This document shows, in pieces, positions 1 to 64,000 of a DNA stretch of 64,000 nt. The DNA comes from Gammaproteobacteria bacterium (GTDB lineage Bacteria; Pseudomonadota; Gammaproteobacteria; Eutrophobiales; Eutrophobiaceae), in NCBI GenBank assembly GCA_965261775.1, contig OZ253477.1:933239-997238 (forward strand), given 5' to 3'. The notes under the pieces were generated by a model. That model was not told the origin of the DNA and did no database searches. It saw only the letters and a list, made by a program, of their open reading frames with translations. Position 1 is the stretch's first letter; each line of letters begins with the position of its first letter. Position numbers and translations under genes: made by a program.

Positions 1-461
1 ATCGCCCGGTCGGCGGCGGCGTCACCTTTTGAGGTGCGGATCATTTCCACCACTGCCTTAAACCATTCCTCACCGGTGAGGTGCGGGGCGTTGTCGGCGA
101 AGTCGTAAAAGTCCGGCTTTTCGTCCACAAAGATGTGGCGGGCGATTTTCAGCGGCGGCGGATTTTCCAGCGCACCGACAAACATCCCCCACTGGTCGTC
201 TTCATTTTCGCCGACCATCCGCCAAAACAACTGCGTTCCGCATTCGGCGCAAAATCCGCGCTGTGCCCACGGGGAGGATTGCCGCCATTTAAGGGAGTCG
301 TCCGCGTCAAAGACGGGACGGGATATGCTGGCAGCGGCGGGGGGCAAGCCGCCGTTGAGTCTGCGGCACATTGTGCAGTGGCACACGGTAACTTCGCTCG
401 GGACTTCCGCCAGCCGAAACTGCACGGCGCCGCACTGGCATTTTCCAATTTGCTCGCTCAT
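1..461 (-). CDS. GFA (glutathione-dependent formaldehyde-activating / CENP-V-like) family protein; C-terminus runs off the window edge
   Basis: Minus-strand ATG at 461 is preceded by an AAGGAG Shine-Dalgarno. The translation begins MSEQIGKCQCGAVQFRLAEVPSEVTVCHCTMCRRLNGG..., a Cys-rich CxC...CHC..C zinc pattern typical of GFA-fold proteins. The ORF is open to position 1, which is why it is absent from the complete-ORF track. Confidence 0.7.
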   Translation of the reverse strand, partial: MSEQIGKCQCGAVQFRLAEVPSEVTVCHCTMCRRLNGGLPPAAASISRPVFDADDSLKWRQSSPWAQRGFCAECGTQLFWRMVGENEDDQWGMFVGALENPPPLKIARHIFVDEKPDFYDFADNAPHLTGEEWFKAVVEMIRTSKGDAAADRA

Positions 462-508
462 GGTTGGAGCTCCTTTAAGTGTGTCGGGAAAGCTGCATTG
501 TAGCAGGT

Positions 509-543
509 TTCAGTTGCCAGGTGATTGGTTATACTGATGTCGG
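509..543. repeat. direct repeat R1 (gtttcagttgccaggtgattggttatactgatgtcgg), one of three copies bracketing a small cassette
   Basis: The same 27-35-bp sequence occurs at 509-543, 1081-1113 (variant cagttgcctggggactggttatactgatgtcgg) and 1151-1177. Confidence 0.8.
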
Positions 544-649
544 TTATTGATTTTAATTGTCAGGACGATCCGCCAGCTTAAAAAAGGCTTGGCCACTGAG
601 CCTGATTAACAAATCAGTGGCATTTTATTAAATAATAGGAGATGAAGAA

Positions 650-928
650 ATGAAAAATATAATAATAAGTATACTTGTGCTTTTCACGGCGGGGTGCTTC
701 GCAACCCTGAAACCCGCCATATCGGATATTTCCGATTCGATGGTGAAGGTTCAGGCCCAAAAAAACCCTGTGGGACAATATCCTCCCGAAACGGAAATTG
801 AACAAGAAGCCATTCGTGGCTGTGCGCAGTATGAAAAATATCCTAATTTGATGAGTAGTCGTTGTGTTTTCGTCGAATTTGGTGATTGCAAAATCAGGGA
901 GTTTTTGTTCACTTGTAAGGAAATGTGA
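650..928 (+). CDS. small lipoprotein, hypothetical
   Basis: An AGGAGA Shine-Dalgarno sits 8 nt upstream. The N-terminus MKNIIISILVLFTAGC carries a lipobox (L-F-T-A-G-C). The protein is 92 aa with 5 Cys. Confidence 0.6.
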   Translation: MKNIIISILVLFTAGCFATLKPAISDISDSMVKVQAQKNPVGQYPPETEIEQEAIRGCAQYEKYPNLMSSRCVFVEFGDCKIREFLFTCKEM

Positions 929-933
929 ACGTA

Positions 934-1107
934 ATGGCAGGTAGAGCTGAAACCGTCAAATGGAAGATTGTGGAATTTATTCCGGAAACGCCCGATGACG
1001 GGATTGTTTATGTGTCGAACCAGTACAACGTCGCGGTGCATAGATGTTGTTGTGGCTGCGGTGAGAAAGTCGTCACGCCTCAGTTGCCTGGGGACTGGTT
1101 ATACTGA
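934..1107 (+). CDS. 57-aa Cys-rich hypothetical peptide with an HRCCCGCGEKVV zinc-ribbon-like motif; its C-terminus and stop codon are encoded inside repeat R2
   Basis: The ORF is translationally coupled to the lipoprotein gene (ATG 934; an alternative GTG at 925 overlaps the upstream stop). The last 8 residues, QLPGDWLY, are supplied by the repeat. Confidence 0.4.
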   Translation: MAGRAETVKWKIVEFIPETPDDGIVYVSNQYNVAVHRCCCGCGEKVVTPQLPGDWLY

Positions 1108-1113
1108 TGTCGG
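1081..1113. repeat. direct repeat R2 (diverged copy)
   Basis: Matches R1 over about 30 of 33 nt. Confidence 0.8.
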
Positions 1114-1118
1114 TGTAG

Positions 1119-1138
1119 GCCCCCGCTTTCGCGGGGGC
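1119..1138. repeat. perfect GC-rich hairpin gcccccgc-tttc-gcgggggc
   Basis: An 8-bp perfect inverted repeat with a 4-nt loop between R2 and R3. No U-tract follows it. Confidence 0.7.
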
Positions 1139-1150
1139 GACGGTGGATGC

Positions 1151-1177
1151 GTTTCAGTTGCCAGGTGATTGGTTATA
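1151..1177. repeat. direct repeat R3 (identical to the first 27 nt of R1)
   Basis: Exact match gtttcagttgccaggtgattggttata. Confidence 0.85.
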
Positions 1178-1367
1178 AGGCGTAACCCGTCAAAAGCACC
1201 CCGCGAATATTCAAAAGCGTCGGGGGATGTCGGCCCCTGCTCAAAAGCGCTATAGTCATGAGGGGAAAGGGCCGCTTCATGGCGTGGTATGGCCGGGTTC
1301 CCGCTCGCGCAGAAGGCGTGGTTTCGCACCGTTCTCAAACGCATCATCATTTACGTTAAAATGGCTT

Positions 1368-2177
1368 ATGTTTCCGGACCTGGGATTGATGATCATGATT
1401 GCCTACGCCGCCGCCGGTATCCTGGCGGGTCTGGTCGGGGGTATGCTGGGGATCGGCGGCGGTATTGTCATTGTGCCCGTTTTGCATTATCTGTTTCAAT
1501 ATCAGGGCTTTCCGGCGTCCAGCCTGATGCAGGTGGTGATCGCGACGTCGCTGGCGACCATCGTTGTGACGTCCGTTGCCGCGACTTACGCGCATCACCG
1601 GAAAGGGGCTGTGTTGTGGCCTGTCTTGTTCCGGTTTGTGCCCGGCCTGCTGATCGGCAGTTGTCTGGGCGCCATGCTGGCCGATATTGTTTCGAGTGAT
1701 TTTCTGCGCCTTATCTTCGGCGCGTTTGAGATACTGGTCGCCCTGCAAATCGGGTTCAACCTGACGCCAGGTGCGCGGACGGCGTTGCCGAATGCCTCGG
1801 TACTGGCGGGTTCCGGCACCGGTATCGGTTTCTTTTCGACGCTGCTGGGGATCGGCGGCGGCACGCTGACTGTCCCGTTTTTATTGTGGCATAACGTTAA
1901 TATCCGTAATGCCGTCGCGGTCTCTTCCGCCTGCGGTTTTCCCGTTGCGGTGGCGGGTACGGCGACGATGATTGTGGCTGGCCAGGATAACAGCGGATTG
2001 CCGGAGCATGCTTTCGGTTATCTCTACTGGCCGGCGGCGCTGCTCATCATGGCGATGACAGTGGTATTCGCTCCGTATGGGGCGAAATTGACGCATTATC
2101 TTCCCGTCAATATATTAAAACGCCTGTTCGCGGTATTATTGTTTATTGTGGGGGTCAGGATGCTGGTGCCCGCCTGA
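1368..2177 (+). CDS. TSUP/TauE/SafE (DUF81) family sulfite/anion exporter membrane protein
   Basis: Duplicated motifs GGMLGIGGGIVIVPVL and GIGGGTLTVPFLL. The protein is polytopic, and ATG 1368 gives a typical length of about 270 aa. Confidence 0.8.
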   Translation: MFPDLGLMIMIAYAAAGILAGLVGGMLGIGGGIVIVPVLHYLFQYQGFPASSLMQVVIATSLATIVVTSVAATYAHHRKGAVLWPVLFRFVPGLLIGSCLGAMLADIVSSDFLRLIFGAFEILVALQIGFNLTPGARTALPNASVLAGSGTGIGFFSTLLGIGGGTLTVPFLLWHNVNIRNAVAVSSACGFPVAVAGTATMIVAGQDNSGLPEHAFGYLYWPAALLIMAMTVVFAPYGAKLTHYLPVNILKRLFAVLLFIVGVRMLVPA

Positions 2178-2201
2178 GGAGAGGGTGCGAAATGGCGGTT
2201 T

Positions 2202-2627
2202 GTGGAAATGACGATAATACAGCATACGTTTAATTTTAATACGCGGCCGCGGCAGATACTGGAGTTTACCCGTGAGGTACAGGATGTCGTGGCGGACAGC
2301 GGCATGGCGCGTGGCCTGTGCCATTTGTTCATCCGCCACACCAGCGCTTCTTTGATGATTTGTGAAAACGCTGATCCGGATGTTCAGGCTGATCTGGAAA
2401 CGTTTATGCGGCATATCGCGCCGGACGGCGATCCGATGTTTACCCATGTTACCGAGGGCGCGGATGATATGCCCGCGCATATCCGCACCCTGATTACGAA
2501 TGTCAGCCTGACCGTGCCGATCACTTCGGCGCGTTGTCAGTTGGGGGTCTGGCAGGGTATTTATCTGTGGGAGCACCGCACCGGCCCGCATCGTCGTGAG
2601 GTCATCATGACACTGCACGGAGAATAG
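2202..2627 (+). CDS. yjbQ: YjbQ/UPF0047 family secondary thiamine-phosphate synthase-like protein
   Basis: 141 aa. Family motifs ...HTSASL.I.ENADPDV..D... Confidence 0.8.
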   Translation: MEMTIIQHTFNFNTRPRQILEFTREVQDVVADSGMARGLCHLFIRHTSASLMICENADPDVQADLETFMRHIAPDGDPMFTHVTEGADDMPAHIRTLITNVSLTVPITSARCQLGVWQGIYLWEHRTGPHRREVIMTLHGE

Positions 2628-2629
2628 CC

Positions 2630-2920
2630 ATGGCAAAAGCTGTCTGGAACGGCGCCGTACTGGCGGAAAGCGCGGCGTGTAAAAAAGTGGAGGGCAATCT
2701 CTATTTCCCGCCGGAATCTGTCAACAAGGCGTTTTTAAGGAGCAGCGATACCCGTTCGGTTTGTTTCTGGAAAGGCCGGGCCCGTTATTACGATATTGAG
2801 GTCAGTGGCAAAACCTGCAAGGACGCCGCCTGGTATTACCCCAAAACAACGCCGTTAGCGAGGCATATCAAGGACTATATCGCGTTTTGGAAAGATGTCG
2901 AGGTAACGGAAAAGCCCTGA
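2630..2920 (+). CDS. DUF427-like small protein, uncharacterised
   Basis: 96 aa, starting 3 nt after the yjbQ stop. Motifs AVWNGAVLAES...YFPPESV...AWYYP. Confidence 0.5.
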   Translation: MAKAVWNGAVLAESAACKKVEGNLYFPPESVNKAFLRSSDTRSVCFWKGRARYYDIEVSGKTCKDAAWYYPKTTPLARHIKDYIAFWKDVEVTEKP

Positions 2921-2963
2921 AAAGCGGGTCGTGCCGGGGGAGACAGGTTGACGGGCATTTCGG

Positions 2964-4046
2964 CTATTGTTTCGCGCCCAGTTGCTTTGCCCGATTCAGA
3001 CGTTTGCCGTAATCATCCGCCTGGTCTTCCCAGCCCTGACAGTGTTGCAGGATGATTTGCGTCAGCGCGTTAATATGATCTTCTCTGTCGTTCAGGGCGG
3101 GAATATAGGAAAAATATGCGCCGCCTGCCCGGAAAAAATTTTGTTCGTTTTGCAGTTTAATTTCTTCGAGCGTTTCAAGACAGTCAACGGCAAACCCCGG
3201 GCAGATCACTTGCACATGGCGGACACCGTTTTTGGCGAGTGCCGTCAGGGTTTTGTCCGTATAGGGTTTCAACCATTCGCGCGGACCAAAGCGGGACTGG
3301 AACGTGACTTGCCAGTCCGCGTCGGCCAGACCCAGTTTTTCTGAAACCAGCCGCGCTGTTTTATGGCATTCGCAATGGTAGGGGTCCCCGGCAAGAAAGT
3401 AATGCCTGGGGATGCCGTGAAAAGAGTACAGGAGCTTTTCCGGCTTTGGGGATTCCTGCCAGTGCTGTTCAATGCTGTTCGCCAAAGCGGCGATGTAATC
3501 GGGATGGTCATGGTAATGATTGATCATTCTTAATTCAGGGATACGCCGCCAGGTTTTCAGTTCGTCGGCGACGGCGTCAAAGGTCGAGGCGGTGGTGGTG
3601 GCGGAGTACTGCGGATAAAGCGGAAAAATCAAAACGCGGTTGGCGCCGGCCTGTCGAAGTTTTTTCAGCCCCGAGGCGATCGACGGGTTACCGTAACGCA
3701 TGGCTATCTCAACCACAAAGGGGGTATCGGTCAGTTTGTCCAATCGGGTCTGTACCGCGTCGACCTGTCTTATGCTGTGGTAAAGCAAGGGGGAGCCGCT
3801 GTCCGTCCAGACTTCCTGATAGGCTCTGGCCGAGCGGCGGGGCCGGGTACGGAGAATTATGCCGTGCAGCACAAACCACCAGATGAATTTTGGCACTTCA
3901 ATGATACGCGGGTCAGACAGGAATTCTCCCAGGTATTTTCTCAAGGCGGCCGGCGTCGGCATATCGGGCGTGCCGAGATTGCTGATCAGTACCCCCGTGC
4001 AACCTGTGTCGTCGTGTTTGTGGTCCGGGTCACCCTGATATTTCAT
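2964..4046 (-). CDS. hemH: ferrochelatase
   Basis: GVLISNLGTPDMPTPAALRKYLGEFLSDPRIIE is the N-terminal ferrochelatase signature. Confidence 0.9.
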   Translation of the reverse strand: MKYQGDPDHKHDDTGCTGVLISNLGTPDMPTPAALRKYLGEFLSDPRIIEVPKFIWWFVLHGIILRTRPRRSARAYQEVWTDSGSPLLYHSIRQVDAVQTRLDKLTDTPFVVEIAMRYGNPSIASGLKKLRQAGANRVLIFPLYPQYSATTTASTFDAVADELKTWRRIPELRMINHYHDHPDYIAALANSIEQHWQESPKPEKLLYSFHGIPRHYFLAGDPYHCECHKTARLVSEKLGLADADWQVTFQSRFGPREWLKPYTDKTLTALAKNGVRHVQVICPGFAVDCLETLEEIKLQNEQNFFRAGGAYFSYIPALNDREDHINALTQIILQHCQGWEDQADDYGKRLNRAKQLGAKQ

Positions 4047-4095
4047 AGGGGGTTCTTTTCAGCGGATGAGTGATGCGCGTGGACAGGGGTCGATG

Positions 4096-4980
4096 TCAGG
4101 GAAGACCCTTTTCCAAAGCGGCGATCCGTTCCTCCAGCGGCGGATGGGTCATGAAGAGGCGGTTGATCCCGCCGCGCTTGCCGGAGATGCCAAACGCCGC
4201 CATTTCGTCTGGCAAGGGGGCAGGGTCGCTGGCCTGTTGCAGACGACGCAGGGCCGAGATCATTTTTTCACGCCCGGCCAGATAGGCGCCGCCGCTGTCC
4301 GCTCTGAACTCGCGCCGCCGTGAAAACCACAAGACGATAATACTGGCGAGTATGGATAACACAATCTGGATAAGGATGCTCCCGATCCAGTAACCGGGGC
4401 CGTGACCGCGCTCTATTTTGAAGACGGTGCGGTCGATGAGGTGTCCGATGACGCGGGAGAAAAAGATCACGAAGGTGTTGACAACGCCCTGTATCAGAGT
4501 GAGTGTGACCATATCACCGTTGGCGATATGACTGACTTCATGCCCCAGCACCGCTTCCACCTCGCCCTGGTCCATGCTGTTTAACAAACCGCTGCTCACC
4601 GCCACCAGCGCCGCATTTTTATTCATGCCGGTCGCGAAAGCGTTGGGTTGGGGTGAATCGAATATACCCACTTCCGGCATGCCGATACCGGCTTCCCGCG
4701 CCTGCATTTCAACGGTTGAGACGAGCCATTGCTCTTGTTGGTTGTCTGGCGTTTCAATGAGTTTAACGCCCATGCTTTTTTTGGCTATCCATTTCGATAT
4801 GGCGAGCGAAATCAGTGAACCACCCATACCTAACACCGCTGCGAAGATTAACAGCCCGGTCAGGTTTAATCCGCCGCCCTGCCCTTCAAGCATGGCATCT
4901 ATGCCCAGCAGACGCATGCTGACGCTGAGTACCAGCAGTATGGCGATATTGGTGCCGAAAAAAAGGAATAAACGCAACAT
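4096..4980 (-). CDS. htpX: zinc metalloprotease HtpX (M48)
   Basis: [10 protein letters not shown] motif, N-terminal membrane helices, about 294 aa. Confidence 0.9.
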
Positions 4981-5055
4981 GGTTATTCAAACCTCCTGTG
5001 ATAAATAGTCAAACCGGTAACATTATAGCGAAATAGCTACAAAAAAGCTGGCGTG

Positions 5056-7542
5056 TTATGTTTTTTGCAACACCGTCGCGGGCGGGACGGAGAAGACCTT
5101 GCGGGTACTGAGTAAACCGGTCGTGATGATAATCACGCCGCAGACGAGCGGGGAGATAATCCAGACGCGGGGGTTGATGGCAACGTCTATTTCGAATACA
5201 AATTCGGCGAGGATGAGTTCTATCACCGAGGCGGCAAAAGCGGACAGCAGACCTGTCACCAGCCCCAGACAGGCAAATTCCATCGCCAGACCGAAGAGAA
5301 TCTGTTTTCGACTGGCGCCCAAAGCGCTCATCAGTGCGGATTCACGCAGGCGCTCGTCGTGTGTCGCCTGAAGCGCGGCAACGAAAACGGCCAGACCGGT
5401 CAGCAGGGTGAAGATAAACACAAATTCCACCGCCCGCACTACTCGGTCCATGATGCTCCTCACCTGTTGCAGAATGGCGTCCACATCAAAGACGGTGATG
5501 CCCGGGAATTGCCGAACCAGTTGCGTCAACAACGGACGTTCGGATTCCGGCATATAAAAACTGCTGATAAACGTGGTCGGGTGGTCGGCCAGCGCTTGCC
5601 TGTTGGCGACGACGAAAAAGTTGACATTGAACGAATCCCACTCTACCCGGCGCAGGTTGAGGACTTCCGCACTTAAATCATGGGCGCCGATGGCATAGCG
5701 CAGAATGTCGCCCTGTTTTATCCCCAGCGTTTCGGCGATCCCTTCTTCGACGGAAAAGTAATGAACGGCGGTTTGTTTGTCCCACCAGCGCCCGCTGATC
5801 AGACGATTGTCTGCCTGCATTTCATCGGCGCGGGACAGGTTGAATTCCCTCGCTACCAGTCGCTGTGCACGCGGATCGTTAAAATCCTCGGGATTGACCG
5901 CCTTACCGTTGATATGGGTCAGGCGTCCGCGCACCATGGGATAAAAGCGGATATATTGACTGATCGAGTCGGACAGAAAGGCGCCGACACCATCGATCTG
6001 GTCGGCCTGTATATTGATCAGAAAATAGTTTGGCGTCTCTGGCGGCAAACGATTTCGCCAGTTTTCCAGCAGATCGGTACGGATCAATGTCAATAACAAC
6101 ATGACGGTGATACCCATGCCGATACCAACGATCTGCGCTGTACTCCGGCTGGAACGGCGGATGACATTGGCCAGTCCGTAACGCGCCCGTAATGCCAGTT
6201 GCGGTTGCAGACGCTTTAATAAACCAATCATCAGTTTCGCGGAAAGCGTCAGCAAAAGTGCGGTCAGCAGTAACCCGACGAGGATATAGAGGGTGAGGCC
6301 GATATTGCCTGATCGCCACGGGGTCAGCAGGGCCAGGGCAATCGCCGCCATGCCATAGATCAGGTAACCGGCGGGAGAGCGGGGACCGAGGTCGCGCCGC
6401 AGAACGCGCAATGGCGATACTTGTCGAAGGCGCATTAACTGAGGCAGGGCAAAGGCCAGAACGGCGATCAGACCGGTCATGATGCCGGAGGCTATCGGGA
6501 CCAATGACGGCGGCGGCAGATCATTTTGCAGCATGCCGGTCATCAGTCTATTCAAACCTTCCTGGGCGATATAGCCAAAAATACAGCCCGCCAGGCTGCA
6601 TAACAGGCCCAGCGCAAGCAGTTGTGTCAGATAGAGCTGCGTGATCTGGCGCTGTTGTAAACCCAGACAACGCAGGATAGCGCAGTTATCGTAATGCCGG
6701 ACGGCGTAACGCCGGGCGGCCATGGCAATGGCAAGGCCGGCGAGGGCGACGCTGACCAGCGCCGCGAGGCCGAGAAACTGCTCGGCGCGTTCAAGTGCCG
6801 TTCTGATTTCCGGCCGCGCCTCCCTGACGCTTTGTACGCTTATGTCACTGTCGTCACCAGTATTGATGGCCTGCTGATATCGCCTGACGGCGTCGGGCTC
6901 GCCACCCAGCAGTAAGCGGTAGCGCACGCGACTGCCCGGCGCCAGCAGACCGCTTTCGGCAAGGTCGGCGCGGTTCATTAACAGGCGCGGGGCGATATTG
7001 AAAAGGTCGCCACCGCGGTCGGGTTCGTAAGTGATGATCCGGTCAATAACGGGCGTTAACGCGCCCAGCCCGATCATATCTCCCGGCCCGGCCGGCAGAC
7101 TTTGTAACAAACGACTGTCAACCCAGACGCTACCGGACGGCGGGACGGCGTTCGTTATGCGTTCTTCGCCGAACAGGGTATCGGTGATCTTGATATTCCC
7201 GCGGATGGGGTAGCGTTCGTCAACCGCCTTGACTTCTACCAGTTCAAAGCTGTCTGCTTTTGTGATAACGCTGCGAAAACTCTCGTTCAGCGACCAGATC
7301 AGTCCGGTCTCTTCCGCCCGCCTTATATATGCATCGTCAATTTTCCGGGACGATATCAGTACCAGATCGGCGGCGAGTAATTCTTTTGCCTGTAAGGCCG
7401 TTGCGCGCTGTACCCGGTCGGTAAAGAAATGCACGGAGGTGAGACAGGCCACCGCCAGCACGATGGAGACGCCGATCAGCCATAGTTCGCCCGCCTTCCA
7501 GTCGCGCTTTAAAGACAGCGCCGCGAATTTAACGATATTCAT
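5056..7542 (-). CDS. ybbP: ABC transporter permease, YbbP-like, with duplicated FtsX domains
   Basis: 828 aa with two FtsX-type transmembrane blocks. Its start overlaps the upstream ATPase gene by 4 bp. Confidence 0.8.
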   Translation of the reverse strand: MNIVKFAALSLKRDWKAGELWLIGVSIVLAVACLTSVHFFTDRVQRATALQAKELLAADLVLISSRKIDDAYIRRAEETGLIWSLNESFRSVITKADSFELVEVKAVDERYPIRGNIKITDTLFGEERITNAVPPSGSVWVDSRLLQSLPAGPGDMIGLGALTPVIDRIITYEPDRGGDLFNIAPRLLMNRADLAESGLLAPGSRVRYRLLLGGEPDAVRRYQQAINTGDDSDISVQSVREARPEIRTALERAEQFLGLAALVSVALAGLAIAMAARRYAVRHYDNCAILRCLGLQQRQITQLYLTQLLALGLLCSLAGCIFGYIAQEGLNRLMTGMLQNDLPPPSLVPIASGIMTGLIAVLAFALPQLMRLRQVSPLRVLRRDLGPRSPAGYLIYGMAAIALALLTPWRSGNIGLTLYILVGLLLTALLLTLSAKLMIGLLKRLQPQLALRARYGLANVIRRSSRSTAQIVGIGMGITVMLLLTLIRTDLLENWRNRLPPETPNYFLINIQADQIDGVGAFLSDSISQYIRFYPMVRGRLTHINGKAVNPEDFNDPRAQRLVAREFNLSRADEMQADNRLISGRWWDKQTAVHYFSVEEGIAETLGIKQGDILRYAIGAHDLSAEVLNLRRVEWDSFNVNFFVVANRQALADHPTTFISSFYMPESERPLLTQLVRQFPGITVFDVDAILQQVRSIMDRVVRAVEFVFIFTLLTGLAVFVAALQATHDERLRESALMSALGASRKQILFGLAMEFACLGLVTGLLSAFAASVIELILAEFVFEIDVAINPRVWIISPLVCGVIIITTGLLSTRKVFSVPPATVLQKT

Positions 7543-8222
7543 GCGTCGCTTTCGCTCAGTTCCCCGCCAGCGATGACGATCCGGCGATCACAATGCGCGG
7601 CGATTTCATTATCATGCGTCACCATAATCAGGGTCGTGCCGCTTTTTTTATTCATGCTGAACAGCAAATCTATAATGCGTCTGGCGGTCTTCTGATCAAG
7701 GTTGCCAGTCGGCTCGTCGGCAAACAGGATGGCCGGGTTTCCGGCAAAGGCGCGGGCAATGGCGACGCGTTGCTGCTCGCCGCCGGAAAGTTGTTGGGGG
7801 TAGTGATGCAGACGTTCCTTCAAACCGACTTCCCGCAGACATTTTACGGCCAGTGCCTCCGCGTCTTTATTGGCGGCGAGTTCCAGTGGCAGGGCGGTAT
7901 TTTCCAGCGCTGTCAGAGCGGGCAATAACTGAAACGATTGAAAGACGAATCCCACATTTTCCCGGCGAATCTGTGCCCGCCCGTCTTCATCAAGTTGCGA
8001 CAGATCGGTGCCGCGCAAAATCACTCTTCCGGCAGTGGGTTTGTCCAGACCGGCCAGCAGCCCCAGCAAGGTCGATTTGCCCGAACCAGAGACCCCGATC
8101 ACCGCCAGACTTTCACCCTGCTTGACGGATAAATTGATATTGTTCAGGATAGTCAATATCCCTTCCGGGCTGGCGACTTGCTTTCCAAGCGTGTCAGCCT
8201 GCACAATGATTGGTGAGTTCAT
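7539..8222 (-). CDS. ybbA: ABC transporter ATP-binding protein, YbbA/LolD-like
   Basis: Walker [18 protein letters not shown] signature, Walker [13 protein letters not shown]. Confidence 0.85.
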
Positions 8223-8225
8223 TCT

Positions 8226-8849
8226 ATGCCGTATCGATTATTTACAGTTGCCATTTTGCTCTGTGTTCTTCCCGTGTTTGTGCATGCGAAGACGCTGCTT
8301 GTGCTCGGCGACAGTCTCAGCGCCGCCTATGGTATCCCGGTGGAACGGGGCTGGGTATCTTTGCTGGCACAACGCATTATAAAACATAAACTGGATTATA
8401 ATGTTGTCAATGCCAGTATCAGCGGTGAAACAACGGTCGGGGCAAGACGGCGTTTGCCGAAACTTCTGGATGAAATCCGCCCCGGGGTCGTTATCGTTGA
8501 ACTGGGTGGAAACGATGGCCTGCGCGGTTTTCCACTGGATGAGATTGAACGAAATCTGACAGCAATCATTGCTATGATACGGCAAGCGGGCGGGTATGTC
8601 CTGCTCGTGCCGATGCGATTGCCGTCCAATTACGGGGCCGCGTACAATCAGCGTTTCAGTGCCATCTACGACCGCCTGGCCGTTCCCCTGAATGTCAATT
8701 TATCCACGTTCATTCTGCACAACATCGCTCAATACCCCGAATTAATGCAAGACGACGGCATTCACCCGGTGGCCGACGCGCAATCCGTGATGCTGGAAAA
8801 TATCTGGCCGGCATTGCTGAATCTGATGCAACAGACAGAAAACCGATAG
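8226..8849 (+). CDS. tesA: acyl-CoA thioesterase I / lysophospholipase L1 (SGNH/GDSL hydrolase TesA)
   Basis: Signal peptide, GDSLS block, GGNDGLRG block. Divergent from ybbA as in E. coli. Confidence 0.85.
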   Translation: MPYRLFTVAILLCVLPVFVHAKTLLVLGDSLSAAYGIPVERGWVSLLAQRIIKHKLDYNVVNASISGETTVGARRRLPKLLDEIRPGVVIVELGGNDGLRGFPLDEIERNLTAIIAMIRQAGGYVLLVPMRLPSNYGAAYNQRFSAIYDRLAVPLNVNLSTFILHNIAQYPELMQDDGIHPVADAQSVMLENIWPALLNLMQQTENR

Positions 8850-8925
8850 CGGATATTGCCGCCGTTGAAACCGGTTTATATTCGGCGCGGTGCCTGCGCC
8901 GAACCCGACCGCGAAGCAGCCCGGT

Positions 8926-10572
8926 TCAGCCGCCATCGGGTTTTATCCGGTCATTGATTTGTCGCAGAATGTGTTGAGCGGATCCCGCGGCGCAATCAAA
9001 AACAGCACTATTATCTATCTTTGTAACCGGACCGTCGGCAACACAAAGACATATCAAGCCCGATTGATTAAGCGTCCGCAGCACGGTCGCCAGATTATTT
9101 CCGATCTCTTCCTGCCTGAGTACGCAGCAGACATGACCCATATCGAAAAGGAGGCGTTCGAGCTCATATGCAATGCGGGCGTTATCAGCGCCGGTCAGGA
9201 AAACGCTGAACCCCCGTTGGGCATAGCGTGCGATCCGTTCGGCGGCGCTGACGGAACGGAGATCGCCGCTATCGGCGGCGCCGATGATCATCCCCGCGCC
9301 GACAGTGATATTGCTTAAATGATCAATGATAATAAAGGCGCCCGTTTCTTTGCATTTGGCGTAAGGGTCAAAGAACACGGGGGCATTGGTCATGATCTCA
9401 CAACAGCCGATCTCGTTCAGCTTCAATTCGGCAACCTGTGAGCGGGCCAGCGTATTGACATCAATACCGTACCGAATATCCGCGATGCCGCCAGACACTG
9501 TTTTGGCGGCGTGCTTCAGATAATATTGCCGGCCCGGGCGCACAGGCGCATCAGTCATCCAGACGATATTGGCCTCAAAACGATTGCCCGTTTGTGGCAG
9601 ATCGTCCGGCGTCGCGATCACATCGCCGCGGCTGATATCGATTTCATCTTCAAGCGTCAGTGTGATCGCCATGGGCGTAAACGCTTCGGGCAATTCAGTT
9701 TCATGGAGAATAATGGATCGAACCGTGCTGCTTTTGCCGGACGGCAGTACGGTAATTTTATCGCCCTTGCGTATGACGCCGCTCGCAAGCGTACCGCAGT
9801 ATCCGCGAAAATCGGGGTCGGGACGGTTCACATATTGCACCGGGAAACGCATACTTTCAAAGTTCCGGTCGGAGGCGATCTCCACTTCTTCTAAAATGGT
9901 GATCAAGGGATGGCCTTCGTACCAGGGTGTTCTATCACCAGGGTGAACGACGTTGTCGCCTTTCAGGGCCGAGATGGGGATGAAACGCAAATCCAGGCGG
10001 CCCAGCCTTTCGGCGAAATCGAGATATTCCGCCTTGATGTCGTCATAGACTTTTTCGTCGTAATCCACCAGGTCCATCTTGTTGATGGCGACGATGATAT
10101 GTCTGATGCCTAACAAGGAAGAGATAATGCTGTGACGCCGGGTCTGAACCTGGACACCATGGCGGGCGTCAATCAGAATCACCGCCAGATCGCAGGTCGA
10201 CGCACCGGTGGCCATATTGCGCGTATATTGTTCGTGTCCGGGGGTGTCGGCGATAATGAATTTGCGCCTGGACGTTGAAAAATAACGGTAGGCGACATCT
10301 ATGGTGATCCCCTGTTCGCGTTCGGCCTGCAAACCGTCCACCAGCAGGGACAGGTCAATATCATCGCCGGTCGTACCGGACAGGGTGCTGTCCGCCCAGG
10401 CAGCGGCCAGCTGGTCTTCGTAGATCATCTTTGAATCATGCAACAGGCGGCCGATGAGTGTACTCTTCCCGTCATCCACACTGCCACATGTCAGCAGGCG
10501 CAACAGGCCCTTCTTTTCATGCTGCGCCAGATAGGCGTCAATATCGGTGCTGATAAGGTCGGATTGATGCAT
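8926..10572 (-). CDS. cysN: sulfate adenylyltransferase subunit 1 (GTPase CysN) with a roughly 75-100-aa C-terminal APS-kinase-like extension lacking a P-loop
   Basis: GTPase motifs [14 protein letters not shown] and NKMD. The C-terminus [20 protein letters not shown]... resembles the start of CysC but has no GxxGxGKST. Confidence 0.85.
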
Positions 10573-10576
10573 TTAT

Positions 10577-11485
10577 TCAGAAGTACCCTTCACGTTTCTT
10601 TGCCTCCATTGAACCCGCCTGGTCGTAATCAATAATCCGTCCCTGGCGTTCGGAGGTTCTGGTCAGCAGCATTTCCTGAATGATCCCGGGCAGTGTCGTG
10701 GCCTCCGACTCAACCGCGCCGGTCAGCGGGTAACAGCCGAGGGTGCGGAAACGTACCATTTTCTCTTCCACTTTCTCGTCACGCTTGAGTGGCATGCGAT
10801 CATCATCAACCATGATATAGACCCCGTCGCGTTTCACCACGGGACGCCTGGCGGCATAATACAGGGGGACAATCGGGATATTTTCAAGATGGATATATTG
10901 CCAGACATCCAGTTCTGTCCAGTTGGACAAGGGAAATACGCGGATGCTTTCGCCCTTGTCAATCCGGCCATTGTAGATGTTCCAGAGTTCCGGACGCTGA
11001 TTTTTCGGGTCCCAGCGGTGATGCCTGTCCCGGAAGGAGTAGATACGCTCTTTGGCACGGGATTTTTCTTCGTCCCGACGGGCGCCGCCAAAAGCAGCGT
11101 CAAACTGATATTTATCCAGCGCCTGTCTCAGGGCCCGGGTTTTCATGATGTCTGTATATTTTTTGCTGCCGACGTTAAATGGATTGATGCCTGCCTTGAC
11201 TCCTTCCTGATTGGTATGGATCAGCAGGTCCAGGCCGAGGTCGCGGGCTATCCGGTCGCGGAATTCAATCATCTCGCGGAATTTCCAGGTGGTGTCAATG
11301 TGCATGAGCGGAAACGGTGGTTTTCCCGGATAAAAGGCTTTCAACGCCAGCCGTAACATCACCGCCGAGTCCTTGCCGATGGAATAAAGCATAACAGGCA
11401 TTGTAAATTCAGCCGCGATCTCGCGAATAATGTAAATGCTTTCAGCTTCAAGCTGTTTTAAGTGTGTTAGCCTGTGTTCCACCAT
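10577..11485 (-). CDS. cysD: sulfate adenylyltransferase subunit 2
   Basis: PAPS-reductase-like fold: [15 protein letters not shown], 302 aa, immediately upstream of cysN. Confidence 0.9.
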
Positions 11486-11735
11486 ACGGAGTTCATTTCG
11501 TGTCTGTTACAACAATCTGTCTGATAAGACGGTTCAAGGGAGCGGGAGATTATACCCCTCAACCCCGAATATTGCATATATATTTCGATTATCCGAAGCT
11601 ACCATATGAAAATGCGGATTATTTAATCCGCCCGGTATTCTTTAGAAACAGCGCTGTCATCAACGGTATTGCAAACAATACCCGAACGAATAATCGCACC
11701 AGCGCGTTTCCCTCTCCCCACCTTCGTCATTCCCC

Positions 11736-11870
11736 CGCCCCTGCCCCTGCCCCTGCCCCTGCTTTTGCCCCTGCCCCTGCCCCTGCTTTCGCAGGGGTGA
11801 CGTTCTTTCGCAGGGGTGACGTTCTTTCGCAGGGGTTCTTCCTCAGGGGTGACGTTCTTGCGCCTGCCTG
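11736..11870. repeat. compound tandem repeat: (CCCCTG)n hexamer tract followed by 3-4 copies of a 19-mer CGCAGGGGTGACGTTCTTT; the whole block is self-complementary and flanked by a 13-15-bp inverted repeat (11725-11739 and 11881-11893)
   Basis: Read directly from the sequence. CAGGGG is the reverse complement of CCCCTG. The block lies in the divergent cysDN/groESL intergenic region. Confidence 0.85.
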
Positions 11871-12033
11871 GCGGCAGACAGGCGGGAATGACGGTTTTGG
11901 TGTAACAGTGGTTTGTAAAACAGGTTGTTTCGACCGACGACAATAAAAAATGAATGTGCGAGCTTGTATTCCTGGACACAATCCCCATCTGTATCTCTGC
12001 GTTATTTGCCGTTTACTGGTTATATTTGCCATT

Positions 12034-12040
12034 CTTGAAA
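12034..12040 (+). promoter_or_regulatory. candidate sigma32-type -35 element (CTTGAAA) upstream of groES
   Basis: CTTGAAA lies about 180 nt upstream of the groES ATG. The downstream -10 is not a clean CCCCATNT. Confidence 0.25.
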
Positions 12041-12215
12041 CAGTTCAGACTGTTATCAATGGGGTTTCCCCCCGACAAATGACTTTTTTATAAACTGTTG
12101 ACAGAAAAATTTTTTTCATTACGATACGATTAGCACTCACTTGATAAAAGTGCTGACAATTGTGAGTTTTCTGTAAATTTAATTTAAGCTTAGGAATTAA
12201 AGGAGGTTTGCTTCT

Positions 12216-12503
12216 ATGAATATCCGACCGTTACATGATCGCGTCATTGTGAAGCGCGTGGAGGAAGAAAAAACTTCTCCAGGCGGTATCGTCATCCCCG
12301 ATTCAGCAACTGAAAAGCCGCTTGAAGGCAAAGTGATCGCCGTGGGGAATGGCAAGTTACTCGATAATGGTGAACTCCGCCCGTTGGCCCTTAAAAAAGG
12401 CGACAAGGTGCTATTTGCCAAGTATTCAGGTACCGAGGTGAAGGTCCGCGGCGAAGAGTATCTCATCATGCGCGAAGACGATGTGATCGGCGTCATTGAG
12501 TAA
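12216..12503 (+). CDS. groES: co-chaperonin GroES
   Basis: [18 protein letters not shown]...GGIVIPDSA, 95 aa, with an AGGAGG Shine-Dalgarno. Confidence 0.95.
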
Positions 12504-12535
12504 TTGATTAATCAGGTCAAACTATTTTTTTATGA

Positions 12536-14191
<1,656 letters not shown>

Positions 14192-14213
14192 TGCGGCATT
14201 GCCTTGAAACCAT

Positions 14214-14243
14214 AAAAAAACCCGCCTTCTGGCGGGTTTTTTT
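14214..14243. terminator. bidirectional intrinsic terminator shared by convergent groEL and rho
   Basis: A7 tract, then hairpin cccgccttctggcggg, then T7. Confidence 0.85.
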
Positions 14244-14275
14244 ATGGGGCCTTCAAACGGGGAAGTTAACGAAAC

Positions 14276-15535
14276 CTATCGCTTCATTGCATCAAAGAAC
14301 GCCGCGTTGTTTTTGGTGCCCCTCAGACGTTCCAGCAGGAATTCTATGGCAGCGAATTCTTCCATCGGATGCAGTAATTTTCTGAGGATCCACATCTTCT
14401 GTAATTCATTCTCATCTGTCAGCAGTTCTTCACGGCGCGTGCCAGAACGATTGATATTGATGGCAGGGTAGATGCGTTTTTCCGCGATAACACGGTCCAG
14501 ATGCAGTTCCATATTGCCGGTGCCCTTGAATTCTTCGTAAATGACATCATCCATTCTTGAGCCGGTTTCAATCAGGGCGGTGGCGATGATCGTGAGACTG
14601 CCACCTTCTTCAATATTACGTGCCGCTCCAAAGAAACGTTTGGGACGCTGCAGGGCGTTGGCATCAACACCGCCGGTCAATACCTTGCCGGAAGCGGGGG
14701 CGACGGTATTGTAAGCGCGGGCGAGGCGCGTCATTGAATCGAGCAGGATCACCACGTCTCTTTTATGTTCAACCAATCGCTTGGCGCGTTCAACAACCAT
14801 CTCGGCCACCTGAACATGACGGCTGGCGGGTTCGTCAAAGGTACTGGAAACCACTTCACCACGTACCGAACGCATCATCTCGGTCACCTCTTCGGGACGT
14901 TCGTCAATGAGCAGCACGATCAAATACACTTCGGGATGATTATGTGTAATTGACTGGGCAATGCTTTGCAGGATCATTGTCTTGCCCGCTTTGGGAGGAG
15001 AAACAATCAGGCCACGCTGACCCTTGCCAATAGGTGCCGCAAGATCAATGATCCGCGGGGTTAAATCTTCGGTACTACCATTGCCTATTTCCAGCGTCAA
15101 ACGCTCGTGAGCAAACAGCGGGGTCAGATTTTCAAATAATATTTTGCCCTTCGCCTTACTTGGGATTTCAAAGTTGATCTCGTCAATTTTTAACAGTGCG
15201 AAGTAACGTTCACCATTTTTGGGCGGCCTGATTTTTCCGGAAGTATTATCGCCGGTACGCAGGTTAAAACGTTTTATCTGGCTGGGTGAAACATAAATAT
15301 CGTCGGGACCGGCAAGATAGGAACTGTCCGAGGAACGTAAAAAACCAAACCCATCCTGCAGAATTTCCAATACACCGTCACCGTAAATATCTCCACCCTT
15401 TTTGGCCTGCGCTTTGAGAATCTGAAAAATAACATCCTGCTTGCGAGAGCGGGCCATATTCTCGAGGCCGAGCTTGTCGGAGAGTGACACAAGTTCTGAG
15501 GCGGGTTTTTGTTTTAGTTCTGTTAGGTTCATCAA
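14276..15535 (-). CDS. rho: transcription termination factor Rho
   Basis: (M)[17 protein letters not shown]..., RecA-like ATPase motifs, 419 aa. The true start is probably the second Met, at 15532. Confidence 0.95.
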
Positions 15536-15693
15536 TATACCTGGTATGGTTGCTCTATATGATCGTGGACACGAACGTTAAAGAGATGTGTCCACAAGAA
15601 AAAACGACTTTTTTGTCTTAAAGGGGATATGGTTGTGATTAAAAAATAATACCGCGGATATATATTATAGTGTAACTCAATTTCAGTATCCAG

Positions 15694-16029
15694 CTAAATA
15701 TTGGCGTCAATAAACGCCTCCAATTGCGATTTTGACGTCGCCCCGACTTTGGTTGCGACGATGTCCCCCTCCTTAAAGAGGATAAGCGTCGGAATACCTC
15801 TGACACCATAGGTCTGCGGTGTATTCTGGTTATCATCAATATTAATTTTAGCGACAGTGAGCCTGTCTTTGTACTGTTCGGCAAGTTCATCAAGCAGGGG
15901 GGCAATCATCTTGCAGGGGGCGCACCATTCGGCCCAGAAATCAAGGATGACGGGTTTCTCCGATTTTAAAACATCATTCTCAAAACTAGAATCTGTGACA
16001 TTTAATATATTAACATTCATTGATGGCAT
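15694..16029 (-). CDS. trxA: thioredoxin 1
   Basis: WCAPCK active site. trxA-rho synteny as in E. coli. Confidence 0.92.
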
Positions 16030-16190
16030 ATGGTCCTGTTCGGATTGTTAAAAGTATCATTCCAACGAAATTGGAAATTAATTGCAAGCGACTTTTACAA
16101 AAAACATCCTCCTCTATAAAAAAAACGCTTGTTTATCATATAATTACTTCTTGGAAATCCCTTTCGAAAACACCCGGAGACGGATTGACA

Positions 16191-16859
16191 TCATCGCAGT
16201 ATCCCGTTTATCCAGACGCCGATAGCGCTGACTTCCGATGGGCAAACGGCATGTTCCATGGGGTATTCGTTCCATTCAACGAGGTAGCCTTTCCGCTTCA
16301 ACATCATGCTTGAATCACGTCCCTGCTCAAGGGGGATAACAGGGTCGGTAACGCCATGCGCCATAAAAACCGGGGTATTTTTATTTGCCGCCGCGGCTTC
16401 TTCCTCAAGTCGCCCGGGCAAAGGTAGATAGGAGGACAGGGCAATGATGCCCGCCAGTCGTTCAGGATAACGCAGACCGGTATGCAGGGCGATGGCGCCA
16501 CCTTGAGAAAATCCGGCAAGCACTGTTTTTTCAGGAGGAATACCGGCGTCCGTCTCTGCCCGGATATATCGACCAATAAGGTCTGCCGAGGCCTTGATGG
16601 ATTTGGCGTCTTCCATTTCCCGCAAATCAGGTGATTTGATGTCATACCAGGCACGCATCCGCAGGCCGTTGTTGATGCTCACCGGGCGAACGGGCGCATT
16701 TGGAAAGATAAAACGAATACGGCCTGCCGCGCCTGGATTAAGCGCGGGGACGATATCTTCAAAGTCATGCCCATCCGCTCCAAGCCCGTGCAACCAGATG
16801 ACGCTGATCTGATGTGATTCTTCGGCGTCAATAATGACAGCGTCTTTTTCAGAAAACAC
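16191..16859 (-). CDS. phospholipase/carboxylesterase-family alpha/beta hydrolase
   Basis: Nucleophile elbow GFSQGG, WLHGLGADG, 222 aa. Confidence 0.8.
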   Translation of the reverse strand: MFSEKDAVIIDAEESHQISVIWLHGLGADGHDFEDIVPALNPGAAGRIRFIFPNAPVRPVSINNGLRMRAWYDIKSPDLREMEDAKSIKASADLIGRYIRAETDAGIPPEKTVLAGFSQGGAIALHTGLRYPERLAGIIALSSYLPLPGRLEEEAAAANKNTPVFMAHGVTDPVIPLEQGRDSSMMLKRKGYLVEWNEYPMEHAVCPSEVSAIGVWINGILR

Positions 16860-16964
16860 AACGGTACTCTCGGTTTATCGTGACTAATGCCACAGGCTAT
16901 ATCCTGGATAATGTGGTATTTTTGTGGTTAAATGGCACCGGACAAGTCTATTGAAAATATCACA

Positions 16965-17114
16965 ATGAACAGCTTCAATACATTGAATATCATCACCCGA
17001 GTTGGCGTCGTCGCTGTTGTTGCGTTATTCTTTATTTCTGCCTGTGGACAAAAAGGCAGGCTCTATCTGCCCCCTGAAAACGCCCATCATATCACAATCG
17101 TTTCACAATATTGA
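16965..17114 (+). CDS. lptM: LPS-assembly lipoprotein LptM (YifL-like)
   Basis: MNSFNTLNII...FFISACGQKGRLYLPPE matches E. coli LptM ...LTGCGLKGPLYFPP. The gene sits directly upstream of lysA. Confidence 0.7.
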   Translation: MNSFNTLNIITRVGVVAVVALFFISACGQKGRLYLPPENAHHITIVSQY

Positions 17115-17120
17115 TTCTTC

Positions 17121-18371
17121 ATGTCCGGGTTTTATTATCAGGAGGGCCTGTTACATGCCGAAGGCGTGCCCCTGGACAGGATCGTTGAAGAATTCGGCCT
17201 CCCCTGTTATGTCTATTCCCGTCGAGAAATTGAATCATGCTGGCAAGCCTTTAAACAGGCCCTGGCACCACACAAACATCTGATCTGTTACGCGGTAAAG
17301 GCCAATTCAAATCTGGCAGTGCTCAACCTCCTGGCGCGGCTGGGTTCGGGTTTTGATATCGTGTCCGCAGGTGAGCTATACCGCGTACTTGAGGCGGGCG
17401 GTGACAGCGACAAGGTGGTTTTTTCCGGTGTCGGAAAACGTGCGGACGAGATTCGGTTTGCGCTTGAGCAGAAAATTAAGTGTTTCAATATTGAGTCTGA
17501 AAGTGAATTAACCCGATTGAATACCATTGCCGCAGATATGAACGTGACAGCACCGATATCCTTTCGTGTCAACCCGGATGTGGACTCCAGGACGCATCCC
17601 TATATTTCAACCGGGCTTTCGGAAAACAAATTCGGGATTGCCTTTGAAACGGCGTTGCAGCGATATCGGGAGGCGGCGACGATGAACCATATTAACGTCG
17701 TCGGCATTGACTGCCATATCGGCTCCCAAATCACAACCCTGAGCCCTTTTGAAGATGCCTTGAAAAAACTGCTGATATTGCTCAAGCAACTTGAACGGAA
17801 CGGGATCAGACCAGGGCATATTGATGTCGGCGGCGGGCTGGGGATAAGCTACCGCGAGGAAACTCCGCCGTCGCCGGACGCTTATGTCCGCACCATTGTT
17901 GAAACACTGACAAGTGACGATTATGAAATCATCATTGAACCGGGACGGCGTATTGTCGGCAGCGCCGGGGCCCTGTTGACCGAAGTACAGTATTTAAAGA
18001 CAACGCCGGAGCGCAATTTTGCCGTGGTGGATGCGGCGATGAATGATTTTATCCGCCCGTCTTTTTACGGGGGCTGGCATGATATCAGGCGCATTGTCGA
18101 AGCGTCCGATGCAGAACAGCTTGTCTATGATGTCGTCGGGCCGGTATGTGAGACGGCTGATTTTCTCGGCAAGGATCGTGCGCTCAGATTAAAACAAGGT
18201 GATGTGCTGGCGATCAGCGACGTCGGCGCCTATGGTTTCAGCATGGCCTCTAATTACAATTCCCGCCCCCGCGTCGCGGAAATTATGGTTGATGGCGATA
18301 AGGCGTACGAAGTTCGCAAACGCGAAACGTTCGCTGAACTGGTAAAGGGGGAGTCACGGCTTCCTGAATAA
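17121..18371 (+). CDS. lysA: diaminopimelate decarboxylase
   Basis: PLP fold III. CYAVKANSN with the PLP-lysine region, 416 aa. Confidence 0.92.
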   Translation: MSGFYYQEGLLHAEGVPLDRIVEEFGLPCYVYSRREIESCWQAFKQALAPHKHLICYAVKANSNLAVLNLLARLGSGFDIVSAGELYRVLEAGGDSDKVVFSGVGKRADEIRFALEQKIKCFNIESESELTRLNTIAADMNVTAPISFRVNPDVDSRTHPYISTGLSENKFGIAFETALQRYREAATMNHINVVGIDCHIGSQITTLSPFEDALKKLLILLKQLERNGIRPGHIDVGGGLGISYREETPPSPDAYVRTIVETLTSDDYEIIIEPGRRIVGSAGALLTEVQYLKTTPERNFAVVDAAMNDFIRPSFYGGWHDIRRIVEASDAEQLVYDVVGPVCETADFLGKDRALRLKQGDVLAISDVGAYGFSMASNYNSRPRVAEIMVDGDKAYEVRKRETFAELVKGESRLPE

Positions 18372-18410
18372 GTCCTCTGTCTCCAAACGCCGCCGTAAAA
18401 AATCAACGCC

Positions 18411-19085
18411 ATGAAACGTATTCCCGAACCCGAGTTGATGACCGAAACGGCGCAGGCAGCAGCCTATGCCAATGCGGATTTTGAGGAGCCGCACAGTCAT
18501 TTCATCACATTACTAAAAGACAGGATCGGCCGTTATTTGCCTGAATCGGGCCGGGCGGTTGATTTGGGCTGCGGCGCGGCGGACATCAGTATCCGTTTTG
18601 CCAGGGACTGGCCACGCTACCATATTGATGCGCTGGATGGCGCTTCCGCCATGCTGGCGGAGGCCCGTAAAGCACTCGCTGGTTCGGGTTTAACGGATCG
18701 AATTACCCTGATTGAGACCGGTATCAATGTTTCGTCACTCACGGAGCGGAATTACGATCTGATATTGAGCAACAGCCTGTTGCATCATCTGCATGATCCG
18801 ATGGTATTGTGGGAAACCATCAGGAACGCCGACGGGGCACCATACGTTTTCATTATGGATTTAATGCGCCCGGAAAATCAGACCCGGGTTGATGAGTTGC
18901 TGAACAAATATGCCGGAAATGAACCCGGGATATTACAACGCGATTTCGGCAATTCGTTGAGGGCGGCCTTTACCCCGGAGGAGGTCGAATCCCAGCTAAG
19001 TGCGGCCGGATTGGAAAAGTTAGGGGTTTCCGTTGTATCCGACCGTCACTTTATTGTCAGCACCCCGGGGCAAGTTCCGGATTAA
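18411..19085 (+). CDS. class I SAM-dependent methyltransferase
   Basis: VDLGCGAADIS motif I, 224 aa. Confidence 0.7.
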   Translation: MKRIPEPELMTETAQAAAYANADFEEPHSHFITLLKDRIGRYLPESGRAVDLGCGAADISIRFARDWPRYHIDALDGASAMLAEARKALAGSGLTDRITLIETGINVSSLTERNYDLILSNSLLHHLHDPMVLWETIRNADGAPYVFIMDLMRPENQTRVDELLNKYAGNEPGILQRDFGNSLRAAFTPEEVESQLSAAGLEKLGVSVVSDRHFIVSTPGQVPD

Positions 19086-20092
19086 GCCAAAGCCTCTTTT
19101 GTCGTCTTGACAATGACAGCCGCGACCTTGTAGGGGTCTGCATTGGAAGCGGGACGGCGATCTTCAAGACGTCCCTTCCAGCTATTCTCCACCGTGGCGA
19201 CCGGAATACGAATTGACGCGCCGCGATCAGATACACCGAAACTGAACTGCTCAATGGATTGCGTTTCATGTCTGCCGGTGAGCCGTTTTTCATTCTCGGC
19301 GCCATAAACCACGATATGACGTTCAATATTCCTGCCAAACGCCTCACAGATACTGGTAAAGACATCCTCACCGCCTGATTCACGCATAAAGCCGTTCGAG
19401 AAATTCGCATGCATACCCGAACCGTTCCAGTCAGCGTCTCCGAGCGGCTTCGGATGCCATTCAATGGCCAGTCCGTATTTCTCCGCAGTGCGTTCAAGCA
19501 GATAGCGGGCCAGCCAAGTCTGGTCACCGGCGCTTTTCGCGCTCATGGCAAATACCTGAAATTCCCACTGACCTGCCGCTACCTCGGCGTTAATACCCTC
19601 TATATTAAGGCCGGCCTCAATACAAAGATCAAGGTGTTCTTCAACGACTTCCCGGCCATAGGCGTTATTGGCACCGACAGAACAATAGTACGGTCCTTGC
19701 GGGCGCGGATAGCCCGCATGCGGGAAGCCGGGCGGCAAATTGATGTTGGGATCCCACAAAAAGTATTCCTGTTCAAAACCAAACCAAAAATCATCATCTT
19801 CGTCATCAATGGTTGAGCGCCCGTTTGATTCGTGCGGGGTACTATCGGCATTCAGTACCTCCGCCATCACAAGATAACCGTTTTTACGATCCGGGTCGGG
19901 AATAATCGCAACCGGCTTTAACAAACAATCGGAAGCGCCGCTATCCGCCTGTTGGGTGGAACTGCCGTCAAAGGACCATATCGGACAGTCTTCCAGTTCG
20001 CCAGAAAAATCCGATATTATCTGTGTTTTACTACGCAGGCTCTGGGTAGGTCTATACCCGTCAAGCCATATATATTCGAGTTTACTTTTCAT
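19082..20092 (-). CDS. glnII: glutamine synthetase type II (eukaryote-like GSII)
   Basis: KLEYIWLDGYRPTQSLRSKTQI...WSFDGSSTQQA...DCLLKPVAIIPDP...FGFEQEYFLW, near-identical in pattern to rhizobial GlnII. 336 aa. Confidence 0.88.
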   Translation of the reverse strand: MKSKLEYIWLDGYRPTQSLRSKTQIISDFSGELEDCPIWSFDGSSTQQADSGASDCLLKPVAIIPDPDRKNGYLVMAEVLNADSTPHESNGRSTIDDEDDDFWFGFEQEYFLWDPNINLPPGFPHAGYPRPQGPYYCSVGANNAYGREVVEEHLDLCIEAGLNIEGINAEVAAGQWEFQVFAMSAKSAGDQTWLARYLLERTAEKYGLAIEWHPKPLGDADWNGSGMHANFSNGFMRESGGEDVFTSICEAFGRNIERHIVVYGAENEKRLTGRHETQSIEQFSFGVSDRGASIRIPVATVENSWKGRLEDRRPASNADPYKVAAVIVKTTKEALA

Positions 20093-20340
20093 GATAAGTC
20101 GTTTTTCTCCCAGTTTATTACTTTAAAATACAGGAAAATATTATTTAAACCGAAGGCCCCACATTCTACTGCAATCTGAACAGGGCTCAGTTCATCTCCA
20201 TTGCGCCCGGGTCTGCGGACATCAGCCGCCAGATGATATAGCTATTGTGATTGCTGTGCTTGTACGGAAGGCCAATTGTAGCATATTGGCGTTGCACCGC
20301 AACACACTGCCTGTTTTATCATACCGGAGACCGAACCCGG

Positions 20341-21294
20341 CTAACCCCAGTCTTCCCTCAGAAGCCGGACCAGTTCTCGACAGCTTTGCATCCTGTTTTT
20401 GACAGGTTTGAGCAGGCATGCCATGGTTACCGTCTCCAGTAAATTCGGGATCGGTGTACGTGAAAAAGATGATATGTCTGGTGGATCTTCATTCAGTATT
20501 TTCTGACTCATTTCGTCAACAGTCTCCGCCGCAAAGGGTAATCGGCTCGCTAAAATTTCATAAAGAATGACACCAAGGCTATAAATATCCGTTCTGTAGT
20601 CAATATCCGGGGTGCGCTGTATCTGTTCTGGTGACATGTATGCAATCGTTCCCTGAAGTTCATCTGCATCGGTCATTGAATTCACTTTTTTATTAACCAT
20701 TTTTTCCAGCGTACGAACTGACTCGTCGTTACCGCCGGTCTGTCTCCAGACCTTTGCCAGCCCCCAATCCATCAACAAGACTTCACCAAAGGGGCCAACC
20801 AGAACATTCTCTGGCTTGATATCACGATGAACAACATGATGGCTATGCGCATATTCCAGGGCATAGGCGACCTGGATAATGACATTGATGAGTTGTTTCA
20901 GATCATAACGTTCACGATAATTGAGAATTTCACGCAGGGTATAACCGCGTACCAGTTTCATCGTGAAGTAGTAATGTCCTTTTATATCGCGGCCTAATTC
21001 ATACGTAGGGACGGTATTGGGATGTTGTAGCAAAGCATTTATCCGCGCTTCCCGCAAAAAACGTTTTTGCTCTATCAGATCATCGGCAAATTCAGGTCTT
21101 AGCTTTTTATAACAGATCGTACGCGACAGATAGCGATCTTTGCAGGACTGGATAATCGCCCTGCCGCCACGCGCAATCGTTTTGAAATAGACGTAACGCG
21201 TACTCTGATTGAGTTTGAGTGGCAACGCCTTGTCAGTGTCTTCCAGATAAACGACGGCGTAATCATCATCCAGCATTTTCGGGAAAATCGTCAT
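20341..21294 (-). CDS. Hanks-type serine/threonine protein kinase
   Basis: HRDIKPENVL catalytic loop, DWGLAK (DFG-like) and APE (SPEQ) motifs. 317 aa with no extra domains. Confidence 0.85.
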   Translation of the reverse strand: MTIFPKMLDDDYAVVYLEDTDKALPLKLNQSTRYVYFKTIARGGRAIIQSCKDRYLSRTICYKKLRPEFADDLIEQKRFLREARINALLQHPNTVPTYELGRDIKGHYYFTMKLVRGYTLREILNYRERYDLKQLINVIIQVAYALEYAHSHHVVHRDIKPENVLVGPFGEVLLMDWGLAKVWRQTGGNDESVRTLEKMVNKKVNSMTDADELQGTIAYMSPEQIQRTPDIDYRTDIYSLGVILYEILASRLPFAAETVDEMSQKILNEDPPDISSFSRTPIPNLLETVTMACLLKPVKNRMQSCRELVRLLREDWG

Positions 21295-21509
21295 GGATTA
21301 TCCTTGGTAAAAATAGTCTTCTTTTGATATAATTTCCAAACGTCTATACAAATATTATAGACAATGTCGCGAATTAAAATGGAAATCGGACTGACTGTAA
21401 ATGCATACTGTATCTGAAAAAATAACGCCGGGGGAAAAAGATATTACAAGTAATATCAAAAACGCAGTGATTGAATTGTATAATGATAACCCGGATTATT
21501 AATCCGACT

Positions 21510-22133
21510 ATGGAAGTTCATAAATTATCAGTCATCATATACCTTTTACCGGCGCTATTATCGGCGGAAACGGTATATAAATCCGTTGACGAAAAAGGAC
21601 AAGTGCTTTTTACGGACATGCCACCTGAAAACGCCGAAAAAATAACCATTGAAGAGCCAAATATTATTTCAATATCCGCCCCGGAACAACCTGATCAGGA
21701 AACAGCGAATCGGGACAGGCACACTTCATATACTACCCTGGAAATTGTCAATCCGGTGGACGATCAGATCATCACTGGAACACAAGGCAACTTTACGGTG
21801 GATGTTACTCTCAAACCGGATTTGGCGGAACAGGACGAGCTGGTTTTATTGATGGATGGCAAAGTGATGCAGAGCGGGAAAATAACACGATTCGTATTGA
21901 GTAATATTGATCGCGGGGCCCACACCCTTGAGGTCGCTGTTCGTAATGACAAAGAGAAACTGTCAAAACGTTCTCAACGTTCACAAGGAGTGACCGTGCA
22001 TATACGCAGGACAGCCAAACTTGATACCCGGCTTGTTCCTGATCCGGATGTCGTTACACCGTTGAATCCTCCAAAACCCCCGAAGCCGGAGGTCTCGCCG
22101 CTGAACCCACCCAAACCGAAACCAACGGAATGA
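21510..22133 (+). CDS. DUF4124 domain secreted protein (paralog A) with a Pro-rich PLNPPKP C-terminal tail
   Basis: Signal peptide then YKSVDEKGQVLFTDMPP, the DUF4124 signature. The C-terminus PLNPPKPPKPEVSPLNPPKPKPTE is a repeated Pro-Lys motif. Confidence 0.7.
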   Translation: MEVHKLSVIIYLLPALLSAETVYKSVDEKGQVLFTDMPPENAEKITIEEPNIISISAPEQPDQETANRDRHTSYTTLEIVNPVDDQIITGTQGNFTVDVTLKPDLAEQDELVLLMDGKVMQSGKITRFVLSNIDRGAHTLEVAVRNDKEKLSKRSQRSQGVTVHIRRTAKLDTRLVPDPDVVTPLNPPKPPKPEVSPLNPPKPKPTE

Positions 22134-22666
22134 TATTGGCAAAAATGTCTCTCATTGATATGAAAATCCCGATCCTGTTTTTGGGTCTCTTTTGCCTCTT
22201 CGCCGTACAGGCGGAAGGCATATACAAAACAGTTGATAAAGACGGAAACGTCCTTTTTTCCGATACGCCTTCTCCGGGCGCTGAAGAAGTAGAACTGCCG
22301 GAAATTCAGATCATAAAAAGCATAAAACTGGAAGACCTCCCTTCTTTTCCTGTTCTGGACAAGGTTGAGAAGGGGGAAGAACGTTATCAGTCAATTACTA
22401 TTATCGAACCGGAAGAGTCAACGGGTCTGCGTAGCAATAGTGGTGATTTTAAAATATCCGTCGCGCTGGAGCCCGCCCTCAAAGCGTCCCATCGCTTGGT
22501 CATCACTATGGACGGAGAAGAAGTCGCCAATGGCGTTGCAACCAGTATTTCAATTCAAAATGCCGATAGAGGGACACATCAGCTTGAGGCACGGGTAGTC
22601 GATACAGAAGACGAAACGCTCATCTCCACCAACAGCAGCTTCACCCTGTTGCGAACTGCTCAATAA
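22130..22666 (+). CDS. DUF4124 domain secreted protein (paralog B)
   Basis: Signal peptide then YKTVDKDGNVLFSDTPSP. The C-terminal half is paralogous to paralog A. There is a 4-bp start/stop overlap. Confidence 0.7.
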   Translation: MILAKMSLIDMKIPILFLGLFCLFAVQAEGIYKTVDKDGNVLFSDTPSPGAEEVELPEIQIIKSIKLEDLPSFPVLDKVEKGEERYQSITIIEPEESTGLRSNSGDFKISVALEPALKASHRLVITMDGEEVANGVATSISIQNADRGTHQLEARVVDTEDETLISTNSSFTLLRTAQ

Positions 22667-22863
22667 ATTACACTCGCATTCGAGATCCTTCATAAATCAT
22701 TCGGAGTCAGCCCCGGCCCGCTTCCCCAAGGGCGCCGCGGCAAGAGATGACGATGGATAACACCCGGGGACGAACGGGGGATGTGGCGTTGTTCTTTACA
22801 GAAGCCATCATAAGACTGTTTTTTAAATCCGTGGGAACCGACAGCGTCCGCCGTTATTCATTA

Positions 22864-23943
<1,080 letters not shown>

Positions 23944-23988
23944 TCAGAATATTAAAAATCTCCCTCATGCCCGCCTTACAGTATTATT

Positions 23989-24804
23989 ATGCCCGCTTTA
24001 CAGCATTATTTTACAGAATATGAAATCATCATCAGGTTAAGCTGTTTCTGCCTGTTATTGTCGCTTTTTCTGCTACTGGAACTCAAATGCCCGCGCCGGA
24101 TATCGGCACCCGGCACGATACGGCGACGCTTCAATAATCTTGGTTTAATGTGCATTAATGTATTGGCAATCCGTCTAATCGTACCGTTTGCCGCCGTTGA
24201 AACTGCGATATTGGCCGCCCGGAATGAGACGGGGCTATTCAATCTATTATCATTGCCGTTTGCGGTGAATGTCCTGATAACCGTTGTCCTCTTTGACCTG
24301 TTAATCTATCTGCAGCATGTTGCCTTTCACAAAATCCCGATATTATGGCGAATACACAGGGTGCACCATACAGATGATCATGTCGATGTCACAACCGGTA
24401 TACGTTTTCATCCTTTTGAAATTTTCTTGTCCATGGCGTATAAATCAGGCGCTGTTTATTTGCTCGGACCCGCCGCCTTTGCGATCATGCTGTACGAGAT
24501 ACTGTTAAGCATGGCGGCGCTATTCACACACAGCAATATTCTATTGCGGCAAAACGTTGATCTGGCTTTGAGAAGCATCTTTGTAACGCCGGATATGCAC
24601 TGTATACACCATTCGGTGGTGCGGACGGAAACGGATAGCAACTACGGCAATCTGTTTTCATGCTGGGATAAATTATTCAAAACATATCGATCAATGCCCG
24701 CTGCCGGTTATAATAATATATTGATCGGCTTAAATGAGTTTCGCGATCAATCATCAAACCGTTTATTTCAATTACTGAAAAACCCTTTTTTGTTTAACAG
24801 GTGA
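23989..24804 (+). CDS. fatty acid hydroxylase / sterol desaturase superfamily membrane protein
   Basis: Three His boxes (HVAFH, HRVHHTDDH, HCIHH) on a hydrophobic protein. Confidence 0.75.
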   Translation: MPALQHYFTEYEIIIRLSCFCLLLSLFLLLELKCPRRISAPGTIRRRFNNLGLMCINVLAIRLIVPFAAVETAILAARNETGLFNLLSLPFAVNVLITVVLFDLLIYLQHVAFHKIPILWRIHRVHHTDDHVDVTTGIRFHPFEIFLSMAYKSGAVYLLGPAAFAIMLYEILLSMAALFTHSNILLRQNVDLALRSIFVTPDMHCIHHSVVRTETDSNYGNLFSCWDKLFKTYRSMPAAGYNNILIGLNEFRDQSSNRLFQLLKNPFLFNR

Positions 24805-24809
24805 ATATT

Positions 24810-25928
24810 ATGGACCAGGAAAATGCCGTCTTGAAACGTTATTCGGAAGGTGCCAACGAGCGTCAGCCGTCGCTATGCTGTCCGGTTGATTACCAAACGG
24901 AATTACTTGAATTATTACCGAAAGAAATCATTGAAAAGGATTATGGCTGCGGCGACCCGTCGCGGTATATCCGTGAAGGCGACAGGGTGCTGGACCTGGG
25001 CAGTGGCAGCGGCAAGATATGCTATATGGCCGCCCAGCTTGTCGGTAATGAAGGCCGGGTAACCGGTGTTGACATGAATGATGATATGCTGGCGCTTGCC
25101 AGAAAATACCAGGCAGAGATGGTGACTAAACTGGGCAATGATCGGGTCGAATTCAAAAAAGGCAAAATCCAGGACCTTGCCCTGGACATCGCCGCACTGG
25201 AAATGCGGTTGGCGGAAAATCCGGTCAATACGATTGGCGATCTGGAAGCCCTGGAGCACTGGAAAAAAAGTCAATGCGTTGATGCGCCCCTGATCCCGGA
25301 CAACTCGACTGATCTGGTGATATCAAACTGTGTCCTGAACCTGGTCAATGGCGCAGACAAGCAAAAACTGGTCAGTGAAATTTTTCGCGTACTGAAGCCC
25401 GGCGGACGGGTGGCGATTTCCGATATTGTCTCGGACGAATTTGTCCCCGAACATCTCAAGGCCGATGAGCAGCTCTGGAGCGGTTGTATCTCTGGCGCCT
25501 TTCAAGAACAGGAAATGCTTGATATGTTTCAGCAGGCCGGTTTCCTCGCCATCGCCTATGACAAATGGCAGGATGAACCATGGCAGGTGGTTGAAGGCAT
25601 CGAATTTCGCTCCGTCACGCTCACGGCGGTCAAGCGTGAGCAGGTCGACTGCATCGACAAAGGTCATGCGGTGATCTATCGGGGACCTTTCAATTTTGTG
25701 ACGGATGAGGAAGGCCATGAATTCCCGCGAGGCGAGAGGATGGCCGTTTGCGAGCGTACTTTTAATGTACTCACACAGGAACCTTACAAGGACTGCTTTA
25801 TCGGCATTACTCCGGCAAAAGCCCGGAAACCACGTCCGTGGTGCGCCCCACCCGGCACAAAAAGATCGGTAGCGGAAACAAAACACGGTGTCCACAGCGT
25901 GAGTGCAAATGATTCGTCCTGTTGCTGA
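24810..25928 (+). CDS. ArsM-like (arsenite methyltransferase family) SAM-dependent methyltransferase
   Basis: LKRYSEGA...LCCP...DYGCGDP...VLDLGSGSGK...VTGVDMNDDMLALARKY...VISNCVLNL aligns with the ArsM core. The start is coupled to the upstream gene (GTG/ATG overlapping its stop). Confidence 0.6.
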   Translation: MDQENAVLKRYSEGANERQPSLCCPVDYQTELLELLPKEIIEKDYGCGDPSRYIREGDRVLDLGSGSGKICYMAAQLVGNEGRVTGVDMNDDMLALARKYQAEMVTKLGNDRVEFKKGKIQDLALDIAALEMRLAENPVNTIGDLEALEHWKKSQCVDAPLIPDNSTDLVISNCVLNLVNGADKQKLVSEIFRVLKPGGRVAISDIVSDEFVPEHLKADEQLWSGCISGAFQEQEMLDMFQQAGFLAIAYDKWQDEPWQVVEGIEFRSVTLTAVKREQVDCIDKGHAVIYRGPFNFVTDEEGHEFPRGERMAVCERTFNVLTQEPYKDCFIGITPAKARKPRPWCAPPGTKRSVAETKHGVHSVSANDSSCC

Positions 25929-26492
25929 TTTGATCCACAGAAACGGAGTGTGGTAGATTTGAACGCCCATTTTGGGTTACGTATAACCGTATAACAACAT
26001 CACACTTTCTAACTTGCTCCAACAAAACACTTAACAAATACAACAATTGCACCCGGTGTCAAATGGCATCACATGGCAACAATTTTGGCTTCGGGGAGGT
26101 ATGGCAAAGCTTGAAAATCTGGTGTTTAGGAAAAGTGACGCCTTTTGCCTCATACGGGCTTGAGAGGCTTTAGTTCTCAAAGATATTGCGCCGTCATCCA
26201 CGCGGACGTCCTGTTCTCACCAGACCCAGCGTTTACGCAATATGTCGGCAATGTCAATATCGACCCGGAGGTATTAGCCGTCGGCAATATTAAAGGCTAT
26301 GGGCAAATGCCAGACCTGCATATTGCAATGAGTTTGGATAGCGATCCAAAAGATTCTGTACTGGCCCTGTTTAAGGCACCTACCGCAGAATCTTTACTCT
26401 TATTGCGTTTTTTATGGCGCCACAGCTCAGAGACAAAGACAAAAGCGCCCTTTTTTATTTTTAGTGTGAAATACTTGATGCTGTTCCCCGCG

Positions 26493-27236
26493 CTATGCCG
26501 CGGGGTCAGGTAATGTCTGGACGGTATCTTCTATCCAGGTTTCAACTTCCTGCGTAATCTGCTTCGCGTCTTTATTGGCGGACTGAATGGCCGGACCGAT
26601 CACCAGCGTGACCCTGCCCGGTTTTTTAACGAAACTGTTACGCCGCCAGAGATAACCGGCATTATGCGCCACCGGAGTCACGTTGACACCGGATTGTTTT
26701 GCCAGCTCGCTACCGCTGCTCCGGTAGGTGCCCTTTGCTCCAGGGGCGACGCGCGTACCTTCGGGGAAAATGATTATCCAACGTTTTTTTCGTAAAGCAA
26801 TACAACCCTGCCGCAGGACCTGCCGCAGTGATCTGACGACAGAAGCACGGTCAATCACGATAGGGCGCATGCAGGCAATGACCCAACCGTAGATCGGGAT
26901 ATACAGAAGTTCGCGCTTTAATATCCAGACCTGGGGGATGAAAATCCGTTGTAGCAGTAATGTTTCAAACGCCGATTGATGCTTGCACATGACCACGCCC
27001 GGCGTTTTCGGGATGTTTTCCAGACCTTTTATTTCATACTGTATCCCGCAGCAGATTCTCAGCCACCAGAGGCTAAACGCGGCACCGTAGGTGAATAAAA
27101 AGTATCGTCTGTTGAATTGCAGCGGAGATATCAACAAACAGAACGGCAGAAATAAGAAAAAAGTGAAGCTGAGTTGACCAACGTTGAACAGAAAAGAACG
27201 GACGATCAACATCAAACCGGCTATGCCATACGACAT
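26493..27236 (-). CDS. plsC: 1-acyl-sn-glycerol-3-phosphate acyltransferase
   Basis: HxxxxD acyltransferase motif CKHQSAFE plus FPEGTR. Confidence 0.85.
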   Translation of the reverse strand: MSYGIAGLMLIVRSFLFNVGQLSFTFFLFLPFCLLISPLQFNRRYFLFTYGAAFSLWWLRICCGIQYEIKGLENIPKTPGVVMCKHQSAFETLLLQRIFIPQVWILKRELLYIPIYGWVIACMRPIVIDRASVVRSLRQVLRQGCIALRKKRWIIIFPEGTRVAPGAKGTYRSSGSELAKQSGVNVTPVAHNAGYLWRRNSFVKKPGRVTLVIGPAIQSANKDAKQITQEVETWIEDTVQTLPDPAA

Positions 27237-27271
27237 TTCATGTCTATCATCTGTGGACGACGGAAGGGATG

Positions 27272-27808
27272 TCAGGCAGCAAGTATCTCATTAACGAATG
27301 ACGCCAGATCATCGTATACTGGTATCCCCTCGGCAACTTGACCACTATCGATCTCACTTTGCCCCTCGCCGGTGCGTACCAGTATCGGTTTACCTCCGGC
27401 GCTTTGTGCGGCACGGATATCAATCATTTGGTCGCCGACGCAAAATACCTTGTTCAGAGGTACCCGCAATCTTTCTGATATCCGGTTATAAAGGCCGGGA
27501 TTGGGTTTGCGGCAACTGCAATGATTTCCCGGCGTGTGCGGACAAAAGAAGATGGCGTCAATTTTGCCGCCATGCTGCGCCAGGATGGCGTTCATCTTGA
27601 TATGGATCGCATTAAGGTCATCAACGGTAAATAATTTGCGACCAAGGCCAGACTGATTGGTGGCGACGACGACTTGATAACCGCTCTGGGAAAGCGTGGC
27701 AATGGCTTCAAGACTCCCGGGGATGGCCTGCCATTCATCCGGCGATTTGATATATTCGTCCGATTCTTTATTGATCACGCCGTCGCGACCAAGAATGATT
27801 AGCGCCAT
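27272..27808 (-). CDS. gmhB: D-glycero-beta-D-manno-heptose-1,7-bisphosphate 7-phosphatase (HAD-IIIA)
   Basis: ILGRDGVIN (DxDGT-type), Zn-site CPHTPGNHCSCRKP. 178 aa. Confidence 0.88.
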   Translation of the reverse strand: MALIILGRDGVINKESDEYIKSPDEWQAIPGSLEAIATLSQSGYQVVVATNQSGLGRKLFTVDDLNAIHIKMNAILAQHGGKIDAIFFCPHTPGNHCSCRKPNPGLYNRISERLRVPLNKVFCVGDQMIDIRAAQSAGGKPILVRTGEGQSEIDSGQVAEGIPVYDDLASFVNEILAA

Positions 27809-29904
27809 TATCGCCTCCGCAACTTTGAGATATCGGCAATATCCAGAAATAACGCCTTCACCTTGCGAAGCAAGGCCAGGCGATTGTTTTTAATATCCTG
27901 TTCGTCGCACATTACCATCACATCATCAAAAAAAGTATCCACATTTTCACGCAGGGCCGCCAGTTCTGTCAGCGCCGCCCTGTAATCAAAGCGGTCTATC
28001 AGGGGTTTTGCACGCCGTTGACATTTTTCCAGCGCGTCGGCCAGCCCGGATTCGGCCTTTTCAACAAACAATGATGCACACGGTTCGTGTCTCTCAACTG
28101 CATCAGACTTTTCCAGAATGTGACTGATACGTTTGTTCATGGTGATCAGATCTCCCGCCTCGGCTGCCTCGCTGAATTCGGCAACAGCGCACAGGCGTTT
28201 ATCAAAATCAGTCAGGCGGGTGACGGAAACAGCGTGCACGGCCTCAAATATATCAGGTTCAATGCCCTTATCAATATAATAATGACGCAAACGCTCCATT
28301 AAAAAACAGGAGATCTTTCCCGGAAGTTCGGGCGTTCCCGCTCCAGGCAGGGTGTCTCCATGCACTCGCCTGTAACTTTCTCCGGCGATCTGAATCAGTC
28401 GCCTAATATCAATATCAAGGCCTCCTTCTATGCCGATACGCAGAAGACCGATGGCAGCGCGACGTAACGCGAACGGGTCTTTATCGCCCGTCGGCACCTT
28501 GTCAATAGCAAACATCCCGACCAGGGTATCAATCTTTTCCGCCAGCGCCAGACACTGACCGATATTCGTCATCGGCAATACATCACTGGCAAAACGCGGT
28601 CGATAAAATTCTCCCAGCGCGTGCGCGATTTCAGCTGATTCACCCGCCGCTTCCGCATAATAACGACCCATCACACCCTGCAATTTGGGAAACTCGCCCA
28701 CCATCTCCGTCAGCAGATCGCAGAAACACAGTTCAGCGGCACGAGTGGCCTTTTGCCGATCAAGATCAGTGAGGTCTGCCAACGAGTCCATGGTCTTTAT
28801 CAGACGTTGCGATCTGTCATGAAGCGTCCCTAGCTGTTCCTGATAAACTACTCCCGCCAGCCCTGACAGATGGCTCGCCAAACCCTTTTGCAGGTCGCGC
28901 TCCCAGAAAAAAGCGGCATCGCCGAGACGTGGCTGTATCACACGCTCATTGCCTTGCTTAATCAGTTGCGGATCCCTGCTCTTGATGTTGGCAACGCCAA
29001 TAAAATACGGTAACAATTTCCCCCTGTCGTCAACGACGGGAAAATATCGCTGGTGTTCCTGCATACTTGCAATCAGGACTTCCCGAGGCAGTTTCAGAAA
29101 ATCCGGATCAAAGTTGCCGATAAAGGCCTGTGGCCATTCGAGCAAGGCAGTCACTTCATCCAGCAAAGCCGGTTCAATGAGGGCGCGGGCTTTATTGTCA
29201 GCGGCAAGCGTCTCAAGCTGAGATACTATCGTGTCCCGACGCACGTCAAAATCAGCCAGCACCCTGCCGGTCTGTTTCAATATGTCGGGATAGTCAGCGG
29301 GCTTTTTGACGGGTATTGCACCCGGATGATGGACGCGATGCCCATAACTGTTTGTCCCGGACTTCACGCCCAGTATTTCACAATCAATCGGCATATCACC
29401 GAACAGGACCAGCACCCATTTTACCGGTCGTATGAATTCAAAATCATTATCACCCCAGCGCATCCGTTTCATGACGGGGACACGCTTCAGGGCGGTTTCA
29501 ATCATGAGCGGTATCAGTTCCGCCGCCGTTCTGCCCTTAATAAGGGCGTTAAAACTCAACCAGCGGCCTTTTTCCGTCTCCAGGGTTTCCAGTTGGTCGA
29601 CCCTCACGCCGCAGGATTTTGCAAAACCTTCAGCGGCATCCGTGAATTTGCCGTTTTCATCAATGGCCTTGTCCAGGGACGGACCACGCCGGAGCTGTTG
29701 CCTGTCTGCCTGCTTTATTGCAAGTCGTTTGACCAGCAATGCCAGCCGGCGTGGCGTGGCATACCATTTGATCCCCTCGTGTTCGAGCCCCTGTTCAAGC
29801 AGAAACGCCGCACTCTCTTCCTTAAAGGCTGTGGCAACCCGTTTCAGTGAGGTCGGCGGCAGCTCTTCGGAACCAATCTCAATCAACAGATCTCTTGCGC
29901 TCAT
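27808..29904 (-). CDS. glyS: glycine--tRNA ligase beta subunit
   Basis: MSARDLLIEIGSEELPPTSL matches the GlyS N-terminus. The longer upstream ORF (to 30048) overlaps glyQ and is rejected. Confidence 0.9.
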   Translation of the reverse strand: MSARDLLIEIGSEELPPTSLKRVATAFKEESAAFLLEQGLEHEGIKWYATPRRLALLVKRLAIKQADRQQLRRGPSLDKAIDENGKFTDAAEGFAKSCGVRVDQLETLETEKGRWLSFNALIKGRTAAELIPLMIETALKRVPVMKRMRWGDNDFEFIRPVKWVLVLFGDMPIDCEILGVKSGTNSYGHRVHHPGAIPVKKPADYPDILKQTGRVLADFDVRRDTIVSQLETLAADNKARALIEPALLDEVTALLEWPQAFIGNFDPDFLKLPREVLIASMQEHQRYFPVVDDRGKLLPYFIGVANIKSRDPQLIKQGNERVIQPRLGDAAFFWERDLQKGLASHLSGLAGVVYQEQLGTLHDRSQRLIKTMDSLADLTDLDRQKATRAAELCFCDLLTEMVGEFPKLQGVMGRYYAEAAGESAEIAHALGEFYRPRFASDVLPMTNIGQCLALAEKIDTLVGMFAIDKVPTGDKDPFALRRAAIGLLRIGIEGGLDIDIRRLIQIAGESYRRVHGDTLPGAGTPELPGKISCFLMERLRHYYIDKGIEPDIFEAVHAVSVTRLTDFDKRLCAVAEFSEAAEAGDLITMNKRISHILEKSDAVERHEPCASLFVEKAESGLADALEKCQRRAKPLIDRFDYRAALTELAALRENVDTFFDDVMVMCDEQDIKNNRLALLRKVKALFLDIADISKLRRR

Positions 29905-29917
29905 TGAATGGTCTGTG

Positions 29918-30841
29918 TTATTTCTGCAACAGGGGAAAACCCAATGCCTCGCGGCTTGCATAGTAGGCTTTGGACACCGCACGCGCCAGCGATCTGACCC
30001 GCAGGATATAAGCCTGGCGTTCAGCAACTGAGATGGCATTACGCGCATCCAGCAGATTAAAATAATGCGACGCCTTCATCGTCATTTCGTAGGCGGGCAG
30101 GGGCAGACTGGCCTCAATCAGATGTTGCGCTTCCCGCTCGCAGGTTTCAAACCAGTTAAACAGGTATTCCGTCTCCGCCAGGTCGAAATTATAACGCGAC
30201 ATCTCTACTTCGTTCTGATGATAAATATCAGCGTAGCTTACCGTCTTATTGTCGGGTTGCGCCCAGATCAGTTCATAGACATTACCGCAATCCTGCAGGC
30301 ACATGGCGATGCGCTCCAAACCATAGGTTATCTCGCCGCTGACGGGTTTGCAGCGCAGACCACCGACCTGCTGAAAGTACGTGAACTGGCTGATCTCCAT
30401 CCCGTCCAGCCAGACCTCCCAACCGAGTCCCCAGGCGCCGAGGGTAGGCGATTCCCAGTTGTCTTCCACAAAGCGAATATCATGCATTTCCATATCAATA
30501 CCAATGGCTTCCAACGACGCCAGATAGCGGTCCTGAATGTCATCGGTAGAGGGCTTTAACAGCACCTGAAACTGATAGTAGCGTTGCAGGCGATTGGGAT
30601 TTTCACCGTAACGACCATCGCCCGGACGACGCACAGGCTGCACGTAGGCCACGCGCCAGGGTTCGGGACCAATGGTGCGCAGGAATGTCGCCGGGTGAAA
30701 AGTGCCGGCGCCCATTTCCATGTCATAAGACTGAACGATAACGCAACCACAATCCAACCAGTAGTGTTGCAACCTGAATATTAATTCCTGGAAGTTCAGA
30801 CCAGCGCCGGAAAGTGCTTTTGCTTTTTTATTATGAGACAT
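29918..30841 (-). CDS. glyQ: glycine--tRNA ligase alpha subunit
   Basis: [27 protein letters not shown]...[16 protein letters not shown]. 307 aa. Confidence 0.93.
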
Positions 30842-31122
30842 TTAATCCGAGTATGTCATAAAAAGCGAATTTGATCGTTTACGTTCAGGCAATGCTCGAG
30901 ACGGGTACCATTGCCGATAATTTATTTGTTTCATCATCTGTCTTTCGGGGGGCGTCATCGAACTTTTTTCCGCACCCCTATTGCATTCAAAATACCGGAT
31001 TCCCGTCCCCGAAAAAGCACCACCCCTGGCAGGCTCCGGGGGATAACGGCCGGGCTTACGCCCTGCGAGGCAGTTCAGTCGTCATTGATGAATCGGCGAG
31101 GATGTCATGACACCAGTTTGGA

Positions 31123-32184
31123 TTATCCTTCCTGAACAGAACCCGTCTCATCCTGTATAACGTCATCAAAACGCTTTTTTATTAAATCGTATTTAAATTC
31201 CGGTATTTCAAACCACCAGCCCGATACCCGTTGATTCAGATCACCAACATACGCTTCAGTCTGTTTGACTTTGTCCGCATTCTCCGAATTTTCATGATAA
31301 CTGAAAGCAAACGAAGCATAGGGAATACCCTCCACTTCAAAAGCCATACCGTCAGCAATAACACCTTGAAACGTAACTACGTGGAAAGAGACAGCATCAT
31401 CGCCAACCGCAAGCAATTTTTCGGCGCGGGCACCTCTGATCTGCATATCCTGCATCAGGCTGCCGAAACGACTAATCATAAATTTGGAAGCGATCTTTTT
31501 GCCAGCCGGGAGGTTCTCCAGGACAAAATCTTCCTGTCCAGCCTCGCTTTTATATAAGGTAAAGGTATCACCGTCAGCGTGCTTGATACGTACCCGTTCA
31601 ATTGTCTCGGACGGGATATCAAACAGAGATCGTTTAATCCAGTCCGTTTTGGTCGCACTGATATCCAGTACGCCATCCACCAGCCAGGATTGCGCTTCAT
31701 CCGGTTTGCGGACGTAAAGGCCGGGGCTGTTTTGCGCCGCGCTGCTACGTCTGGATTTACCAACAATGACACTGACAAGGTTTGCCTCGTCACCCCCCTT
31801 TAGAGTCAACAACAACGACGTTGTGCCCTCCTCTTCAAGACCTTCAACCCCCAGACGATGGTAAAGTCTGGGTAGGGCTGTTTTGGCAGCCCTGATTTTC
31901 AAATCCGCGGCACCAAGCACGGTACCCTTCACCTTTTCCGCCAACGCCGGATAACCGTCAAACTCGTCTATCCCCCATACATGATCCGTGCGCGTCAGAT
32001 GAATGGATTCATCGCGACCCTGTATTGATATGCGGTTAACGGATTCTATCCTGTCGGCCAGGTCGGGGAAAAAAGCGACTTTCTGTTTTGCTGTCTGCGG
32101 CGTGCGCAGACCGGCGAAGATCGTCGCCGCGGTTACCACCACAACCGTCATCAGGGTCAATACGACAAGTCTTCTGCCAAACAT
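31123..32184 (-). CDS. DUF4340-like periplasmic protein; accessory component of the GldG-type ABC system
   Basis: N-terminal TM anchor, 353 aa, immediately downstream of the GldG-like gene in the same operon. Confidence 0.55.
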   Translation of the reverse strand: MFGRRLVVLTLMTVVVVTAATIFAGLRTPQTAKQKVAFFPDLADRIESVNRISIQGRDESIHLTRTDHVWGIDEFDGYPALAEKVKGTVLGAADLKIRAAKTALPRLYHRLGVEGLEEEGTTSLLLTLKGGDEANLVSVIVGKSRRSSAAQNSPGLYVRKPDEAQSWLVDGVLDISATKTDWIKRSLFDIPSETIERVRIKHADGDTFTLYKSEAGQEDFVLENLPAGKKIASKFMISRFGSLMQDMQIRGARAEKLLAVGDDAVSFHVVTFQGVIADGMAFEVEGIPYASFAFSYHENSENADKVKQTEAYVGDLNQRVSGWWFEIPEFKYDLIKKRFDDVIQDETGSVQEG

Positions 32185-32192
32185 AGCGATAC

Positions 32193-34064
32193 TCAGGTCT
32201 TTTTCCGGATTCGGTATATTCCAAGCACTAATGCCAGTACGGTGATCAACAAGGGGATCAAACCGATATTGATAAAACGCAACTGCGCCCCGAGCCGTTC
32301 AATATTTTTTCTCAACTCGTGCTGCACGCTCCGCAGTTCTTTACGGGTTGCCAACCGTTTGCTTCTCAATTTCTCAATCTCTGCCGTTAACTTATTATCA
32401 AGCAGATACGATGTTTCATCCCCTTGTTCCTGCTGTAATCTGCGGATATTCTTTTCCGTTTCCTCCAGGCTGGCGCGCAATTCCTTTTCGCGCTGACGGA
32501 AGCGCATCTCTGCCTCACGGGTAATGGCTTCAATTTTCACAAACGGGCGCGCGTATCTGCCACGGCTGCGCAGACTGATCAAATCGGTATTACCGGATAA
32601 ATTGTCAAGACTGTTAATAACGAAATCGCCGTTATTGGCAATCTGCCGTGGCACGGAAACGCCAAACAGGTTCTGTGAGCGTACCCAGAAGTGATCTGCC
32701 AGTATGTCCGTGTCGGTCACCAAAATGATATTCAGATCGCCTTCACTGATAAAATCGGCATCCGGTGTTTCTCCTCCGTCACCATCATCAGCACCGGGGC
32801 GTCCATCAGGGAAATAGGTTTTCGCCTTGCCGGTTACCCTGGCCGCCAGCGTCATTCGCTTGTTTTCTGACTTGAAGTTATTCAGCACAACCGCCGGATC
32901 ACGCTGAAACAAAATCAAGTCCCTTTCCAGTTTGGTGGATTGTCTGGAAGTCCGGATCAACGGTTTGAAATCAAGCCCCTTGTCTTCCTTCATTTCCAGA
33001 GAACCCGCCGTCCCCAAGTGTATTACATTAAGCTCGCTGGTGGAAAAATCATCCGCATTGAAATTGTCCTTGCCCAGACGCAACCAGGGCAGATAGTTAA
33101 TCTCCTGCTGACCACGAGGACTGTTGGTCTGCACACGCATCGCCGCCTTGAGATCACCGACAATTTTTTCCCGACTCATTTCCAGCCCCCACACGGAAAG
33201 CATATCCGCAAGATAGGAATCAAGCTGTGGCAGGGTGTTTGGACTGGCTGGATCAGGCCGACTGCGGTCCTGCTCTGCCAACGGATCCAGAAAAATAATC
33301 GCCTTGCCGCCGCGTAACAAATATTGATCAATTCTGTACAAGGCGGGGGTACTCAATTTTTTCGGGTGTACCAGCATCAGAACATCAATGCTCTGGTCAA
33401 GCCTCTCCGCTTCATCACCGAGGTCACGCACGTCAAAAAATTCTCTTATGGCGTTGATGATCGTCCAACCGTCCTCACCGGCTCTGCTTTTGAACAGGGG
33501 AAGCTGTGATACCACACCTACCACACGTCTGTCGGGATAGGCCAGATTATAGATAATTTTGGTCAGGTCGTATTCCAGCGCCGCTTCACGGTTACTCTGA
33601 AAAAAGGGGATGGTCTTTTCATCATCGGTGGAATTGACGCCGACCAGGCCGAAATAAATACGTTCACCGGCGGCACTGGCGGTAATTGTGCGCAGACCGC
33701 TGGCGACGGCCTGATCTTCTGCCTCGGAGAAGGCTTCCGGCTCAATGATATTCAGGATGAGCTTGCCGTCGGCATAAGCCACATACTCCTCCAGCATATC
33801 GCGGACACGGATGCCGTAATTGGCGAGACCAGGAAAATCTGATATCTCCCTTCTTGAAAAATAAAAATCCAGATGAATCGGCTCTTCCAGATTCCTCAGT
33901 ATATTAATCGTGCCTTGAGACAGGGTAAATAGTTTGTTCTCGGTCAAATCAAGACGCCAGGTCGTCAGTGTCGTGTTGACCAGTATGATCGTGGCGACAA
34001 ACAAACAGGTTGAAAGTATCAAACCCGTCCCGGAAATAATCCTGTGCCTGAGCGCGTATTTCAT
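32193..34064 (-). CDS. GldG-family ABC transporter auxiliary component
   Basis: 623 aa with N- and C-terminal TM anchors and a large periplasmic domain, directly after the ABC-2 permease. Confidence 0.75.
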   Translation of the reverse strand: MKYALRHRIISGTGLILSTCLFVATIILVNTTLTTWRLDLTENKLFTLSQGTINILRNLEEPIHLDFYFSRREISDFPGLANYGIRVRDMLEEYVAYADGKLILNIIEPEAFSEAEDQAVASGLRTITASAAGERIYFGLVGVNSTDDEKTIPFFQSNREAALEYDLTKIIYNLAYPDRRVVGVVSQLPLFKSRAGEDGWTIINAIREFFDVRDLGDEAERLDQSIDVLMLVHPKKLSTPALYRIDQYLLRGGKAIIFLDPLAEQDRSRPDPASPNTLPQLDSYLADMLSVWGLEMSREKIVGDLKAAMRVQTNSPRGQQEINYLPWLRLGKDNFNADDFSTSELNVIHLGTAGSLEMKEDKGLDFKPLIRTSRQSTKLERDLILFQRDPAVVLNNFKSENKRMTLAARVTGKAKTYFPDGRPGADDGDGGETPDADFISEGDLNIILVTDTDILADHFWVRSQNLFGVSVPRQIANNGDFVINSLDNLSGNTDLISLRSRGRYARPFVKIEAITREAEMRFRQREKELRASLEETEKNIRRLQQEQGDETSYLLDNKLTAEIEKLRSKRLATRKELRSVQHELRKNIERLGAQLRFINIGLIPLLITVLALVLGIYRIRKKT

Positions 34065-34067
34065 GGT

Positions 34068-34802
34068 CTAACTCGCTTTCTTCGCTTCAATAACCACAAC
34101 ATTGACATATAACCAGAAGGCGATTAAGGCGCTGAAATAGGCAATATCACGGATATCAATCACCCCTTTTCTGATTGAGGTGAAATGTGTCAGAAAACTC
34201 AATGAAGCGATGGCATCAACGACCGTCTGCGGCATCCAGCCGCGGAAAATATCCAGCACCAGCGGAAAGCCGCTTAATATGAACATAAAACAAATCACAA
34301 CGCTGATCACAAAAGCAATGACCTGACTTTTGGTCAGGGCAGAGATACAGGAACCAATAGCCAGAAAACCGCCGCCCATGATCAGACTGCCAATATAACT
34401 CGAAAAGATGACGGTATTATCCGGATCGCCAAGATAATTCACCGTCAACCACATCGGGAAGGTTAAAAATAAGGCCACGGCGGTAAAACTCCAGGCAGCC
34501 AGATATTTACCTATAACAGCGTCCGTCATGGAAACAGGCAACGTCATCAATAATTCTATCGTGCCGCTCTTGCGCTCATCCGACCAAAGCCGCATGGAGA
34601 TCGCCGGGATTAAAAACAGATATAGCCAGGGATGAAACTTGAAGAAAGGTTCCAGATCGGCCTGATTGCTTTCATAAAAGGCACCAAGGTAAAAGGTAAA
34701 GACGCCGGTCATGAATAAAAAGATAACGATCAACACATAGGCCACGGGTGTTACGAAGTAACTGGTGAACTCGCGTTTATAAATTGAGAATAAACGGCTC
34801 AT
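34068..34802 (-). CDS. ABC-2 family transporter permease (GldF-like)
   Basis: Six-TM ABC-2 permease, 244 aa. Confidence 0.8.
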   Translation of the reverse strand: MSRLFSIYKREFTSYFVTPVAYVLIVIFLFMTGVFTFYLGAFYESNQADLEPFFKFHPWLYLFLIPAISMRLWSDERKSGTIELLMTLPVSMTDAVIGKYLAAWSFTAVALFLTFPMWLTVNYLGDPDNTVIFSSYIGSLIMGGGFLAIGSCISALTKSQVIAFVISVVICFMFILSGFPLVLDIFRGWMPQTVVDAIASLSFLTHFTSIRKGVIDIRDIAYFSALIAFWLYVNVVVIEAKKAS

Positions 34803-35554
34803 GCTGTGGTTGGCGACCTGTGGTCTTCACCGGTGGTAATCAAACGAAAGGCATGGTCGATATTGCTCCGATCTGACCTGGCAATCAGTTCCTGTGGCGT
34901 ACCGTCGAACAGCAATCTCCCCGCATCAATGATGATCGCGCGCGTGCAAACGGCATCCACTTCTTCCAGAATGTGCGTGGAAACAATAATCGCTTTGTCT
35001 TTTGCCATATTCCGAATCAGCTTTCGTACCTCGTACTTCTGATTGGGGTCAAGCCCGTCGGTCGGTTCATCCAGGATCAGAATTTTCGGATCATGCAAAA
35101 TCGCCTGGGCCAGACCCACACGGCGTTTATATCCCTTGGATAACGTTTCGATGGTTTGCTCGAAAACAGTTTTAATATTGATTAAATCAATCACATGACT
35201 GATCCGCTCCTGACGTTTTTTACCGCTGAGCTGACGAATGTCGGCAATAAAATTCAGAAATCTCTTCACTGTCATTTCACCATAGGACGGCGCACCCTCA
35301 GGCAAATAGCCGATGGATTCTTTTATAGCCAGCGGATTTTGCAGTATGTCATAACCGTTGACCTTGACAATGCCGGCCGTCGGTTCCAGAAAACCAGTGA
35401 TGATCTTCATCGCCGTTGACTTTCCCGCTCCGTTGGGGCCGAGGAAACCCAATACTTCCCCATAACTGACTTCAAAGGAAATATCCCGCAAAGCATGAAT
35501 TGAACCAAACGACTTCTGTAGTGATTTAACTTTGATTGCTTTCGACATAGACAT
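34799..35554 (-). CDS. ABC transporter ATP-binding protein (GldA-like)
   Basis: Walker A GPNGAGKST, signature LSKGYKRRV, Walker B ILILDEPTDGLD. Confidence 0.88.
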   Translation of the reverse strand: MSMSKAIKVKSLQKSFGSIHALRDISFEVSYGEVLGFLGPNGAGKSTAMKIITGFLEPTAGIVKVNGYDILQNPLAIKESIGYLPEGAPSYGEMTVKRFLNFIADIRQLSGKKRQERISHVIDLINIKTVFEQTIETLSKGYKRRVGLAQAILHDPKILILDEPTDGLDPNQKYEVRKLIRNMAKDKAIIVSTHILEEVDAVCTRAIIIDAGRLLFDGTPQELIARSDRSNIDHAFRLITTGEDHRSPTTA

Positions 35555-35595
35555 AATTAATCAGGGATATCGCCAGAATTTTATAAGAAAAACAA

Positions 35596-35667
35596 CCCCG
35601 TCAAGCGGGGCATTTCCGGCACTATTTTACACAAAAAAAAAGCCCCGTCAAAGGGACATTACCGGGG
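35596..35667 (-). terminator. two tandem intrinsic terminators (minus-strand orientation) between the DUF368 gene and the ABC operon
   Basis: Hairpins ccccgcttgacgggg and ccccggtaatgtccctttgacgggg. On the minus strand each is followed by a T-rich run (A10 on the plus strand). Confidence 0.7.
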
Positions 35668-35816
35668 AGACAGACTGTTTAAAAACAAGGGGGGTTCACT
35701 CTATTAAGGATTCAAAATTTGTCATTGAATTGGGAAAGAGATGTAACAAAATCCCTTAAAGGTGAAGAAAGTGTCACACCTCAAAAAGACTCTCCCGCCA
35801 CCGGCAAAGGGATTTT

Positions 35817-36752
35817 TCACCGTATTTCAGCCGCTTTGCCGAAGCAGCGGTCAAGGATAACCACGATGCCAAAACCCAGCACCATCATTGTACAGGAGTA
35901 GACAAGTTGCTCATTAAACGCCGTCGGCCAGTACGGAGCAGATGAGATGAGTCGTTCCTTGCCTCGCACAACCGCGTAGATGCGCTCCTGAAACGGCCAG
36001 ATGACATACAGGGAGGCAATCAGCAGGCCGACGATAAACAGGAGGGTCTGTTGGTAAAACCGGTTTAACAACCCGGACAGCACGCGGCTAAACAGCACGA
36101 CGCCGGTAAGCACGCCCAACGCAAAGGGGACAATGACAGTGAAATTGATATGTCCGATGGCGTTGAAGATATAGGCGTACTTTTTCATCATCAGTAATAC
36201 GAAGGAACCGGACAGGCCGGGCAGAAGCATGGCAGCAATGGCGATAGTGCCACACAGAAAAATAAACCAGCTATCGTCCGGGGTTGAGGCCGGGACCAGA
36301 TTCATAACAATGCTCCCACACAACAACCCCGCCAGCAGGAAAAAGACGTATCTGATAACGGTGTCCGTTCCAGTGTGCCGATACAGCAAGATGATTGAAC
36401 CCAGTATCAGTCCGAAAAACAGGCCGTAGATGGCCTCTGGCCGGGTTCGGACAAGTAGAGGTAAAGGCACAATTCGGGTAAAAAAGAACAAGGCGATGAT
36501 AACGCCAACCCCGGTCGGGATTAAAAAACCGAAATGAGGGCGGTTGATGGCGCCTTTTACATCGCCGCGCAGCAACATACCCAGCCATTGACAATCAAAG
36601 GATTTAATCGCGTTAATCAGGCGCGGATAGACCCCCAGAATAAAGGCTACCGTGCCACCGCTGACCCCGGGGACCACGTCGGCGGCACCGATACAAAAAC
36701 CCTTTGCAACAAGCATCAGCCGCCATTTGGATAGATGCGCTATAAAAGACAT
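35817..36752 (-). CDS. DUF368 family polytopic membrane protein (family recently implicated in undecaprenyl-phosphate recycling)
   Basis: ADVVPGVSGGTVAFILGV motif near the N-terminus. Multi-pass TM protein, 311 aa. Confidence 0.65.
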   Translation of the reverse strand: MSFIAHLSKWRLMLVAKGFCIGAADVVPGVSGGTVAFILGVYPRLINAIKSFDCQWLGMLLRGDVKGAINRPHFGFLIPTGVGVIIALFFFTRIVPLPLLVRTRPEAIYGLFFGLILGSIILLYRHTGTDTVIRYVFFLLAGLLCGSIVMNLVPASTPDDSWFIFLCGTIAIAAMLLPGLSGSFVLLMMKKYAYIFNAIGHINFTVIVPFALGVLTGVVLFSRVLSGLLNRFYQQTLLFIVGLLIASLYVIWPFQERIYAVVRGKERLISSAPYWPTAFNEQLVYSCTMMVLGFGIVVILDRCFGKAAEIR

Positions 36753-37015
36753 TGACCTGGATGTTTCACGAAGGGTTTCAAATGCATCTTCTGAAAAACA
36801 ATAATCCGCAGAGATTAAAGGGCAGCTTCCCGCCCCCGACTAAAACACTCAGGGATATGCCGTCGCGGGAAAGGCGCTGCAGAAAGGACATATGACTGAT
36901 GACGAAACGGGACAAACCGTATTTGGGGGAGACGATACTCATTTCAATCATCATTGCCTGAAATTAACGATAATGTTGAATAATCACGTTCGCTCTTAAT
37001 GCAACACAGGTCAGA

Positions 37016-38092
37016 TCAACGGTGATAAGGGGTGCTTAATTCATGCACCGCGTCAATGAAGGTCGCCGCGTTTTCAGGATCGATATCCGGGGTGATGCCG
37101 TGTCCGAGATTGAAGATATGCCCCGGCCCCTTACCATAGCTTTTCAGGATAGACGCTACTTCATTGCGTATCGTCTCCGGGTCGCATTTAAGGATGGCGG
37201 GATCCATATTGCCCTGCAAGGCAACGCGATCACCCACCTGCTTTCTGACCTCACCGATATCCTGCGTCCAGTCCAGACCGACCGCATCGCAAGTTGATGA
37301 GGCAATCGCCTCAATCCACAGACCAGCACCCTTGCTGAAAAGGATAACGGGGATGGTATTGCCCTCGTGTCGCCGCTGTAATCCGTCCAGTATACGTTTC
37401 ATATAGGCCAGCGAAAAATCATGATAGGCCGGGGGCGCCAATACACCACCCCAGGTGTCAAAAATCATTATCGTCTGTACACCGGCGTTGATCTGTGCAT
37501 TGAGATAAAGCGTAACGGCTTCGGCGAGATGTCCCAGTAATTTGTGCAAAGCGGCCGGTTCCTGATACAGCATCTTTTTTACCTTGCCAAAATCGCGACT
37601 CGTTCCGCCTTCAATCATATAGGTCGAAAGGGTCCAGGGGCTGCCCGCGAAACCGATCAGGGGCACGCTGTTTTTCAATTCCGCGCGAATCAGACGCACC
37701 GCGTCCATGACATAGAGCAGTTCCGTTTCCGGGTCTGGCATGGGCAAGTTGTCGATATCGCTTGACGATGCAATCGGTTTGGCAAACTTCGGCCCTTCCC
37801 CTTCGCTTAATCCCAGACCCAATCCCATTGCATCCGGTATCGTCAGGATATCTGAAAACAGTATCGCCGCATCCAGTGGATAGCGTTCCAGTGGTTGTAA
37901 AGTCACTTCGCAGGCTAACTCCGGGGTCTGGCACAAAGTGATAAAGTCACCCGCCTTTGCACGGGTTGCACGGTATTCAGGCAGATAGCGTCCGGCCTGG
38001 CGCATCATCCATACCGGAGTGCTGTCAACGGGTTGACGTGCCAGCGCCTTGATAAGGCGGTCATTCTTCAATGTCGGTAACATTGTGGTCAT
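37016..38092 (-). CDS. hemE: uroporphyrinogen decarboxylase
   Basis: [35 protein letters not shown]-terminal signature. Confidence 0.93.
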
Positions 38093-38197
38093 TTACATCA
38101 GGAAAATAATAATATTGTTGAACATTATGTCAGGGGGAAACCGCGGCAACGATGTGACAAACAGGGGAAATAATATGCCAGGATAAATAATTATTTC

Positions 38198-39643
38198 TCA
38201 GAGTGGTGCCGGTAAATCGCTCTCCCCCATCAGGAATTTGTCAATGCCTCTAGCCGCGCTTCTGCCTTCCGCAATTGCCCAGACAATAAGGCTTTGCCCG
38301 CGATGCACATCGCCAGCGGCAAAGACACCTTCCACACTGGTCTGCCATGTTTCCGGATCGACTATCATATTGCCCCGTTCATCCAGATCAAGCGCAAGCT
38401 GATTAATCATGCCCGGTTGTTCCGGACCGGTGAAACCCATCGCCAGCAAGGCAAGATCGCAGGGCAACTCCCGTTCACTGCCTGTCACTTCTTCAAAACC
38501 GACGCGATTGCCCTCTTTCTTTAACGCGACTTCTATCAGACTCAGCGCCTTCACATTACCCTGTCCATCGTCAATAAACCGTTTGGTAGAAACCGAATAA
38601 ACCCGTTCCACGCCTTCTTCATGGGCCGAAGCGGTTCGGTAAATATCAGGCCATTCGGGCCAGGGGTTGTCCGCCGCACGAACGGTGGGCGGCTTCGGCA
38701 TAATTTCCAGTTGATGCACGGTTTCACAACCTTGTCTATTGGCAGTACCCAGGCAATCCGCCCCGGTATCGCCACCGCCGATAATCACGACATGTTTTCC
38801 CTCTGCACTGATAAAGTCAGCCGGTCTGTCATCACCTTCACAAAGGCGATTCTGCATAGGGAGATACTCCATCGCCTGATGGATACCGTTCAGTTCCCGA
38901 CCCGCTATCGGCAGATCGCGAGCCGCGCAGGCGCCGCAGGTCAGCAACAACACATGATAATCCTCCCTGAGTTCGGCGACGGAGATGTTTTTGCCGACAT
39001 GGGCTTTGGTCCTGAATTTCACGCCTTCGACCAACAGTTGTTCAAGACGACGGTCAAGCAATCTTTTTTCCATTTTGAATTCGGGGATACCGTAACGTAG
39101 CAGACCGCCGATACGATCGTCACGTTCAAATACCGTAACATCGTGCCCAGCCCTGACAAGCTGTTGCGCGGCGGCCAGTCCAGCGGGGCCGGAACCAATA
39201 ACGGCGACGGTCTTGCCGGTTTTTTTCTCCGCTATGATCGGTTTGACCCAACCATTTTCCCAGGCTTTGTCAATGATGGAAACTTCAACCGCCTTGATCG
39301 TCACCGGGTCATCATTAATGCCCAGAACGCAGGAACCCTCACACGGCGCTGGACATAAAACGCCGGTAAATTCAGGGAAATTGTTTGTGGCGTGCAAACG
39401 CTGAATAGCGTCATACCATTGGTCCTGATAGATCAGATCGTTCCAGTCCGGGATAAGATTCCCCAGAGGGCAGGCCTGATGGCAAAAGGGGATGCCACAA
39501 TCCATACAACGTGAGGCCTGGGTCTTTAATGGTTCAACCGGCCAGGGTTTAGTCACCTGCGTCCAGTCTTTCAGGCGCTCTTCCACCGGGCGATACGGCT
39601 GCGGCATGCGTTTCGCTTCCAGAAAACCCGTTATTTTACCCAT
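38198..39643 (-). CDS. gltD: glutamate synthase small (beta) subunit
   Basis: Fe-S Cys cluster CMDCGIPFC...CP and FAD/NAD Rossmann motif [10 protein letters not shown]. Confidence 0.92.
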
Positions 39644-42600
39644 GTGCCGCCTTCATGATAGCTTCATCAATTGATGCGCCTTCCTGCTTTGCTTTCTTGA
39701 TAGTTTCCAGCACCCGCCGGTAATCTCTTGGTATCACTTTGATGAAAGTGGATTGATACCCTGCCCAATCGTCAAGTATCTTTTGTGCTACCGTGCTTTG
39801 CGTGTAACGCAGATGCTTATTTAACAATGTCTTGAGGGTATCAATATCCTCCTCGTCCTCAACCCTTTCCAGATCAACCATCCCGTGGTTGCAAAGCACC
39901 GAAAATTCGTCTTTTTCCGCCAGCACATAAGCAATACCGCCTGACATACCAGCAGCAAAATTACGGCCGGTCTGACCGATAATCACAACCCGACCCCCGG
40001 TCATATATTCACAGCCATGGTCCCCGACGCCCTCCACAACAGCATTGACTCCGCTGTTGCGCACACAGAAACGTTCACCGGCGATGCCTCGAAATAGGCC
40101 TCACCACGGGTGGCACCGTAGAGCACAACATTGCCGATCAGGATGTTTTCTTCCGGGACGAACGAAGAATGGCGCGGCGGGTAGGACAATGATCCTGCCT
40201 CCAGACAGACCCTTGCCGATATAATCATTGGCGTCGCCTTCCAGCGTCAGCGTGACGCCCTTCGGCAGAAAAGCGCGAAACTCATACCGGCGGAACCGTT
40301 CAAATGGACGTTATCGTGTCTTCCGGCAGGCCTTCGGCACCATAACGTTGGGTAATGTGATAACCCAGTATGGTGCCAACGGCGCGGTCGGTATTTCCGA
40401 CAGGCAGGATAATATCGACCTTCTTTTATTCCCTGGAGCGCATCTTTGCACAGGGGACCAGTTTGGTCACATCAAGTGATTTTTCCAGGCCATGTCTTGT
40501 TCTTTAAACACAATACATTTTGTCGCCTGGGCTCGTTTTGCCTGATACAGGATTCTGGAAAAATCCAGACCACGCGCCTTCCAGTGGTGAATGGCCTTGC
40601 GCGTATCCAGCCTGTCACCCGACCAATCATCTCGTTCACGGGAGGAAACCGAGTCGGGCATATATTCGCGTACTTCTTCGGCGATATATTTGAAAAAATT
40701 TTCAACGAACCCGGCTTGCCAGAAAATTTTGCCGTCAGTTTCGGGTTTTGGGTCGCGATGCCCACCGTGCAGGTATTCAAATGGCAACGCGCATCATAAT
40801 ACAACCCATAACAACCAGCGGCGCGGTCGAGAAGCAGTATTCCTCCGCCCCCAGCAAGGCAGCGATGGTCACATCGCGTCCGGTTTCAACTGCCCATCGG
40901 TCTGCACGACGATGCGGTCGCGCAAACCGTTTTGAACCAGCACTTGTTGTGTTTCCCGCCAGACCGAGTTCCACGGCAAGCCCGCTGTTGCATCGTGAAC
41001 TCAGCGGGGAAGCGCCGGGGCCGCCGTCATAACCCGAAATCAGCACCACATCGGAATGCGCCTTGGCCACACCCGCAGCCACGGTACCGACCCCGGTTTC
41101 CGCAACCAGTTTCACATGGATACGTGCCCTGGGATTGGCATTCTTCAGATCATAAATCCAGTTGTGCCAGGTCTTCTATGGAATAGATGTCATGATGCGG
41201 CGGCGGCGAGATTACACCACACCGGGGTTGAGTGACGCACCCTGGCGATCCATGGATAGACCTTGGTGCCGGGCAATTGGCCGCCTTCGCCCGGTTTGGC
41301 GCCCTGCGCGATCTTGATTTGAATATCATCGGCATTTACCAGATATCGCTGGTAACGCCAAAACGCCCGGAGGCCACCTGTTTGATCGCACTGCGTCTTA
41401 AATCGCATTGGCATCCGGCGTAAAGCGATCCAGATCTTCACCGCCTTCACCAGTATTTGACTTGCCGCCAATGCGGTTCATGGCAATGGCCAGTGTTTCA
41501 TGCGCCTCTTTGCTGATGGAGCCGTAAGACATCGCGCCGGTTGAAAAACGTTCCACGATGCTGTCAATAGATTCAACCTCTTCTATAGGGATCGGCTCTT
41601 TGGCGAAACGAAAACGAAAAGCCTCTCAAGGTAGCAAGGTGCTCGTGCTGTTCATCCACCTTTGCGGTGTATTCCTTGAAAATCCTGTACTGTCCCGAAC
41701 GAGTCGCGTGCTGTAATTTGAAAACCGTTTCAGGATTGAACAGGTGATATTCTCCATCCCGGCGCCATTGATATTCACCGCCCCATTCCAGTTCGGCTCT
41801 TTTGACCACGCGCTCGGGAAAGGCGTTATGGTGCCGCAAACCGACTTCCTCCGCGACGACATCAAGACCGATACCGCCTATATTTGAGGCAGTCCAGCAG
41901 AAGTATTTATCGACAAATTCCCGATCCAGGCCAATCGCTTCAAAAATCTGTGCGCCGCGATAAGATTGAATGGTGGAAATACCCATTTTGGCCATCGTCT
42001 TGATCAAACCCTTATCAGCAGCCTTGATGAAGTTCTGTACGCTTCATCGTGCTTCATCTGCGACGGGAGGTAGCCCTGTCAATCAGATCGGCCAGCGATT
42101 CAAAGGCAAGATAGGGGTTGATACAGCCCGCGCCGTAACCCAGTAAAACGGCAAAGTGATGCACCTCCCTCGGTTCGCCAGACTCGAGTACGATGCTGAC
42201 CCTGGCGCGCGTACCTTGTCGAATCAGATGATGATGCAGACCGGCGACGGCAAGCAGTGCCGGTATCGGGGCCTTGTCACCATCAATATCACGGTCGGAG
42301 AGTATCAGATAGACAATGCCCGCCTTGACCAGTCTGTCCGCCTCGGCAAAAACACGTTGCAACGCAGCCTCCAGGCCAGCGCGCCCATCTGCAACCGGGT
42401 AGCTTATCGAAATTACTGTTGAGGTAAAACCGGGCGCGTCCATATCGCGAATACGCGCCAGCTCTTCATTGGTAATCAGGGGTGATTTAAGTTTGATCTG
42501 ACGACAGTGTAAGGGACCGACTTCCAACGGATTGCCTTCGGCGCCGATCGTTGAACCGATCTGTGTGACCAGTTCTTCACGGATACCATCCAGCGGCGGG

Positions 42601-44180
42601 TTAGTGACCTGCGCGAAGAGTTGTTTGAAGTAATCGTACAGCAGACGTGACCGGTTTGACAAAACGGCCAACGCGGCATCGGTACCCATGGAACCGATAG
42701 CTTCGGCACCCGTTCCCGCCATCGGCGCCATCAAAAGGCGCAGGTCTTCATGCGTATAACCGAATATCTGTTGACGCTGTAACAGGGTTTCATGATTGAG
42801 CCCCAAAGTTTGTTTTGGTAATGGCAGATTTTCGATGGGTTTCATGTTTTCTTTCAGCCACTGCCGATAAGGATGTTCAGCCACAAAGCGCCGCTTTAAT
42901 TCCTCATCGTCAATGATGCGGCCTTCATTGGTATCCACCATAAAGATACGCCCGGGATGCAGGCGTTCTTTTATACTGATATTTTCTGGCAGCACTTCCA
43001 GAACGCCCACTTCGGAAGCCATGATCACCATATCGTCCTTGGTCACGTAATAACGTGAAGGACGCAGGCCGTTTCTGTCCAGCACCGCTCCAATCACTTC
43101 TCCATCGGTGAATGCGATGGATGCCGGACCGTCCCAGGGCTCCATCAGGCAGGCGTGGTATTCATAGAACGCCTTGCGATCTTCATCCATGGTTTCGTGT
43201 CCGGCCCAGGCTTCCGGAACCATCATGAGCATGACCTGCGGTAAAGGCCGACCCGCCATGTGCAGAAATTCCATCACATTATCAAACATGGCGGAATCAC
43301 TGCCGCCTTCAATAACAATCGGAAAAAGTTTTTTCAGATCATCGCCAAACAGGTCGGAATCGCATAGGGCTTCACGGGCGCGCATCCAGTTGACATTGCC
43401 GCGCACGGTATTGATCTCGCCGTTGTGCGCGATATAACGGAACGGATGTGCCAGACGCCAGGAGGGGAAAGTATTGGTCGAGAAACGTTGATGTACCAGC
43501 GCCAGCGCGGATTCAACATCCGGAGCGCCGAGGTCGGGAAACATCGGTTCAATCTGCGGGCCAGTCAGCATGCCCTTATAGATAAAGGTGCGGCGGGAGA
43601 GCGATGCGACATAAAACAGATTTCGCTGCGACAGATCGGAATTCCATATCTCGTGTTCAACACGCTTGCGGATGACATAGAGTTTGCGCTCAAACGCGGC
43701 CGGGTCTATGGCGTCGTTTTTACTGATAAATATCTGCTTGAAATCAGGTTCGCTTTCTTTTGCGCTTGGGCCAAGCGCTGCGTCGTCGGTCGGCACATCA
43801 CGCCAGCCGAGAACGTGTTGATTTTCCTCTTTAACGATACGTTCGAATATTGCACGGCAGCGTTTTGACTGATCGGCGTCAACGGGGAGAAAGACCAGAC
43901 CGGCACCATATTTCTCCGTTTCAGGCAACTTGATACCGATTTCAGTACAGACGCGCCGGAAAAATTTATCTGGCTTCTGGATCAGTATACCGACACCATC
44001 GCCGGTGTTTTCCTCACAACCGCAGGCACCGCGGTGCAGCAGTTTTTTCAGAATGGTGAAAGCGTTATCAACAATCTTGTGGGATTTTCGGCCCTTTATA
44101 TCAACCACAAAACCGACGCCACAGGCATCGTGTTCTGTCGAAGGTTCATACAAACCGGCTTTTTCTATTATTTTCTGCAT
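39636..44180 (-). pseudogene. gltB: glutamate synthase large (alpha) subunit gltB. The N-terminal 708 aa and C-terminal 142 aa are intact, but the central 2 kb (about 40065-42054) carries at least six frameshifts
   Basis: MQKIIEKAGLYEPSTEHDACGVGFV... is the Ntn amidotransferase domain. GltB-homologous peptides ([46 protein letters not shown]) turn up in different frames. The total span of 4545 bp equals full GltB length. Confidence 0.8.
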
Positions 44181-44543
44181 GTTGGTCGCTCACTACTAGT
44201 AGTCTGTATTATCCGAATAGCAGAATGTTCATTCAATCCCGGTTTTAAGGACGGGGCCGTGAACCGCAGACTGACGCTGATTTTTAGCGGCGATTGACTG
44301 AAAAAATACAATCTGCCAAGCCTCTCCTGGGAATAGAGGATGATATCAAAATTTTTGATTTATCACAATCAGGATACTTTCATAAATTATCCAGGACGGG
44401 AACTTGCCAGATAGCGAACGGTAAAAGAGGGGAAAGGTTCTTCGTCGCAGCCGAAGATGAATTTGAAGGGACGAAAGAATACGGACAGTATTATCTCACG
44501 TTTTTTTCATCCTTGGCAAAAGCGAAACAGGTAAAACCTTTTT

Positions 44544-45179
44544 TTACTGTTTGAGGGAAATATCTGTGGTACTCGATTTTTCTTTATCAACAAGCTGGTT
44601 AGTAATTCTCAGCATATTTGAAAAGCTACCAGCGGTAGAGCTGCTAATCATGTATTTCCCGTTGACGATAATTGCTGGCACTCCGGTCACCTTGTAACGC
44701 TGGACCATGATAAATGCTTCTTTTACCTTCCGGTCAATTTCATCAGACTCATACACTTCACTGAACCGATCTTGATCGACCCCCTGTTCAATGAAAAACG
44801 CCTTGATGGCCTTGTTCCCAAAAATCCGTCTCCCCTGCTGGTGGATAGCGTTGAAAAGAGCCTCGTGTATTTCGTCCAGTACGTCCAGTTTTCCGGCAGT
44901 GTAGTACGCCTTGGCATGCGGGATTGAGTTTTTACGAAAAACGCCCGGCATCCGTCGAAAATCGACATCATCTGGCTTGCTTTCCAACCATTGCTCAATG
45001 TAAGGCTCAAAGTCATGACAATGCGGACAGGAATAAAGGAAAATTTCAAGCACTTCAATCTTATCGCTGTTTTCGGTCGGTTGTGCGGGAGAGATTTCAA
45101 CATATCCGTCTGCCGCCTTGAGTGGTGCGCTTGACGTTAATAATAATACGAAGGCAAAAAATATAATGCGGTTTTTCAT
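44544..45179 (-). CDS. dsbA: thiol:disulfide interchange protein DsbA
   Basis: Signal peptide and CPHC active site. 211 aa. Confidence 0.9.
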   Translation of the reverse strand: MKNRIIFFAFVLLLTSSAPLKAADGYVEISPAQPTENSDKIEVLEIFLYSCPHCHDFEPYIEQWLESKPDDVDFRRMPGVFRKNSIPHAKAYYTAGKLDVLDEIHEALFNAIHQQGRRIFGNKAIKAFFIEQGVDQDRFSEVYESDEIDRKVKEAFIMVQRYKVTGVPAIIVNGKYMISSSTAGSFSNMLRITNQLVDKEKSSTTDISLKQ

Positions 45180-45277
45180 AATAATTATTTCCGCAGGTTA
45201 TTTTTCCAAAAACAAGATTAAAAATACAAAGACAGACCGTAAAACACGCAATTTGTTTTGTATCATCATTGAAACAG

Positions 45278-45883
45278 TCAATGTAGCCCCTGGATATAAT
45301 TTGACACTGATTCAATCTGCTCGTCCGTCATTGAATCAGTGACAGAAAGCATGACACTATTGACACGTTCTCCAGCCTTGTACATCTTCAATTGCGTCGC
45401 CGTATAGAGGGCATGCTGACCGCTAAGGGCAGGATATATCGCCCCCGGATTTCCGTCCCCGCTCGGCCCGTGGCAAGCCATACATGCCGGAACCCCTGCC
45501 GCTTTATCACCATAGCGATAAATTCTTTCGCCCATCCCAATGTTTTCGGCCCTGGCAACGCCCGGCTTGATCTCCTGATCGGCGTAATAAGCGCCCAGAT
45601 CCTGCAGATCCTCCAGACTGAGATTGGCGACGATAATTTTCATCTGTGCGTTGTCGCGTTTACCGCTCTTAAAATCCTGCAACTGCTTTGTAATGTAGGT
45701 CGCATGCTGTCCGGCAAGTTTGGGCCAAACGGGATTGACACTGTTGCCATCGGCATTGTGACAGGCGACACAAGTCTGCGAAAGCGTTTTTCCTCTTGCC
45801 ACATCGCCACTATCGGCAATGCTCTGGCCGACAGCCAGCAACATCAACACAGCAGCGAACAGCGCAGGCGATTTCATGTTCAT
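45278..45883 (-). CDS. diheme cytochrome c4
   Basis: Signal peptide and two CxxCH motifs (CVACH and CMACH). About 200 aa. Confidence 0.88.
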   Translation of the reverse strand: MNMKSPALFAAVLMLLAVGQSIADSGDVARGKTLSQTCVACHNADGNSVNPVWPKLAGQHATYITKQLQDFKSGKRDNAQMKIIVANLSLEDLQDLGAYYADQEIKPGVARAENIGMGERIYRYGDKAAGVPACMACHGPSGDGNPGAIYPALSGQHALYTATQLKMYKAGERVNSVMLSVTDSMTDEQIESVSNYIQGLH

Positions 45884-46093
45884 GACCCTTTTAAAAATAA
45901 CACGTGGTCTGCGTTACACATTATTATTGCCAGGCCTGTTTGGTACATACATTTATACAAACCTATGTCAATATTATGATGATCCCGCGAGGAAATTGTA
46001 AAAACCATGTGCAAACAACCACATCCCAGAGTGATAAACAAGTGTGTTATATTACACGGCCATTTGTCGTTTGTCACAACAAATTAAAACAAC

Positions 46094-46711
46094 ATGAGTA
46101 GGCACACGTCAAAATTGACGGGGAACTGGTTCAACCGTTTTGAATTTTCCCAGGGGGTAATGTCCATAAAACAGTTACCCGCCGACGTAGGTGGGGAAGT
46201 CGCCTTCGCTGGACGTTCCAATACCGGGAAATCAAGCGTCATCAATAAGTTAACCAACCGCAAGGGGTTGGCCAGAACCGGAAAGCGGCCTGGAAGGACA
46301 CGCGAAATCAATTATTTTTCCTGTGATCAGCACACGCATATTGTGGATTTACCCGGTTACGGTTATGCCGAAGTCAATGCCAGTTTACGGAATACATGGG
46401 CAACGTTGCTGGACTATTATCTGCGCGAACGACAGGCATTGCGGGGCATTTTTCTGATTATGGATATTCGTCGCCCACCGGGCAAGTTTGACCGACAGAT
46501 GCTGGATTATTGCCAGAACCGTGATCTGCTTTTACATATTTTACTGAATAAATCCGACAAGCTTTCACGAAGCGCAGGGGCAAAGGCCATGGAAAAGGTA
46601 AAAGAATGGGCGCCGGATAATACGAACACACAGCTTTTTTCCGCGCTTAAAGGCGATGGGGTGGAAACCGCCCGCACTAGACTCGCCACCTGGCTTTTTT
46701 CTGATAAATAA
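46094..46711 (+). CDS. engB: ribosome biogenesis GTPase YihA/EngB
   Basis: VAFAGRSNTGKSS G1 motif, DLPGYGY. Divergent from cytochrome c4 / dsbA as in pseudomonads. Confidence 0.9.
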   Translation: MSRHTSKLTGNWFNRFEFSQGVMSIKQLPADVGGEVAFAGRSNTGKSSVINKLTNRKGLARTGKRPGRTREINYFSCDQHTHIVDLPGYGYAEVNASLRNTWATLLDYYLRERQALRGIFLIMDIRRPPGKFDRQMLDYCQNRDLLLHILLNKSDKLSRSAGAKAMEKVKEWAPDNTNTQLFSALKGDGVETARTRLATWLFSDK

Positions 46712-46716
46712 AAAAA

Positions 46717-46760
46717 CGCCCCGGTTCTATAATTTTAGGGAAGGGGTTAGCAACCGGGGC
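46717..46760. terminator. 9-bp-stem hairpin flanked by an A-run (plus strand) / T-run (minus strand); functions best as a minus-strand terminator
   Basis: gccccggtt...aaccggggc. On the minus strand it is followed by GTTTTTTTATTT. Confidence 0.5.
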
Positions 46761-47078
46761 AACAAAATAACAACTAGTGTCATTATTATTCGCTAGGTGG
46801 GTAAGCGTTTATGTGTTTTTAGAGAATGTATCTCTCCAAGAGTTCCCTCAATTTTGAGTTTCCTCAATTTTAGCCTTTTTGAAAAAATTCATCCCCCTGC
46901 CCGGTGTCGTCAACGGTAAGAATACGACGTTTGAAAACAAGCCCTGCCGGAAAAATAAATTTTTTTTACAAGTCATTGATATAAATAATCTTTTTAAAAC
47001 TGGTTAATTTTTAGTAGTTTTGCGAATATGAGATAACCAAGCTATTTTTAGCTTCATATACGCATAACGTCCACAGAT

Positions 47079-47101
47079 TTATCCACAGAAAATGTGGATA
47101 A
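47079..47101. promoter_or_regulatory. inverted pair of perfect DnaA boxes (TTATCCACA-N5-TGTGGATAA) in a 440-bp AT-rich intergenic region
   Basis: Read directly. Both 9-mers match the canonical R-box consensus exactly. Confidence 0.7.
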
Positions 47102-47186
47102 AAAAATGCGCCGCATGGGCAAATAGTTAACCTGATAAAATTAGAATTAATATTAAGTTCAGCGACAAAAGAAAGCGATTTTCGGT

Positions 47187-48638
47187 TTAGTGAATCACTT
47201 TCAGCAGTTCATTTTTTTGCGGTTCTCCTTTCGGAAATTTTCCGTTCAACAACCGCAATTGGGGTTCGGCATTGGTCAACGGTGAACTCCGGGCCAGATC
47301 GGCAAAACGTGTTTTTTCATCGGCCTGCACGACATCGAGTCGTAACGGGACGGCCTGCTGCCGTTCATTTGGCGTCAGTTGGTGAAAACTTTTCGCCGTG
47401 TTTAGTATGATCTCGTCAAATTTTTTACGCTCATCCGCTTTCTTTGAGACACCGGCGATAATATAGGCGAGTTGCCTGAAGTAAATGACCGTAAAACGCG
47501 CCGGTTTTGGTCCCTGTTCGGTACTGACAACCGCAACGCCGGTATGGGCGTCCAGACCGTTGATCTTCAACGCCCGGTCATGACTCAAATTGCCAAAACG
47601 CTGGATCATAAAATCCCGGGGAGATACGTTTTTATCAGACGCTACCGCGCTGATCTGCATAAAGGCACGTCCATTGGGAGCAGTCAACATGATAGCCTCC
47701 TGCTGGTTTTTCACATACCAGTTTTCAGGAAGGATTATCGCGAAATCAAGCTCGGGATGCAAAAAACGCCGCCCCCGCACAAAGCCATCGGACGAACTAC
47801 CGCCAAAGACCATTCCATCGATCAGCGCCATATATCTTCCATGCCCGACATATTGCTTTTGCCCCGAAGTGCTAAAGGCGCGCGCCGTACCGACGACTTC
47901 CTGCAAACGCTTGTCATTATCCGGATGGGTCGAAAAAACACCATGATAGATATGCGGTTCGCGCCCTTCTTTTTTAGCCTGTTCCCGTTCGAAGATTTCC
48001 TGATCTTTCAATATACCGATGACATCCAGCATGGCATTCGGATCATAATTGGCTCTGGCAAGATATTCTGCCCCGAGGCGGTCGGCTTCCAGTTCATGCT
48101 GGCGACCGTAACCGCGCAATAATGCCGTACCGAAAAGCCGGCCTAGTTCAATGGACGCACGGTCCATGCCCGGAATGAGTACACTGCCGAGCACCAGACC
48201 AATACCAGTCATTGTCGAGGCACTGTACTGACGCACGGAATGACGCGCGGTAACATGACCAATCTCATGTCCGAGGATGGCGGCAAGTTCCGCTTCGGAT
48301 TTCAAATAGGCCATCAGTCCGCGGGTAATATAAATATAACCTCCCGGCAGAGCAAAGGCATTGACTTCCTTGCTGTCCAGCACAGTAAAACGATAGTCCA
48401 GATTGCGACGATGAGTGTTCGCGGCGAGGCGGTCGCCGATATCCTGAACATATTTCTGCAAGGCGGTATTGTTATAAACACCGTATTGATCAAGTATTTC
48501 CTGATGCGCCCTGTCTCCGAGGGCAATTTCCTCTCTTTCCGAGAGTAAAACCAGTTCCTGGCGCCCGCTGACAGGATTGACGGCGCAACCTTCAACGACA
48601 AAAATCAACGTGAAAAATAGCAGTTGTTTTCTGATCAT
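47187..48638 (-). CDS. M48-family zinc metallopeptidase lipoprotein with a C-terminal accessory domain
   Basis: HEIGHVTARH zinc motif, lipobox LIFVVEGCA. ATG at 48638 gives MIRKQLLFF... Confidence 0.75.
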   Translation of the reverse strand: MIRKQLLFFTLIFVVEGCAVNPVSGRQELVLLSEREEIALGDRAHQEILDQYGVYNNTALQKYVQDIGDRLAANTHRRNLDYRFTVLDSKEVNAFALPGGYIYITRGLMAYLKSEAELAAILGHEIGHVTARHSVRQYSASTMTGIGLVLGSVLIPGMDRASIELGRLFGTALLRGYGRQHELEADRLGAEYLARANYDPNAMLDVIGILKDQEIFEREQAKKEGREPHIYHGVFSTHPDNDKRLQEVVGTARAFSTSGQKQYVGHGRYMALIDGMVFGGSSSDGFVRGRRFLHPELDFAIILPENWYVKNQQEAIMLTAPNGRAFMQISAVASDKNVSPRDFMIQRFGNLSHDRALKINGLDAHTGVAVVSTEQGPKPARFTVIYFRQLAYIIAGVSKKADERKKFDEIILNTAKSFHQLTPNERQQAVPLRLDVVQADEKTRFADLARSSPLTNAEPQLRLLNGKFPKGEPQKNELLKVIH

Positions 48639-49306
48639 TAGTTTTGCGATACCGATGCCTGTTACATAATCATTATGCGCATTAATGTCCAAATCATGCC
48701 TTACACGCATGTGCATGTCGTCAATTGTTCGGGTAGTGTGACTCCGTTTTCTGGATTTAACCATAGCCCTGACTGATTGTCACCAATGCCCCGCATAAGA
48801 TGATAAAAAAATCACCCACACCGCAGATAAAGCCAAAAACCGGACTTGTTCAGGAACGCGGCATACTCCACAAGACCCGGCATTCGCCGCCAGCGGTATC
48901 ACAGGATGATGGCAATCAGTATGTGAAATATTGGGGACTACTTTACAAGGGTATTACCAATCTTTCGCGTAGCGTTTTCGCTGAATGCTGGCCACGTCTC
49001 TCAAAAAATGGCACTGGCGTGTGATCATGCACCATATCTTCCACTATCGTAGTGCAGACTGACACGTTTTATTGTGTCGTAGTCTCTCTGCAAATCTGCG
49101 CCGCCGCCGAAACGGCACCCGGTTTGGATATATTAATCCCCGGCAGGTAAATATAGTATCACCGTCAATGATGTCATCAACACAGGATATCGATCAATGC
49201 GATCTCCCACGCCATGGTCATGCCCTGCCAGGACGAAACCGGGCGTACACGGCAGAATACAGGCTGAAAAGGCTTAAAACCCGGAGGTATAAACGGGCAC
49301 GCGTCT

Positions 49307-49513
49307 TTATGAAGACATGCCGTATTTACGACGGAATTTATCAACCCGGCCGGCACTGTCCACCATTCTCTGCTTGCCGGTGTAGAAAGGATGGCATTCA
49401 GAGCAGACATCAAGATGCAACTCGCCTGTATAGGTGGAACAGGTTTTGAACGTGTTGCCGCAACTGCACCGTACTGTCACTTCCTGATAGGTCGGGTGAA
49501 TATCTGTTTTCAT
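49307..49513 (-). CDS. rpmE: 50S ribosomal protein L31
   Basis: [22 protein letters not shown]...[10 protein letters not shown]. 68 aa. Confidence 0.95.
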
Positions 49514-49615
49514 TTTAACTCCGGTTTCTTTGATATTTTATCGGCGGCGTATTTTATGTTAAAAAATCCTGCGGGGCAATACCATCCCCTGCATTTATTT
49601 TTCAAACGGTGTCTG

Positions 49616-50386
49616 TTACAGCAGAAATTCTGCAACTACCGGCGTATGGTCGGAAGGCCGTTCCAGTTTCCTCGGGGCTTTATCAATGTAGCAACCACGG
49701 CAAATCCTGACCAATGCAGCACTCGCCAGAATATGGTCGATTCTCAGACCGCGATTACGCCGGAATGCGGCAGCCCGATAATCCCACCATGAAAAACTCC
49801 GGGGTTCCTGTTCAAACAGACGGAAACAGTCACTCAGACCATGCTCCAGCATCTTTTGAAATTCCAGACGTTCAGCCCCGCTGACCAGCACACTGTCTTT
49901 CCATTCATCGGGGTCATGTACGTCCCGATCTTCCGGTGCAATATTGAAATCACCCAACACAATCAGACGGTCGTTATCCGCCTTTAAGTCGGCGATAAAC
50001 GGATGTAACTTGGAAAACCACTCCAGTTTATAGTGATATTTTTCCGAACCAGGTTCTGAACCGTTTGGAACATAAAGATTCAATATTGTCAGGCCGGCAC
50101 TTTTGACCGCCAGTACGCGCCGTTGCTCATCGACATAATCCGGCAGACGAGCGGCGATGTTTTCAACAGGTAATTTGCATAGTATGGCGACACCATTATA
50201 GGTTTTCTGACCGATAAAGCTCGCCTCGTAACCGGCTTTTCCAATGGCATCAAGCGGAAAATTGTCGTCCGTCAGTTTGGTCTCCTGTAATGCCAGCACA
50301 TCGGGCTGACAGGTCTTCAGCCATTGCAATACATGGGGAAGCCTGACCTTGAGCGAATTGACATTCCAAGTGGCGATCTTGAACAT
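49616..50386 (-). CDS. xthA: exodeoxyribonuclease III
   Basis: FKIATWNVNSLKVRLPHVL...LQETK is the EEP-fold nuclease signature. 256 aa. Confidence 0.92.
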   Translation of the reverse strand: MFKIATWNVNSLKVRLPHVLQWLKTCQPDVLALQETKLTDDNFPLDAIGKAGYEASFIGQKTYNGVAILCKLPVENIAARLPDYVDEQRRVLAVKSAGLTILNLYVPNGSEPGSEKYHYKLEWFSKLHPFIADLKADNDRLIVLGDFNIAPEDRDVHDPDEWKDSVLVSGAERLEFQKMLEHGLSDCFRLFEQEPRSFSWWDYRAAAFRRNRGLRIDHILASAALVRICRGCYIDKAPRKLERPSDHTPVVAEFLL

Positions 50387-50398
50387 AGCAACACTTTT

Positions 50399-52468
50399 TC
50401 AAGCGGTAATACCGGCGTGTCGCAACAAAGGTTCTATACTCGGTTCACGTCCGCGGAATTCCACAAATAAATCCATCGGATCACGGCTACCGCCTCGCTC
50501 CAATATGGCCCGTAAAAACTCCCGACCGGTTTTTCGATCAAAAATACCGTTTTCCTCAAATTTGGAAAAGGCGTCGGATGATAATACCTCGGCCCACTTA
50601 TAGCTGTAGTAACCGGCGGCATAGCCACCGGCAAAGATATGCGAAAAACTGTGTTGAAAGCGATTAAACGAAGGCACATCAAATACGGCGACCTGCTCTC
50701 GCACCGCGTTTAACAACGTCTGAATATCCATATCTTCACGATTAGCAAACTCCAGGTGCAAACGAAAGTCAAAGAGGGCGTATTCCAGCTGTCGCGCCAT
50801 ATCCATACCGGCGTGCAATACCTTGTCCCCGCGCATTTTTTCATACAAGACAGCATCAATCCGGTCGCCGCTGTCGATATGTCTGGCGAACAGATCCAGT
50901 GCCTCCTTTTCCCAGCACCAGTTTTCCATAAACTGGCTGGGCAGTTCGACTGCATCCCAGGGCACGCCGTTAATCCCCGATACACCGGCACAATCAACCC
51001 GGCTTAACAGATGATGAAGACCATGACCAAACTCGTGAAACATCGTAATCACCTCATCATGCGTCAACAAGGGAGGTTTACCACCGATGGGCGGAGTAAA
51101 ATTGCAGTTCAGATAGGCGACTGGATGCTGGATACCCTCTACCGTTTTCCGCCGGACAATACACTCATCCATCCAGGCGCCCCCCTGTTTGTTTTTACGT
51201 GCGTATAAATCAAGATAAAAGCCGCCTTGGGGTCTGCCAGCGGCATTAACAATATCAAAGAACATCACATCATCATGCCAGGTTTCAACACCTGCACGCT
51301 GTTTGATATTCACACCATAGAGTTTTCGAGTTACGGCAAAAAGACCTTCAATAACCTGCTTGACAGGAAAGTAAGGCCGCAACATCTCCTGCGAGAGGCC
51401 AAACTTTTCCTGCCGCAACTTTTGCGTATAGTATTCCACATTCCAAGCCTGGAGTTTTTTGACCTGCCCGACCCTTGCTGCAAATTTCGTTAAACGGGAA
51501 AATTCCTGCTGTGCTGCTGCATGGGTACACCGGGAAAGATCGTTGAGAAAGCGCATGACCTGCTTTGGATCTTTCGCCATTTTTGTCACAAGCGAATAGT
51601 GCGCGTAGCTTTCAAAACCCAGTAAGCGAGCCTTTTCCGTCCGATATTTGAGAATATCGTACATGATTTCACCATTATCCCATTGTGTGCCGCCGGGGAA
51701 CTGTTCAGAAGCGCGGGTAACATAGGCAGTGTACATTTCCTTTCTCAAGTCTTCACTGTCGGCATAGCGCATTACCGGCATATAGGAAGGAAAATCAAGC
51801 GTGAACAGCCAACCTCTTTTTCCCTCCTCCTTTGCGTTCTGCGCGGCGCTTTCAATGGCAGAGTCGGGCAATCCGCACAAGACATCTTTACAAGTGATCA
51901 GTTTTTTCCACGCACGGGTCGCGTCCAGCACATTCTCCGAAAAGCGGGTTTGCAATTTTGATAGTTTCTTTTGAATAGTACTGTAACGCTTCTTGTCGCG
52001 GGCATTCAGGTAAACTCCAGACAAACGAAAATCGCGCAGGGTGTTATGCACGGCTTTCCGTCGGGCGGGGCTCAATGACGTAAACGACGGGTCGGCAGCA
52101 ATAGCTTCAAAGGCATGGAACAAGGACTCATTCTGTCCTATCCAGGTTGTATAGTCGGATAGCTTTGTCAAACAGTTCCGATACGACCGGCGTAACTGTT
52201 TGTTATCCGCCACGGCATGTAAATGACGCACGGGAGACCAGTTTCGCTCCAGTACATCATCCATATCTTCAAGTTCCTGTAGCAAACTATCGCCGGTGTA
52301 ATGCAATGTCCGTTGCAGCAAAGACTCAATACGCTCACGATTAACCGTTATCAAATCGTCAATGACAGGTTCAATATCCACCGCCCTGATAGAAGCGAAG
52401 GCGGGCAGACCATCCGCCCCGAGCAGAGACTTATTCCCGTCATGAGACAAGGTAAATACCTCTACCAT
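50399..52468 (-). CDS. prlC: oligopeptidase A (M3 family)
   Basis: HEFGHGLHH zinc motif. 689 aa. Confidence 0.9.
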   Translation of the reverse strand: MVEVFTLSHDGNKSLLGADGLPAFASIRAVDIEPVIDDLITVNRERIESLLQRTLHYTGDSLLQELEDMDDVLERNWSPVRHLHAVADNKQLRRSYRNCLTKLSDYTTWIGQNESLFHAFEAIAADPSFTSLSPARRKAVHNTLRDFRLSGVYLNARDKKRYSTIQKKLSKLQTRFSENVLDATRAWKKLITCKDVLCGLPDSAIESAAQNAKEEGKRGWLFTLDFPSYMPVMRYADSEDLRKEMYTAYVTRASEQFPGGTQWDNGEIMYDILKYRTEKARLLGFESYAHYSLVTKMAKDPKQVMRFLNDLSRCTHAAAQQEFSRLTKFAARVGQVKKLQAWNVEYYTQKLRQEKFGLSQEMLRPYFPVKQVIEGLFAVTRKLYGVNIKQRAGVETWHDDVMFFDIVNAAGRPQGGFYLDLYARKNKQGGAWMDECIVRRKTVEGIQHPVAYLNCNFTPPIGGKPPLLTHDEVITMFHEFGHGLHHLLSRVDCAGVSGINGVPWDAVELPSQFMENWCWEKEALDLFARHIDSGDRIDAVLYEKMRGDKVLHAGMDMARQLEYALFDFRLHLEFANREDMDIQTLLNAVREQVAVFDVPSFNRFQHSFSHIFAGGYAAGYYSYKWAEVLSSDAFSKFEENGIFDRKTGREFLRAILERGGSRDPMDLFVEFRGREPSIEPLLRHAGITA

Positions 52469-52495
52469 CCCGCCAGCTCTAGTTTATACGGTCGG

Positions 52496-53470
52496 TCAGG
52501 AAGCCAGACGCAGGCTGATCAAGTAAAACGCAGTAGCGCCGCATAGACAAAACAGGATTAACCAAAACAGGGAATGAAGATGCAGTTTCCGGGTCAGGGT
52601 ATTCTGTTCAACGGCGGACAGAATGAATGGCCGCCGACTGTCGTTGGTTTTACCTATCCGATTGATCGGTGGTATTTTTTTCCGTTCGCCATATTTCTTT
52701 TTGGCCTCCTGATAAGCGGCTTCCCTGACTTTCTGCCATTCCTGCATGGACAGTTTGCCGTCTTTATTTGAATCAAACCGTTTCATTAACGTTTCCGTAT
52801 CTTGTTTCCATTCACGCAACAAGTCGCGTACATCGGCATTGACGTCAAGTGTCGTGCCCGCCCCACCTATCGTCTCGTACAGGCCAATAGCATAAAGACG
52901 ATTACCGGGATATAACAATTTCTCTGTATATCGATACTTCTTAAAGCTGCCCCCAAAACCGCTAAGAGAAATAAGTTTGTCCAAAGCGGGTATTTTACGC
53001 GCTGTTGGCGGACGGCGCGAGGGCGTATCGCTGTCGCCATACCACACATAGCCGTCTTTAACAGTAACGGACGCCCTCTCGGGGTCAATGATACATTGAC
53101 CGGTTTCATCTTTAATCAGAAACAACGAATCGCTCGCCTCTCTACGTACGGTATACCATCTGTTGCTTTTCGAGGTTGTCCTCCGCTTTTCAAGCCGATA
53201 TTCATACCAGAGACAGGTATCGCCGGAGAATGGCGAGGTAATGGGCTGCCCCTCGATCAAGTGGCCATGGCCGACAAGCTCAACATAGCCCTGCGAGGCG
53301 GAGCGGATCTTTGCGGTCGGCGTATCTTCAATAATGCGTTTTCGGTGGATCAGGCTGAAGGTACGGAAAAAAGAAACTCCACAGATGATCACCAATAAAA
53401 CGGCGTAAAACCAGAATTCATCGTCAGGCGCATTTTCAACCCACTGCGCCACTTTTGAAAAGATACCCAT
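52496..53470 (-). CDS. double-TM membrane protein with EF-hand Ca-binding loop, tandem copy 1 (possible GIDE-like family)
   Basis: N-terminal TM FWFYAVLLVIICGVSFF, C-terminal TM LFWLILFCLCGATAFYLISL, EF-hand loop DSNKDGKLSMQE. AGGAGG Shine-Dalgarno. Confidence 0.7.
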   Translation of the reverse strand: MGIFSKVAQWVENAPDDEFWFYAVLLVIICGVSFFRTFSLIHRKRIIEDTPTAKIRSASQGYVELVGHGHLIEGQPITSPFSGDTCLWYEYRLEKRRTTSKSNRWYTVRREASDSLFLIKDETGQCIIDPERASVTVKDGYVWYGDSDTPSRRPPTARKIPALDKLISLSGFGGSFKKYRYTEKLLYPGNRLYAIGLYETIGGAGTTLDVNADVRDLLREWKQDTETLMKRFDSNKDGKLSMQEWQKVREAAYQEAKKKYGERKKIPPINRIGKTNDSRRPFILSAVEQNTLTRKLHLHSLFWLILFCLCGATAFYLISLRLAS

Positions 53471-53482
53471 CTCGTAGACCTC

Positions 53483-54064
53483 CTAGCCGAAAAGCGCCTT
53501 GATATCTACATCCTTTTTTTCTTCCTCGTCAAATTCAAGCAAACTCGCCTCACGAAAGGCCAGCGCTCTGGCCACAATGATATCCGGGAACTGTTCAATA
53601 CGGATATTGTTGACGTTGACCGACTCATTATAAAATTCGCGGCGGTCGGCAATAGCGTCTTCAAGACCCGATATCCTGGTCTGCAGATGATTGAATGTCT
53701 CATTGGCCTTTAAGTCGGGATAAGCCTCGGCCAGGGCAAATAAATTACCAAGACCCAGCCGCAACTGGCCTTCCGCCGGGCCGAGGGAGGCAATATCCCC
53801 TTGTTCTCTGGCCGCCGCCACAGCAGCCCGCGCGCGCATCACCTTTTCCAGTGTCTCCTGTTCAAAACCCATATATTGCTTACAGGTATCGACCAGCTTG
53901 GGAAGCTCTTCATGGCGCTGTTTCAGCAAGATATCAATATTGGACCACGACTTGGTGACATTATGCTTCAACGACACCAGATTGTTATAAATGACCACGC
54001 CATAGACCACAACGGCCACAATAGCAAAGACGATAACCAATAAAATAACGCTCAACACTTCCAT
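53483..54064 (-). CDS. lemA: LemA family protein (intact copy)
   Basis: N-terminal TM then the LemA domain (...NLFALAEAYPDLKANETF...YNESV). GGGAGG Shine-Dalgarno before ATG 54064. Confidence 0.8.
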   Translation of the reverse strand: MEVLSVILLVIVFAIVAVVVYGVVIYNNLVSLKHNVTKSWSNIDILLKQRHEELPKLVDTCKQYMGFEQETLEKVMRARAAVAAAREQGDIASLGPAEGQLRLGLGNLFALAEAYPDLKANETFNHLQTRISGLEDAIADRREFYNESVNVNNIRIEQFPDIIVARALAFREASLLEFDEEEKKDVDIKALFG

Positions 54065-54210
54065 TATTGCCTCCCGCACTTTTACGCCAAAGCAAAGCTA
54101 AAGTTACAGTATACCTGTGGTTTTTTCATTCACACAATGCGAATGGCCGGCCTCATTCACAATACAGCGCTTATTTACTATAGTAATCCCTATTATATAT
54201 CTTTTTCAAT

Positions 54211-54303
54211 ATCCGCTGCCTTGATAGAAGCGAAGGCGGGCAGACCATCCGCCCCGAGCAGAGACTTATGCCCGTTATGAGACAAGGTAAATACCTCTAC
54301 CAT
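54211..54303 (-). pseudogene. duplicated 5' fragment of prlC (start codon plus about 30 codons) carried along in amplification unit 2
   Basis: About 90% identical to 52377-52468. The ATG is retained and the frame closes after about 36 codons. Confidence 0.8.
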
Positions 54304-54330
54304 CCCGCCGACCCCGGTTTATGCGGTTGG

Positions 54331-55269
54331 TCAGGAAGCTAAACGCAGGCTGATCAAGTAAAACGCAGTAGCGCCGCATAGACAAAACAGGATTAACCAT
54401 AACATAGAATGAAGATGCAGTTCCCGGGTCAGGGTATTCTGTTCGACGGCGGACAGAATAAATGGCCGCCGACTGTCGTTGGTTTTACCTATTCGATTGA
54501 TCGGTGGCATTTTTTTCCGTTCGCCATATTTCTTTTTGGCCTCCTGATAAGCGGCTTCCCTGACTTTCTGCCATTCCTGCATGGACAGTTTGCCGTCTTT
54601 ATTGGTGTCAAACCGTTTCATTAACGTTTCCGTATCTTTTTTCCATTCACGTAACAAGTCGCGTACATCGGCATTGACATCAAGTGTCGTGCCCGCCCCA
54701 CCTATCGTCTCGTACAGGCCGATAGCATAAAGACGATCACCGGGATACAACAATCTCTCTGTATATCGATACTGATTATTAAAGTTGCTCCCCTCGGATA
54801 TTTTACGCGCTACTGGCGAACGGTGCGAAGGCATAGCGCTGCCATACCACACATAATCGTCTTTAACAGTAACAGACGCCCCCTCGGGGTCAATGATACA
54901 TTGACCGGTTTCATCTTTAATCAGAAACAACGAATCGCTCGCCTCTCTACGTACGGTGCGCCATACGTCCCTTATTAATAGGTTCATCAAGTTTATCTCC
55001 TGCTTTTCAACCTGATATTCATACCAGAGACAGGTATCGCCGGAGAGCGGCGAGGTAATGGGCTGCTCCTCGATCAAGTGGCCATGCCCGACAAGCTCAA
55101 CATAGCCCTGCGAGGCGGAGCGGATCTTTGCGGTCGGCGTATCTTCAATAATGCGTTTTCGGTGGATCAGGCTGAAAGTATAGAAAAAAGAAACTCCACA
55201 GATGAACACCAAGAAAACAGCGCGAAACCAGAATTCATAGGCAGGCGCATTTTCAACCCACTGCGCCAC
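54331..55269 (-). CDS. EF-hand double-TM membrane protein, tandem copy 2. Codon 7 is a nonsense mutation (AAA to TAA); the ORF continues from the adjacent GTG
   Basis: Minus strand reads ATGATGGGTATCTTTTCATAAGTGGCGCAG. Downstream sequence is about 85% identical to copy 1. EF-hand loop DTNKDGKLSMQE. Confidence 0.6.
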   Translation of the reverse strand: MAQWVENAPAYEFWFRAVFLVFICGVSFFYTFSLIHRKRIIEDTPTAKIRSASQGYVELVGHGHLIEEQPITSPLSGDTCLWYEYQVEKQEINLMNLLIRDVWRTVRREASDSLFLIKDETGQCIIDPEGASVTVKDDYVWYGSAMPSHRSPVARKISEGSNFNNQYRYTERLLYPGDRLYAIGLYETIGGAGTTLDVNADVRDLLREWKKDTETLMKRFDTNKDGKLSMQEWQKVREAAYQEAKKKYGERKKMPPINRIGKTNDSRRPFILSAVEQNTLTRELHLHSMLWLILFCLCGATAFYLISLRLAS

Positions 55270-55299
55270 TTATGAAAAGATACCCATCATGCAGACCTC

Positions 55300-55437
55300 C
55301 TAGTCGAAAAGCGCCTTGATATCCACACCCTTTTTTTCTTCCTCGTCAAATTCAAGCAAACTCGCCTCACGAAAGGCCAGCGCTCTGGCCACAATAGCAA
55401 AGACAATAACCAATAAAATAACGCTCAACACTTCCAT
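55300..55437 (-). pseudogene. lemA remnant: an in-frame internal deletion leaves a 45-codon miniprotein (N-terminal TM fused to the C-terminal tail). The deletion junction is at the 9-bp direct repeat ATTGTGGCC
   Basis: By alignment to the intact lemA, the 96-nt 3' end is joined directly to the 42-nt 5' end. Frame and ATG are retained. Confidence 0.75.
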
Positions 55438-55555
55438 TATTGCCTCCCGCACTTTTACGCCAAAGCAAAGCTACAGTATACCTGTGGTTTTTTTCATTCA
55501 CACAATGCGAATGGCCTCCATTTACCATCCCGCCGACCCCGGTTTATGCGGTCGG

Positions 55556-56545
55556 TCAGGAAGCTAAACGCAGGCTGATCAAGTAAAACGCCGCAATGCC
55601 GCCTATCCAAAACAGGGCGAACCATAACATAGAATGAAGATGCAGTTTCCGGGTCAGGGTATTCTGTTCAATGGAGGACAGAATAAATGACTGCCGACTG
55701 TCGTTTGTTTTACTCATCAGATTGATCGGTGCCATTTTTTTCCGTGCGCCATGTGTTTTTGTGACATCCTGATAAGCGGCTTCCCTGACTTTCTGCCATT
55801 CCTGCATGGACAGTTTGCCGTCTTTATTGGTGTCAAACCTTTTCTTTAACGTTTCCGTATCTTCTTTCCATTCACGCAACAAGTCGCATACATCGGCATT
55901 GACATCAAATTCTGCGTCCGCCCCACCGATGGTCTCGTACAGACCGATAGCGTAAAGACGATCACCGGGATACAACAATCTCTCTGTATATCGATACTGA
56001 TTATTAAAGTTGCTCCCAAAACCGCCAGGAAAAACAAATTTGTTCAAATCGGATATTTTACGCGCTACTGGCGAACGGGATGAGGGCATGTCGCTGTTGC
56101 CATACCACACATAGCCGTCTTTAACAGTAACAGACGCCCCCTCGGGATCAATGATACATTGACCGGTTTCATCTTTAAGCAGAAACAACGAATCGCTCGC
56201 CTCTCTACGTACGGTGCGCCATACGTACCCTCTGAAGTAGTTTATTGATGTTGTCGTCTGCTTTTCAACCTGATATTCATACCAGAGACAGGTATTACCG
56301 GAGAACGGCGAGGTAATGGGCTGTCCCTCGATCAAGTGGCCATGGCCGACAAGCTCGACATAGCCCTGCGAGGCGGAGCGGATATTTGTGGTCGGCGTAT
56401 CTTCAATAATGCGTTTTCGGTGGACCAGGCTGAAGGTACGGAAAAAAGAAACCCCACAGATGATTACCAATAAAACGGCACAAACCCAGAATTCATAGGC
56501 AGGCGCATTTTCAACCCACTGTGCCACTTCTGAAAAGATACCCAT
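55556..56545 (-). CDS. EF-hand double-TM membrane protein, tandem copy 3
   Basis: MGIFSEVAQWVENAPAYEFW... 329 aa. EF-hand loop DTNKDGKLSMQE. Confidence 0.7.
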   Translation of the reverse strand: MGIFSEVAQWVENAPAYEFWVCAVLLVIICGVSFFRTFSLVHRKRIIEDTPTTNIRSASQGYVELVGHGHLIEGQPITSPFSGNTCLWYEYQVEKQTTTSINYFRGYVWRTVRREASDSLFLLKDETGQCIIDPEGASVTVKDGYVWYGNSDMPSSRSPVARKISDLNKFVFPGGFGSNFNNQYRYTERLLYPGDRLYAIGLYETIGGADAEFDVNADVCDLLREWKEDTETLKKRFDTNKDGKLSMQEWQKVREAAYQDVTKTHGARKKMAPINLMSKTNDSRQSFILSSIEQNTLTRKLHLHSMLWFALFWIGGIAAFYLISLRLAS

Positions 56546-56557
56546 CTCGTAGACCTC

Positions 56558-56690
56558 CTAGCCGAAAAGCGCCTTGATATCTACATCCTTTTTTTCTTCC
56601 TCGTCAAATTCAAGCAAACTCGCCTCACGAAAAGCCAGCGCTCTGGCCACAATAGCAAAGACGATAATCAATAAAATACGGCAACCATTA
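56558..56690 (-). pseudogene. second lemA remnant: same deletion junction as 55300-55437, plus loss of the in-frame ATG
   Basis: Alignment to the intact lemA. The N-terminal region has diverged and the only ATG is out of frame. Confidence 0.65.
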
Positions 56691-56773
56691 TCCACAACAC
56701 AGCGCCTATTTACTATATAATAAACTCTGCTCATATATATTTTTTAACGTATATTTAAGACAGGGAAAAGATC

Positions 56774-57238
56774 ATGCAAAATGATAAAAAAACCATTGAA
56801 CATCTCAATAAAATTCTCAAAAACGAATTGACAGCCATCAATCAGTATTTTTTACACTCTCATATCTACCGAGACTTTGGATTGTTAGAACTGGCTGATC
56901 GTGCACATCAGGATTCTCTTGATGAAATGAAACATGCCGACAAACTGATTGCTCGCATATTATATCTCAAAGGATTGCCGAACTTACAGAATCTGGGCAA
57001 GCTCAGAATCGGCGAAAATACCAAAGAAATACTGGAGGCTGACCTGTCCCTAGAAAAGCAAGCTATCCCGGATTTGAAGGCCGCCATCAATCATTGCGAG
57101 TCTCAACAGGACTACGTCTCGCGCGCTCTGCTTGACGCTATCCTGACAAGCGAGGAAGAGCATGCAGACTGGCTGGAAACGCAATTGAGTCTACTGGAAA
57201 AAATCGGCCTCAAGAACTACCTGCAATCAAAGATGTAA
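56774..57238 (+). CDS. bfr: bacterioferritin
   Basis: LNKILKNELTAINQYFLHSHIY...DEMKHAD (Met52 heme ligand). 154 aa. Confidence 0.92.
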   Translation: MQNDKKTIEHLNKILKNELTAINQYFLHSHIYRDFGLLELADRAHQDSLDEMKHADKLIARILYLKGLPNLQNLGKLRIGENTKEILEADLSLEKQAIPDLKAAINHCESQQDYVSRALLDAILTSEEEHADWLETQLSLLEKIGLKNYLQSKM

Positions 57239-57575
57239 ATCCCTTCTGGACGCGAACGACCTCTCCACACAATAGTCGGCAGTATGCTTTATTCGCAGAT
57301 TGCACAGATTTCTTGTGCTTGCCAAGGTGTTTCCGCGGGTTCGGAGCGCGTATGCTATAGGTAAATACATGTGGTACGGCTTTGCCGCATCGCTCATTAG
57401 TAAGGACAGCGGGGGGCATTTCCCCCAAGCCTTAGCATAATCCTCGCGCTACGCGACGGATTATGTGAGAAGGTCGTCTGCAAATAACCGCTTTCCACTT
57501 ATCACTCCTCCCCGCCTATCTCCAAAGCCATCCCGAAAACGCAAAAAAATTTGCGCTTTCGCTAAAAATATACTT

Positions 57576-57599
57576 GATAATAGTTCTCATTACTATTAC
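57576..57599. promoter_or_regulatory. Fur box-like operator upstream of bfd
   Basis: GATAATAGTTCTCATTACTATTAC resembles GATAATGATAATCATTATC. Confidence 0.55.
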
Positions 57600-57634
57600 G
57601 ATATAAAATCACACGATAATCACTTAATAGAAAG

Positions 57635-57826
57635 ATGTATATCTGTATCTGCAATGCTGTTACGGAAACCGATATTGAACGCGCTGTTGAAACCGGCGTG
57701 GACTGCATGCAGCGCCTCCAATCAGAGTTGGGGATCAGTACACGTTGCGGGGCCTGTATACGCGACGCAGAACGTTGCTTTGACAAGATATTGGAAAAAT
57801 ACGGTGGTCTGATCCCGACTTCGTAA
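57635..57826 (+). CDS. bfd: bacterioferritin-associated ferredoxin (BFD-like [2Fe-2S] domain)
   Basis: MYICICNAVTE...CGAC is the Cys pattern of Bfd. 63 aa. Confidence 0.85.
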   Translation: MYICICNAVTETDIERAVETGVDCMQRLQSELGISTRCGACIRDAERCFDKILEKYGGLIPTS

Positions 57827-57879
57827 GACGTCCGATCATCTTGATCGAAGCGGTTTCAAACAGTCAGGAGTCGAACCGG

Positions 57880-57940
57880 TTGCCGTTGCTGTGTATTTTC
57901 CATGCATTGCACGGGACCTGGCTGTGTGACGGCAACGGCA
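57880..57940. repeat. long imperfect inverted repeat (about 14-bp arms with a roughly 30-nt loop) between bfd and fbpA
   Basis: ttgccgttgctgtgt ... ctgtgtgacggcaacggcaa. Confidence 0.5.
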
Positions 57941-57988
57941 ATTAAAGTTTCCCTTGCCATTTTCAAACAATAAATAAATGTAATCAGG

Positions 57989-58011
57989 AATTATTATCAT
58001 TTATAATTATA
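57989..58011. promoter_or_regulatory. Fur box-like operator overlapping the fbpA promoter
   Basis: GAATTATTATCATTTATAATTAT is an AT-rich dyad matching the Fur consensus. It lies 14 nt upstream of the fbpA ATG. Confidence 0.6.
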
Positions 58012-58024
58012 GGTATAACATGAT

Positions 58025-59029
58025 ATGAGACTACCGTTACTTATCCTCATTTTACTCATTCCCATGCAACTTGCCGCACAAGAAGTAAACCTTTACTCTG
58101 CGCGCAAAGAAATATTGATAAAGCCATTGCTTGATCAATTTACCCAGCAGACCGGCATTGGTGTCAATCTGGTCACCGCCAAAGCAGATACGCTCCTGGA
58201 GCGACTGGAAGTAGAAGGCCGCGCCACACCAGCCGACATTTTATTGACCGTGGACGCCGCGCGTCTTGTACGTGGCAAGGAAAAAGGGCTGTTTCAACCG
58301 ATTGATTCTGCCGTTTTGGAGCAGGCGATCCCTGAAAACTATCGAGACCGCGACAAACAATGGTTTGGTCTGTCGCTACGTTCGCGCGTCATTGTCTACG
58401 CGCCGGAGCGGGTGGTTCCATCCATGCTGCACCGTTATCTGGATCTGGCCGATACGCGCTGGCGGGGGCGGCTCTGTATACGCTCGTCTTCCAATATTTA
58501 CAACCAGTCTTTAGTCGCCGCGATGATTGTCCGGTACGGTATTGAGAAGACCGAACGCTGGGCGAAGGCACTAGTCGACAATTTCGCCAGATCGCCCAGA
58601 GGCGGCGACCGCGATCAAATCAAAGCCGTGGCCGCTGGCGTCTGTGATGTTGCGCTGGTCAATAACTATTATCTTGCGGGCATGCTGACCTCATCTGAAC
58701 AGGAAGAAGTCGAGGCCGCCAAAAAAGTCAAGCTGTTCTGGCCTGATCAGGATGGCCACGGCGCACATATCAATGTAAGCGGCGGCGCCATATTGAAGTC
58801 GGCACGGCACCGACAAGAGGCCGTCAGGCTGTTGGAGTTCCTTGTTAGTGACGCGGCACAACGCTGGTACGCTGAAAAAAATCACGAATATCCGGCCAAT
58901 CCAGCAATAGAAAAGAGCGCGATACTCCGCGACTGGGGTAATTTCAAAACCGATAACCTGGACCTGAATCTGTTGGGTGAATACAACGCCGACGCTGTCA
59001 AACTGATGGACCGCGCGGGTTGGAAATAA
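58025..59029 (+). CDS. fbpA: Fe(3+) ABC transporter periplasmic substrate-binding protein
   Basis: Signal peptide then VNLYSARKEILIKPLLDQF, the FbpA/AfuA family. 334 aa. Confidence 0.85.
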   Translation: MRLPLLILILLIPMQLAAQEVNLYSARKEILIKPLLDQFTQQTGIGVNLVTAKADTLLERLEVEGRATPADILLTVDAARLVRGKEKGLFQPIDSAVLEQAIPENYRDRDKQWFGLSLRSRVIVYAPERVVPSMLHRYLDLADTRWRGRLCIRSSSNIYNQSLVAAMIVRYGIEKTERWAKALVDNFARSPRGGDRDQIKAVAAGVCDVALVNNYYLAGMLTSSEQEEVEAAKKVKLFWPDQDGHGAHINVSGGAILKSARHRQEAVRLLEFLVSDAAQRWYAEKNHEYPANPAIEKSAILRDWGNFKTDNLDLNLLGEYNADAVKLMDRAGWK

Positions 59030-59041
59030 CCCGACCGACGT

Positions 59042-60733
59042 ATGCCCGCTTCGTCTGTGCCACAAACTGACTTTCCGCCGCCCGGTCGCGGGTGGCCGGG
59101 GTCTTTGCCGTCAAAATCAAACATTCTCCTGCTCCTTATCTCGCTACTGTTCAGCATCCCGCTGATGGTAATATGCGGTTCGTTGCTGTTTCCCGCACGG
59201 GAAATATGGGCGCATCTGATTGACACGGTATTACTGGATTACATCAGTAATTCCCTACTGCTCCTGACCGGCGTCGCGGCCTTGAGCCTCATCCTCGGTG
59301 TTATCCCCGCCTGGCTGGTCACCATGTACCGTTTCCCTTTAAGCCGCCAGCTTGAATGGGCCCTGTTGTTGCCGATGGCGATGCCGGCCTATATCATCGC
59401 CTACAGTTACGCCGGGATGCTGGATGTGACCGGACCCGTTCAAACCCTGCTACGAGAACTGAGCGGCTGGAATTATTATGACTACTGGTTTCCAGATGTG
59501 CGGTCACCGGGCGGGGCCATCATTATGCTGGCCTTGGTGTTGTATCCCTATATCTATCTGCTGGCACGCGCCGCATTTATTGAACAATCCATTTGCGTGC
59601 TGGAAGTCTCACGCACTCTGGGCTGTAACAGTGTAAATGCCTTCCAGCGCGTCGCCCTGCCGCTGGCTCGACCGGCCATCATCGTGGGGCTATCTCTGGT
59701 CGTCATGGAAACCCTGGCTGACTATGGCACGGTGCAATACTTCGGTATACCTACCTTTACCGTTGGCATCTTCAGAACCTGGTTCGGTCTTGGCAGCAGT
59801 CTGGCAGCGGCGCAATTGGCCGCCTTGTTACTCTGTTTCATCGCCGTGTTTTTATACCTTGAAAAACAATCCCGCCGTCGTGCGCGTTTTCATCATACCA
59901 GCAATCGCTACAGCAATTTGATGCAAAAACAATTACGCGGCAGGCACGCTGTGCTGGCATTGTCATACTGCCTTTTGCCACTGTGCTTTGGTTTTATCCT
60001 GCCACTATGCCGCCTGCTTGGTCAGGCGTTGAACACTTATGCCGATATTCTTGATTCCGGTTTTTATCGTCTTCTGCTGCACAGTCTCTCTTTAGCCTTT
60101 GCGACGGCATTGCTTGCCCTGGCACTGGCGCTGTTTATGGCCTATACTAACCGCAGCAACCGTTCCCGCCTCAACATTTTCATGGCGCGTTTTGTCAGCC
60201 TGGGTTACGCTATCCCCGGCACGGTCGTCGCAGTGGGCGTATTGATCCCATTTTCCTGGTTCAACAGCGCCGCGGATACGCTCCTGCCCGCCTGGTCTGG
60301 CGTTGACAATGGCCTGTTCATCTACGGTAGCCTGTTTACCCTGGTCTTCGCCTATCTGGTACGGTTTCTGACGGTCTCAATCAATACGGTAGAAGCGGGG
60401 CTGGACAAGATAAAACCGGAAATGGACGAAGCAGCGAAAGCGGCGGGGGCATCACCCTCCAACATCATTAAACGGATACATATACCGATGATGCGTGGCA
60501 GTTTGTTGACAGCGCTGTTGCTGATTTTCGTTGATGTGTTGAAAGAACTGCCTGCCACACTGATACTGAGGCCGTTCAATTTTAATACCCTGGCCGTGCG
60601 CGCCTATGAATTCGCCAATGAAGAACGTCTGGCAGATGCGGCAGTCCCCGCGCTGGCCATCGTACTGGCCGGTATTATTCCGGTCATCCTGATCAGCAAT
60701 TCAATCTCGAATTCCCGCCCCGGTCATGCCTGA
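59042..60733 (+). CDS. fbpB: Fe(3+) ABC transporter permease (two fused permease domains)
   Basis: 563-aa polytopic protein with duplicated EAA-type permease halves. Confidence 0.85.
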   Translation: MPASSVPQTDFPPPGRGWPGSLPSKSNILLLLISLLFSIPLMVICGSLLFPAREIWAHLIDTVLLDYISNSLLLLTGVAALSLILGVIPAWLVTMYRFPLSRQLEWALLLPMAMPAYIIAYSYAGMLDVTGPVQTLLRELSGWNYYDYWFPDVRSPGGAIIMLALVLYPYIYLLARAAFIEQSICVLEVSRTLGCNSVNAFQRVALPLARPAIIVGLSLVVMETLADYGTVQYFGIPTFTVGIFRTWFGLGSSLAAAQLAALLLCFIAVFLYLEKQSRRRARFHHTSNRYSNLMQKQLRGRHAVLALSYCLLPLCFGFILPLCRLLGQALNTYADILDSGFYRLLLHSLSLAFATALLALALALFMAYTNRSNRSRLNIFMARFVSLGYAIPGTVVAVGVLIPFSWFNSAADTLLPAWSGVDNGLFIYGSLFTLVFAYLVRFLTVSINTVEAGLDKIKPEMDEAAKAAGASPSNIIKRIHIPMMRGSLLTALLLIFVDVLKELPATLILRPFNFNTLAVRAYEFANEERLADAAVPALAIVLAGIIPVILISNSISNSRPGHA

Positions 60734-61781
60734 AGCCGTCACGGTAAAAAACCTTTCCGTCCAGATAAGAGGGTGCGAAATATTAAAAAATGTCTCGTTT
60801 TCCCTGTCTGAGGTGGAGATTGCCTGTCTGCTGGGACCAAGTGGTTGCGGCAAGACGACCCTGTTACGCTGCATCGCCGGGTTTGAACGGCCACAACGGG
60901 GCGAAATCTGGATAAGGGGAGTCCACGCAAGCGATCCTGTGCGGCAGATCCCCGTTGAAAAAAGGCTGGTCGGCATGGTGTTTCAGGACTACGCCCTGTT
61001 TCCACATCTTGATGTCGCGGGGAATATCACCTTCGGATTACAGGGGCTCAAACCGGAGGAAACTAGACGGCGCCTAGATGAGTTGCTGGAACTGTTTTCC
61101 CTGCAAAGCCATGTCCATCACTACCCACATGATCTGTCTGGCGGACAGCAACAGCGAGTCGCTCTGGCGCGTGCCATGGCCCCCTCCCCCGATGTATTAT
61201 TGCTTGATGAACCCTTTGCCAGCCTTGATATTGAATTGAGAGAGCAAATCGCCCGCGAATTGCATCAAATCCTGAAACAGCACAGGATTACCACCATTAT
61301 GGTCAGCCACAATCAGCTTGAGGCATTCGCCATGGCCGATGTGGTGGGTATTATGAACGAGGGGCGCCTGTTGCAATGGGATACAGCCTTCAAACTCTAT
61401 CATCAGCCCGCTTCCCCTACCGTGGCAGATTTTATCGGCGAAGGCGTCTTTATTCCAGGAAGGATCATTGATGACTACGCCGTCAAAACCGAAATCGGCG
61501 ATATTCACGGGCACAGTCCACACGGTATGAAACGCGGTCAAAGCGTCAAGGTACTGCTACGGCCTGACGACATATTGCACGATGATAGCAGCCAGATGAA
61601 TGCTCTAGTGAAGGAAAAGGCGTTTCGCGGAGCCGCATTTCTTTATACGCTTGAGCTTACCAGCGGTCGCCGAATACTGAGCCTGGTCCCCAGCCACCAT
61701 GATCACCCGGTGGGAAAACCGATTGGCATCCGCACGGAAATTGATCATCTGGTTATTTTCCGGAGAACGGAAGCAGGATGA
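60726..61781 (+). CDS. fbpC: Fe(3+) ABC transporter ATP-binding protein
   Basis: Walker A GPSGCGKTT, LSGGQQQRVALARA, LLLDEPFASLD, and a C-terminal TOBE-like domain. Confidence 0.88.
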   Translation: MPEAVTVKNLSVQIRGCEILKNVSFSLSEVEIACLLGPSGCGKTTLLRCIAGFERPQRGEIWIRGVHASDPVRQIPVEKRLVGMVFQDYALFPHLDVAGNITFGLQGLKPEETRRRLDELLELFSLQSHVHHYPHDLSGGQQQRVALARAMAPSPDVLLLDEPFASLDIELREQIARELHQILKQHRITTIMVSHNQLEAFAMADVVGIMNEGRLLQWDTAFKLYHQPASPTVADFIGEGVFIPGRIIDDYAVKTEIGDIHGHSPHGMKRGQSVKVLLRPDDILHDDSSQMNALVKEKAFRGAAFLYTLELTSGRRILSLVPSHHDHPVGKPIGIRTEIDHLVIFRRTEAG

Positions 61782-61983
61782 TTGAAGCTGGTCCGTCCGT
61801 AAATTATGCAGACGACCTGCCCGTCACGTTGTGCAAAGGACGCGACGTGAGCAGTCATTCCCGCGAAAGCATGCCCTCGGGACGCGCATTATTGATGATC
61901 CATTTTTAATCATCCATTTCATTGGTTATAATGCATGTATCCCGTCCCACTCGCTCCGGGGGCGGTAAAACGGATAAACAGAC

Positions 61984-62373
61984 ATGTATGACGTTCCTGA
62001 ACAACTCAATTATACGCCAGACCATCTCTGGGTGGAGGATATCGGCGATGGCAAGTATCGCATCGGCATCACTGATTTCGCCCAGCATGAACTGGGTGAT
62101 ATCGTTTTTGTTGAAATGCCGGAATTAGGGCGCGAGTATACCCGCACGGATACCTCCGCAGTGATTGAATCGGTCAAGTCAGCAACGGATATTGCCTGTC
62201 CCTTGAGCGGCAAAGTCGTTGAGCGGAACGCTTTGCTGGAGGATTCACCGGAGATTATCAACAGTCAACCTTATACGGGGGGCTGGCTGTTTGTGATTGA
62301 GGCAGGGGAAAGCGCCGGGCAAACACAATTAATCGGTGCGGACGCCTACGCCGCGCTTACGAAAGGAGGTTGA
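61984..62373 (+). CDS. gcvH: glycine-cleavage H-protein-like lipoyl carrier (stand-alone)
   Basis: ESVKSATDI lipoyl-lysine motif. 129 aa. No gcvT or gcvP adjacent. Confidence 0.85.
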   Translation: MYDVPEQLNYTPDHLWVEDIGDGKYRIGITDFAQHELGDIVFVEMPELGREYTRTDTSAVIESVKSATDIACPLSGKVVERNALLEDSPEIINSQPYTGGWLFVIEAGESAGQTQLIGADAYAALTKGG

Positions 62374-62592
62374 CGGATTATAAAGGAGTCACTTTGCGAC
62401 ACAGTGTAACCGGGTTCCTGCTTTCGTGGGCATACAGCGGTTGGGCTTGCCATCTACCCGTCTCAGGTAGGGGGAAGAACGGCAGAAAGCACAGATATCC
62501 CGGAATGCGGACGCCATGTTTCCCTTGTTGACAAAGGGTCTATGGTATTGAGAATAGCTGAATAATTTTATTAAAATGAAGAGGGCTGGAAA

Positions 62593-63090
62593 ATGGCGGC
62601 AATAACATTAAAAGGAGCAGGAATTCATACCAACGGTGAATTGCCTGCGTGCGGCGAAAACGCACCGGATTTCGTACTGGTTAACAAGGATCTTGAAAAT
62701 ATCTCGCTGGACGACTACGGACAACGGAAAAAGCTGTTGAGCATCGTGCCTAGCCTGGACACGCCGGTATGCGCGACATCGACAAAGAAATTTAATGCGT
62801 TCGCCAAGGAGCGGCAGGATGTGGTTTTTCTAATAATCGCGACGGATCTGCCTTTTGCAATGGCGCGTTTCTGTGTTGCGGAGAATACCGATAATGTCGT
62901 TCCCCTGTCCATGATGCGTTCGAGACATTTCGCCAAGGATTACGGGGTATTGATTGAGGACGGCCCGCTGGCCGGGATTACCGCGCGCGCCGTATTGGTG
63001 CTGGATGAGCACAATACGGTCATCTATTCGGAGCTTGTGCCGGAGATAGCACAGGAGCCGAACTATGACGCAGCGCTGGCTGCTTTATAG
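62593..63090 (+). CDS. tpx: thiol peroxidase (atypical 2-Cys peroxiredoxin)
   Basis: SLDTPVCATS peroxidatic Cys and ARFCVAEN resolving Cys. 165 aa. Confidence 0.9.
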   Translation: MAAITLKGAGIHTNGELPACGENAPDFVLVNKDLENISLDDYGQRKKLLSIVPSLDTPVCATSTKKFNAFAKERQDVVFLIIATDLPFAMARFCVAENTDNVVPLSMMRSRHFAKDYGVLIEDGPLAGITARAVLVLDEHNTVIYSELVPEIAQEPNYDAALAAL

Positions 63091-63840
63091 TGTAGCGGAC
63101 TGGCGACAGACCGGACAGGCCGGATCTTTTCTTAAAACGGCCTGGTGAAATTCCATGTGCAAGGCGTCAATGAGCAGCAATCTACCCTGCAAATTCGTGC
63201 CGATGCCCATCAATAATTTCAGAGCTTCATTTGCCTGGATACTGCCGATGATGCCGACTAACGACGCTATCACGCCGTTGGCCATACAGGTTCCCTCTGT
63301 GGACATATCCTCATTGTACAGACAGCGGTAGCAGGGGGAATCCGCCTGGCGCGGGTCAAAGACCGATACCTGGCCTTCAAAACGAATGGCGGCGCCGGAA
63401 ACCAACGGCGTGCCAGTCTTTACCGAAGCACCGTTCAAGGCAAAACGGGTCTTGAAATTATCTGAAGCGTCAAGAATAACATCAGCCCTGTCAGCCTGTT
63501 CCAGCAGAACTGTTTCCGCCAGCGCCTGGTTGACACATTCAATTTTGATATCAGGATTGATTGCCGTCAGATGGTCAAAGGCGGATACTGTCTTGAGGCG
63601 TCCAATATCGGAGGTCGTATGTACAATCTGACGCTGCAGATTGCTTAAATCCACCTTGTCAAAATCCGCCAGTGCGATGTGCCCGACACCGGCGGCGGCA
63701 AGGTAAATGGAAACCGGCGAACCCAGCCCGCCAAGACCAACGATCAAGGCGCGCGACTGATTTAACTTTTCCTGACCAGCGACATCAATTTCCGGCAACA
63801 TCATATGCCGGCTGTATCTCAGAAGTTGATCGTCATTCAT
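63085..63840 (-). CDS. moeB: molybdopterin-synthase adenylyltransferase (E1-like MoeB/ThiF family)
   Basis: RYSRHMML, GLGGLGSP nucleotide loop, C-terminal CxxC...CxxC. 251 aa. Confidence 0.85.
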   Translation of the reverse strand: MNDDQLLRYSRHMMLPEIDVAGQEKLNQSRALIVGLGGLGSPVSIYLAAAGVGHIALADFDKVDLSNLQRQIVHTTSDIGRLKTVSAFDHLTAINPDIKIECVNQALAETVLLEQADRADVILDASDNFKTRFALNGASVKTGTPLVSGAAIRFEGQVSVFDPRQADSPCYRCLYNEDMSTEGTCMANGVIASLVGIIGSIQANEALKLLMGIGTNLQGRLLLIDALHMEFHQAVLRKDPACPVCRQSATL

Positions 63841-63867
63841 AAAGGCTTGAACCCACTCAAATGATAG

Positions 63868-64000
63868 CTAAAGCGACGCTACGTGGATGAGCGAGGTGTG
63901 GGAGGCGTGGATCATGGAAATTGATGATGCCATGCCGAGACCTGTACGGCTCCCATAGCAAATTTCAAGGACATTGGCCCATGCTCATGCGCTCGTGGGA
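63868..64000 (-). CDS. 3' end of an unidentified minus-strand gene running off the window
   Basis: Open minus-strand frame ending in TAG at 63868-63870. Identity not determinable from 44 codons. Confidence 0.25.

Follow-up and report, generated by a model that had tools for sequence, protein, structure and literature searches.

The three EF-hand-bearing paralogs in the window (the whole 64,000-nucleotide stretch of DNA that was analysed) are tandem copies of a membrane protein with a TM-GIDE/BAM-EF-hand-TM architecture, and their differences are clustered in two segments on a conserved scaffold. We consider it probable that this pattern arose by divergence of the duplicates in tolerant loops together with concerted evolution, with no demonstrated immunity-like system. 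In the scheme we favour, a conserved membrane module of lemA and a TM-GIDE/BAM-EF-hand-TM gene would have been tandemly triplicated in the window lineage only, and a single in-frame deletion, running from one 9-bp repeat to the other, would have removed most of lemA from both extra units. The scaffolds would stay alike, and copy 2 would become a mosaic, through repeated gene conversion and unequal exchange among the copies; divergence would build up in two tolerant elements, the loop of patch 2 and the hairpin tip of patch 1, where the usual constraint may have been lost or changed in the window lineage.

Family membership was established by profile searches and AF2 models. The GIDE profile (PF12483) scores 45.4, 40.0 and 40.0 bits for copies 1 to 3 (E=7.5e-12 for copy 1), each above the Pfam gathering cut-off of 23.6, and the same family is among the precomputed annotations of homologues. 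In the models (pLDDT 91.7 for copy 1 and 92.6 for copy 3), long helices with hydrophobic stretches (residues 16-49 and 289-323) flank the beta-domain, which is thus predicted to have a transmembrane helix on either side and to sit next to a membrane, as expected of BAM/GIDE proteins. A canonical 12-residue EF-hand loop (DSNKDGKLSMQE or DTNKDGKLSMQE) is present between the predicted helices H225-232 and H242-265, and Ca2+ binding is putative. Pfam EF-hand_5 reaches 23.1-25.5 bits (E=4.7e-5 for copy 1), slightly below its cut-off of 25.9, and the family profile matches EF-hands in the PDB, namely troponin C (E=3.6e-5) and polcalcin. The partner gene clearly belongs to the LemA family, scoring 146.7 bits against the PF04011 cut-off of 26.2 (E=5.8e-43; E=2.5e-24 to PDB 2ETD, the Thermotoga maritima member of a family that also includes MamQ and mycobacterial ML0451c).

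The layout of TM, BAM/GIDE beta-domain and TM is shared with eukaryotic MAPL/MUL1/GIDE. Unlike MAPL/MUL1, however, the copies here have an EF-hand helical module after the beta-domain, belong to a gene that is always paired with lemA and are triplicated; they also show no RING finger by Pfam and end 4 residues after TM2, so that they are not E3 ligases despite the title of the Pfam family. Prokaryotic BAM proteins without RING and without an assigned function have been described, and the BAM domain of MAPL faces the intermembrane space (PMC4457424), whereas the positive-inside rule applied across 59 members predicts that the variable domain here faces the cytoplasm. We therefore infer a cytoplasmic, non-periplasmic topology, contrary to the periplasmic loops envisaged in the preliminary description. 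LemA-like domains are described as bundles of four helices that sit on the cytoplasmic side of the membrane and have scaffold or membrane-remodelling roles (bioRxiv 10.64898/2026.07.15.738315); our literature search found no paper linking LemA and GIDE proteins.

ORF calling in the window placed the three paralogs on the minus strand, each preceded by lemA or a lemA remnant (Table 1). Copy 1 directly follows the only intact lemA, and the other two lemA copies are remnants of 45-58 aa. The deletion junction of the remnant before copy 2 sits at the 9-bp direct repeat ATTGTGGCC; the remnant before copy 3 has an identical internal junction and a rearranged 5' end. A duplicated 5' fragment of prlC marks where the repeated unit ends on its 3' side. 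Copy 2 starts with an ATG at 55287 and carries a TAA at 55270-55272, leaving a 312-aa ORF that would restart at the GTG at 55269. In its 3' half this copy is like copy 1, in patch 2 like copy 3. As a side observation, GIDE copies have remained coding here where the cognate lemA is no longer full-length. The window gave no match in Rfam and tRNA scans.

Table 1 Features of the triplicated lemA-GIDE array, in window coordinates
Feature	Coordinates	Strand	Description	Evidence
Copy 1	52496..53470	-	324-aa TM-GIDE/BAM-EF-hand-TM protein	ORF, Pfam, AF2
EF-hand loop, copy 1	52739..52774	-	DSNKDGKLSMQE, residues 233-244, canonical DxNxDGxxxxxE	Sequence, Pfam EF-hand_5
Patch 2, copy 1	52922..53032	-	Residues 147-183, loop between strands E139-145/E179-186	AF2, alignment
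Patch 1, copy 1	53147..53200	-	Residues 91-108, YRLEKRRTTSKSNRWYTV; tip of hairpin E88-98/E103-112	AF2, alignment
Intact lemA	53483..54079	-	198 aa; stop 12 nt before copy 1 ATG	Pfam LemA
Duplicated prlC 5' fragment	54193..54303	-	36 codons, MVEVFTLSHNGHKSLLGADGLPAFASIKAADIEKDI	Sequence comparison
Copy 2	54331..55287	-	Mosaic paralog; TAA at codon 6, possible GTG restart	
Patch 2, copy 2	54757..54840	-	SAMPSHRSPVARKISEGSNFNNQYRYTE	Nucleotide alignment
Patch 1, copy 2	54952..55017	-	YQVEKQEINLMNLLIRDVWRTV	Alignment
lemA remnant before copy 2	55300..55437	-	Internally deleted, 45-aa in-frame mini-ORF	Sequence
Copy 3	55556..56545	-	329-aa intact paralog	ORF, Pfam, AF2
Patch 2, copy 3	55982..56095	-	SDMPSSRSPVARKISDLNKFVFPGGFGSNFNNQYRYTE; pLDDT 54-77	AF2
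Patch 1, copy 3	56210..56275	-	YQVEKQTTTSINYFRGYVWRTV	Alignment, AF2
lemA remnant before copy 3	56558..56734	-	58-aa ORF	Sequence, tblastn

Among related genomes the lemA-GIDE pair is single-copy in 80/80 loci, within the syntenic order bfr-lemA-GIDE-prlC-xthA, so that the tandem triplication is specific to the window lineage. The nearest relatives are MAGs of uncultured Gammaproteobacteria and Thiotrichaceae. Only the window genome and one independent assembly, L001, carry the three copies among the genomes compared, both being metagenome or MAG-type data. When about 5.8 billion protein clusters were searched, the only hits above 60% identity came from the window genome and a single ENA contig, and metagenome scans for further strains found nothing. 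In L001, tblastn matched residues 1-33 of PrlC at the site equivalent to the prlC fragment and residues 168-196 of LemA at the remnant before copy 2, where a 45-aa gene is called. The L001 counterparts of copies 1 and 3 are 98.5% and 99.4% identical in amino acids, and copy 3 is 99.2% identical in nucleotides, no more divergent than the flanks. Copy 2, in contrast, differs between the strains by 15.5% of nucleotides versus 0.66% in the flanks, and its L001 version has lost the conserved EF-hand-loop Gly (G238D) and has the changes F19L/W20L in TM1.

The preliminary description had reported two rewritten segments against a near-identical scaffold, quoting patch peptides that match the sequence exactly. 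Clustering of the differences in two segments, non-uniform along the genes, was borne out (permutation p≤0.0004): 92 of the 329 columns of the paralog alignment are variable, the densest stretches are columns 96-110 (14/15 variable) and 164-183 (17/20), and amino-acid differences are clustered in both patches with p=0.00005-0.0004. Copy 3 adds weaker clusters in its C-terminal helix and its TM2 (p 0.03-0.08). "Near-identical", however, overstates the scaffold, whose amino-acid identity is 84-93% with dS of 0.11-0.18. Concentration of the divergence in loops also held, patch 1 being a hairpin tip and patch 2 a low-pLDDT loop, as read from DSSP and pLDDT of the AF2 models only. The wording "completely rewritten" overstates patch 2; patch 1 does have dense substitutions and a 12-nt indel.

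For patch 2, copies 1 and 3 retain 84% DNA identity over 63 nt, and the segment in copy 2 is that of copy 3 minus a clean 30-nt in-frame deletion, plus one substitution. In copy 1 the loop has a pLDDT of 61-72, falling below 50 at residues 170-172. Family-wide, patch 2 is the variability maximum and the most indel-prone segment, with 45% identity in orthologue pairs whose scaffolds are 80-90% identical, versus 48-87% among the paralogs; its variability here is therefore ordinary. Such a flexible, family-wide variable loop is of the linker kind that the preliminary description had named as evidence against its own reading.

Patch 1 behaves differently, and it is here that comparison with orthologues upholds the earlier impression of unusual divergence. 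Its rate in orthologues is about that of the scaffold, yet the paralogs are only 25-50% identical there versus 83% for orthologues of equal scaffold identity; for copies 1 and 3, 7/16 residues are identical against an expected fraction of 0.83 (p=0.0004). The 12-nt insertion in copy 3 lengthens the predicted hairpin to E88-99/E106-116, and copy 2 has 13 private substitutions in 31 nt. Compensated frameshifts were rejected as a source of patch 1, gapped nucleotide alignments staying below high identity. The divergence of patch 1 among the paralogs is unusual for the family and is compatible with a loss of constraint as well as with diversifying selection. We take relaxed constraint, not adaptive diversification, to be the likelier cause.

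Mosaic tracts between the paralogs demonstrate concerted evolution by gene conversion, the longest concordant runs spanning 10-26 polymorphic sites (permutation p=0.0002-0.008). In TM2, for example, a run of 10 sites in copy 2 matches copy 1 in the window genome and, in L001, matches copy 3 of the window. Gene conversion between copies also confounds the dS baseline of the patch ratios below. Scaffold dN/dS is 0.3-0.5, with omega below 1 in all pairs (p=0.0007-0.016), and the indels (at least four events) are all multiples of three, which together indicate that the GIDE copies were protein-coding for most of their history. Patch 1 gives dN/dS point estimates of 1.5-9.7, patch 2 of 0.35-3.1. 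Omega above 1 was non-significant in five of six binomial tests, the exception being patch 1 of copies 1 and 2 (nominal p=0.044), and none of the six was significant after multiple testing; dN/dS above 1 in the patches is not robustly supported.

These data bear directly on the somewhat unlikely alternative that positive or frequency-dependent selection diversifies a specificity surface formed by the hairpin tip and possibly by the long loop; the array would then hold a few GIDE variants that differ in function, and copy 2 would serve as a cassette slot that varies between strains. Besides the high patch 1 ratios and divergence far above the family norm, it draws on the pairs involving copy 2, in which nonsynonymous divergence of patch 1 exceeds both the synonymous divergence of the scaffold (p=1.8e-5, 0.009) and the divergence of patch 2, which is under almost no constraint (p=0.014, 0.0006). 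Pure neutral relaxation would not predict such an excess unless gene conversion deflated the comparators. For copies 1 and 3 the corresponding differences are non-significant (patch 1 pN 0.30, patch 2 pN 0.21, scaffold pS 0.16). The in-frame indels and purifying selection on the scaffold imply that the copies encode proteins, the between-strain divergence of copy 2 would suit an exchangeable slot, and copies 1 and 3 keep their distinct patches in two strains, as if the variants were kept rather than drifting, which counts against the explanation we prefer. Yet the counts are tiny and come from two strains only, in about 5.8 billion clusters and contig collections; the strongest signal resides in copy 2, which bears the early nonsense codon; patch 2 variability is normal for the family; and the domain is predicted to be cytoplasmic. 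Elsewhere the gene is a single-copy syntenic core gene, and a PADLOC-DB search with GIDE copies 1 and 3 and LemA gave nothing significant, only a chance-level match (0.0098) to DndH, so that defence-system membership was rejected. The suggestion of a receptor- or immunity-like family accordingly found no backing. Its strongest form is improbable, namely that the hairpin tip is a specificity element, that a tandem repertoire of hairpins and loops is kept and that strains swap the middle slot under frequency-dependent selection; if true, a so far unrecognised kind of variable membrane sensor, or of immunity-like module, would be built on the LemA-GIDE pair.

It is likewise doubtful that copies 2 and 3 are decaying, non-functional duplicates whose patches are piled-up neutral mutations and indels. 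Deletion of the cognate lemA before both, the nonsense codon of copy 2 and the EF-hand and TM1 substitutions of its L001 counterpart would suit decay, as would a whole-gene dN/dS of about 0.6 and a chance of about 12% that an ORF of this size stays open after 55 random substitutions. The purifying selection seen in the scaffold of every pair and the exclusively in-frame indels argue otherwise, and copy 3 departs at only 5/78 family-conserved positions, within the orthologue range, while matching its L001 counterpart as closely as the flanks do. Relative-rate tests found no copy degenerating significantly faster, a result that also weighs against the explanation we prefer. Targeted hypermutation, by a diversity-generating retroelement (DGR) or similar, or an assembly artefact would account for the dense substitutions in patch 1 of copy 2, and both assemblies are of metagenome or MAG type; still, we regard such an origin as highly improbable. 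Copies 1 and 3 recur with their patches in the independent assembly, and no reverse transcriptase was found among the 20 ORFs annotated, which cover part of the window. A DGR or templated mechanism was rejected on the absence of a second (template) copy in blastn-short searches of all patches against the 64-kb window and on the ordinary spectrum (ts:tv about 1.5, not adenine-specific, indels present). The array resembles DGR variable proteins in local variability on a constant scaffold, but differs in having indels and neither a template repeat nor an adenine-specific pattern.

Neisseria Opa proteins (HV1/HV2) and Helicobacter babA/babB are paralog families whose hypervariable loops are maintained by gene conversion; they are surface-exposed outer-membrane proteins with many alleles under host immune selection. 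The array shares with them a conserved scaffold, two hypervariable segments, in-frame indels and conversion mosaics. In contrast, it comprises three inner-membrane, probably cytoplasm-facing copies with four known variants, in which any selection for diversity is putative. Evidence for an immunity-like diversifying system is weak, and the main value of the locus is as a cautionary example that a conserved scaffold with hypervariable patches can come from loop tolerance and gene conversion. The LemA-BAM/GIDE pair is widespread and syntenic in bacteria, and its eukaryotic relative MAPL/MUL1 is medically important; what the BAM domain did ancestrally is a question of interest (PMC4457424). As a natural experiment, the locus marks a loop (residues 146-178) that is tolerant family-wide and a hairpin tip (residues 96-106) that is tolerant only here, a guide for mutant design and for picking conserved surfaces to test.

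Three minus-strand paralogs (copies 1, 2 and 3) make up the array, and all of them match the GIDE/BAM domain PF12483 at 40-45 bits against a Pfam cut-off of 23.6 bits. Judged from its sequence, each copy carries one canonical EF-hand loop (D[ST]NKDGKLSMQE), and the profile of the GIDE/EF-hand family matched only the EF-hands of troponin C and polcalcin in the PDB. AF2 modelled copies 1 and 3 with confidence (pLDDT 91.7 and 92.6, respectively), and in both the chain runs from an N-terminal TM helix through a beta-rich domain and a helical EF-hand module to a C-terminal TM helix; we found no resembling fold for the beta-domain among solved structures. Additionally, a terminator scan flagged on the opposite strand a perfect 8-bp-stem inverted repeat, GGTCAATGATACATTGACC; it lies where the coding sequence of copies 1 and 2 is most conserved (TGQCIID), and its presence there is probably a coincidence.

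We then consider how the differences are distributed. In the three-copy alignment 92 of 329 columns are variable, and the densest windows, columns 96-110 (14 of 15 variable) and columns 164-183 (17 of 20 variable), are the two segments named in the preliminary description, here patch 1 and patch 2. Permutation bears out this concentration of divergence (p = 0.00005-0.0004), with weaker further clusters in the C-terminal helix and TM2 of copy 3. The remainder of the protein, the scaffold, is nevertheless 84-93% identical among the paralogs and not near-identical as had been described; nor is patch 2 completely rewritten, since the DNA of copies 1 and 3 is 84% identical there and copy 2 equals copy 3 minus 30 nt. 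Mapped onto the AF2 models, patch 1 is predicted to form a beta-hairpin tip (E88-98/E103-112 in copy 1), which a four-residue insertion in copies 2 and 3 would extend to E88-99/E106-116, and patch 2 is a loop of 33-38 residues with pLDDT 54-77, below 50 at three residues. A periplasmic placement of the patches, raised as a possibility in the preliminary description, is not what the sequences predict: the K+R count averages 4.6 in the segment after TM1 vs 0.95 in the N-tail among 59 family members, and by the positive-inside rule this excess predicts a cytoplasmic location for the GIDE/EF-hand region as a whole.

The array is a tandem segmental triplication, with the minus-strand order bfr, delta-lemA-GIDE3, delta-lemA-GIDE2, prlC', lemA-GIDE1, prlC, xthA, in which prlC' is the boundary mark of the duplicated segment; bfr/bfd are neighbours of the locus. 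Both remnants of the partner gene lemA have lost about 153 codons in frame between two ATTGTGGCC 9-mers (a 9-bp direct repeat) with an identical deletion junction, and in both the original stop still lies 12 nt ahead of the GIDE start, so that translational coupling may persist, or a mini TM peptide may be encoded. An assembly artefact was rejected because an independent assembly, the ENA metagenome contig L001 from a second strain, has the same three-copy array.

Features of the array and of the remaining window
Feature	Coordinates	Strand	Remarks
Copy 1	52496-53470	minus	324-aa ORF
Intact lemA	53483-54079	minus	PF04011 E=5.8e-43; PDB 2ETD match; 12 nt upstream of copy 1
prlC'	54193-54303	minus	36-codon duplicate of prlC 5' end; follows copy 2; L001 counterpart 8224-8322
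Copy 2	54331-55269	minus	312 aa in ORF listing; homologous ATG at 55287, read from DNA
Copy 2 codon 6 (TAA)	55270-55272	minus	
lemA remnant before copy 2	55300-55437	minus	45-aa ORF
Copy 3	55556-56545	minus	329-aa ORF
lemA remnant before copy 3	56558-56734	minus	58-aa ORF
Inverted repeat, copy 1	53083-53101		8-bp stem
Inverted repeat, copy 2	54888-54906		8-bp stem
Glutamine-synthetase-like ORF	19082-20092	minus	336 aa
Low-GC stretch	20000-22700		GC 0.436
Eukaryote-type Ser/Thr protein kinase	20341-21294	minus	within low-GC stretch
Two adjoining DUF4124 ORFs	21471-22133 and 22130-22666		within low-GC stretch

Codon 6 of copy 2 is a stop followed directly by GTG (TAAGTG), the start taken by the ORF finder. 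The counterpart codon is GAA or AAA in the remaining copies and also in L001, whose copy 2 is an intact ORF. Either copy 2 of the window was inactivated very recently, or the TAAGTG is a stop-restart arrangement. Sliding-window comparison reveals copy 2 as a mosaic, nearly identical to copy 1 over its 3' 40% and matching copy 3 in the flanks of patch 2, and a GENECONV-like permutation test of the longest concordant tracts gives p = 0.0002-0.008. Such tracts indicate that concerted evolution lowers the divergence of the scaffold and overstates its contrast with the indel-bearing segments.

Comparison with the second strain shows that the copy 2 slot is strain-variable. Against flanks diverging by 0.66% nt, copy 3 diverges by 0.8% (p = 0.54) and copy 1 by 1.5% (p = 0.0048), but copy 2 (window 54331-55287, L001 7222-8196) by 15.5% (p = 5e-116), with the delta-lemA directly upstream of it 5.2% divergent. 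As mosaics the two copy 2 sequences differ, having 69 and 54 private sites, and their divergence may stem from different copies having been lost from a larger ancestral array, or from sequence imported by recombination. The intact ORF of the L001 copy 2 has DTNKDDKLSVQE as its EF-hand loop, in which Asp takes the place of the conserved Gly of position 6, and the conserved F19 and W20 of TM1 are both Leu (F19L/W20L); these changes are possible signs of functional decay. Copies 1 and 3 retain 98.5% and 99.4% aa identity to L001 with unchanged patches, indicating that the patches are not rapidly mutating. Protein-cluster and metagenome/contig searches found no further strain with the array.

The family itself provides a calibration. 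A protein search returned 495 homologues, about 319 aa long and for the most part from uncultured sulfur-cycle Gammaproteobacteria, and the gene is single-copy in 80 of 80 related genome loci, with lemA directly upstream wherever the contig extends and the usual synteny bfr-lemA-GIDE-prlC-xthA. The array is thus lineage-specific, and the family behaves as a conserved core module, not as a variable multi-gene family. Orthologue pairs with 80-90% scaffold identity are 83% identical in patch 1 and only 45% in patch 2, which is also the maximum of entropy and gaps in the family alignment, so the variability of patch 2 (48-87% identity among the window paralogs, whose scaffold identity in this comparison is 81-93%) is ordinary. 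For patch 1, where the paralogs share 25-50%, copies 1 and 3 are identical at 7 of 16 positions vs 0.83 expected (p = 0.0004), and even copy 1 has lost the conserved SGKN turn; the variability of patch 1 is exceptional for the family.

Diversification in loops had been taken as the mark of an immunity- or receptor-like family, and we estimated dN/dS among the three copies per region by the Nei-Gojobori method. The scaffold is under purifying selection (dN/dS 0.32-0.53, dS 0.11-0.18; omega<1, p = 0.0007-0.016), and the indels of 12, 30, 3 and 3 nt are all in frame, which together argue that throughout most of their history the copies encoded proteins. By itself an open ORF is weak evidence of coding, as 12% of simulated ORFs stayed open after 55 random substitutions. 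The dN/dS estimates are 1.5-9.7 in patch 1 and 0.35-3.1 in patch 2; of six tests for omega>1 within the patches, only one attains nominal significance (p = 0.044). Copy 2, the bearer of the nonsense codon, is involved in all of the strong excesses, and its patch 1 carries 13 private substitutions in a stretch of 31 nt; relative-rate tests among the three copies found none significantly faster overall. Between copies 1 and 3, pN is 0.30 in patch 1 and 0.21 in patch 2 and scaffold pS is 0.16, differences that are not significant and fit near-neutral evolution of both loops. We keep diversifying selection on the hairpin tip as a serious rival reading, of lower probability, and regard the immunity- or receptor-like reading as weakly supported; the module has no match among the PADLOC defence families.

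Templated hypermutation by a DGR was rejected, since no patch has a template copy in the window, the substitutions follow an ordinary spectrum and indels are present; compensated frameshifts were ruled out as the source of patch 1. The best explanation, which we hold to be moderately probable, is triplication with concerted evolution and divergence in a tolerant loop and a hairpin tip. In one lineage only, a conserved lemA-GIDE/EF-hand module underwent tandem triplication; concerted evolution would then have homogenised the scaffold, and divergence would collect in the family-wide tolerant loop of patch 2 and in the hairpin tip of patch 1, where the usual constraint would be lost. It adds a further case of a known evolutionary pattern, in a family that is already catalogued. 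Prokaryotic BAM/GIDE proteins are RING-less and of unknown function (PMC4457424), and LemA-like domains have been described as scaffolding or remodelling four-helix bundles that sit at the cytoplasmic membrane face (bioRxiv 10.64898/2026.07.15.738315); our literature search found no published link between the two.

Elsewhere, no tRNA gene or Rfam family reached threshold across the 64 kb (1-64000). Pfam annotated 20 ORFs at ~1.2-26 kb, chiefly ordinary chromosomal housekeeping genes (hemH, cysDN-like, groEL, rho, lysA, hemB). The glutamine-synthetase-like ORF matches the catalytic-domain profile at positions 17-155 of 344 only and may represent glnA in truncated or atypical form. The kinase and DUF4124 genes lie in the lowest-GC stretch of the window.

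Follow-up and report, generated by a model that had tools for sequence, protein, structure and literature searches.

Probable lemA relics, cut at a 9-bp direct repeat, in a lineage-specific triplication of a lemA-GIDE/EF-hand gene pair

Deletions between short direct repeats are reportedly generated by slipped mispairing or by RecA-independent recombination, with the E. coli lacI gene as the classic case. Slippage deletion, and tandem amplification with decay of the redundant members, are both well-known processes. The LemA family (PF04011), for which a domain structure has been solved (PDB 2ETD), includes among its members the magnetosome protein MamQ. Prokaryotic BAM/GIDE proteins (PF12483) are related to mitochondrial MAPL/MUL1 but do without its RING domain, and no function has been established for them (PMC4457424); apart from this evolutionary survey of BAM/GIDE, a literature search for a LemA-GIDE system returned nothing relevant.

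The sole large repeat of the window (the whole 64-kb stretch of DNA that was analyzed here) is an array of three lemA-GIDE/EF-hand units, which resembles tandem amplification followed by decay in its head-to-tail units, its novel junctions, its one functional lemA, its several diverged GIDE copies and its conversion mosaics. It differs from usual pseudogenisation in that lemA has undergone a clean internal deletion in frame, with the translation signals and the downstream Shine-Dalgarno (SD) sequence intact, and without frameshift or nonsense decay. The deletion has its end points in a perfect 9-bp repeat, retains one copy of that repeat, contains no filler and spans a tract of a few hundred bp, all of which is found in the lacI-type slippage deletions; unlike these, it is seen as a fixed evolutionary product in a tandem array, apparently copied afterwards, and is known here from sequence alone. 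The LemA protein of unit 1 is a full-length family member, with the N-terminal membrane segment and the helical domain, whereas the remnants derived from it lack residues 18-165, give no match to the family model and are not functional members. The downstream genes match PF12483 and lack the RING domain like the other prokaryotic members, but here they carry an EF-hand and are triplicated, while every related locus that we examined has one copy. We consider it likely that both short lemA copies are non-functional relics within a lineage-specific amplification of three lemA-GIDE/EF-hand units, in which one intact lemA is left.

Architecture and distribution of the array

All genes of the region are encoded on the minus strand, the divergent bacterioferritin gene being on the plus strand, and their order in the direction of transcription (i.e. 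from high to low coordinates) is bfr, unit 3, unit 2, prlC fragment, unit 1 and prlC (Table 1). The units follow each other head to tail, with novel junctions that join segment end to segment start; between units 1 and 2 the start-to-start spacing varies with the segment that is compared (~1805-1835 nt), and between units 2 and 3 it is 1225/1258 nt. Analysis of the domain content with Pfam reveals a LemA match in unit 1 only, the remnants having no match at E<=0.01, and GIDE together with weak EF-hand matches in all three downstream genes, whose PF12483 scores amount to 40-45 bits (gathering cut-off 23.6). Residues 26-178 of the intact LemA align to PDB 2ETD. A search of the whole window against Rfam gave 0 matches, and the remnants and leaders fit no RNA family; the PADLOC defence models gave no meaningful match for LemA or GIDE.

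Table 1. Coordinates of the array and of its neighbors within the window
Feature	Position	Strand	Remarks
Bacterioferritin gene (bfr)	56774-57238	+	Divergent
Native bfr-lemA intergenic region	56696-56773	-	Joins unit 3 remnant codon 6/7 directly
Unit 3 lemA remnant, codons 7-45 of the deleted form	56558-56678	-	Junction 9-mer at 56645-56653
Unit 3 GIDE/BAM + EF-hand gene, 329 aa	55556-56545	-	PF12483
Unit 2 leader, ~85 nt of the lemA 5' region, SD GGGAGG	55438-55522	-	Ends at the short unit3/unit2 junction (~55516-55523)
Unit 2 lemA remnant, 45-codon in-frame ORF, MEVLSVILLVIVFAIVARALAFREASLLEFDEEEKKGVDIKALFD	55300-55437	-	Junction 9-mer at 55387-55395
Unit 2 GIDE/BAM + EF-hand gene	54331-55290	-	TAA at codon 7; 30 nt and 3 nt lost in frame
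prlC duplicate fragment, codons 1-33, 99 nt, tail of unit 2	54205-54303	-	Marks the presumed end point of the first duplication
Unit 1 leader, ~148 nt of the lemA upstream region	54065-54212	-	Reaches the older unit2/unit1 junction
Unit 1 intact lemA, 582 nt, 193 aa, parent of the remnants	53483-54064	-	Pfam PF04011, E=5e-43
Repeat copy 1, ATTGTGGCC, lemA codons 15-17	54014-54022	-	Plus strand reads GGCCACAAT
Repeat copy 2, ATTGTGGCC, lemA codons 163-165, 444 nt from copy 1	53570-53578	-	Plus strand reads GGCCACAAT
Unit 1 GIDE/BAM + EF-hand gene, 324 aa	52496-53470	-	PF12483 (E=7.5e-12) and EF-hand
Complete prlC, oligopeptidase	50399-52468	-	Downstream of unit 1

We found the same array in a second strain, represented by an independent metagenome contig of 18.2 kb (L081, ENA ERZ26694059) that is 98.4% identical over 16.9 kb. 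The two strains agree in the three units, in the 9-mer junction of unit 2 as well as unit 3, in both duplication junctions (short and long) and in a unit 3 that is truncated at its 5' end, and the array must therefore be older than the split of the strains. The contig was reached via cluster members, exact-protein look-ups with LemA and GIDE1 having returned no match, and scans of the JGI metagenome contigs with the GIDE1 protein and with a 31-nt stretch conserved in all units revealed no third strain. Among related gammaproteobacterial loci (one genome per species; LemA 68-79% identical), 80 of 80 contain one lemA followed by one GIDE gene, mostly with prlC next and, in ~25 cases, with bfr upstream on the opposite strand. 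Proteins more than 57% identical to the GIDE proteins were limited, among 5.8 billion searched, to the paralogues of these two strains. The single copies in the relatives and the lack of closer GIDE proteins elsewhere indicate that the triplication is lineage-specific, and neither the 80 related loci nor the protein databases searched contain another expansion of the lemA-GIDE pair. With respect to the intact versus deleted state, a question raised by the initial annotation, the deleted state is thus common to the second strain, and the 80 relatives are single-copy.

The lemA deletion and the order of events

In the intact lemA, ATTGTGGCC is found at gene position 43 and again at 487, each time in frame 0 (Ile-Val-Ala); it forms the single pair of direct 9-mers in the gene, which has no 10-mer repeat. 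When the two copies are merged into one, 444 nt (148 codons) drop out and a 138-nt ORF is left, composed of lemA nucleotides 1-42 and 487-582. The ORF reconstructed in this way is colinear with the unit 2 remnant, from which it differs by 4 nt, and shows 2 nt of difference from the unit 3 remnant from codon 7 onward; each junction contains one copy of the repeat and zero filler bases. An alignment of 53483-54064 with both remnants breaks exactly at the repeat and keeps the frame, and alignment and exact reconstruction agree with the earlier proposal that the 582-nt lemA was cut to 138 nt at a 9-bp direct repeat. The description of the two stumps as identical does not hold: they have a common junction, yet their sequences differ. 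The repeat alone is unremarkable, as 40% of the shuffles of the 582-nt gene have some 9-mer repeat, and in-frame spacing of the repeats has a prior of 1/3; the non-random feature is the exact coincidence of both junctions with the repeat. The deleted residues 18-165 make up nearly all of the LemA region that aligns to 2ETD. We found no flanking inverted repeats able to juxtapose both 9-mers, and, as far as the junction anatomy goes, the deletion would have proceeded by replication slippage or RecA-independent recombination.

The duplication junctions provide information on the relative timing. At the unit2/unit1 junction, prlC codon 33 (99 nt of prlC) is joined to a point ~148 nt upstream of lemA, and at the unit3/unit2 junction prlC codon 2 (6 nt of prlC) is joined to a point ~85 nt upstream of lemA. 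As the long junction, if it had formed after the short one, would have created four units, the simplest history has the longer duplication first and the shorter one afterwards, inside the upstream unit. Under this history the nested junctions make units 2 and 3 sisters that originate from one upstream unit, i.e. exactly the pair that carries the deletion. Two derived in-frame GIDE insertions, of 4 codons and 1 codon, are present in unit 2 of the window and in unit 3 of both strains; unit 1 and the nine outgroup proteins have neither, and unit 2 of the second strain lacks both. Unit-1-like and unit-3-like tracts are combined within the units, and since conversion tracts are so abundant, sequence similarity offers no independent date for the deletion. 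The nested junctions and the two derived insertions nevertheless agree with the scenario of the initial annotation, i.e. a deletion followed by re-duplication of the deleted unit, and amount to support for it, short of proof.

From this evidence we infer the following as the most likely order of events. The ancestral layout would have been bfr and, divergent from it, lemA-GIDE-prlC. A tandem duplication from ~148 nt upstream of lemA through prlC codon 33 would have been the first step, after which the upstream unit would have lost the 444 nt between the ATTGTGGCC repeats (residues 18-165, practically all of the soluble LemA domain). The already deleted unit would then have undergone a shorter duplication with a 1258-nt period, and a ~95-nt deletion would finally have stripped the start codon, the SD and most of the leader from the promoter-proximal remnant. 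The locus would thus be a clean natural example of the in-frame loss of a redundant gene through a 9-bp repeat, followed by re-amplification of the deleted unit.

The strongest competitor of this order holds that the deletion was not duplicated, and that it either arose twice at the same 9-bp repeat or arose once and was spread by gene conversion. Any slippage deletion would favor that site, the 9-mer being the longest direct repeat in lemA; the mosaic tracts in unit 2 indicate that conversion between units is frequent; and the number of substitutions common to the remnants of units 2 and 3 but not to unit 1 is zero. Against these points, recurrence or conversion takes one event more than deletion followed by duplication, and the nested junctions and the two shared insertions already pair units 2 and 3, so that inheritance is the simplest route. 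We regard this explanation as unlikely, with a chance that is small without being negligible, and retain inheritance of a single deletion.

Two other ideas about the junctions and the unit 2 mosaic were rejected. The older duplication junction seemed to hold a microhomology of 10 bp, TTCAATATCC, but set against the native upstream region this string proved to come from prlC alone, the real overlap being ~2-5 nt. Simple unequal crossing-over as the source of unit 2 predicts a unit-1-like 5' end and a unit-3-like 3' end; the window's unit 2 is arranged the other way round, in patches.

Relics or small proteins

The unit 2 remnant retains the ATG and the Shine-Dalgarno sequence (GGGAGGCAATAATG), both intact in both strains; its stop codon lies across the SD of the gene that follows, just as in unit 1, and the source annotation calls it as a 45-aa gene. 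The peptide printed for it previously is an idealised product: the real C-terminus is ...EEEKKGVDIKALFD (= KKGVDIKALFD), with the differences D37G and G45D. The N-terminal TM helix, said to be kept, is preserved with respect to the ATG and the frame, but only 15 of its 24 uncharged membrane residues remain (residues 3-17), with Arg18 coming next, whereas a bilayer span takes ~20 residues; averaged over 19 residues, the KD hydropathy is still 2.86. The unit 3 remnant has lost codons 1-5, the SD and ~80 nt of the leader in a separate deletion of ~95 nt (about 54050-54144 in unit 1 terms), and its homology to lemA ends at ~56678. The reported loss of the in-frame ATG is correct for the start codon of lemA, but other in-frame starts exist, namely GTG 56695 (45 aa) and ATG 56734 (58 aa), neither with a good SD; the source annotation lists the 45-aa GTG version among its genes. 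Gene callers have thus annotated both relics as 45-aa "proteins" in the source genome, which is a caution for small-protein discovery. The reading frames of both remnants are open in both strains.

Comparison of the two strains reveals how the remnants change. The flanking DNA shows 66 changes in 12,631 nt (0.52%), and the two remnants show 7 changes in 276 nt (2.5%), a small count that corresponds to ~5 times the background (Fisher p=0.0009 vs the flanks). Non-synonymous changes account for five of the seven, including A17P and L28P, each a proline gained by the second strain's unit 3; in the unit-2 peptide two of three changes are non-synonymous. The intact lemA has 6 changes in 582 nt (1.0%; 5 synonymous and 1 non-synonymous), with 0 changes in the 138 nt that match the remnants. 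In the unit-2 leader together with its junction there are 6 changes in 117 nt (5.1%), one of which alters the only plausible -10 element, and the unit-1 leader is identical in both strains. The density of changes in the remnants is near the synonymous divergence of the adjacent GIDE genes (dS 0.03-0.04), a level to be expected for unconstrained DNA. A scan for promoters and terminators yielded 8 promoter sites, with 6.8 expected from shuffles, i.e. not above chance.

A search of 5.8 billion proteins with the 45-aa peptide returned only its two counterparts in the second strain. With neither a sign of purifying selection nor homologues beyond the lineage, a role of the remnants as functional small membrane proteins is not supported. 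The alternative that the unit 2 remnant is a functional small ORF, i.e. that it encodes a hydrophobic membrane miniprotein or acts as a translated leader that couples GIDE copy 2 via the TAG in GGAGG, is in our judgment improbable. It can draw on the SD (GGGAGG), the ATG and the frame kept open in both strains, on the stop codon that overlaps the next SD as in unit 1, on the strong hydrophobicity of the N-terminus and on the gene call in the source annotation. With the SD and the ATG intact in both strains, translation is possible, as was proposed for the miniprotein, but this is no evidence of function. The proposal of a functional TM miniprotein coupled to EF-hand copy 2 is not supported in view of the fast and mostly non-synonymous change of the remnants, of the divergence of the unit-2 leader with its altered -10 element, and of the lack of homologues outside the lineage, and the stretch that precedes Arg18 has just 15 uncharged residues. 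In the window, the gene said to be coupled is interrupted by a TAA at its seventh codon (55270-55272), with the GTG at 55269 as a possible restart. Moreover, GIDE copy 3 appears to be maintained by selection (dN/dS 0.09) though the remnant upstream of it lacks the ATG and SD of lemA, and the in-frame outcome of the deletion had a prior of 1/3.

Returning to the stumps as relics, we suggest that they probably persist owing to their young age and because the GIDE paralogues downstream have their 5' UTR and SD (TAGGAGG, which overlaps the stop of lemA) in them, and not because they are kept as proteins. We read the lemA stumps as a case of ordinary gene decay, neither a new small protein nor a new biological mechanism.

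Variation among the GIDE/EF-hand copies

Between strains, GIDE copy 1 has a dN/dS of 0.19 and copy 3 the value given above, both of which indicate purifying selection. The pairs of GIDE paralogues have dN/dS of 0.6-0.95 at dS of 0.11-0.17, and the indels among the copies are all in frame. The middle (unit 2) copy differs by 10.9% from one strain to the other, a ~20-fold excess over the background, and the divergent patch spans unit 2 from the leader through the GIDE stop codon. Both strain versions of the middle copy are mosaics, with 25 and 44 private substitutions that are distributed evenly over codon positions. Adenine-specific mutation of the kind made by diversity-generating retroelements (DGR) is absent from the middle copy, the changes being mostly transitions and even across codon positions. 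With two strains compared, the variability of the middle copy may reflect the relaxation of selection on a copy that is redundant, an ancestral array of at least four units from which the strains lost different ones, or diversifying selection aided by conversion.

The last of these could be extended to a cassette system, in which the well-conserved lemA stumps and the junctions would serve as homology anchors, and unequal crossing-over and conversion would shuffle and replace the middle GIDE copy and so produce strain-specific variants of a membrane protein under diversifying selection. This reading is derived from the divergence of the middle copy (11% vs 0.5% elsewhere) and from the paralogue dN/dS of 0.6-0.95 alongside purifying selection on copies 1 and 3, and we give it very little credence. 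That the array or its deletions are artefacts of assembling a repeated region, tandem repeats being a classical cause of mis-assembly, can practically be dismissed, since the between-unit divergence of 8-11% and the distinct junctions exclude collapsed or mis-joined copies, and the independent metagenome assembly of the second strain recovered the same structure. A lineage with an amplified and diversifying BAM/GIDE family could offer a way into BAM/GIDE function.

The lemA remnants themselves differ less between units than their neighbors do, i.e. by 1-4% per 100 nt vs 8-20% for the adjacent GIDE genes; this likeness could be due to homogenisation by gene conversion or to some constraint at the nucleotide level.

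Divergence of unit 2 and of the GIDE/EF-hand paralogues

Comparison with the metagenome contig of a second strain (L081), which carries the same three tandem lemA-GIDE/EF-hand units, reveals a local peak of between-strain divergence in unit 2, comprising its leader, lemA remnant and GIDE gene. The unit 2 GIDE ORF is 10.9% and the leader 5.1% divergent, against a background of 0.52% for these two otherwise near-identical strains. The two versions of unit 2 are separated by a paralogue-level distance (dS 0.157, dN/dS 0.81); in both strains unit 2 is a mosaic of unit-1-like and unit-3-like tracts, with 25 and 44 private changes in the respective versions. The between-strain dN/dS values of GIDE copies 1 and 3 (0.19 and 0.09, respectively) indicate purifying selection.

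Among the three GIDE/EF-hand paralogues dN/dS ranges from 0.6 to 0.95, all indels are in frame, and most of the variation falls in loops and the two membrane segments. These differences could reflect either post-duplication relaxation or diversifying selection. GIDE copy 2 of the window begins with ATGATGGGTATCTTTTCATAA, in which codon 7 is TAA, immediately followed by GTG, and the source annotation starts a 312-aa protein at this GTG; in the second strain the copy is intact (324 aa).

Features of the array (coordinates in the window, minus-strand array; L081, contig of the second strain)
Feature	Window	L081
GIDE/EF-hand paralogues	52496-53470, 54331-55290, 55556-56545	
Divergence peak, unit 2	54331-55522	6955-8196
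Start of GIDE copy 2	55267-55290	
True prlC start	52370-52468	
prlC fragment (99 nt)	54205-54303	
Spurious 36-aa ORF	54193-54303	
GGCCGGCC palindrome in lemA leader	54145-54152	
Points equivalent to palindrome	~55508-55516, ~56680-56690	
Remnants annotated as proteins P0002, P0006	55300-55437, 56558-56695	
Junction 9-mer, unit 3		5856-5864

Duplication junctions and breakpoints

At the older duplication junction (unit 2/unit 1) lies a duplicate of prlC codons 1-33, which is ~5-6% diverged from the true prlC start and forms a spurious ORF. The lemA leader carries the palindrome GGCCGGCC. Both the point at which the second duplication begins and the upstream limit of the unit 3 deletion (~95 nt) lie at most ~11 nt from this palindrome. 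The two breakpoints are independent, and their closeness to it could indicate a local fragile site or be a coincidence (chance about 12%).

Related loci and RNA families

The order bfr (divergent)/lemA-GIDE/EF-hand-prlC is kept in many sulfur-oxidising and other Gammaproteobacteria among the 80 related loci (e.g. L001, 9373-13648), and in all 80 lemA adjoins GIDE. Such conserved order and constant adjacency suggest that lemA and GIDE constitute a conserved functional pair. An Rfam search of the window (1-64000) returned no family at the gathering score and no tRNA, rRNA or riboswitch match in the 64 kb.

Annotation and erosion of the lemA remnants

The public source genome lists each of the two remnants as a 45-aa protein. 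Clustering at 90% assigned them to a cluster whose 831-aa representative is unrelated; this assignment looks like a clustering artefact for very short sequences. In unit 3 of the second strain, the 9-mer retained at the deletion junction is mutated to ATTGTGCCC (Ala -> Pro); erosion of the diagnostic repeat is already under way in one relic.
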